Positions 1-32,000 are shown, numbered from the stretch's first letter. The stretch is 32,000 nt of DNA from Trichlorobacter lovleyi SZ (GCF_000020385.1 NC_010814.1:450001-482000); one strand, 5' to 3'. The notes: a model not told the origin generated them from the sequence alone. A program made the numbers and translations.

Positions 1-177
1 CTCAATTTTGAGTTGAATCTGTCGGTCTATGATCAGCAGTTTGCCGCTGTGCTGAATGAACATTTTGATGCGATTCAGGCCGGTTCATATCTGGTCTCCC
101 TGCAGGAAATGGACTCAAGGCCTTTGGCAATCAAGTTGAGGGACGGCGCAGCGCGACTTTTTACCCCCTATCTGTAA
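1..177 (+). CDS. cls: Cardiolipin synthase (PLD superfamily), C-terminal fragment; 5' end lies outside the window
   Basis: Frame 1 is open from the window edge to TAA at 175-177. It translates LNFELNLSVYDQQF...RLFTPYL, which resembles the conserved C-terminus of bacterial Cls enzymes (LNFE...SPLL-type ending). Confidence 0.55.
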   Translation, partial: LNFELNLSVYDQQFAAVLNEHFDAIQAGSYLVSLQEMDSRPLAIKLRDGAARLFTPYL

Positions 178-204
178 AAAGATCAAAAGACTCTTTTTAT
201 CCTC

Positions 205-233
205 TTGACAGCAGACAGATTGCTTGGTATCAA
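205..233 (+). promoter_or_regulatory. Sigma70-type promoter for the peroxiredoxin gene
   Basis: TTGACA (205-210), 17-nt spacer, TATCAA (228-233) preceded by TGg (extended -10). AAGGAG Shine-Dalgarno at 262-267, ATG at 276. Confidence 0.6.
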
Positions 234-275
234 TTTCATGCAATCAACTACACCATCCCAACAAGGAGAACCACT

Positions 276-872
276 ATGTCAACCTGTACCCTCGTAACCA
301 AGGCTGCTCCTGATTTTACTGCCGATGCCGTTATGGCCGACAACTCATTTGGCCAGGTATCCCTTTCCAGCTACCAAGGCAAGTATGTCTATCTGTTGTT
401 CTATCCTCTGGACTTTACCTTTGTCTGCCCCTCTGAAATCCTGGCCTTCAACAAGAAGCTGGATGAATTCAAACAGCGCAACTGCGAGCTGATCTCGATC
501 TCAATCGATTCCAAATTTACCCACCTGGCCTGGAAAAATACCAAGGTTGAGGACGGCGGGATTGGACAGGTTCAGTTTCCGATGGTTGCAGACCTGAATA
601 AGGAAATCACCAAGGCCTATGGTATCGAGCATTCTGCCAGCGTTGCCCTGCGTGGTCTGTTCCTGATCGATCCGAAAGGTGTTGTACGTCATTGTGTGAT
701 CAACGATCTGCCGCTGGGCCGCAGTGTTGATGAAGCTCTGCGGATGCTGGATGCACTGCAGTTTACCGATACCCATGGCGAAGTCTGCCCGGCTAACTGG
801 AAGCAGGGCGAGGAGGCGATGAAGCCGACCGCAGAAGGCGTTGCCAGCTATCTGGCAAAGCATGCTAAATAA
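276..872 (+). CDS. ahpC: Typical 2-Cys peroxiredoxin (AhpC/Prx1 subfamily)
   Basis: 198-aa ORF with the peroxidatic Cys motif DFTFVCPSEI and the resolving Cys motif GEVCPANW. Strong SD and promoter upstream, terminator downstream. Confidence 0.93.
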   Translation: MSTCTLVTKAAPDFTADAVMADNSFGQVSLSSYQGKYVYLLFYPLDFTFVCPSEILAFNKKLDEFKQRNCELISISIDSKFTHLAWKNTKVEDGGIGQVQFPMVADLNKEITKAYGIEHSASVALRGLFLIDPKGVVRHCVINDLPLGRSVDEALRMLDALQFTDTHGEVCPANWKQGEEAMKPTAEGVASYLAKHAK

Positions 873-903
873 GCATTGCTGACAATCTGTACGAAGCTGT
901 CCA

Positions 904-938
904 ATCGGCGTTACCCTTCAGGTGACGCCGATTTTTTT
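904..938 (+). terminator. Rho-independent terminator after the peroxiredoxin gene
   Basis: Stem ATCGGCGT(904-911)/ACGCCGAT(925-932) followed by a T7 run (932-938). Confidence 0.8.
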
Positions 939-948
939 GATCGATTGG

Positions 949-976
949 ATGACAGGCGTTGATTTACCGGTATACT
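949..976 (+). promoter_or_regulatory. Candidate sigma70 promoter immediately upstream of the PolB-like gene
   Basis: ATGACA (949-954), 16-nt spacer, TATACT (971-976). The ATG at 983 lies 6 nt after the -10 element, so the mRNA would be leaderless or nearly so. Confidence 0.35.
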
Positions 977-982
977 GCAGCT

Positions 983-3106
983 ATGCCGCATTCCGAACTG
1001 CCTCCGCATACTGCGTCAGGAAGCCGAACCACTGTTGACGGCGTGGTTGCACTTGAGCCTGTCGGCCAGTTTTTCCGGGTCTTTGCCCGTAATGAGTTTG
1101 GCGTAACCTTCCGTGATCATCCCTTTCATCCCTTTGTGCTACTGTCAGATCCCGGCCTGGCCGATGCCATAGCTGTCGTAACCAGACGGTATCGCTTACA
1201 AGGCAGTGGCGGACTCTGCTGGCTCGTACAGTTGGACAGCTGGCGTGACTGGTGCCTGCTGCGGGAGTATCTACAGCAACTAAGCAGGCCTGCTGTTTGG
1301 TTCGCCTTTCCGGAAAGCAGCCAGCAATTTTTGGTTGCAAGCGGGATCACCTGTTTTAAAGGCCTAGAACCAAGTGATCTGAAGTTGCTCTGCATTACCG
1401 TTAGCGTCAACCGGGCTGATACGCAGATGCCCGGGCATGGTCAGTGCGGAAACGCGGCAATTACTGCCATAGCAGTCAGCAACGGGACAGATTTTGAAGA
1501 GGTGATCAGCGCTGAGCGGTTGACGGAGTCGGAGATGCTGAGGCGGCTGACCATGATCATCCAGGAGCAGGATCCGGACATCATAACGGGGTATCAGCTG
1601 AGTGAGGATGAGTTGCCATGCCTTGTCAGCCGTGCACGAAGACACGGAGTGCGGCTTGCGTGGGGCAGGAACGGCGCGGAGCCGTGTCTGCAGCATATAC
1701 CGGAACACCATGCCGGCCGGCCGCATTATGACGTCTATGGCCGTACCCTGCTTGATATCCGGGCATTGGTCCGCCAGTATGACCGGCAGGTCCGGCCGCT
1801 GCCGGGCAGCGGGCTGCAACAGGCAGCGGCATGGTTTGGTTGTAGTATGCTGTCAGATGCGGATCAGCATCCTCTCCTGACTGCTGTCAGGGAGACGGTT
1901 GCGCTGTACCAGTTGTTGATGCCTTACTGGTATAGCCAGGCACAGCTGTACCCTGTCAGCCCGCAGGGGGTGTTCGCCCGGTCGTCAGCAGCAGCAGTCA
2001 ATGCGCTGCTGGTGCGTGAATATCTCTTTCAGCGGCATGCGGTGCCGTTTCCGGCTGCTGTATGGATGGCTGCCGAGTCTAATGGCAGTCTGGTGCTGCG
2101 TCGCGGACGACTTGGGCCTGTTGTGCACTGTGAACTTTCTTCATTGGCAGCTGCAATCATGCTGGCCTACCGGATTGCCCCGCATGGAGATGAACTGGGA
2201 ATTTTTCCGGCAGCACTGCATGCCGTGCTGCGACTCTGTTCTGAACAGGCGGAAAGTGTCTTTGGAAGGCAAAAACAGGCCGCATGCCGGTTACTGTTGC
2301 CGGCCTGGTCCGAGCTTCTGGCTCGCGGGCAATACCCGTTTTCAGATCCGGCAGCAGCCGGAGAACTTGAACGCCTCAGGAATGTGCTGGTCAGAGATCT
2401 GCTTGACTGGCTCAGAGAAGAGGGGGCGGAACCGGTGGTAGCTGATCTGCAGGGCATCTACTTTATGCCACCAGCCGGACATGACGGCACCGATGAAATC
2501 AAGATGCTGGCCCGGCGTCTGGACAGGATTCTGCCCCGTGGTGCAGACTTGTACTGTAGCGGCCGCTATCAGGCCATGCTTGTCTACAAGCAGAATAACT
2601 ATGCCTTGCTGGAACAGGGAGGGGAGCTGGTGGTCAGGGGGAGCAGTTTTGTCTCCCGTGCTATGGAGCCGTTTCTCCGGGAGTTTCTTGTGGAGGCCGT
2701 CAGACTGCTGCTGGCCGGTCAAGGGGAGCAGGTTCACCAGTTGTATGAAATGTTTTTGCGGCGTTTAACGAGCCATGCCTGCCCGGTAAGCTGGGTTATG
2801 CGGAGCGAAACCGTACTGGATAGCCGGGAGAACTATCTGCAGGGCATACAGAGCGGAAGACGTAATCGTGCGGCGGTATACGAACTGGCGCTTGCGCGGC
2901 CTGAAACCTGGCGAGTGGGGGACAGGGTTGAGTACTATGTTTCGGGGCATGCAAAAAATGTCGTCGTGCATGAAAGTTGTAGGTTGGTCGCTGACTTTGA
3001 TCCGGCACACCCGGATCTGAATATCCCTTGGTATGCCGAACGGCTGCACCAGCTCTTCAGGCGGCTGGAGCCACTTCTGCCTGCGGAGCCATCCCTGTTT
3101 GGATAA
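983..3106 (+). CDS. Family-B DNA polymerase (PolB/Pol II-like) homologue with degenerate exonuclease and polymerase motifs; probable pseudo-enzyme
   Basis: The ORF track gives 959..3106 with a TTG start; an in-frame ATG at 983 is more likely. Alignable PolB landmarks (aa numbered from 959):
- DPDIITGYQLSEDELPCL (aa 205-222) versus ExoII DPDxIxGYNxxxFDxPYL
- AVNALLVREYLFQRHAVPFP
- CELSSLAAAIM (aa 391-401) at the motif A position (LDFxSLYPSII)
- VVADLQGIYF (aa 493-502) at motif C (YGDTDS)
- YKQNNYAL at the KKRY position
- a thumb-like C-terminus, RVEYYVSGH...DLNIPWYAERL. Confidence 0.7.
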   Translation: MPHSELPPHTASGSRTTVDGVVALEPVGQFFRVFARNEFGVTFRDHPFHPFVLLSDPGLADAIAVVTRRYRLQGSGGLCWLVQLDSWRDWCLLREYLQQLSRPAVWFAFPESSQQFLVASGITCFKGLEPSDLKLLCITVSVNRADTQMPGHGQCGNAAITAIAVSNGTDFEEVISAERLTESEMLRRLTMIIQEQDPDIITGYQLSEDELPCLVSRARRHGVRLAWGRNGAEPCLQHIPEHHAGRPHYDVYGRTLLDIRALVRQYDRQVRPLPGSGLQQAAAWFGCSMLSDADQHPLLTAVRETVALYQLLMPYWYSQAQLYPVSPQGVFARSSAAAVNALLVREYLFQRHAVPFPAAVWMAAESNGSLVLRRGRLGPVVHCELSSLAAAIMLAYRIAPHGDELGIFPAALHAVLRLCSEQAESVFGRQKQAACRLLLPAWSELLARGQYPFSDPAAAGELERLRNVLVRDLLDWLREEGAEPVVADLQGIYFMPPAGHDGTDEIKMLARRLDRILPRGADLYCSGRYQAMLVYKQNNYALLEQGGELVVRGSSFVSRAMEPFLREFLVEAVRLLLAGQGEQVHQLYEMFLRRLTSHACPVSWVMRSETVLDSRENYLQGIQSGRRNRAAVYELALARPETWRVGDRVEYYVSGHAKNVVVHESCRLVADFDPAHPDLNIPWYAERLHQLFRRLEPLLPAEPSLFG

Positions 3107-3140
3107 AAAAAGGCCGCATCCCGGAGGATGCGGCCTTTTT
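3105..3140. terminator. Bidirectional rho-independent terminator between the convergent PolB-like and small-peptide genes
   Basis: 11-bp stem AGGCCGCATCC(3111-3121)/GGATGCGGCCT(3126-3136) with a CGGA loop. It is flanked by A6 (3105-3110) and T5 (3136-3140), so it has a U-tract on both strands. Confidence 0.85.
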
Positions 3141-3159
3141 ACGCTTGGCTAAGAAGCAA

Positions 3160-3381
3160 TTACTTAGCAGGAGCAGCAGCAGGAGCAGCGGCAGGAGCAG
3201 CAGCTTCTTTCTTCTCTGCTTTCTTAGCAGCTTTCTTCTTGGCAACTTTCTTCTTGGCAGGTGCCTTCTCAGCAGCAGGTGCCTTCTCAGCAGGAGCAGC
3301 AGCAGGAGCAGCAGGCTCAGCAGCGAAAGCGAAACCAGCGAAAGCAACAGTTGCGATCAGGGAAGCGATAATCTTTTTCAT
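3160..3381 (-). CDS. Small secreted Ala/Pro/Lys-rich low-complexity protein (73 aa precursor, about 53 aa mature, strongly basic)
   Basis: MKKIIASLIATVAFAGFAFA|AEPAAPAAAPAEKAPAAEKAPAKKKVAKKKAAKKAEKKEAAAPAAAPAAAPAK. AGGAGG lies at 3396-3391, 9 nt upstream of the ATG at 3381. The ORF-track ATG at 3390 abuts the SD and is unlikely to be used. Classic signal peptide with an AFA cleavage site, terminator downstream, sigma54 promoter upstream. Confidence 0.7.
   Translation of the reverse strand: MKKIIASLIATVAFAGFAFAAEPAAPAAAPAEKAPAAEKAPAKKKVAKKKAAKKAEKKEAAAPAAAPAAAPAK
3166..3330. repeat. Low-complexity GCA/GGA/AAG codon-repeat DNA encoding the A/P/K-rich peptide
   Basis: Runs such as gcaggagcagcagcaggagcagcggcaggagcagcagc (about 3167-3204) recur near 3290-3325. 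They generate spurious ORFs in several frames (3028..3423+, 3057..3347-, 3128..3409+). Confidence 0.7.
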
Positions 3382-3420
3382 GGGGTACATCCTCCTAAAG
3401 GAATTTTGATAATTTTGTTA

Positions 3421-3438
3421 TAGCAGTAGTCATGCCAA
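3421..3438 (-). promoter_or_regulatory. Sigma54 (RpoN) -24/-12 promoter for the small secreted peptide gene
   Basis: The minus strand reads TTGGCATGACTACTGCTA. GG is at 3436-3435 and GC at 3424-3423 (exact 12-nt G-to-G spacing), versus consensus TGGCACG-N4-TTGCW. The predicted TSS near 3411 gives a leader of about 30 nt to the ATG at 3381. Confidence 0.6.
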
Positions 3439-3626
3439 GTCTTGTGTTTTATGTTGATTTTAGTAAAGTCAATATGTTGCAAACAAAGATGTCCTTGTGG
3501 CCAATTGCGGGAATAATTTTATGCCCCAAATGAGGTATCCGGTTCTTGATTTGGGTTACTGAGTCCCGCTGTCCGGTTGTGGTGCCTTTACCGGCTATAC
3601 CAAATCTCCAGCAGTGATGGTAACAG

Positions 3627-4508
<882 letters not shown>

Positions 4509-4532
4509 GCTGTTTCTTCCTTTCAATGCGAT

Positions 4533-5546
4533 TTATGCGGGATGGCTGTAGTACGAGCGGAACCATGCAACAAAGCGTGCAATACCGTCCTCCAGCGAGG
4601 TGGCAGGCCTGAAACCGGTCGCGGCAGCCAGCTCATCGATATCGGCAAAGGTGGCAGGCACGTCGCCAGCCTGCATCGGTAGAAAGTTTTTCTGCGCGGT
4701 TATCCCCAGCTGTTGTTCCAGAATCTCTATGAACTGCAACAGCTCAACCGGTTTGTTGTTGCCGATGTTGTAGATTCGATAGGGGGCAAAGCTGGTGCCG
4801 GGATCAGGCTGCGTACCGGACCAGGTTGGGTTTTTCTCTGCAGGTTTTTCAGCTATGCGGACAATACCCTCTACGATGTCATCCACATAGGTAAAATCCC
4901 GCTGCATCCTGCCCCGGTTGAAGATATTGATCGGTCTGCCTTCCAGGATGGCCCTGGTAAAGGAAAAATAGGCCATATCCGGTCTGCCCCAGGGGCCGTA
5001 AACCGTGAACAGCCGCAAGCCGGTAACCGGCAGATTGAAGAGGCTTGCGTAGCTATGGGCCATCAGCTCATTGGCCTTTTTGGTGGCCGCATAGAGAGAA
5101 ACAGGGTGATCGACATTCTGGTGAATGGAAAAGGGGATGGCGGTGTTGGCGCCATAGACCGAACTTGAAGAGGCAAAGACCAGATGTTTGACGCCAGTAT
5201 GACGGCAGCCTTCCAGGATGTTCATAAAGCCGGTCAGGTTGCTGTCAACATAGGCATGGGGGTTCTCAAGCGAGTATCGGACACCGGCCTGGGCTGCCAG
5301 ATGAATAACAATATCGAACTGCTCCACGCTGAACAGTTGTTCCATTGCAGGACGGTCTGCCAGGTCTGCCTGTACAAAGCTGAAGCCGGGGTGGGGCTGT
5401 AGCTGTGCAAGCCGGGCCTGTTTCAGGCTGACATCATAGTAGCTATTCAGATTGTCCAGCCCCAGGACCGCATCGCCCCGTGCCAGCAGGCGCCGGCAGA
5501 GGTGAAAACCGATGAATCCGGCTGCGCCGGTAACAAGAATCCGCAT
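4533..5546 (-). CDS. NAD-dependent epimerase/dehydratase, UDP-glucuronate 4-epimerase-like (extended SDR)
   Basis: MRILVTGAAGFIGFHL (GxxGxxG) and YAATKKANE (YxxxK). The LRLFTVYGPWGRPDMAYFSF block is typical of the CapI/WbnF/LpsL-type epimerases. Confidence 0.88.
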   Translation of the reverse strand: MRILVTGAAGFIGFHLCRRLLARGDAVLGLDNLNSYYDVSLKQARLAQLQPHPGFSFVQADLADRPAMEQLFSVEQFDIVIHLAAQAGVRYSLENPHAYVDSNLTGFMNILEGCRHTGVKHLVFASSSSVYGANTAIPFSIHQNVDHPVSLYAATKKANELMAHSYASLFNLPVTGLRLFTVYGPWGRPDMAYFSFTRAILEGRPINIFNRGRMQRDFTYVDDIVEGIVRIAEKPAEKNPTWSGTQPDPGTSFAPYRIYNIGNNKPVELLQFIEILEQQLGITAQKNFLPMQAGDVPATFADIDELAAATGFRPATSLEDGIARFVAWFRSYYSHPA

Positions 5547-5551
5547 AATGG

Positions 5552-6772
5552 TTACTGCTCCGTTGTGACAGAATAGCCGCGTTTTGCAAGCAGGCCGAGT
5601 ACCTCGTGGGCATGTTCCTGGCCACGGGTCTCCAGTAGCAGCTGTACGGCAGTGGTGCCCATCACCAACCCCTTGGTGCGGCGATCATGGGTGATATCGT
5701 GAATATTGGCTTTGGCCTCTGCCAGATCTGTGGCCAGATGGGCCAGGGCGCCGGGGGTGTCCTGCATCTCAATCCGCAGTTTCAGATAGCGGCCTGCAGC
5801 CAGCAGACCACGTTCCACCACCAGCGCCAGGGTGCGGACATCAATGTTGCCACCGGAAAGCAGGCAGACGGTCTTACCACGGATTCCCTTTGCACGGCCA
5901 TTCAGCAGGGCAGCCAGGGGCACGGCCCCGGCCCCTTCCACCAAAAGCTTGCTTTTTTCCAGCAATGCCACAATTGCCAGGGCAATCTCTTCCTCTTCCA
6001 CCAGCACCAGGTCATCCACCAGGTTTTGGATGATCGGCGTGGTAATCTGACCGGCTTTTTTGACCGCAATACCGTCGGCAATGGTGGTGCCCAGCGGAAC
6101 TTCAGCAATAGCGTTATCATGCACGGCCCGGAACATACAGGGGGCTGCCGCAGATTCAACACCGATGATCCGTACTTGCGGGTTATGCTCCTTGATGGCC
6201 GTTGCAATGCCGGCCAGCAGGCCGCCACCACCAATCGGCACCAGCAGGTTGGCAACATCCGGCAGGTCTTTCAGTATCTCCAGGCCGATGGTACCCTGAC
6301 CAGCCATCACCAGCGGGTCATCAAAGGGATGGATGAATACGGTGCCATGCTGGTTACTGTCTGCCTGGGCCGCTGCAAAGGATTCATCAAAGTTGGCACC
6401 GGTCAGCACCACTTCAGCCCCCAGGTCGCGGGTGGCCTGTACCTTCTGGGGCGGCGTGCTTTCCGGCATGAAGATCTTGGCCGGTACCCCCAACAGGTCG
6501 GCAGCATAGGCCACCCCCTGGGCATGGTTGCCGGCCGAGGCCGCCGTGACCCCCTGAGCCAGCCCGGAACGGTCGCGGGCAGTCATAAAGTTCATGGCGC
6601 CGCGCAGTTTGAAGGCCCCGGTGGTCTGCAGGTTTTCGCACTTGAGCAGCAGGGGATAGCCCAGTTGGCGGCTGAAGTGATTGGAGCTGATCAGCTCTGT
6701 ATGGCGAACCCGTTTGCGCAGACGATCCTGGGCTTCCAGCACCAGCTCATAGTTGAGAGTTATTGATTCCAT
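5552..6772 (-). CDS. ilvA: Threonine ammonia-lyase (threonine dehydratase), short form with a C-terminal ACT-like domain
   Basis: PLP-lysine motif ENLQTTGAFKLRGA and glycine loop GGGGLLAG. 406 aa. The start is 3 nt after the pcrA stop. Confidence 0.92.
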   Translation of the reverse strand: MESITLNYELVLEAQDRLRKRVRHTELISSNHFSRQLGYPLLLKCENLQTTGAFKLRGAMNFMTARDRSGLAQGVTAASAGNHAQGVAYAADLLGVPAKIFMPESTPPQKVQATRDLGAEVVLTGANFDESFAAAQADSNQHGTVFIHPFDDPLVMAGQGTIGLEILKDLPDVANLLVPIGGGGLLAGIATAIKEHNPQVRIIGVESAAAPCMFRAVHDNAIAEVPLGTTIADGIAVKKAGQITTPIIQNLVDDLVLVEEEEIALAIVALLEKSKLLVEGAGAVPLAALLNGRAKGIRGKTVCLLSGGNIDVRTLALVVERGLLAAGRYLKLRIEMQDTPGALAHLATDLAEAKANIHDITHDRRTKGLVMGTTAVQLLLETRGQEHAHEVLGLLAKRGYSVTTEQ

Positions 6773-6775
6773 GGT

Positions 6776-8986
6776 CTACGCCCGCTCCAGTCCGGCAAAT
6801 CTCAGCAGCAGTTTTTTCGGGCCGCAACCGGCAAACCAGACGATTGCCTTCTGGTCATCACCCTTGCCTTCTAGCTTTCGGATGGTGCCCACCCCGAATT
6901 TGGCATGGCGCACCTTGAGCCCGACATAGATACCACTGCCATAGTCATCGCCAGGTTCCGGCACCACCTCTACCTCGGCCATGGCTGAAGCCACTGCAGC
7001 AAGGTTGTGGGAGGGGGCAGGAGAAAAAGAGCTTTTAGGCTGTGCTGATGAGGGCAGTTCAGGGTTGCAGGAGACATGATTGCGCTCCATCAGCTCTGCC
7101 GGGATCTCCTTTAAAAAGCGTGAAGGCAGATTGGCCTGTTCCTGGCCAAAGATCATCCTGCGCCGGGCATACAGCAGATAGAGTCGTTCCCGTGCCCTGG
7201 TCATCCCCACGTAGCAGAGCCTGCGCTCTTCTTCCATGCCGTCCGGGTCATCCAGTGAACGGACATGGGGAAAGAGCCGCTCTTCCATCCCTACCATGAA
7301 GACCGCCTTGTACTCCAGGCCCTTGGCAGCATGCAGGGTCATCAGAGTGACCGAGGGCCTGCCCGCCTCGCCCCGCTCCAGATCAGAGACCAGGGCCACC
7401 TGTTCCAGAAAGTCGGCCAGACCGGCCTCGGGGTTGGCTGTGCTGAATTCCTCCACTGCCGAGACCAGCTGTGCCAGGTTTTCCAGCCGTTCGCTGTCCT
7501 CTTCATCCCGGCTTTCCTTTAAGCGTGCCAGATAACCGGATTCTTCAAGCACTGCCCGTACCAGCTCCGGCATCAGCTGGGTTGCGGCCAGACGGCGGAA
7601 ACGTTGCAGCAGCTCCACAAAGGCGGCCACTTTGCTGCGGGGGCCGGAACCCAGCAGGTTTGAATCCACTGCCCGCTCAAAGGCCTCAAACAGGGTGATC
7701 TGTCCCTGTCTGGCCAGTTCCGCCACCCGTTCCACTGTGGCAGCCCCGATCCCGCGGGGCGGCACATTGATGACCCGCTTCAGCGAGACGTCATCGGACG
7801 GATTCTCCAACAGGCGCAGGTAGGCCAGGGTATCCTTGATCTCAAGCCGGGCATAGAACCGGACACCGCCCACGATATGGTATGGAATCCCTTCGGCGGC
7901 CAGCGCCTCTTCCAACAGGCGGGATTGGGCATTGGTGCGGTAAAAGGCGGCCATCTCCGACAACAACAGCCCGTTACGTTGTAACAGGGCGATCTCTGAT
8001 GAGACAAAACGTGCCTCGGCCCGGTCGGATTCCAGCCGCTCGCAGCGGATCGGTTCACCATCCGGGTTGTCCGTCCAGAGCGTCTTGGCCTTGCGTCCAA
8101 AATTTCTGGCCACCACTGCCCCGGCCGCCTGCAGGATGGTGGGGGTGGAGCGGTAATTCTGCTCCAGGCGGATGACCGTGACCTGGGGAAAATCCTTTTC
8201 AAACTCCAGGATGTTGCGGATATCAGCCCCGCGCCAGGAGTAGATTGACTGGTCATCATCCCCCACGACGCAGAGGTTCTGACGTTCACCAGCCAAAAGC
8301 CGAATCAGGCGGTACTGCACCGGGTTGGTGTCCTGATACTCATCCACCAGCAGCCACTGAAAACGGTGCTGCCAGCGGGATAAAACCTCGGGAAACTGCT
8401 CGAACAGCCGCACGGTCTGCAGGATCATATCGCCAAAATCCAGGGCGTTGCAGCGCTTGAGGCGTTCCTGATAGGCAGCATAGATCCTGATGAACTGCTG
8501 GTTCCAGAGATCCCCCGCCGGCAACTCTTCCGGCAACAGTCCCCGGTTCTTGCAGTCATCAATCCGTGCACCGATCCCGTTTGCCGGATAGCGTTTGTCG
8601 TCCAGATTCAGCTCTTTGATCAGATCCTTCAACAGCCGTTCGCTATCCTTGTCATCGTAGATGGCAAAGGATGACTCATAGCCCAGCTGATGGATATCCT
8701 GGCGTAGAATCCGGCCGCAGGTAGCGTGGAAGGTGGCGATGAGGGGCGTGTCGTGTGAGCCGAGCAGGTGCCGCACCCGTTCGGCCATCTCTTTGGCGGC
8801 CTTATTGGTAAAGGTCACGGCCAGGATGTTCCAGGGGCGGATGCCATGCTCCCGGATCAGGTGGACAATCCGGTGGGTGATCACGCGGGTCTTGCCGGAA
8901 CCGGCACCGGCCAGGATCAGCAGTGGCCCTTCAGTATGCAGCACGGCCTGTTTCTGCGGTGTATTGAGGTGGGCTAATAAATCCAT
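6776..8986 (-). CDS. pcrA: ATP-dependent DNA helicase PcrA/UvrD (SF1A)
   Basis: Motif I GAGSGKTRV, motif II LLVDEYQDTN, TFHATCGRIL, VGMTRARERLYL, and a C-terminal Tudor-like tail GLKVRHAKFGVGTI. Confidence 0.93.
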   Translation of the reverse strand: MDLLAHLNTPQKQAVLHTEGPLLILAGAGSGKTRVITHRIVHLIREHGIRPWNILAVTFTNKAAKEMAERVRHLLGSHDTPLIATFHATCGRILRQDIHQLGYESSFAIYDDKDSERLLKDLIKELNLDDKRYPANGIGARIDDCKNRGLLPEELPAGDLWNQQFIRIYAAYQERLKRCNALDFGDMILQTVRLFEQFPEVLSRWQHRFQWLLVDEYQDTNPVQYRLIRLLAGERQNLCVVGDDDQSIYSWRGADIRNILEFEKDFPQVTVIRLEQNYRSTPTILQAAGAVVARNFGRKAKTLWTDNPDGEPIRCERLESDRAEARFVSSEIALLQRNGLLLSEMAAFYRTNAQSRLLEEALAAEGIPYHIVGGVRFYARLEIKDTLAYLRLLENPSDDVSLKRVINVPPRGIGAATVERVAELARQGQITLFEAFERAVDSNLLGSGPRSKVAAFVELLQRFRRLAATQLMPELVRAVLEESGYLARLKESRDEEDSERLENLAQLVSAVEEFSTANPEAGLADFLEQVALVSDLERGEAGRPSVTLMTLHAAKGLEYKAVFMVGMEERLFPHVRSLDDPDGMEEERRLCYVGMTRARERLYLLYARRRMIFGQEQANLPSRFLKEIPAELMERNHVSCNPELPSSAQPKSSFSPAPSHNLAAVASAMAEVEVVPEPGDDYGSGIYVGLKVRHAKFGVGTIRKLEGKGDDQKAIVWFAGCGPKKLLLRFAGLERA

Positions 8987-9017
8987 ACAGGGGTTGTAGT
9001 ATCGTGTATCTGCAGCG

Positions 9018-9998
9018 TCAAGAAAAAGTAGTGGTTACGGCAGCGGTCTCCCGCAGATAGGCCAGGATCCCGCTGAAGTCTTCCGGCGGTTCGCTGCTGA
9101 ACTCCAGGTACTGGCCGGTTAACGGATGAATGAAGCCCAGCACCCGGGCATGCAGAGCCTGCCTCCCCAGATGTGAGATCATCCCTTTCAGACGGGTGTC
9201 CTTCAGGTTGTTGAAGCGGCCACCATCAGGATAGAGCGGATCACCCAGCAGCGGCATGTTGGCTTCGCTCAGGTGGACCCTGATCTGATGGGTACGCCCG
9301 GTCTCAAGCCGCAACTGCACCAGGCTGGCTGCTCCGAATCGTTCCAGTACCCGCCAGTTGGTGGTCGCCTCCTTGCCGTGCTTTGCCTTGCCTGACATCC
9401 GCAAGCGGTCAGTGGGGTGACGGCCAATACTGTTGCTGACCTTACCGGTATCTTCATTGGGGGAGCCATAGATCAAGGCCCAGTAAAGCCGCTTAATGCT
9501 GTGTGCGGCAAACTGTTCCGCCAGGCCCCGGTGGGCGATATCATTCTTGGCAACCACCAGCACGCCGGAAGTGCCTTTATCCAGACGATGCACAATGCCG
9601 GGCCTGATCTCTCCGCCAATACCGGACAGGTCGGTGCAATGGCCCAACAGGGCATTCACCAGGGTGCCGGAATCCACCCCGGCGCCGGGATGGACGGTCA
9701 TACCGGCCGACTTGTTGATCACGATCAGGTCGTGGTCTTCATACAGCACATCCAGGGGGATCTGTTCTGCCAGCGGCACTGCCGGTGCCGGCGGCGGTAT
9801 CTCCACAGTAATCTGTTCGCCACCAGCCAGTTTCATTGATGAACGTGGTTTTCCCTCCGTCAGCAACACCTGGCCATCGTCAATCAGGCGCTGTACCGCG
9901 GCGCGGCTCAGATCGGTCAATCGCGTAGCCAGGAAGGCGTCCAGCCGTTGTCCGGCCGCCTCAGCCGGTACCTCAATGCAGTAATAGGTTGTTTCCAC
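9018..9998 (-). CDS. rluD: 23S rRNA pseudouridine synthase, RluD family (S4 domain + catalytic domain)
   Basis: Catalytic motif HRLDKGTSGVLVVAK and an N-terminal S4-like GQRLDAFLA... The ORF track starts at TTG 10058. GTG at 9998, preceded by GGAG, gives an N-terminus of E. coli RluD-like length, so the start is uncertain. Confidence 0.88.
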   Translation of the reverse strand: METTYYCIEVPAEAAGQRLDAFLATRLTDLSRAAVQRLIDDGQVLLTEGKPRSSMKLAGGEQITVEIPPPAPAVPLAEQIPLDVLYEDHDLIVINKSAGMTVHPGAGVDSGTLVNALLGHCTDLSGIGGEIRPGIVHRLDKGTSGVLVVAKNDIAHRGLAEQFAAHSIKRLYWALIYGSPNEDTGKVSNSIGRHPTDRLRMSGKAKHGKEATTNWRVLERFGAASLVQLRLETGRTHQIRVHLSEANMPLLGDPLYPDGGRFNNLKDTRLKGMISHLGRQALHARVLGFIHPLTGQYLEFSSEPPEDFSGILAYLRETAAVTTTFS

Positions 9999-10076
9999 AG
10001 AGACTCCAAACAGAAGAGGCGCGCCACCAGGACACGCCTCACTCTGATTTATATGCAATCCGGTCTTGCTGAACTG

Positions 10077-10340
10077 CTACCAGATAGCTGATTCAATCTT
10101 GCCGGCCCGCTTGATCAGAATATCCACCAGGGTCAGATCGAACATCCGTTCCGGGTCAAGCTCAGGGGCAACCCGGGAATAGAAATGCTGGCGTCCTTCT
10201 TCGATCTCTTCAGACAGCACATCAAAGATGTTGTCATTCTTGATGCCGCTTTCCACCTTCTCCTGATTGTAGATCGCCACATCGGAGATAATGGCCCGTG
10301 CCAGACGTGCCGCCTGTTCCTTGGTGGTGATGATATTCAT
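10077..10340 (-). CDS. Small acidic conserved hypothetical protein (87 aa)
   Basis: MNIITTKEQAARLARAIISDVAIYNQEKV... The ATG at 10340 is preceded by AGGAAG; the ORF-track start at 10370 is less likely. It is embedded in the htrA-rluD operon. I recognise no family. Confidence 0.6.
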   Translation of the reverse strand: MNIITTKEQAARLARAIISDVAIYNQEKVESGIKNDNIFDVLSEEIEEGRQHFYSRVAPELDPERMFDLTLVDILIKRAGKIESAIW

Positions 10341-10419
10341 GGTTCTTCCTTTCGGGGGGAAGTCATCCAAGCATTCTCAACACTCTAGCTCAGATTTGCC
10401 GCAAAGTAAATCAATTGAC

Positions 10420-11586
10420 TTAGCGTGCGCTGTCTTCCTGCTCAATACGCCGCGCCGAGGAAGCACTATCGGCATTACCGGGCCTGACCGTGACCGTTAT
10501 TTTACGTCCCCCGCGCAGAACCACTACCGGCACTGCAGCGCCGATCCGGGTGACCGCCACCAGCTGCTGCAGATGGGAGGGGTCCCGTACCTCGGTAGAG
10601 CCAAATGCGACGACCAGATCACCTGCCTGTATGCCCCCCTTGGCAGCCGGGCCATCACCCTGCACAGCGGCAATTACGACGCCGGCAGGCTTGCTGAGCC
10701 CCAGGGAACGGGCCTCTTCTTCAGTGACCGGTTTGATGCTGACCCCCAGCCAGGCCCGGGTTACCTTGCCCTTTTCAACCAGCTGGCTGATGATCGGGCG
10801 GGCCATGTTGGTCGGGATGGCAAAACCGATCCCCTGCCCGGCCGCCACAATGGCGGTGTTGATTCCCACCACCTCGCCGTGGATGTTCAGCAGCGGTCCG
10901 CCGGAGTTGCCGGGGTTGATGGAGGCATCGGTCTGGATGAAATTCTCGATGCTCTCGATCCCCACATTGGAACGGCCAGTGGCAGAGATGATCCCCACGG
11001 TCATGGAACGTTCCAGGCCAAACGGATTGCCAATGGCAATGGCCCATTGACCCACCTCAAGCCGATCCGAATCTCCCAGCACTGCCACCGGCAGGTCACC
11101 GGCATCAATCTTGATCACGGCAATGTCGGTCTTGGGGTCACCGCCCACGACCCTGGCCTCATAGACCTTGTCGTTGGAGAGCTTGACCCGGATACTTTCA
11201 GCATCCCGGACCACATGCTCGTTGGTGACAATAAAGCCGTCCCGGCTGATGATAAAGCCGGAGCCCAGACTCTTGTCACGCCGGGTCTGGGGGCCGCCGC
11301 CAAAAAACTCCTCAAACAGGGGCGGCAGGTCCGGGAACGGGCGTACCAGCTTTTTGCGGCTGATGGTTGAGATGTTGACCACAATGGGGGTCACTTTTTT
11401 TGAGACCTGGCTGAAGGCGCGCTGGGTGGAGAGGATATCGGCCGGTACATCCTTGACCGGCGGTTCAGCTTCGGCAGCAGGACGTTTTGATTTGAAAAAG
11501 AGCGGCTCGTCCTTTGAGGAGGAACAGGAGCCAAGGATGACCGCGGCGGAAATAAGCAACAACAGTCGGATCGGTGTGCGCATCAT
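10420..11586 (-). CDS. htrA: HtrA/DegP-family periplasmic serine protease with one PDZ domain; probable lipoprotein
   Basis: Catalytic motifs TNEHVV (His), DIAVIK (Asp) and GNSGGPLLN (Ser). The N-terminus MMRTPIRLLLLISAAVILGSC has a lipobox-like LGSC. C-terminal PDZ (GDLVVAFGSTEV). Confidence 0.92.
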   Translation of the reverse strand: MMRTPIRLLLLISAAVILGSCSSSKDEPLFFKSKRPAAEAEPPVKDVPADILSTQRAFSQVSKKVTPIVVNISTISRKKLVRPFPDLPPLFEEFFGGGPQTRRDKSLGSGFIISRDGFIVTNEHVVRDAESIRVKLSNDKVYEARVVGGDPKTDIAVIKIDAGDLPVAVLGDSDRLEVGQWAIAIGNPFGLERSMTVGIISATGRSNVGIESIENFIQTDASINPGNSGGPLLNIHGEVVGINTAIVAAGQGIGFAIPTNMARPIISQLVEKGKVTRAWLGVSIKPVTEEEARSLGLSKPAGVVIAAVQGDGPAAKGGIQAGDLVVAFGSTEVRDPSHLQQLVAVTRIGAAVPVVVLRGGRKITVTVRPGNADSASSARRIEQEDSAR

Positions 11587-11587
11587 A

Positions 11588-11617
11588 TTGACAACCTTGT
11601 TAAATGGATTGTATACA
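11588..11617 (+). promoter_or_regulatory. Candidate sigma70 promoter for the XRE-cupin regulator
   Basis: TTGACA (11588-11593), 18-nt spacer, TATACA (11612-11617), in the divergent htrA/regulator intergenic region. Confidence 0.3.
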
Positions 11618-11719
11618 GGAGCATCGTTGCACCATAGAACGAGGTTAGGCTAGCCCAAAGGCAACAGGCTGTCAACTGCTTCGCCCGCTGGGGCAACGGC
11701 AGCAGCCAGGAGGCATACC

Positions 11720-12313
11720 GTGACGGATATTAAGGCACAAATCAAGGAGTTCCGGATTGGCGAAAAGATCCGGGGGCAACGTCAGCAACGGCGTTTGACC
11801 CTGCAGGAATTGTCGGAATTGACCGGCCTTTCCAAACCGCTGCTGTCCCAGATAGAAAATGAGCAGGTGGTGCCTCCCCTGGCTACGTTGCTGAAGATTT
11901 CCCGCGGCCTTAAGGTTGATATCCATTTTTTCTTCGAAGATGAGGGCAACCGCCAGAGACTGGTGCTGACCCGGGGAGATGATCTGCGGCCAGACCTGCA
12001 GCGCCAGGCGGTCAATGCTGAAAACCGGCCTTACACCTATCATTCCCTGGCCCACGGCATGCGCCAGAAGCATATGGAACCGTTTCTGGTGGAGGTGAAA
12101 AACTCAACCTGGGATGACAAACTCTTTTTCCGCCATGAAGGGGAGGAGGAGTTCCTCTACGTGCTGGAGGGGGAGATTGATCTGCATTACGGCAACGAAA
12201 TCCACCGGGTAAAAAGTGGCGACAGTGTTTACTACGACTCCAGCGAACCCCACGGCCTGGTGTCGGTGGGGGATCAAAAAGCCCGGATTGTTGCAGTGCT
12301 TTACTCCAAGTAA
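11720..12313 (+). CDS. XRE-family HTH transcriptional regulator with a C-terminal cupin domain
   Basis: GTG start at 11720 with AGGAGG 7 nt upstream. HTH_3-type RLTLQELSELTGLSKPLLSQIENE and cupin strands EEFLYVLEGEIDLHYG...SGDSVYYDSSEPHG. Confidence 0.85.
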   Translation: MTDIKAQIKEFRIGEKIRGQRQQRRLTLQELSELTGLSKPLLSQIENEQVVPPLATLLKISRGLKVDIHFFFEDEGNRQRLVLTRGDDLRPDLQRQAVNAENRPYTYHSLAHGMRQKHMEPFLVEVKNSTWDDKLFFRHEGEEEFLYVLEGEIDLHYGNEIHRVKSGDSVYYDSSEPHGLVSVGDQKARIVAVLYSK

Positions 12314-12325
12314 GCAGCCTGTTTG

Positions 12326-12368
12326 AAACATGAGAGGGGTGCCACTGGTTGGCACCCCTCTCATGTTT
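12326..12368. terminator. 18-bp perfect inverted repeat (hairpin) between convergent genes; probable bidirectional terminator without a canonical U-tract
   Basis: AAACATGAGAGGGGTGCC (12326-12343) pairs with GGCACCCCTCTCATGTTT (12351-12368) across a 7-nt loop. Confidence 0.6.
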
Positions 12369-12373
12369 GCTCG

Positions 12374-13027
12374 CTACGCCATCTCAACCACGGTCTTAAC
12401 GCACTTCCCGATCCCTTCATACACCTCGGAAATCCGCTCTGCCAGCATGTATGCCGGTGTACTCACAATTCTGTTAGCCTGATCAATCACAATCTCGTTT
12501 ACCGGGCAATCCTGATGTTTTGCGCCGGTTTTTTCGACCTCTGCAGCGGTACCTGGGTCGGTGCCGATGGTCAGAGTTGGGTGTGCCTTTTTACCCAGGA
12601 TGGCGGCGATCAGTGCCGGTGCAATACAGATGGCGCCGATCGGCTTCCCGGCAGCATGGATCTCCTGTGTCAGGCGGGCCACTTCCGGGTTAACCGAGGC
12701 AGCAGCACCTTTCTGGCCAAAGTCGCACAGGTTCAGGGCAGCGCCAAAACCGCCGGGGAGGACCAGGGCATCCAGCTCAGCCGCCTGTACCTCGCTGATG
12801 TTCCTGATCTTGCCGCGGGCAATCCGGGCTGATTCCACCAGCACCCTGCGTTTGGCTCCGGTCAGCTCCATGCTGCAGTGGTTCATCTCATTCAACTCTA
12901 TGTCCGGGGCCATGCAGACCGCCTCGGCACCGGCCTGGTCAATGGCCAAAAGAGCACAGACCGCCTCATGGATCTCACTGCCGTCACGGAAACCGCAACC
13001 TGAAAGTATCACTCCGATCTTTTTCAT
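12374..13027 (-). CDS. elbB: ElbB-type DJ-1/PfpI-family protein (isoprenoid biosynthesis/glyoxalase ElbB)
   Basis: MKKIGVILSGCGFRDGSEIHEAV..., LPGGFGAALNL and KPIGAICIAP (nucleophile-elbow Cys) match ElbB. AGGAGG SD. The ATG overlaps the upstream stop (ATGA). Confidence 0.85.
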   Translation of the reverse strand: MKKIGVILSGCGFRDGSEIHEAVCALLAIDQAGAEAVCMAPDIELNEMNHCSMELTGAKRRVLVESARIARGKIRNISEVQAAELDALVLPGGFGAALNLCDFGQKGAAASVNPEVARLTQEIHAAGKPIGAICIAPALIAAILGKKAHPTLTIGTDPGTAAEVEKTGAKHQDCPVNEIVIDQANRIVSTPAYMLAERISEVYEGIGKCVKTVVEMA

Positions 13028-13941
13028 AAAGAACCTCCTGCATGTTGTTCGGCCAGGGCCGTTCGTATGGCGTCGTCGTAGGGGGTCAGCCGGATCGGCA
13101 GCAATTCCCGGATCCGGGTGTCCCGGCAGATTACTTCATTCTTCAGTCCTTCAATCAGGGCAATGGCAATGGCCGGCTTGACCGGTGTTACCAACCCCAC
13201 CCAGTAGGAAGAGAGCTTTGGCGTCAACACCGGCACCGGAATGATCCAGAGCCGTTTGCCTTCCAGCACCGCAAACCGCTCCATCATCTCCTTGTAGGTC
13301 ATGATCTCGGGACCGCCGATATCAAAGGTACCGCCGGCGGTTTTGGGTTCTTCCAGACAACCGGCCAGATAGGCAATCACATCAGCCACGGCGATCGGCT
13401 GGTTGCGGGTGCTGACCCAGCGGGGGGTGATCATGACCGGCAGCCGTTTCACCAGACTGTGCACCATCTCGTAGGATGAACCGCCAAATCCGATGATCAC
13501 GGCAGCCCGCAGGAAGGTGGTGCTGAAACAGCCGGTTTGCAGGATATGGGCCACCTCAAGACGGCTGGCCAGGTGGTGGGAAAGGTTGTCGCCGGTCTCG
13601 CCCAACCCGCCCAGATAGATGACCCGTTTGACGCCGGCCAGATCTGCGCTGGCAACAAAGTTACGGGCTGCCAGACGGTCCTGCTCAGCAAAATCACCTT
13701 TGCTCTGTCCCATTGAATGCACCAGGTAGTAGACCGTATCTATCCCGTTCAGGGCAGCAGGCAGGCTGTCAGGTTGCAGCAGATCAGCCTGGATCTGTTC
13801 AACCTCAGCAGGCAGATCTGAAGGTCGGCGTACCATGCAGCGTACCCGGTAGCCCCGCTGCAACAGCTCTTTCACCAGACGCCTGCCGATAAAGCCGTTT
13901 GCGCCGGTAACCAGTATGGTGGTCTGTTCCTGTCTGATCAT
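13024..13941 (-). CDS. Atypical SDR, NAD(P)H-binding protein resembling the N-terminal two-thirds of YbjT
   Basis: ILVTGANGFIGRRLV Rossmann motif. PRWVSTRNQPIAVADV...FDIGGPEIMTYKEMM...LTPKLSSYWVGLVTPV resembles YbjT-like proteins. The likely start is ATG 13941 (MIRQEQTTILVTG); the ORF-track start at 14019 adds 26 aa with no support. Confidence 0.75.
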   Translation of the reverse strand: MIRQEQTTILVTGANGFIGRRLVKELLQRGYRVRCMVRRPSDLPAEVEQIQADLLQPDSLPAALNGIDTVYYLVHSMGQSKGDFAEQDRLAARNFVASADLAGVKRVIYLGGLGETGDNLSHHLASRLEVAHILQTGCFSTTFLRAAVIIGFGGSSYEMVHSLVKRLPVMITPRWVSTRNQPIAVADVIAYLAGCLEEPKTAGGTFDIGGPEIMTYKEMMERFAVLEGKRLWIIPVPVLTPKLSSYWVGLVTPVKPAIAIALIEGLKNEVICRDTRIRELLPIRLTPYDDAIRTALAEQHAGGSL

Positions 13942-14008
13942 GGTAGCGCTATTCTGCCACAAATTCTGATGCTGGCAAGCGGACAGTTTGTGTGGCACAC
14001 TGTTTGCC

Positions 14009-14587
14009 ATGTCAGCCAAGGCTCCGTTACAGATCGCCTGTCAACAGGTACTGCAAGAGGATAGTTCGGTCTTCTCAATCCAGTGGACCGACCTGCCCCT
14101 TGAGCTTGCGAAAGGGATGACCCCGCAACGCCTGCTGGAAGCCTATCTAAGAGCTATCAGGCGGATGACCTGGGGGCTGATCCGGCCAAAGGAGACAGAT
14201 GACGGGGTCGCCTTCTGTCTTTTGGGCCGCTTAGCGTTGCTTCGCTTTCTCAGGCCTGAGCCGGAAGGTGACTGGCTGGCCCTGCGGATCTGCGGTGGCC
14301 TGCTGGTGCAGCGGGATCAGTGTGATCGGGGAGAGCTGGCCTTTCGCTGTGAGCAGCTACCTGATGGTCAGATCAGGGTGACCCTGCGGCTGTCTGATTA
14401 CTGCCCGCTGCTGCTCGGTTCGCAGCGTCCTTCTGTTGTCCGACGTTGGCTGTACCGGCTGACCCAGGCAACCCTTCATCGCCTGGTGACCATCCGGTTT
14501 CTGGCCCTGCTCTACCGGGAGCTGGGCGGCATTGACGGAACGGTTGAGACCATCCAGGTGCAGGTGCGGAGCGGCAGGGACACGTGA
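14009..14587 (+). CDS. Hypothetical protein, possibly DUF2867-like (the domain fused C-terminally in YbjT)
   Basis: 192-aa ORF divergent from the YbjT-like SDR. The C-terminal RRWLYRLTQATLHRLVTIRFLALLYREL resembles the LYWxxxxPFHxxIFxxML ending I associate with DUF2867. ATG at 14009; the ORF track uses TTG 13988. Confidence 0.5.
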   Translation: MSAKAPLQIACQQVLQEDSSVFSIQWTDLPLELAKGMTPQRLLEAYLRAIRRMTWGLIRPKETDDGVAFCLLGRLALLRFLRPEPEGDWLALRICGGLLVQRDQCDRGELAFRCEQLPDGQIRVTLRLSDYCPLLLGSQRPSVVRRWLYRLTQATLHRLVTIRFLALLYRELGGIDGTVETIQVQVRSGRDT

Positions 14588-14616
14588 TTGAAGATTTTAC
14601 CCCACCGTGGTATCAT
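14588..14616 (+). promoter_or_regulatory. Sigma70 promoter with extended -10 upstream of lon
   Basis: TTGAAG (14588-14593), 17-nt spacer ending in TGg, TATCAT (14611-14616). Confidence 0.5.
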
Positions 14617-14660
14617 GCATCCCCTCACAACTACAGCTACTACAGAAAGTTGCGTACCCC

Positions 14661-16979
14661 ATGCCCCACAATGAACTGACCATACCTGCAATCCTGCCGC
14701 TCTATCCGTTAAAGGATATGGTTGCCTTTCCCTACATGGTGTTTCCGCTCTACCTGGATGAACCTGAACTGGCCCTGTTCCGTGCTGCCCAGGACCAGTA
14801 CGACGGTTTTGTCGCGGTATCATTTCCCCGTAAAGAACCACAGGGCAGCGATATTCTGTCAACCCTGCATGAGATCGGTACGGTCTGCCGGGTAACCCAG
14901 ATCAAAAAGGTCTCCGGCGGACGCTTCAAGGTGACCCTGGAGGGGATCAACCGGATCCGCCTGATTGAGCTGGAGCGGGTGGCCCCCTATCCGCTGGTGC
15001 AGGCGGCAGTGGTGCGGGAGTTCGTTGAAAAGGGGCTGGTGTCCGAGGCACTGGTACAGTCGCTGATCGGTCTCCTGAAGATCTCGCTCTCCTATGGCAA
15101 GCCGTTGCCGGATGATGTGATGAAGATGATTGACTACATCGACAACCCTGCCCGGCTGTCCGACCTGGTGGCGTTGTATGTCAACCTGCCCCAGTCTGAT
15201 CTGCAGGAACTGCTGGAAACCGTTGATCCGCTGGAACGGCTCAAAAAAGTCTATGTTCACCTGACCAATGAAGTGCAGAAGCTGCAGGTGCATGGCGAGA
15301 TGAAGACCGAGCTGAACAAGCGGGTCGGCAAGAACCAGAAGGATTACCTGCTGCGGGAGCAGATGAAACAGATCCAGGAAGAACTTGGAGAGGAAGATCC
15401 CCGCAACGCCGATGTGGCTGATCTGCGCAAGCGGATTGACGAGGCGGAGATGCCGGAGGAGGTGCGCAAGATCGCCCTCAAGGAGCTGAAGCGGCTGGAG
15501 AAGATCAACCAGGCCTCGCCGGAGTACAATGTCAGCCGCACCTACCTGGATTATCTGGCTGGCATGCCCTGGTCCATCTCCACTGAAGATTCGCTGGATA
15601 TCTCCAAGGCAGAGGCGGTGCTGGATGAGGATCACTACAACCTGAAAAAGGTCAAGGAGCGGATCCTGGAGTTTCTGGCAGTGCGCTCCCTGAAAGATAC
15701 CATGAAGGGACCGGTCTTGTGCTTTGTGGGGCCACCCGGGGTGGGCAAGACCTCGCTGGGCCGTTCCATTGCCCGCTCGTTGGGGCGCAAATTTGTGCGG
15801 GTTTCACTGGGGGGGGTGCGGGATGAGGCCGAGATTCGTGGCCACCGCCGGACCTACATCGGTGCCTTGCCGGGCCGGATCATCAAGGAGATCTACCGCT
15901 GCGGCTCCAACAACCCGGTGCTGATGCTGGACGAGATCGACAAGCTCTCCCACGACTTCCGCGGTGATCCCTCATCGGCCCTGCTGGAGGTGCTGGACCC
16001 GGAACAGAATTTCTCCTTCCAGGATCACTATCTGGATGTGCCGTTTGATCTGTCCAAGGTGATGTTCATCACCACCGCCAACCAGATGGACCCGATCCCC
16101 GGTCCTTTGAAAGACCGGATGGAGATTATCCGGCTGGCAGGCTATTCCAGCGAGGAAAAACAGCATATTGCCAACCGTTTTATCATCCCCCGCGAGATCG
16201 AGGAGAACGGCTTGGCCAAGACCCCGCCCGGCTTTACGCGGGAAGGGCTGATCAAACTGATCCGTGAATACACCCGTGAGGCAGGGGTCCGCAACCTGCA
16301 GCGTACCATTGCCCAGGTCTTGCGCAAACTGGCTAAGGAGGTCACCCAGGGTAAGCCGTTGCGCGAGCAGATTACCCCTGAGGTGGTGGCAGAGCTACTG
16401 GGACCACGCAAATTTCACGACGAGGTTGCTGCCGAGTCAGACCGGGTGGGAGTAGTAACCGGGCTGGCCTGGACCGAGACCGGTGGCGACATCCTCTTCA
16501 TCGAGGCCACCAGCATGCCGGGCAAGCCGGAGCTGATTCTGACCGGTTCGCTGGGGGATGTGATGAAGGAGTCGGCCCGGGCGGCCCTATCCTACGTCCA
16601 GGCCCATGCAGCTGAGTTTGGCATACCGGATGGTGTCTTTGAGAACCGCACCATCCATATCCATGTCCCCTCCGGTGCCATTCCCAAAGACGGTCCATCA
16701 GCCGGTGTCACCATGGTCACGGCCCTGGTTTCCCTCTTGACCGGCAAACCGGCCCGCCGTACTGTGGCCATGACTGGTGAGATCACCCTGACCGGACGGG
16801 TGCTGGCCATTGGCGGCCTGAAGGAAAAGGTGCTGGCAGCCCATCGGGCCGGGGTCAAGACCGTGCTGGCTCCCAGCCGCAACCGGGACGATCTGGAGGA
16901 TATCCCGGAAAATGTCCGTCAGGAGCTGGAGTTCCAGTTCATTGATGAGGCAGCCCAGGCTGTGACGGCGGTGCTGTAA
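14661..16979 (+). CDS. lon: ATP-dependent Lon protease (LonA)
   Basis: N-terminal LPLYPLKDMVAFPYMVFPL, Walker A GPPGVGKTS, Walker B VLMLDEIDK, catalytic PKDGPSAGVTM and GGLKEK. Start at ATG 14661, because the ORF-track GTG at 14607 lies inside the predicted promoter. Confidence 0.95.
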   Translation: MPHNELTIPAILPLYPLKDMVAFPYMVFPLYLDEPELALFRAAQDQYDGFVAVSFPRKEPQGSDILSTLHEIGTVCRVTQIKKVSGGRFKVTLEGINRIRLIELERVAPYPLVQAAVVREFVEKGLVSEALVQSLIGLLKISLSYGKPLPDDVMKMIDYIDNPARLSDLVALYVNLPQSDLQELLETVDPLERLKKVYVHLTNEVQKLQVHGEMKTELNKRVGKNQKDYLLREQMKQIQEELGEEDPRNADVADLRKRIDEAEMPEEVRKIALKELKRLEKINQASPEYNVSRTYLDYLAGMPWSISTEDSLDISKAEAVLDEDHYNLKKVKERILEFLAVRSLKDTMKGPVLCFVGPPGVGKTSLGRSIARSLGRKFVRVSLGGVRDEAEIRGHRRTYIGALPGRIIKEIYRCGSNNPVLMLDEIDKLSHDFRGDPSSALLEVLDPEQNFSFQDHYLDVPFDLSKVMFITTANQMDPIPGPLKDRMEIIRLAGYSSEEKQHIANRFIIPREIEENGLAKTPPGFTREGLIKLIREYTREAGVRNLQRTIAQVLRKLAKEVTQGKPLREQITPEVVAELLGPRKFHDEVAAESDRVGVVTGLAWTETGGDILFIEATSMPGKPELILTGSLGDVMKESARAALSYVQAHAAEFGIPDGVFENRTIHIHVPSGAIPKDGPSAGVTMVTALVSLLTGKPARRTVAMTGEITLTGRVLAIGGLKEKVLAAHRAGVKTVLAPSRNRDDLEDIPENVRQELEFQFIDEAAQAVTAVL

Positions 16980-16981
16980 CC

Positions 16982-17755
16982 GTGATCAGGCTGTCTGCCA
17001 TTGACCAGCGGATGCTGCAGTTTTTTGCCCGTTTTCAGGCATTCTTCTTCCTGGCCTGGCAGGCCTTTGTCCGTATCTTTCACAAACCGTATTACTACCG
17101 CGACTTTGCGATCCAGTTTGATAAACTTGGTTTTTCGTCGCTGTTTATCTGCGTGCTGACCGGTCTGTTTACCGGCATGGTCATGGCCCTGCAGGCCCTG
17201 ATCCAGCTCAAGCCGTTTGCCGCCACCAGCTATGTGGGTGGCATGGTGGCGGTCACCATGATCAAGGAACTGGGACCGGTGCTGGCAGCCCTGATGGTGG
17301 CCGGCCGGGTCGGGTCCGCTATCACTGCCGAACTGGGCACCATGGTGGTGACGGAGCAGGTGGATGCCATGCGGGTGGAAGGCACCGACATCATCCAGCG
17401 TCTGGTGACACCCCGCCTGAAGGCAATGCTGCTGGCCCTGCCGCTACTAACGATCATCACCGATGCGGTCTCCATGCTGGGGGGCTACCTGATCGCCTCA
17501 GGTTACAGCATCAGCCCGGTCATGTATCTCTCCACCTTTACTCAGTTTATGGTGCCGCTGGATTATCTTGAAGGGGTCACCAAGCCGCTGGTCTTTGCCT
17601 TTCTGATCACCATGATCTCATGCCAGACCGGCCTCAATACCGGTGGCGGCGCCGAGGGGGTCGGGGCGGCTGCCAAGCGGGCCGTGGTGCTCTCATCGGT
17701 GCTGGTACTGATGTGTGACTTTTTCATTGCCAAGATCTTTGTGGTGTTCAGGTGA
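16982..17755 (+). CDS. mlaE: MlaE-family ABC transporter permease (phospholipid/organic-solvent transport)
   Basis: 257 aa, multi-pass membrane protein. The MIKELGPVLAALMVAGRVGSAITAELGTMVVTEQVDAM block is diagnostic of MlaE/Ttg2B. The GTG start is 2 nt after the lon stop. Confidence 0.9.
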   Translation: MIRLSAIDQRMLQFFARFQAFFFLAWQAFVRIFHKPYYYRDFAIQFDKLGFSSLFICVLTGLFTGMVMALQALIQLKPFAATSYVGGMVAVTMIKELGPVLAALMVAGRVGSAITAELGTMVVTEQVDAMRVEGTDIIQRLVTPRLKAMLLALPLLTIITDAVSMLGGYLIASGYSISPVMYLSTFTQFMVPLDYLEGVTKPLVFAFLITMISCQTGLNTGGGAEGVGAAAKRAVVLSSVLVLMCDFFIAKIFVVFR

Positions 17756-17771
17756 ATCCAGAGGAATAACG

Positions 17772-18320
17772 ATGGATTTCAAGTTGGTAACCGAAAAACT
17801 TGCAGCTGCCTTTTTGCAAAACAAGGTCCAGTATGCCCTGATCGGTGGCTATGCTGTCAGCCTATGGGGGCTGCCACGCGCGACCGTTGATCTTGATTTT
17901 CTGGTCAGGCGCACTGATATGGAAATGGTGCGGGAGATTGTGGAATCACTCGGCTACCACTGTATGCATACCTCGGAAAACGTGACTCAGTTTGATGCGG
18001 CAGACAACGCCCTTGGTGAAGTAGATTTTTTGCACGCTTTCCGTCCGGCTTCACTGGCCATGCTTGAACGGGCGGAACTGAAGACGGTATTTGATGGGCA
18101 AGAGCCTGTTCCGGTGATTCTGCCGGAAGATCTGATCGGCCTGAAGGTGCAGGCAATTGCCAACAAGCCGTCACGCATGGCGATTGATAAAGCCGACATC
18201 GAGGGGTTGATGCAACTATGCGGTGATCAGCTTGATTGGCAGCAGGTTGCTGACTACTTTGCTCTGTTTGATATGACAACGCTGTATCTTGAGCTGAAGG
18301 AGCGTCACTATGGCCACTAA
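17772..18320 (+). CDS. Minimal nucleotidyltransferase-fold (Pol-beta superfamily) protein, inserted between mlaE and mlaF
   Basis: 182 aa from ATG 17772 (GAGGAA upstream). GGYAVSLWGLPRATVDLDF (nt 17844-17897) fits the G[GS]-x9-13-DxD NTase signature. The function is unknown. Confidence 0.6.
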   Translation: MDFKLVTEKLAAAFLQNKVQYALIGGYAVSLWGLPRATVDLDFLVRRTDMEMVREIVESLGYHCMHTSENVTQFDAADNALGEVDFLHAFRPASLAMLERAELKTVFDGQEPVPVILPEDLIGLKVQAIANKPSRMAIDKADIEGLMQLCGDQLDWQQVADYFALFDMTTLYLELKERHYGH

Positions 18321-18525
18321 GCCGATCCCCAATCTGCTGACAGACGCTACGCCGGAAGAGATGAATGCGGATTTTGAGATCATGCAGCGTAACCGTGAGT
18401 GCCGCATGAAGGAACATCCGCCGACAGCACAGCAGATGGCAGTATTTCAACAGCAGTTTAACGAGTTTATTCATCACCGCCGTCGTCCTTTCGAGCCGAT
18501 GGTTGAAACGATGATGAAGCTCTGA
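18310..18525 (+). CDS. 71-aa hypothetical protein, translationally coupled to the NTase gene
   Basis: The ATG at 18310 overlaps the NTase stop by 11 nt, and the stop is 3 nt before the mlaF ATG. MATKPIPNLLTDATPEEMNADFEIMQRNRECRMKEH... has no motif I recognise. Confidence 0.45.
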   Translation: MATKPIPNLLTDATPEEMNADFEIMQRNRECRMKEHPPTAQQMAVFQQQFNEFIHHRRRPFEPMVETMMKL

Positions 18526-18528
18526 CGT

Positions 18529-19284
18529 ATGCACATTGAAGAACAGTGCATACGGATGGAACAGGTCTGCTACACGGTTGGCGGCCGGGTCATCCTGAAC
18601 GACTTCGACATGGAGCTGGAGCGGGGGGTGAATCGCACTATCCTGGGGGTGAGCGGCTCAGGCAAGACCACCATCCTGAAATTGATCCTGGGATTGATTC
18701 ATCCGCAATCGGGCAGAATCAGCATTAACGGCATGGAGATTACCAACAGGCCGGAATCCGCGTACCGTGAACAGCGCAAGAAGATTGCGATTGTGTTTCA
18801 GGGAGGGGCGCTGTTTGACTCCATGACCGTGGGAGAGAATGTGGGCTATCGTCTGTTTGAAGAGGGGCGGCTATCCCAGGCAGAGGTTGAAGAGATTGTT
18901 CGGGAGAAACTGCGCTTTGTGGGGGTGGAACCGGCCCTTGATCTGTATCCGGCAGAACTGTCCGGCGGCATGAAGAAGCGGGTGGCCATTGCCCGGGCAC
19001 TGGCAGCCGACCCTGAGTACATCTTTTTTGATGAGCCCACCACCGGCCTTGACCCGATCGGGGTCTACAATATCGTCTCCCTGATGAACCGGTTGCAGGA
19101 GGCGGGCAAGACCACCCTGATGGTGACCCATGACCTGCCCACGGCCTTTGCCACGTCGCAGCGTTTTTCCCTGATCCATGAATCCAGGCTGGTATTTGAA
19201 GGAACTGAAGCAGAGCTACGGGACTGTCCACTGGCCAATGTGCAGGAGTTTTTGCAGCCGACGGACAGGTCGCTGTTTGTGTAA
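18529..19284 (+). CDS. mlaF: MlaF-family ABC transporter ATP-binding protein
   Basis: Walker A GVSGSGKTT, signature LSGGMKKRVAIARAL, Walker B IFFDEPTTGLD, H-loop VTHD. Confidence 0.92.
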   Translation: MHIEEQCIRMEQVCYTVGGRVILNDFDMELERGVNRTILGVSGSGKTTILKLILGLIHPQSGRISINGMEITNRPESAYREQRKKIAIVFQGGALFDSMTVGENVGYRLFEEGRLSQAEVEEIVREKLRFVGVEPALDLYPAELSGGMKKRVAIARALAADPEYIFFDEPTTGLDPIGVYNIVSLMNRLQEAGKTTLMVTHDLPTAFATSQRFSLIHESRLVFEGTEAELRDCPLANVQEFLQPTDRSLFV

Positions 19285-19424
19285 TTCCGATGGCACTTCA
19301 AGGTGCTCTCTTTCGTTGGCTCATCTTTGGCTCCCCAACGTACTGCGTGTACGCCTGTGTTGCCAAACTCCTTGCCGCCTGGATAGCATCCCTGAATTGG
19401 CATCGGAATAAAGGGGCTGCTACC

Positions 19425-19790
19425 GTGAAGTTCATTCCATTGCTTTTTCTTGTGTTGCTGGTTGCGGGCTGCAGCCATGGGCCGCTGCATGAAAAGGACT
19501 ATCAGCGCTGGTGGTGTGAAAAACATGGCGGCGAGCTGGAGCATCGGTTGCCGGATAACACACGGGTTGACTGCCTGACCAAAGAGTATGCGCTTGAGGT
19601 GGAGTATGCCCCGAAGTGGGCCGAATCGATCGGTCAGGCACTGTATTATGGGCAGAGTACCGGACGTAAACCGGCTGTGCTGGTGATTGTGCGGGACAAG
19701 GACGATGAGCGTTTTTTGAAACGGCTGAGGGCGGTGGCCAAAGAACAGGGAATCAAGGTCTGGACGGTGCGCCCCAAGGATCTTGAATAG
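19425..19790 (+). CDS. Small lipoprotein of unknown function between mlaF and mlaD
   Basis: GTG at 19425 with AAGGGG 8 nt upstream. VKFIPLLFLVLLVAGCS has the lipobox LVAGC. The ORF-track ATG at 19290 would put 45 aa in front of the signal peptide. Confidence 0.6.
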   Translation: MKFIPLLFLVLLVAGCSHGPLHEKDYQRWWCEKHGGELEHRLPDNTRVDCLTKEYALEVEYAPKWAESIGQALYYGQSTGRKPAVLVIVRDKDDERFLKRLRAVAKEQGIKVWTVRPKDLE

Positions 19791-19819
19791 CCGGCTGCTG
19801 TGTAAGGAAGGGTACGTCT

Positions 19820-20902
19820 ATGGAACGAAGCAATCAGATCGGCTGGGCCCAGGTACGGGCCGGGGTATTCATTCTGATTACGCTGCTGCTGGCGGCAGGG
19901 GCGATCCTGCTGATGGGGCAGAAGACCAAGCTGTTTATACCCACCAGCACCATCCGCATCACCATGAAGAACGTGATGGGGTTGAAGGAGGGGGCACCGG
20001 TCTGGCTGGCAGGGGTTGATGTGGGGGTGGTGCAACAGATCCGCTTTGAGAACCCTCGCGACACCAATGAAGTGCTGATTGTTGCCGAGGTTGATTCCAA
20101 GGCCCACAAGAAGATCGGACCGGATTCGATCATCACCATCAAGACCCGTGGCCTGATGGGGGAAAAGTATGTCGATATCCTGCCGTCTGCCAGCTATTAT
20201 GACCGCCCGGTCAGCCGCTTTAACGGCAAGGCCGTGCATACTCTGGATGACGTGGCCCAGAAGGCCGGTGTCACCTTTGAAAAACTGAACAGTATCGTGG
20301 ATAATGTGCAATCCGGCAAAGGAACACTGGGGCTGCTGGCGACCGATACCAAGCTGTATATCAATGCGGTACAACTCTCCAGTGAGCTGAATACCCTGGC
20401 CGGCAACATCAACCGCGGGCAGGGCACCCTGGGTAAGCTGGCCCGCAGCGGAGAGCCGTACGACAAGCTGATGCAGATCCTGAGCCGGGCTGACAAGACC
20501 CTGCAGGATATCCAGACCGCGGATGGCAGCCTGAACCGCCTGATCCATGACAAGGCCCTCTATACCAAGCTGGTCAGTCTGGCAGAGAAGAGCAACCAGG
20601 CCGCTGATGATGTGCGGGAGCTGAACCGCAGGTTGACCTCAAAGGACACTACGCTGGGGATGCTGCTGAGCGACAGGGAGCTGTATGACAAGGGGCTGTC
20701 GCTGATCACCCGGGCTGATAACTCCATGAAGGATCTGGAAAGTGCCGCGGCCCGGATCAAGGCCGGCGAAGGCACGGCAGGGAAGCTGATCAATGAAAAA
20801 GAGCTATACGAGAAACTGAACCGTGCCGTGGACAATATGGATGCCCTGATGGTGGACATCAGGAAGAACCCGGGCCGGTATGTCAAGCTGTCACTGTTTT
20901 AG
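19820..20902 (+). CDS. mlaD: MlaD/MCE-family protein with an N-terminal TM anchor, MCE domain and a long repeat-containing C-terminal extension
   Basis: N-terminal AQVRAGVFILITLLLAAGAILLMG anchor, then an MCE-like LKEGAPVWLAGVDVGVV...IKTRGLMGEKYVDI. Five G(T/S)LGxL...LYxKL repeats follow. Confidence 0.88.
   Translation: MERSNQIGWAQVRAGVFILITLLLAAGAILLMGQKTKLFIPTSTIRITMKNVMGLKEGAPVWLAGVDVGVVQQIRFENPRDTNEVLIVAEVDSKAHKKIGPDSIITIKTRGLMGEKYVDILPSASYYDRPVSRFNGKAVHTLDDVAQKAGVTFEKLNSIVDNVQSGKGTLGLLATDTKLYINAVQLSSELNTLAGNINRGQGTLGKLARSGEPYDKLMQILSRADKTLQDIQTADGSLNRLIHDKALYTKLVSLAEKSNQAADDVRELNRRLTSKDTTLGMLLSDRELYDKGLSLITRADNSMKDLESAAARIKAGEGTAGKLINEKELYEKLNRAVDNMDALMVDIRKNPGRYVKLSLF
20309..20860 (+). 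repeat. Five tandem protein repeats of about 35-40 aa in the MlaD C-terminal region
   Basis: GKGTLGLLATDTKLY / GQGTLGKLARSGEPYDKL / DGSLNRLIHDKALYTKL / DTTLGMLLSDRELYDKG / EGTAGKLINEKELYEKL. Confidence 0.7.
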
Positions 20903-20918
20903 AAAGGGATACTGAACC

Positions 20919-22424
20919 ATGATGCAGCGTGTTGTCAAAACCATTGCCGGTCTGTTCCTGCTCCTGTTCATCGCCGCCCAGGCGGGGGCTGCCAACCTTG
21001 AGGACAAGGTGGTGGAACATACCTTTAAGAACGGTCTGAAGCTGTTGATGGTGGAACGCCACAGCTCACCCACGGTCTCGGCCTGGATCCGTTTCAAGGT
21101 GGGGAGTGTCCACGAGCGCAGTGATGAACGGGGGATTGCCCACCTGCTGGAGCATATGCTGTTCAAGGGGACCAGGACCCTGGGCACCAGGGATTACGCG
21201 GCCGAGGCCCCGTTGCTGGAAAAGATTGAAGAGACGGCCCAGCGGATGCTGGCTGAAGAGGCCAAGGGGAGCGGAGCTGACAAGGCGACGCTTGCCAGCC
21301 TGCGGGCCGAACTGGCCAGGCTTGAAAAACAGGCGGAGCAGTATGTGATCAAGGATGAATTCTTTGACCTCTATGCCCGCAACGGCGGTTCCGGCTACAA
21401 CGCCTTTACCAGCCGGGACGGCACCACCTACCTGATATCCCTGCCTGCCAACAAGCTGGAACTGTGGGCAGCCATCGAGTCCGACCGGATGAAGAACCCG
21501 GTGCTGCGGGAGTTTTATACCGAGCGTTCGGTGGTGATGGAGGAACGGCGGCGTTCCTATGATGCCGAGCCATCGTCCAAGTTGTGGGAGACCTTTGTGG
21601 CCGCCGCCTACCAGACCCATCCCTATGGCCAGCCCACCATCGGCTGGAGTTCGGATATCAGGCAGCTTTCCCGCACCAAGGCCGAGTCGTTCCTGAAACG
21701 CTACTACGCCCCCAACAATGCCATTGTGGCGGTGGTGGGGGATATCAGGCCTGCTGATACGATTGCGCTGGTGGAGCGCTATTTCGGCGATATCCCCCCC
21801 GGGACTCCGGTGCCGGAGGTGGCGGCACAGGAGGAGCAGCAGCAGGGCGAACGGCGGGTTGAGGTGCTGGGCGATGCCGAGCCGGAACTGATAATCGGTT
21901 TTCACAAGACCGCGCTGGGGGCCCCAGATGACGAGGTGTTCGACCTGGTCGCGTCAGTCCTGGGGCAGGGCCGCACCTCACGGCTCTACCGCTCGCTGGT
22001 GCTGGAAAAACAGCTGGCAACCCAAGTTTCGGTCTTTGATGCGCCGGGTAACCGCTACCCTAACCTGTTTGTGCTGTATGCCTCGCCCCGCGCCCCCCAC
22101 ACCGCTGCTGAGGTTGAACAGGCCTTGTTGGCCGAGCTGGAACGGCTGAAAAAGGAACCGGTGAGTCAGCAGGAACTGCAGCAGGTACTGAATCAGCTTG
22201 AGTTTGAAGAGGCTCGCCGGATGGGAACCAATGGCGGTCTGGCCCGTAATCTGACCGAGTATGAGGCCATCGCCGGCAGCTGGCGTTACCTGACCACCTA
22301 CCGTGCCAAGCTGACAAAGATCACCCCGGCTGATATTCAACGGGTGGCACGCCAGTATTTTACCCGCGAAAACAGGATTGTGGGTACCCTTGTCACGAAA
22401 AAACCGGGAGGTGCCCAGAAATGA
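20919..22424 (+). CDS. M16-family zinc peptidase (insulinase/pitrilysin-like), catalytically competent subunit, secreted
   Basis: Signal peptide MMQRVVKTIAGLFLLLFIAAQAGA and the inverted zinc motif HLLEHMLFKG (HxxEH). Confidence 0.9.
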   Translation: MMQRVVKTIAGLFLLLFIAAQAGAANLEDKVVEHTFKNGLKLLMVERHSSPTVSAWIRFKVGSVHERSDERGIAHLLEHMLFKGTRTLGTRDYAAEAPLLEKIEETAQRMLAEEAKGSGADKATLASLRAELARLEKQAEQYVIKDEFFDLYARNGGSGYNAFTSRDGTTYLISLPANKLELWAAIESDRMKNPVLREFYTERSVVMEERRRSYDAEPSSKLWETFVAAAYQTHPYGQPTIGWSSDIRQLSRTKAESFLKRYYAPNNAIVAVVGDIRPADTIALVERYFGDIPPGTPVPEVAAQEEQQQGERRVEVLGDAEPELIIGFHKTALGAPDDEVFDLVASVLGQGRTSRLYRSLVLEKQLATQVSVFDAPGNRYPNLFVLYASPRAPHTAAEVEQALLAELERLKKEPVSQQELQQVLNQLEFEEARRMGTNGGLARNLTEYEAIAGSWRYLTTYRAKLTKITPADIQRVARQYFTRENRIVGTLVTKKPGGAQK

Positions 22425-23836
22425 AGCTCCGTGTTCTCCTTGTCGGGCTGATCAGCATCTTCTGCCTCTCTGCAGCCTCTGCCGCAGAGTTGGCCAATCC
22501 CCGCAACATGACCTTCCCGGCCTTGAGCTTTAGCATTCCCAAGGCGGAGCGGGTGTTGTTGCAGAACGGTATGCCGGTGTATCTGCTGCAGGATCACGAA
22601 CTGCCGATGGTGACAATCTCTGCCCTGATCCATACCGGCTCGGTGTATGATCCAACAGGTAAAAGCGGCTTGGCAGCCCTGACCGGCTCCCAGCTGCGCG
22701 GTGGCGGCACCAAAGACCTTGCGCCGGCCGCCCTGGATGCTGAGCTTGAGTTCATGGCCTCTTCCGTGGAGAGTTCCTTTGGCAGTGATCTGGGAACGGT
22801 CTCCCTGACCAGCCTGACAAAAAATCTTGATCGCACCCTGCAACTGTTCAGTGACGTCCTGTTCCGGCCGCGCTTTGATGAAAAACGGCTGGAGGTGGCC
22901 AGACGGCAGGCGCTTGAGATGATCCGGCGTCAGAATGATGATCCCAAGGAGCTGGGGGACAGGGAGCTGCAAAAGGCGCTCTATGCAGGGCATCCGCTGG
23001 GGGTGATCCCTGCTGCTGCCACCGTGGCCGCTGTCAAGCGCAGTGACTTGCAGGCGTTTCATCAGCGCTTTGTCCGGCCGGACAACATGATCCTGACCGT
23101 TGCCGGTGATTTTGACCGGTCGCGCATGCTGGCTGCGCTGAATCGGCTGATTGGACAGATCAAACCGGAGGGGCGCTTGCAGCTGCCTGATATTCCGCAG
23201 GTGAAGCTGCGGTTTGAGCCGGCTGTGTTGTATGCCCCCAAGCAGGTCAATCAGTCCGTGATCAGGCTGGGCCACCTGGGTATCACCAAGGATGACCCTG
23301 ACCTGTACGCCATTCGGGTGCTGGATTTTATCCTGGGTGGCAGTTTTACCTCGCGCTTGATGATGGAGATCCGTACCAATCAGGGACTGGCCTATAACGT
23401 GGGTAGTCATTTTGATGTGGGACGGCACTTTATTGGCAGCTTTACGGCAGAGACCGAGACCAAGGCCGAGGCAACGGCGAAAACGATCGGTCTGATGAGC
23501 TCAATCATCGCAGCGATCCGCACGGAGCCGGTGAGTGAGCAGGAGCTGAAGCTGGCCAAGGACTCGATTATCAACTCGTTTTTGTTCGGTTTTACCACTC
23601 CGGCCTCCATTGTTGTTCAACAGGCCCGGCTGGAGTTTTACGGGTATCAGCCGGACTATCTGGAACGCTACCGGGAGCGGATCGCTGCGGTGACCCGTGA
23701 AGACCTGCTGCAGGCAGCAAAGAAGCATCTGCATCCCGAGGCCTTCAAGCTGGTGGTGGTGGGTGATCAGAAGAGGTTTGACAAGCCGCTGTCAAGCTTT
23801 GGTACGGTTACGACCCTTGATCTGAAATCGGAATAA
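22421..23836 (+). CDS. M16-family peptidase paralogue lacking HxxEH (non-catalytic partner subunit), secreted
   Basis: The ATGA overlap with the upstream gene indicates coupling. Signal peptide MKLRVLLVGLISIFCLSAASA. The HxxEH position reads GLAALTGSQL. The family fold is recognisable (VYLLQDHELPMVTISALI...). Confidence 0.85.
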   Translation: MKLRVLLVGLISIFCLSAASAAELANPRNMTFPALSFSIPKAERVLLQNGMPVYLLQDHELPMVTISALIHTGSVYDPTGKSGLAALTGSQLRGGGTKDLAPAALDAELEFMASSVESSFGSDLGTVSLTSLTKNLDRTLQLFSDVLFRPRFDEKRLEVARRQALEMIRRQNDDPKELGDRELQKALYAGHPLGVIPAAATVAAVKRSDLQAFHQRFVRPDNMILTVAGDFDRSRMLAALNRLIGQIKPEGRLQLPDIPQVKLRFEPAVLYAPKQVNQSVIRLGHLGITKDDPDLYAIRVLDFILGGSFTSRLMMEIRTNQGLAYNVGSHFDVGRHFIGSFTAETETKAEATAKTIGLMSSIIAAIRTEPVSEQELKLAKDSIINSFLFGFTTPASIVVQQARLEFYGYQPDYLERYRERIAAVTREDLLQAAKKHLHPEAFKLVVVGDQKRFDKPLSSFGTVTTLDLKSE

Positions 23837-23842
23837 CTGCTT

Positions 23843-23890
23843 GCTGTTTGCGCCGTATCGCTGCGTTTCCCGCGTGCAACAGCTTTTTTA
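23843..23890 (+). terminator. Weak candidate terminator after the M16 pair
   Basis: Imperfect stem GCTGTTTGC(23843-23851)/GCAACAGC(23876-23883) with a large loop, followed by T6 (23884-23889). Confidence 0.35.
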
Positions 23891-23894
23891 GGTT

Positions 23895-23921
23895 TAAGAT
23901 TTTTGGCAGGGTTGCCGAAAG
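23895..23921 (+). promoter_or_regulatory. Sigma28 (FliA)-type promoter upstream of flgM
   Basis: TAAGATTT (23895-23902), N11, GCCGAAAG (23914-23921) versus consensus TAAAGTTT-N11-GCCGATAA: 6/8 and 6/8 matches with exact spacing. GGAGG at 23932-23936, ATG at 23944. Confidence 0.6.
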
Positions 23922-23943
23922 GATAATTAATGGAGGTCTTGCC

Positions 23944-24225
23944 ATGCGAATAGACAGCGCAACTACAGCAATTTTTGGTGCCCAGCCGGTCATGAAGACG
24001 GCAAAAAGTGAGGCCAGCCGGTCGGTACAATCAACCGCTGCGGTGCAAAGCCCGTTCAGCGTTCAGTTGACCAATATGGTTGAGAAGCTCTCCAGTGTTC
24101 AACCATCCAGCGGCGAGATCCGCCCCGAGAAGGTGCAGGATATCAGCCAGCAGCTGGCCAGTGGCAGTTACAATATCAGCGGCCAGGATGTGGCTGAAAA
24201 GATGTTAATGGCCCTCACGTCCTGA
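23944..24225 (+). CDS. flgM: Anti-sigma-28 factor FlgM
   Basis: 93 aa, MRIDS... The C-terminal EKVQDISQQLASGSYNISGQDVAEKMLMAL matches the FlgM signature KVxxIKxxIxxGxYxVDxxxIAxKML. The ORF-track start at 23848 is upstream of the SD and promoter. Confidence 0.8.
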   Translation: MRIDSATTAIFGAQPVMKTAKSEASRSVQSTAAVQSPFSVQLTNMVEKLSSVQPSSGEIRPEKVQDISQQLASGSYNISGQDVAEKMLMALTS

Positions 24226-24248
24226 TTAAATAGCCGCAAGCCCTGAAT

Positions 24249-24290
24249 AAAGAAGGCCCTGCCGGGTAACCGGCAGGGCCTTCTTTGTGT
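24249..24290 (+). terminator. Rho-independent terminator after flgM
   Basis: 16-bp stem AAGAAGGCCCTGCCGG/CCGGCAGGGCCTTCTT with a GTAA loop (24249-24285), followed by TGTGTTT. Confidence 0.85.
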
Positions 24291-24400
24291 TTCGGCACCC
24301 ACGCACGGACAGTGCCTTCCGGGTACTTCTTCGCACGGGTATTCTGCAACTGCCCTTTGATTCAAAACATGCCGGCTACTGCTACAGGATAAATGAAGGC

Positions 24401-24430
24401 TTGACAAAAAACAGGCGCCGTAGCATCAAT
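24401..24430 (+). promoter_or_regulatory. Candidate sigma70 promoter for the heptad-repeat protein operon
   Basis: Perfect TTGACA (24401-24406). After 17-18 nt come CATCAA/ATCAAT (24424-24430), running into a pure A/T tract. Confidence 0.4.
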
Positions 24431-24452
24431 ATATATAAATATATAAATATAT
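24428..24452 (+). repeat. 25-nt pure A/T tract with a tandem ATATAAAT octamer just upstream of the SD/start
   Basis: aatatatataaatatataaatatat; ATATAAAT sits at 24433-24440 and 24441-24448. This is exceptional in an otherwise GC-rich window. Confidence 0.8.
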
Positions 24453-24463
24453 GGGTGGTGCCT

Positions 24464-25618
24464 ATGTTAAAACTTATTCTGTCATGCATTGTCACGTTAT
24501 CGCTGGCCGTCGCTACCGTGCCTGCAGAGGCTGCCTTGACGACCTCGCTGCAGGATCTGGTTGTGCAGGGGAATGCGTTACGCTCTTCACTGACAACCAT
24601 TCAGGTCAGTAACGGCGGTGTCTGCGGCCAGCTCGGAACGCTTAATACCTCAATCGAAGACTACCTGTCGGTTGTGCAGGGTGTTTATAACCAGCTTGCC
24701 GCACCGCTGACCCTTACCTCTGCCGATCTGACCTCGCTGGAGGATCTGTCCGGGATCGCCCGTGACCTGGCAGCTGATTCCATCCGTCTGTCTTTGGAGT
24801 TACGCACCGTTGAGGGGGTGGCGGATCTGTTTGAATATCGTTCCGCCCTGAGCGCCATGTTGCGGCTGTCCGATGATATCGGTACGATGGCGGACCGGAT
24901 TCTGGAAATGGCCGACCGGATCCTGGCCATGGCCGATAATATTGGGCTCATGGCGGACCGGATCCTGGCTACGCAGAGGATCCAGGCCGCAAATATCGCC
25001 CTTACCCAGAACGCAATCCTGAGTACCCAAACAAACATGATTGCCCTCAGCAAGAGTCTGTCAACCATCGGCTACAACCTCACGCTGGGGTTGTTGTTGG
25101 CTGATACACAGTTTCAGGTGGCAGAGATGGGGCAGCTCACGCTTGATACATCCAATGCAGCTGCCACCTTGAGCTACCTTGAGACCAAAACGGCGGCACT
25201 CTCAGCACGTGTGCTGGTGGTGTATGACCTGATAACCAAAGACAGCCAGCAGGCAAGCCATTACGTTGATGGCAGCACCCTGACGTACCTTGGTGACCTG
25301 ACCGTGGCTCAAAAGCAGTTTGCGGCTGTACTTGAGACCTATGCCGCCACCATCAGCCAGATTGCGCCGCTAATGCAGACGCCGTTGCTCTCTGATGCCA
25401 CCCGTAGCATGCTCCGGTTGACGGCAGATATTAACACGATGTCCAAGCGGATTGTGGAGATGGGTGACAAGATTATTGTCATGGCAGACAACATCGGCAT
25501 CATGTCGGGCCGGATTGTGGAAACCCAGGTGATTCAGCGTGAAAATGTGGCGCTGACATTGAGTTCTGCCCAGGCAGCCCAGAGTACCATGCTTGCATTG
25601 ATCAAAAACATGAACTGA
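24464..25618 (+). CDS. Secreted heptad-repeat protein A (384 aa precursor), unknown family; internally duplicated module
   Basis: ATG at 24464 and signal peptide MLKLILSCIVTLSLAVATVPAEA|A. There are two copies of a module ending in LRLSDDIGTMADRILEMADRILAMADNIGLMADRILATQ and MLRLTADINTMSKRIVEMGDKIIVMADNIGIMSGRIVETQ. It is clearly paralogous to the downstream gene. The ORF-track start at 24287 lies upstream of the promoter and A/T tract. Confidence 0.85.
   Translation: MLKLILSCIVTLSLAVATVPAEAALTTSLQDLVVQGNALRSSLTTIQVSNGGVCGQLGTLNTSIEDYLSVVQGVYNQLAAPLTLTSADLTSLEDLSGIARDLAADSIRLSLELRTVEGVADLFEYRSALSAMLRLSDDIGTMADRILEMADRILAMADNIGLMADRILATQRIQAANIALTQNAILSTQTNMIALSKSLSTIGYNLTLGLLLADTQFQVAEMGQLTLDTSNAAATLSYLETKTAALSARVLVVYDLITKDSQQASHYVDGSTLTYLGDLTVAQKQFAAVLETYAATISQIAPLMQTPLLSDATRSMLRLTADINTMSKRIVEMGDKIIVMADNIGIMSGRIVETQVIQRENVALTLSSAQAAQSTMLALIKNMN
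24887..24970 (+). repeat. 4 x 21-bp tandem repeat encoding MADRILE/MADRILA/MADNIGL/MADRILA (protein A, block 1)
   Basis: atggcggaccggattctggaa atggccgaccggatcctggcc atggccgataatattgggctc atggcggaccggatcctggct. Confidence 0.95.
25439..25522 (+). repeat. Diverged 4 x 21-bp heptad block (protein A, block 2)
   Basis: Encodes MSKRIVE/MGDKIIV/MADNIGI/MSGRIVE. Confidence 0.85.
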
Positions 25619-25650
25619 TACCAGCCGATAGCGGCATAGGGAGATACAGC

Positions 25651-26823
25651 GTGAAAAATTATCTGAAAAACAGCATACACCTGATTCTGCTGGCTACAGT
25701 CGGCCTGTTTATAGGGGCTGTGCCGGCCCAGGCAGATCTTGCAGAAGATCTGCAGGGATTGATTGTTCAGTCACAGAACCTTGAAGTTCAATTGAAAAAT
25801 ATAACGCTTAATCCTGACTCGGTCTGTGGTCCGCTGGTCGAGGCAAACAAACAGGCCCGTGCCCTGTCTAACAGCGCTGCGGCCCTGAACAGCAGTCTGG
25901 CAGCGCCGTTACAGACGGACGCAGCACTGCTGACAGCCATGGATACCTTGTCCATGACCGTCTTGAATATCTCCAATGAGTCCTTGCGGCTGTCCCTCGA
26001 CCTGAAGGCGCTCAGCACCGTCAGCCGGGCCATCACCCTGAAGGATGGCATGACCGCAACGCTGCAGTTGTCTGATGATATTGGTGCCATGGCCGACCGG
26101 ATTGGCGAGATGTCCGACAAAATTCTGGTGATGTCGGATAATATCGGTGTCATGGCCGACCGTATCCTGGTCAGCCAGCAGTTGCAGAGCCAGAATCTGG
26201 CTCTGACGCAACAGGGGCTGTTGCAGACCCAGACCAACGCATTAACCCTGGTGGGGGTGCTGGAGACGGCGACCAATGACCTGGCACTGAGCAGCCTGAT
26301 TGCGGAGGGGACAGTGCTGACGGCCAAGTTAAGCGCACTTGTGTTGAATCCGTTTACCATGAAGACGCAGATGCAGTATGCGGCTGCCAGCATCCGGACC
26401 TATCTGGACAAGGTCAAGGCGCTCCACACGACCATGCTTTTCCAGGCTGGTACAGGTACCAGCTATCTCAGTACAACGACGCTGCTGAACCAGCAGAACA
26501 TGACTATCATGCTGAGTTCACTGGCGAATGTTCTGGATGGCTACACCATTGCCATCGGCGGGCTGCAGGCGATCACCTCCAAGCCAACCTTGACCGATTC
26601 CATGAAGAGCATGCTGCAGATGTCTGCCGATATCGGCCTGATGGCCAACCGGGTCCTGGAGATGGGTGATGTCATTCTGGCCATGGCTGATAATATCGGT
26701 ATGGTGGCAGATCAGATCCTGGTGGCCCAGCAGCTGCAGAACGCAAACATGGTGGTGACCCAGGCCTCCGTGCTGGGGGCACAGGAGTTTGCCATCGGGG
26801 TATTGAAGCGCCTGGTGAATTAG
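25651..26823 (+). CDS. Secreted heptad-repeat protein B (390 aa precursor), paralogue of protein A
   Basis: GTG at 25651 with AGGGAG upstream and signal peptide ...LILLATVGLFIGAVPAQA|D. Same architecture as protein A:
- a conserved single Cys (SVCGPLV versus GVCGQLG)
- the SLRLSLDLK / SIRLSLELR motif
- blocks LQLSDDIGAMADRIGEMSDKILVMSDNIGVMADRILVSQ and MLQMSADIGLMANRVLEMGDVILAMADNIGMVADQILVAQ. Confidence 0.85.
   Translation: MKNYLKNSIHLILLATVGLFIGAVPAQADLAEDLQGLIVQSQNLEVQLKNITLNPDSVCGPLVEANKQARALSNSAAALNSSLAAPLQTDAALLTAMDTLSMTVLNISNESLRLSLDLKALSTVSRAITLKDGMTATLQLSDDIGAMADRIGEMSDKILVMSDNIGVMADRILVSQQLQSQNLALTQQGLLQTQTNALTLVGVLETATNDLALSSLIAEGTVLTAKLSALVLNPFTMKTQMQYAAASIRTYLDKVKALHTTMLFQAGTGTSYLSTTTLLNQQNMTIMLSSLANVLDGYTIAIGGLQAITSKPTLTDSMKSMLQMSADIGLMANRVLEMGDVILAMADNIGMVADQILVAQQLQNANMVVTQASVLGAQEFAIGVLKRLVN
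26089..26172 (+). repeat. 4 x 21-bp heptad block (protein B, block 1)
   Basis: Encodes MADRIGE/MSDKILV/MSDNIGV/MADRILV. Confidence 0.9.
26641..26724 (+). repeat. 4 x 21-bp heptad block (protein B, block 2)
   Basis: Encodes MANRVLE/MGDVILA/MADNIGM/VADQILV. Confidence 0.85.
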
Positions 26824-27650
26824 GTGATGGGAGGCGTAGCGGAGGGGCAGCAGAGGGTATGCTGCTCAAGGGCACGAATCAGGGCATCCAGGGTTGACTG
26901 TTCCGGTTCCACGGCAACGCTAAGCCCCAGCTCCTGACAGGCCCTGGTTGTTACCGGCCCGATGGAGACCACAGCCAGATCTGCCAGCAATGCCTGCAGC
27001 CGGGTGATGCCGCCCGTCAACTGTGCCAGGTTGCGAACGGTTGAAGGGGAACTGAAGACAACCGCATCAAGCTGGTGCTGTTCCAGGGCCAGACGGGCAG
27101 AGTCAGGCAAACCCTGCGGGATGATGTTGCGGTAGAGCACCGGGTCAATCACCACGGCCCCCCTACTGCGCAGTTGCTGCGGAATCAGGTCGCGGGCACC
27201 ATCTGCCTTGGGAAACAGTACCCGCCGCCCCTGCAGGTCATGTCCGTGAAACGCGGCCACCACTCCTTCTCCGGTGAACTGTTCCGGGATAAGATCAGGT
27301 GTGATACCCAGCTGCGTCAGGGCCTCTGCGGTCTTAGGCCCGACCGCGCAGACCTTACAGCTCTGCAGTCCAGCGGGGGCAAGCCCCAGTTCCTGTAACC
27401 GGCCAAAGAAAAACCTGACCCCGTTTGCCGAGGTCAGGATCAGCCAGTCAAAGCCGGATAAAGCCTGGATGGCAGCATCCACAGCGGTCCAGGCTTCAGG
27501 TGGCACCAGCTGAATGGTAGGGCATTCCACCACCACAGCGCCACGCTGTTGTAACTGCCGGGAGAACCCGGCAGCCTGCTCTGCCGCGCGGGTCACCAGA
27601 ATCCGGCAGCCCCGTAGGGGGCTAGTGGGCAATTTCCCGCTGGTAGACAT
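26820..27650 (-). CDS. hemD: Uroporphyrinogen-III synthase
   Basis: RILVTRAAEQAAGFSRQLQQRGAVVVECPTIQ... is HemD-like and the gene lies downstream of hemC in the hem operon. The start overlaps the hemC 3' end by 29 nt and is uncertain. Confidence 0.85.
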   Translation of the reverse strand: MSTSGKLPTSPLRGCRILVTRAAEQAAGFSRQLQQRGAVVVECPTIQLVPPEAWTAVDAAIQALSGFDWLILTSANGVRFFFGRLQELGLAPAGLQSCKVCAVGPKTAEALTQLGITPDLIPEQFTGEGVVAAFHGHDLQGRRVLFPKADGARDLIPQQLRSRGAVVIDPVLYRNIIPQGLPDSARLALEQHQLDAVVFSSPSTVRNLAQLTGGITRLQALLADLAVVSIGPVTTRACQELGLSVAVEPEQSTLDALIRALEQHTLCCPSATPPIT

Positions 27651-28560
27651 CTTCCAGAATCGCCTTGCCTCCAGCTGCCAGCAACCGGTCGGCCAGTTCT
27701 GTTCCCAGTTTTACCGCATCCGCTGTTGATCCGCTGATGCGGTCCCGTACCGTCTGTTTGCCATCCACCGAGGCGATAAAACCGACCAGGGTCAGGGTGT
27801 CACCGCTCACCGTGCCGTGGGCGGCAATCGGTACCTGGCAACCACCTTCACAGCGTTTGAGCAGCGCCCGTTCTGCGGCCACTGCAGCAGCGGTATCGGC
27901 ATGATTCAGGAAGGCCAGCGCCTCGATGGTGGCGTTGTCATCCAGGCGGCACTCCAGTCCCAGGGCGCCCTGGCCGATGGCCGGGATCGAGAAGTCCGTA
28001 TCCAGCAGCTCGGTCACCACGTCGGTGAAGCCGAGCCGGTTCAGGCCGGCCGCTGCCAGGATCACGGCATCCAGATTGTCTTCCTTCAGCTTGCGAATAC
28101 GGGTCTCAACGTTGCCGCGGATAATCACCATCTCCAGGTCGGGCCGCGCCTTGAGCAGCTGGGCCTGTCTGCGCAGGGCACTGGTGCCTATTCTGGCTCC
28201 CTGGCGCAGTTCGCTGAATGTTACCTTGTCCGAGATAAAGGCGTCACGGGGGTCTTCACGCTTGGTGGTTACCACCAGTCCCAGTCCTTCAGGGAACTCA
28301 GTCGGGACATCCTTCATGCTGTGTACGGCCAGGTCGATCTCACCCCGCAGCATTGCCTCTTCGATCTCTTTGACAAACAGTCCTTTGCCACCAACCTGTG
28401 CCAGTGGGACATCCAGGATCTTGTCTCCCATGGTCTTGATCTTGACCAGTTCAACCTGGATGCCGGGATACCTTGCTTCCAGTTCCGATTTGGTCCAGTT
28501 GGCCTGCCAGAGGGCCAGCTGGCTGGCGCGGGTGCCTATGCGGAGGCGTTTAGGTGCCAT
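27622..28560 (-). CDS. hemC: Hydroxymethylbilane synthase (porphobilinogen deaminase)
   Basis: LRIGTRASQLALWQA and IKTMGDKILD, with the cofactor Cys in EGGCQVPIAAH. AGGAG SD. Confidence 0.95.
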   Translation of the reverse strand: MAPKRLRIGTRASQLALWQANWTKSELEARYPGIQVELVKIKTMGDKILDVPLAQVGGKGLFVKEIEEAMLRGEIDLAVHSMKDVPTEFPEGLGLVVTTKREDPRDAFISDKVTFSELRQGARIGTSALRRQAQLLKARPDLEMVIIRGNVETRIRKLKEDNLDAVILAAAGLNRLGFTDVVTELLDTDFSIPAIGQGALGLECRLDDNATIEALAFLNHADTAAAVAAERALLKRCEGGCQVPIAAHGTVSGDTLTLVGFIASVDGKQTVRDRISGSTADAVKLGTELADRLLAAGGKAILEDVYQREIAH

Positions 28561-28584
28561 GTGTACAATCTCCTTTATCTCCGG

Positions 28585-29889
28585 TTATTCTTCCAATTCA
28601 AGTGATTCATTCGTGTCGGTGCCGCCCAGTTCCAGATCAAACAGCGCTCGCAGGGCATCCAGGTACAGATCGGTGCGATTCCCCTGGCCTGCCTTTTTGA
28701 GTACGGTGGTGGGCTGGTGCAGCAGCTTGTTCATAAAGGCGCTGGTCAGGGCTTCCAGCCGTTTTTCCGCGTCCGGCGGGGCATCCTTCCAGCCGGCCAG
28801 GGTGCGTTCCAGTTCCGCTTTGCGCAGCTCTTCAAAGCGGTTGCGCAGGGCAACGATGGTGGGGGTGACCTCAAGGGTGGCCACCCATTTGTAGAACTGG
28901 ATGATCTCCTCGGCAATGATCGCCTCGGCCTTGTCTGCCTCCTGCTTGCGTCCCTCAAGGTTGGCAGCCACCACCTGCTGCAGGTCATCCATATCATACA
29001 GGTAGACCGCATCCATCTCGTTGACTGCCGGATCGATATCGCGGGGTACGGCAATGTCGATCAGGAACATCGGCCGCATCCTGCGGCGCTTGATCACCTC
29101 TTCCAGGTCAGGCGGTGTGATGATGGCGTGGGGCGCACCGGTGGAGGTCAGGACAATATCCGCCTTGTGCAGATGCAGGAACAGCTCGTCAAACGGGATC
29201 GCCTCGCCGCCGAACTCCTCAGCAAGGCGCTGGGCACGCTCAAAGGTCCGGTTGGTGACCATCACCCCCTTGGCGCCGTTGGTCAGGAAGTGGCGGGCTG
29301 CCAGTTCGCACATCTCGCCGGCACCGATCAACAGCACGGTCTTGTCGGTCAGATTGCCGAAGATCTTGCGGGCCAGCTCAACTGCGGCAAAGGAGACCGA
29401 TACCGCTGACGAGGCGATTCTGGTCTCGGTACGTACCCGCTTGGCAACGGAAAACGCCTTGTGCAGGAAACGGTTCAGGATGATGCCGGAACTCTTGTAC
29501 TCGGCGGCGTAGCCGTAGGAGGTCTTGATCTGTCCCAGGATCTGCGGCTCACCAACCACCATTGAATCCAGTGACGAGGCCACCCTGAAGACGTGGCGGA
29601 TCGCCTCTTCACCATGGTAGCTGTAGAGATGCGGTTCGAGCAGGTCGTGGGCCAGGTGGTGGTACTCGGCCATAAAGCGGCGGATGCGGGCGATGCCGCC
29701 GGCAATGTCGCGGGTGGTGGCGTAGATTTCGACCCGGTTGCAGGTGGAGACGATGATCCCTTCGACAATGCCGTCCAGATTAACCAGCTCGTGCAGGGGC
29801 TTTTCGATGCTGTTGGGTGAGAAGGCGACCTTCTCTCTGATATCAACCGACGCTGTCTTGTGGGACAGGCCGACAACGATGATGTTCAT
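28585..29889 (-). CDS. hemA: Glutamyl-tRNA reductase
   Basis: [20 protein letters not shown], catalytic [15 protein letters not shown] site [11 protein letters not shown]. Confidence 0.95.
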
Positions 29890-29900
29890 ACGGCCGTCCC

Positions 29901-30716
29901 TTAGGTGTAGCTATGCAGGCCGGGGAGCCAGAGGTTTACCCCGAGGAAGGTAAAGAGCATGACCAGAAAGCCGATGACGGTCAGGATGGCGGCCCGCCTG
30001 CCGCGCCAGCCGGTGGTAAGCCGTCCGTGCAGCAGGGCTGCATAGATAAACCAAGTGATCAGCGACCAGCTCTCTTTAGGGTCCCAGGACCAGTAGCTGC
30101 CCCAGGCCCGGGAGGCCCAGATGGCACCGGTGATGATGGCAACCGTCAGCATCGGGAAGCCGAAGGCAAGACAGCGGTAACCGATCTCGTCCAGTACATC
30201 CAAAGATGGCAGCTTCAGGAAGAGCGGCCCCAGGTGCTTCTTTTTCAGGAAATGGGATTGAATCAGATACAGCAGGGCTACGCCGCCGGAGATAGTAAAG
30301 AAGGCGTAGGCACCAAAGGCCAGGATGGTGTGCGAATAGATCCAGAGCGATTGCAGGGCCGGATTCAGCGGCTTGATTGCGGTTGGCGCGATGCCGGCGC
30401 CAAGGGTCAGCAACAGGGTGAATGGCACCACAAACGAACCCAGGATCCTGACCTTGTAGCGCTGCTCAAAGAAGAGGTAGACCCCTGCGATTGTGAGTGC
30501 AAAGAAGGAGAGTGATTCGTGCATGTTGGTGATCGGCAGGTGCCCGGCAGCGATGAAGCGATGGATAGTGGCCAGGCAGTGGGCCAGAAAACCGGCCAGC
30601 AGCACCCTGCTGCCCAGAATGGACTGGCAGGAGGAGTTGCGTAACAGGCAGCTCAGGTAAAGCAGTGTGGCAACTGCATAGAGCGAGAGGGTCAGGTAAA
30701 AGGATATCTGGGTCAT
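29901..30716 (-). CDS. CcsA/HemX-like cytochrome c assembly (heme-handling) integral membrane protein
   Basis: Polytopic, 271 aa, with the W-rich heme-handling motif [19 protein letters not shown]. It sits upstream of hemA, as hemX does in Bacillus-type hem operons. Confidence 0.85.
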
Positions 30717-30859
30717 TGGATAGGGTCCAGGGGCCAGAGGCCAGTGTTCAGGATAAAAAATAAACCTGCATAGTGATCGGCAAGGGTGTATTGTACGGGT
30801 CTGCTATTCCCACCGTCAACAGCTTTTCGTTGGTTGATTCTCTCTGTGGGATTTCCTGC

Positions 30860-30887
30860 TTGCATTTTTTCTGAAACACGGTAGTAT
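30860..30887 (+). promoter_or_regulatory. Candidate sigma70 promoter for trxA
   Basis: TTGCAT (30860-30865), 16-nt spacer, TAGTAT (30882-30887). Confidence 0.45.
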
Positions 30888-30903
30888 TCAAAAAGTTGAA
30901 TAC
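30884..30903. promoter_or_regulatory. Perfect 8-4-8 palindrome overlapping the trxA -10/TSS (operator-like)
   Basis: GTATTCAA-aaag-TTGAATAC (30884-30903). Confidence 0.5.
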
Positions 30904-30929
30904 ATTACCGAGACTTAAGGAGGCTCTCC

Positions 30930-31259
30930 ATGGCCAGTGATGCTGTTCTTACCCTGAGCGATGCCAATTTCGACCGTGACGTACTTCAGTCCGACCTGCC
31001 GGTGCTGGTGGACTTCTGGGCTACCTGGTGTGCCCCTTGTAAGGCGATTGCCCCGTTGATTGATGCCGTTGCAGCAGACTATGCCGGTAAGGTAAAGGTT
31101 GGCAAGGTCAACGTTGATGACAACCCGGCCACACCCGGTAAATACGGCGTGCGTGGCATTCCGACCCTGATCCTGTTCAAGGGTGGCAAGGTGGTTGATC
31201 AGGTGGTTGGTGCTGTTCCCAAGTCCCAACTCGATGCCCTGATCGCCAAGGCGCTCTAG
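30930..31259 (+). CDS. trxA: Thioredoxin
   Basis: 109 aa with [17 protein letters not shown] (a CAPC variant of WCGPC) and [11 protein letters not shown] (cis-Pro loop). AAGGAGG SD. Confidence 0.93.
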
Positions 31260-31260
31260 G

Positions 31261-31788
31261 ATGCCGTTCGTATCCTTGCAAGGCTGTTTCCGGGCTGTGA
31301 CGCTGATCGTCACAGCCCTTCTGTTAGGCCTCTGTCCTTACAACGCGGAGGCTGCACCACGCCGTGGCCAGCCCGCTCCGCCCTTCAAGACCTTTTCCAT
31401 CAAAGGCCAGCCGGTCTCTACTGAAGGGTTGAAAGGCTCGGTGGTGCTGCTGGATTTCTGGGCTACCTGGTGTCCCCCCTGCCGTGAATCAATCCCGCAT
31501 CTGGCTGAACTGCACCGCAAGTACAGCAAGCAGGGACTGGTCATTATCGGGATGAGTGTGGATGAGGGGGGGGAGCGGACCGTCAAGGAGTACGCGGAAA
31601 ACCATGCCATCCCCTACCAGATCGTGATGGCCAGCGGCAGGATCAGTTCCGACTATGGGGTGCGGGCACTGCCGGTGCTGTACGTGATTGACAAAAACGG
31701 CCTGGTGCGCGAGCAGATCATGGGCTTTTCTGATCAGGCCGGCAAGGTGATCGAAAACCTGGTTAAAAAACTGTTGAACGAAAAGTAG
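31261..31788 (+). CDS. TlpA/ResA-like periplasmic thiol:disulfide oxidoreductase
   Basis: Signal peptide ...LLLGLCPYNAEA|A, LLDFWATWCPPCRESIP (CxxC), and VRALPVLYVIDKNG (cis-Pro region). The start is 1 nt after the trxA stop. Confidence 0.88.
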   Translation: MPFVSLQGCFRAVTLIVTALLLGLCPYNAEAAPRRGQPAPPFKTFSIKGQPVSTEGLKGSVVLLDFWATWCPPCRESIPHLAELHRKYSKQGLVIIGMSVDEGGERTVKEYAENHAIPYQIVMASGRISSDYGVRALPVLYVIDKNGLVREQIMGFSDQAGKVIENLVKKLLNEK

Positions 31789-31810
31789 GGCGAGGCAGCA
31801 GGCCTCGCCC
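31788..31810. terminator. Hairpin terminator between convergent tlpA-like and galU
   Basis: GGGCGAGGC (31788-31796) pairs with GCCTCGCCC (31802-31810). There is a TTTT tract on the minus-strand side. Confidence 0.65.
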
Positions 31811-31818
31811 TTATCAGC

Positions 31819-32000
31819 TTACAAACATCCCAGCCGCTGTTTCAGGTAGGCGGTAAAATCCTCCTTGAACTCATCCCGCTTCAGTGCCAGATCCACCGTT
31901 GCCTTCAGGAACCCCAGCTTGTCCCCGCAGTCATGGCGTAACCCTTCAAACAGACAACCATACACCGCCTCGTCCTGAGACAGCCGTTTGATGGCGTCGG
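31819..32000 (-). CDS. galU: UTP-glucose-1-phosphate uridylyltransferase, C-terminal fragment (5' end outside the window)
   Basis: The minus-strand translation ...DAIKRLSQDEAVYGCLFEGLRHDCGDKLGFLKATVDLALKRDEF...GCL* matches the GalU C-terminal FxGxRYDCGxKxGYLxAxV block. The stop is TAA at 31821-31819. Confidence 0.75.
   Translation of the reverse strand, partial: DAIKRLSQDEAVYGCLFEGLRHDCGDKLGFLKATVDLALKRDEFKEDFTAYLKQRLGCL

Follow-up and report, generated by a model that had tools for sequence, protein, structure and literature searches.

The window analysed is a stretch of 32,000 nucleotides from the Trichlorobacter lovleyi SZ genome; positions are counted from its first letter, and all coordinates given below are on the plus strand. 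Two adjacent genes lie at this locus, Glov_0499 (gene A, WP_041242827.1, positions 24464 to 25618) and Glov_0500 (gene B, WP_012468584.1, 25651 to 26823). Gene A begins with ATG and codes for 384 aa, gene B begins with GTG and codes for 390 aa, and both start codons match those of the RefSeq proteins. Each product consists of a signal peptide (residues 1-23 in A, 1-28 in B) followed by two modules, which in A cover about residues 24-200 and 201-384. The spacer between the genes (25619 to 25650) is exactly 32 nt long and carries a GGGAGA ribosome-binding site, with no terminator-like site in it. The two products were 35% identical over 382 residues (E 1e-65). The first-pass annotation of this DNA had proposed a co-oriented two-gene operon of paralogues with 384 and 390 aa, 32 nt apart and without an intervening terminator, and this was borne out by the ORFs, the spacer and the identity between the products.

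The gene upstream of the pair is flgM (Pfam FlgM, 2.4e-12). Its intrinsic-terminator hairpin (24250 to 24286) has a perfect 16-bp stem, a GTAA loop and a T-rich tail and forms the upstream boundary of the cassette; the Rfam model 'P11' matches it only weakly (24.4 bits, the gathering score being 70). At the other end, the stop of B overlaps the stop of a convergent hemD-like ORF by 4 nt, in agreement with the stop-to-stop arrangement described earlier. A TTGACA hexamer at 24401 to 24406, recognised by reading and missed by the consensus scan, resembles a -35 element and would belong to the presumed cassette promoter. The claim of a promoter of its own was half convincing: the hexamer is present, but no good -10 hexamer was found 16-18 nt after it and the consensus scan was silent. 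An A/T-only leader of 25 nt (24428 to 24452) sits shortly before the gene A ribosome-binding site; it is the sole A/T-only run of at least 25 nt in the 32-kb window, as the description of a pure-A/T leader had implied. TTGAC-type hexamers with A/T-rich leaders were also present upstream of gene A in five other loci, and equivalent A/T-only runs of 13-31 nt in nine loci (locus GC 45-63%). Judging from this upstream sequence, A and B are probably made in large amounts from their own promoter and an unstructured, A/T-rich leader.

A Sec-type signal peptide opens both products. In A (24464 to 24532) it reads MLKLILSCIVTLSLAVATVPAEA and is followed by A, with predicted cleavage after AEA, while in B (25651 to 25734) it reads MKNYLKNSIHLILLATVGLFIGAVPAQA and is followed by D, with predicted cleavage after AQA. 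The signal peptide of A reached its hydrophobicity maximum (2.19) at residue 1 and contained neither a twin-arginine motif nor a lipobox; A23 was invariant and the AxA pattern was retained across all aligned homologues. The Kyte-Doolittle 19-residue mean exceeded 2.0 only at the N-terminus of A and B, and the maximum in the mature part was 1.26 for A and 1.59 for B. Regex searches of A and B for CxxCH and for the lipobox [LVI][ASTVI][GAS]C gave zero matches, and identification of the products as c-type cytochromes or lipoproteins was rejected on this ground. No membrane anchor, cofactor motif or enzyme signature was found in A or B, nor any lipid anchor or peptidoglycan-binding domain. Both proteins are predicted to be exported, either to the periplasm or to the outer surface. 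Both are acidic and all-helical, with no Trp, an F plus Y content of about 2-3%, and a richness in A, L, T, S and Q.

The sole cysteine of mature A, Cys54 (codon 24623 to 24625), lies in the loop that joins helices 1 and 2 in module 1, and the sole cysteine of B, Cys59 (codon 25825 to 25827), occupies the homologous position. Cys54 was invariant in both homologue alignments, with the equivalent position occupied in 53/53 unique A orthologues. Among the 53 unique pairs, all mature A and B proteins carried a Cys at this loop position and had no other, except for one A and one B orthologue; single-module proteins do not have a Cys there. A shared motif was also seen, SIRLSLELR in A and SLRLSLDLK in B. 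The earlier reading of the two products thus stood with regard to the AxA signal peptides, the S/T/L/A/Q-rich and aromatic-poor composition, the one conserved Cys with the shared S(I/L)RLSL(E/D)L(R/K) motif, and the absence of a heme motif, a lipobox and any transmembrane segment beyond the signal.

A and B are each made of two copies of a module of about 185 aa. The internal duplication that had been claimed was evident in both (A1 against A2, E 2e-22; B1 against B2, E 2e-25). Across the genes, the first modules were 43% identical and the second modules 33%, which shows that the module fusion is older than the gene duplication. The core pattern DI[GN].M[AS].R[IV].EM.D.I..M.DNIG gave four matches when the 32-kb window was translated in all six frames, one per module and none elsewhere. 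At the nucleotide level the same region forms a 154-nt block (repeat family D1) with four copies at a spacing of 552/650/552, all of them matched by the regex. The reference copy is in module 1 of A (24856 to 25009; ...LSDDIGTMADRILEMADRILAMADNIGLMADRILATQRIQAAN...), and the copies in module 2 of A (25408 to 25561), module 1 of B (26058 to 26211) and module 2 of B (26610 to 26763) showed 66%, 69% and 70% nucleotide identity to it, respectively. The regex and the DNA repeat therefore both gave the four signature copies reported before. The further claim of a signature block followed by a Q/T-rich helix stood in part, in that the block is real but is modelled as a helix-turn-helix hairpin inside a five-helix bundle. 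Conservation of the module is centred on helix 4, the turn and helix 5. The conserved region comprises four heptads of the form I-[G/L]-x-M-A-D-[R/K/N], turning at ADNIG, and then an invariant T/Q/N stripe, and this motif of roughly 45 residues is almost invariant from Campylobacterota to Nitrospirota. The near-invariant polar residues (D, R/K, N, Q, T) are poorly explained by plain binding of a hydrophobic ligand; their near-invariance indicates a specific interface or a polar ligand.

Searches against Pfam showed a single match, to DUF7162 (PF23721), and it was below threshold (22.3 bits for A and 13.3 bits for B against a cut-off of 27). In A the match covered residues 142-179 (E 1.4e-4; 38/80 profile positions), and DUF7162 was the only Pfam model touching the MADRI heptads. 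The match was lost when modules were searched alone (0/42 module sequences at E <= 0.01), and membership was rejected because the score lies below the gathering threshold of 27 bits and isolated modules have no match; DUF7162 is itself a family without known function. The NCBIfam search of A and B gave no match, and PDB profile searches (E <= 10) returned only designed coiled coils and similar noise. All named homologues carry the label 'hypothetical protein', and no mention of Glov_0499 or Glov_0500 was found in the literature searched. The statement that no family could be named thus agreed with the Pfam, NCBIfam and PDB searches. Two findings had been set beforehand as arguments against novelty: a confident profile match to a known family was looked for and none was obtained, and orthologues, far from being absent, were abundant. 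Glov_0499 and Glov_0500 are an undescribed protein family, with full membership of no known family. The newness lies in the protein family; a mechanism of a new kind is not part of the claim.

More than 1000 protein matches were obtained for orthologues, and 200 stretches in GTDB species-representative genomes were collected from Geobacterales, Desulfobulbia, Sulfurovum/Sulfurimonas/Sulfuricurvum, Thioalkalivibrio, Thiohalomonas, Acidiferrobacterales, Hydrogenophilales and Nitrospirota. Nearly every host is a sulfur- or metal-cycling bacterium, either anaerobic or microaerophilic. Isolates carrying the family include T. lovleyi SZ, Sulfurimonas sp. HSL-1656, Thiovibrio sp. JS02 and Desulfolithobacter dissulfuricans. 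The link to sulfur is drawn solely from the host organisms, and sampling of sulfidic habitats could bias it. Nor is T. lovleyi primarily a sulfur organism.

The arrangement of A followed by B spans Geobacterales, Desulfobulbia, Campylobacterota and sulfur-oxidising Gammaproteobacteria. All loci with two full-length members (55/55, being the two-module loci with enough flank) had A then B on the same strand. The gap between the genes, measured to the longest-ORF start of B, was at most 48 nt or an overlap in 54/55 loci, with one outlier of 138 nt. No solitary two-module gene was found, and pairwise identities among A orthologues tracked those among B orthologues (correlation of the matrices, r = 0.91). 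Other forms of the family were single-module proteins (~215 aa), a mini form (~150 aa) present in Hydrogenimonas, Nitratiruptor, Sulfurovum and Beggiatoa, and RTX-fused multi-repeat relatives. BLAST clustering of all flanking ORFs showed no neighbour shared across lineages. Among 113 immediate neighbours, taken from 65 non-redundant loci, a Pfam census counted 144 different families, the commonest being histidine kinase (8/113) and every other occurring three times or fewer. Adjacency to flgM or hemD was peculiar to T. lovleyi, being seen in 0 of about 80 other loci. Glov_0499 and Glov_0500 form an autonomous two-gene cassette. The first-pass annotation had spoken of an envelope system; the two genes are real but there is no partner gene beyond them, and since no partner travels with the pair, the system is Glov_0499 and Glov_0500 alone.

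The AlphaFold2 model of module 1 of A was a five-helix bundle (pLDDT 85.5, pTM 0.80) with helices at 21-44, 53-77, 86-116, 122-156 and 161-199, in which the signature block forms helix 4, the ADNIG turn and helix 5 (pLDDT 87-95). The full-length model of A was poor (pLDDT 60, pTM 0.32) and drew helices 3-5 as one long helix, with very long helices (110 and 77 residues); the closed bundle may therefore not be the only state. The best Foldseek matches of the module in the PDB were 6zpp, 5j5l/5j5k and 5e7x, of which 5j5l/5j5k is Afmp4p with bound fatty acids and 5e7x is Mp1p LBD1 with palmitate. Matches to MP1/HsbA had a TM-score of 0.53-0.56 (query) and 0.65-0.69 (target) with an rmsd of about 4 A over 168-177 columns, at an identity of 11-14% to MP1 chains and at E-values that were not significant (best 3.6e-3, to 2e-2; none <=1e-3). 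Up-and-down helical bundles readily match one another. No HsbA/MP1 sequence or profile signal was present in Pfam (A and B at E <= 1; 42 modules at E <= 0.01), and MP1 chains were absent from the PDB profile searches at E <= 10. The module as modelled has the five-helix up-and-down bundle of MP1/HsbA. In MP1/HsbA domains five helices surround a channel-like hydrophobic cavity, and Mp1p has two tandem domains where its paralogues have one (PMC13537970, PMC5488042).

The pair is real, and its best reading, put forward tentatively, is a non-enzymatic, self-contained A/B envelope protein of four bundles that may have a lipid- or sulfur-type ligand. An evolutionary series would lead from one module to two fused modules and then to two genes. 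From the strict co-occurrence, the gene order, this series and the matched single Cys, we infer that A and B would assemble as an obligate hetero-oligomer. Its simplest form would be a pseudo-symmetric heterodimer with four equivalent bundles, and A and B are probably disulfide-linked, as the paired cysteines suggest. By analogy, the bundles may act like fungal MP1/HsbA or apolipophorin-III-type modules in the uptake or coating of a hydrophobic substance, which A/B may bind or coat. Given that sulfur- or metal-cycling anaerobes and microaerophiles make up nearly all of the hosts, candidate ligands are zero-valent sulfur/polysulfane or an envelope lipid.

An abundant structural envelope protein is an unlikely alternative to this ligand-binding A/B protein. 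It would be a coiled-coil polymer, a spacer or a surface-layer-like lattice, with hairpins and T/Q/N stripes zipping the subunits together. The composition, rich in A, L, T, S and Q, with no Trp and almost no Cys, is like that of flagellins and other self-assembling helical proteins; 6/7 heptad positions are conserved, which points to a helix contacted on nearly all sides, and the full-length model prefers the very long helices. A leader rich in A/T is common for genes with high expression, a link to expression that would fit such a role, and the RTX-fused multi-repeat relatives suggest display at the cell surface. However, the isolated module is confidently a closed globular bundle, genes for assembly, anchoring or secretion do not travel with the pair, and both a lipid anchor and a peptidoglycan-binding domain are missing.

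Nor is it likely that the pair encodes a stand-alone exported helical protein of the Spy/CpxP/ZraP kind, induced through a sensor kinase and guarding envelope proteins with the hairpin as client or sensor surface. The genes do stand alone without partners, and histidine kinases (8/113) are the sole over-represented neighbour, at an estimated 3-4 times or so the typical genomic frequency, several of them with periplasmic Cache or CHASE sensor domains; these kinases are nevertheless heterogeneous and not one orthologous group. RND efflux operons occur within 6 kb in about 11/80 loci from five lineages, but the pumps are of differing subtypes and the enrichment is weak. In one Sulfurovum locus the pair adjoins thioredoxin, MsrA and an OmpR-type two-component system, and a separate single-module locus of Desulfolithobacter lies near an M48 peptidase. 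Against this, a Pfam LTXXQ/CpxP-like or Spy signal was absent even at E <= 1, and reading of the alignment showed no LTxxQ motif in the conserved helices. A general chaperone ought to occur more widely than in sulfur- and metal-cycling lineages alone, and known holdases are small basic cradles, unlike acidic four-bundle heterodimers.

We consider it quite unlikely that A/B, together with its single-module, mini and RTX relatives, specifically carries or coats zero-valent sulfur (S8 or polysulfane) outside the cytoplasm, in a role that had gone unrecognised. Here Met-lined five-helix bundles would solubilise or shuttle hydrophobic sulfur among inner-membrane enzymes, periplasm and exterior, in a family shared horizontally by sulfur oxidisers, disproportionators and sulfur/metal reducers.

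The same methionines could instead make the proteins a Cu(I)/Ag(I) soft-metal buffer, with layers of Met thioethers at the heptad d positions flanked by Asp, as a Met-lined counterpart to the copper storage proteins, which are lined with Cys; this is improbable. Met recurs invariantly every seven residues, four times per block in four blocks, beside an Asp ladder, and RND pumps are occasional neighbours. Yet Met in a heptad core is ordinary packing, and conserved His/Cys ligands and MxxM or HxxM pairs are all absent. The neighbouring RND pumps score as the multidrug type, under the curated cut-off of the CusA/CzcA heavy-metal model, and none of the neighbours is cop, cus or czc. Copper is moreover scarce in sulfidic habitats.

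It is very improbable that A and B form a binary alpha-helical pore-forming toxin like those of the ClyA/YaxAB/XaxAB group: the gene arrangement and protein size are alike (an adjacent pair of paralogues, each helical and about 350-400 aa long), and ClyA, AhlB and AhlC do appear far down the Foldseek list, but at a TM-score of 0.17-0.23 and an rmsd of 31-43 A to 2wcd, 6h2e, 6grj and 6r1j, while the hydrophobic head or tongue segment is absent (mature maximum 1.26/1.59), no Pfam match was obtained and the organisms that carry the pair are free-living chemolithotrophs and metal reducers. A role as flagellar accessory proteins under common regulation with flgM is scarcely credible, since, although the pair is directly downstream of flgM in T. 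lovleyi, a strong terminator hairpin lies between flgM and gene A, flagellar Pfam or NCBIfam matches were not obtained, the flgM ORF of the window clusters with no ORF elsewhere, the listed families of the 113 immediate neighbours include no flagellar one, no sigma-28-type promoter was found by eye upstream of gene A and flagellar type-III substrates are not known to use cleavable Sec signal peptides. The remark that the products bear no likeness to flagellar axial proteins agrees with the Pfam and NCBIfam results, the signal peptides and the terminator. The A/B family is neither flagellar, cytochrome nor toxin.

Whatever its role, the family defines a new extracytoplasmic domain. Its points of note are a strict two-subunit, four-module architecture, the lack of partner genes, and a name absent from Pfam and NCBIfam. 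A long-standing gap concerns the way in which bacteria cope with insoluble hydrophobic substrates, elemental sulfur for instance, in the periplasm and on the cell surface.

Among known systems, YaxAB, XaxAB and AhlABC are also encoded by adjacent genes for paralogous helical proteins that act together, and the A/B pair is alike in layout; it differs in its Sec signal peptides, its non-pathogen hosts and a TM-score of at most 0.23. Spy, CpxP and ZraP, like A and B, are Sec-exported, all-helical proteins with helical hairpins and stand-alone genes. Two-component systems and RND pumps are the Spy regulon partners in E. coli and adjoin the A/B pair in some loci. In contrast to Spy/CpxP/ZraP, A/B is more than twice the size, acidic, heteromeric and four-moduled, is restricted to sulfur- and metal-cycling lineages and has no LTXXQ-family match. 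The MP1/HsbA proteins are fungal, whereas the A/B family is bacterial, and the cavity and ligand known for MP1 would be putative in A/B. The near-invariant heptad hairpin rich in Met/Asp/Arg/Asn and the T/Q/N stripe belong to the A/B family only and are wanting in MP1, and the obligate A/B pairing and the conserved Cys are likewise on the A/B side. Neither family has enzymatic motifs. The fungal proteins (Mp1p LBD1/LBD2, Afmp4p, g7941) are likewise secreted and built on a five-helix module of about 150-180 residues, and they occur, as in the A/B family, in one-domain and tandem two-domain forms (PMC5488042).

Glov_0499 (A; 24464-25618, forward strand, 384 aa, ATG at 24464) and Glov_0500 (B; 25651-26823, forward strand, 390 aa, GTG start) of Trichlorobacter (formerly Geobacter) lovleyi SZ form an exported, helical, acidic cassette of two subunits and four modules. 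Their products were identical to WP_041242827.1 and WP_012468584.1, respectively, both of which are labelled "hypothetical protein" in RefSeq. GenBank carries a 443-aa version of A (ACD94227.1) from a GTG at 24287. This longer start was rejected: it falls directly at the base of the flgM terminator hairpin (24250-24286, as seen in the sequence), RefSeq takes the 384-aa start, and a signal peptide opens every homologue. As described in the first-pass annotation, A and B are separated by 32 nt; a GGGAGA ribosome-binding site lies in this spacer, and nothing resembling a terminator was found there. The stop-to-stop end against hemD was likewise recovered, as the stop of B overlaps that of a convergent hemD-like ORF by 4 nt (26820-26823), leaving no space for a terminator of either transcript. 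No sigma-28 promoter was seen by eye 3' of flgM, and the sole Rfam match in the region was far sub-threshold and lay on the flgM terminator. Upstream of flgM (20919-23836) there were two adjoining ORFs resembling M16-type peptidases (501 and 471 aa), each with a signal-like N-terminus, and a 363-aa antisense shadow ORF over the second. Long antisense ORFs within A (24685-25068) and B (25788-26393), with equivalents in 76 loci, were taken as shadow ORFs of conserved coding sequence and not as genes.

A and B shared 35% identity along their full length (E 1e-65), and each was internally duplicated (modules A1/A2, E 2e-22; B1/B2, E 2e-25), which agrees with the earlier description of a paralogous pair built from a duplicated module. 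The nearest module of A1 was B1 and that of A2 was B2; the two-module fusion is therefore older than the gene duplication. When the complete window was translated in six frames, the core pattern of the signature block, a near-invariant motif of MADRI heptads, matched four times, exactly one match falling in each module; these are the same four copies as first reported. For the corresponding 154-nt DNA block, the three other copies were 66-70% identical to the reference copy (spacing 552/650/552), so the copies are old and have not been kept similar by recent gene conversion. Each N-terminus began with basic residues, continued into a hydrophobic core (Kyte-Doolittle 19-residue mean 2.0-2.2) and ended in AEA before A or AQA before D. 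The mature proteins were acidic and contained no stretch of transmembrane-like hydrophobicity on the Kyte-Doolittle scale, and CxxCH, lipobox and Trp were all absent from A and B; the first-pass annotation was right to see no heme motif, no lipobox and no membrane segment beyond the signal peptide. From these N-terminal features and their conservation in all homologues, A and B are predicted to be Sec-exported.

Pfam returned only DUF7162 for A and B (22.3 and 13.3 bits, cut-off 27), and this match was gone when 42 isolated modules were scanned singly, with nothing above threshold. NCBIfam gave no match for A and B, and PDB sequence-profile searches with full-length and module profiles gave designed coiled coils and other helical noise only. 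All three resources thus bear out the earlier statement that no family could be named. Glov_0499, Glov_0500 and DUF7162 were not mentioned in the literature searched, and nothing relevant was found in the literature on cable-bacteria fibres and vent metaproteomes. The cassette is new at the protein-family level, being unnamed, assigned to no known family by the membership tests and marked by an unusually conserved signature; this novelty is confined to the protein family and does not extend to a demonstrated new mechanism.

A word-seeded search showed over 1000 unnamed homologues, ~381-390 aa long and sharing 50-68% identity with A. An HMM search run exhaustively against 1.84 billion cluster representatives gave 409 clusters, which indicates a small but well-defined family. 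A GTDB scan with one genome per species gave 200 stretches, and 75 loci were fetched. The hosts were Trichlorobacter, Geobacteraceae and Desulfuromonadaceae; Desulfurivibrionaceae, Desulfocapsaceae and other Desulfobulbia; Sulfurovum, Sulfurimonas and Sulfuricurvum; Thioalkalivibrio, Thiohalomonas, Acidiferrobacterales, Thioalkalispiraceae and Hydrogenophilales; and Nitrospirota. Nearly all are sulfur- or metal-cycling bacteria. Among loci with two full-length members, A preceded B on the same strand in every case (55/55), with a gap of at most 48 nt or an overlap in 54 and a gap of 138 nt in one. The distance matrices of A and B correlated (r = 0.91), and no solitary two-module gene was seen among the loci, contig ends excepted.

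The signature was also found in three further architectures. A stand-alone single-module form of ~215 aa with a signal peptide (for example, L061-L078 and L079) occurred in Nitrospirota, Desulfobulbaceae (including Desulfolithobacter dissulfuricans) and Gammaproteobacteria, and in some genomes a single-module gene was present in addition to the pair (L041 with L063, L007 with L077). Hydrogenimonas, Sulfurovum, Sulfurimonas, Nitratiruptor and Beggiatoa contained a mini form of ~150 aa; all five inspected proteins of this form (P0338, P0345, P0346, P0352 and P0362) had a single Cys a few residues past the predicted signal-peptide cleavage site. The third architecture comprised long proteins with four to five motif copies; in long relatives (P0326, 741 aa; P0372, 2399 aa; P0317, P0319, P0327 and P0333) a shorter unit, LSDDIGxMADRIGxMxDxIxETxxxQSxNF, was repeated 4-7 times. 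RTX calcium-binding repeats form the end of two of these relatives, which indicates type-I secretion and use of the motif in type-I-secreted proteins as well; Pfam on the RTX-fused relatives showed RTX repeats only besides the motif, giving no functional clue beyond "secreted". An export signal, either a Sec signal peptide or a lipobox, was present on every form with a complete N-terminus. One 231-aa lipoprotein, P0308 (L083 426-1121), combines an N-terminal stretch of an efflux adaptor with the C-terminal half-module of A, and the beginning of B comes next; since it lies on a 1380-bp metagenome scaffold, it is probably an assembly chimera and was set aside.

Conservation of the placement beside flgM and hemD, which had been proposed as a check, was not found: T. 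lovleyi alone has this arrangement. When the flanking ORFs of 79 loci were all clustered by BLAST, RND efflux components and signal-transduction proteins were the only families common to several lineages. Pfam assigned 144 different families to the 113 immediate neighbours at 65 non-redundant loci; the commonest was histidine kinase (8/113), and every other family occurred at most three times. The kinases were heterogeneous (hybrid kinases with Cache, CHASE, HAMP, GAF or PAS domains), and the wider signalling neighbours included some GGDEF-EAL proteins. RND adaptor and permease genes lay within 6 kb in ~11 of 80 loci, which belong to five lineages: they were immediately 3' and co-oriented in L013 (8565-12844) and L041 (8727-12973), upstream in L068 (688-5059), L073 (253-4662) and L080 (1241-7354, with MarR and an outer-membrane factor), and also near the family gene in L005, L007, L036, L040, L042 and L054. 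These pumps were of differing subtypes and scored as multidrug-type, not heavy-metal (CusA/CzcA-like). Both associations are weak and serve as leads only. An envelope-stress holdase would suit the kinase and RND neighbours, but its family test failed and it leaves the host range unexplained, so we regard this role as rather unlikely. In Thiovibrio (L001) the pair lies between a rhodanese (9300-9737) and a TusA/DsrE gene (14039-14653), and in Sulfurovum kebritense (L002 2297-3423) thioredoxin and methionine sulfoxide reductase (MsrA) precede it; these sulfur/redox neighbours are lineage-specific. The cassette is autonomous of its neighbouring genes, and this speaks against a role in an enzyme pathway or in a machine of many parts.

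In the window, an A/T-rich leader (24380-24463) was observed directly 5' of A. Leaders of this kind were also present in L001, L002, L005, L007, L009, L013, L015, L024 and L079, 5' of A or of the single-module gene, with A/T-only runs of 13-31 nt and a GC content of 20-45% against 45-63% for the locus. Many had a TTGAC-type -35 hexamer 17-18 nt ahead of a TTAATT or TATAAT-like element. The leader looks like a conserved feature of cassette expression, and its recurrence behind such a hexamer in distant loci suggests high expression, which would suit a stoichiometric binder or structural protein and not a catalyst.

The AF2 model of full-length A had very long helices and low confidence (pLDDT 60, pTM 0.32) and was therefore left out of the fold search. 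Module 1 of A, modelled from a 42-sequence alignment of modules and single-module proteins, gave pLDDT 85.5 and pTM 0.80, with five helices at 21-44, 53-77, 86-116, 122-156 and 161-199. Residues 86-195 form one unbroken helix in the full-length model against three helices of a closed bundle in the module model, and this discrepancy may be an artefact of a shallow alignment, or it may hint at an open and a closed state. The signature block reported at first pass is real, and its trailing Q/T-rich helix was redrawn by the module model, in which the block corresponds to helix 4, a tight A-D-N-I-G turn and helix 5. The heptads, read from the sequence, have I at a, M at d, A at e and G or L at b. 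The result is a broad apolar face whose small residues allow close packing; on its flanks are D at position f and R, K or N at position g, and only position c is variable. Past the last MADRI heptad, the canonical a/d positions of helix 5 are occupied by invariant T, Q and N, and a polar stripe runs along it (T170, Q171, Q174, N177, T188, Q189 and N191). Purifying selection is focused on this hairpin. Six of seven heptad positions are conserved across phyla, far beyond the need of fold stability, and the hairpin is taken as the functional element, either an assembly interface or a ligand site.

A structural polymer or lattice would be in keeping with the composition, with conservation on all sides and with the long helices seen in full-length A; it is at odds with the closed bundle of the module model and is given the same low probability as the holdase. 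Less probable still is a soft-metal buffer based on the Met layer, as the proteins provide neither His or Cys ligands nor a metal-resistance context. Direct tests disfavoured both a ClyA-like binary toxin, which is very improbable, and a flagellar accessory, which is slightly more so. The probability that remains goes to something else.

A Cys in the loop between helices 1 and 2 of module 1 was conserved at the same position in 53 of 53 unique A orthologues and in all B orthologues; apart from one A and one B, no orthologue had a further Cys in its mature part, and the single-module proteins had none at this position. As A and B are always together, are both exported and have one Cys each at a homologous site, this is most simply explained by an intermolecular A-B disulfide across a pseudo-two-fold axis. 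A reactive thiol, such as a persulfide carrier, is the alternative role. We have fair confidence that A and B would form an obligate hetero-oligomer with a functional unit of four modules, which single-module proteins would attain by homo-oligomerisation. Specialists in sulfur or envelope biology should find both the strict A/B four-module architecture and the phyletic pattern notable, and the hypothesis can be tested directly in isolates.

Foldseek of the module showed no match in the BFVD viral structures, and its top PDB matches were fungal five-helix bundles of the lipid-binding MP1/HsbA type (6zpp, 5j5l, 5j5k and 5e7x), with TM-scores of 0.53-0.56 (query) and 0.65-0.69 (target), an rmsd of ~4 A and E-values of only 4e-3 to 2e-2. 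On the likeliest reading, held with low confidence, the bundles of A and B may behave like MP1/HsbA or apolipophorin-type modules and take up or coat a hydrophobic substance; that this substance might be zero-valent sulfur is speculative. Fatty acids are bound by MP1/HsbA domains in a channel-like hydrophobic cavity, HsbA adsorbs to hydrophobic solids, and Mp1p has two tandem domains where its paralogues have one (PMC13537970; PMC5488042).
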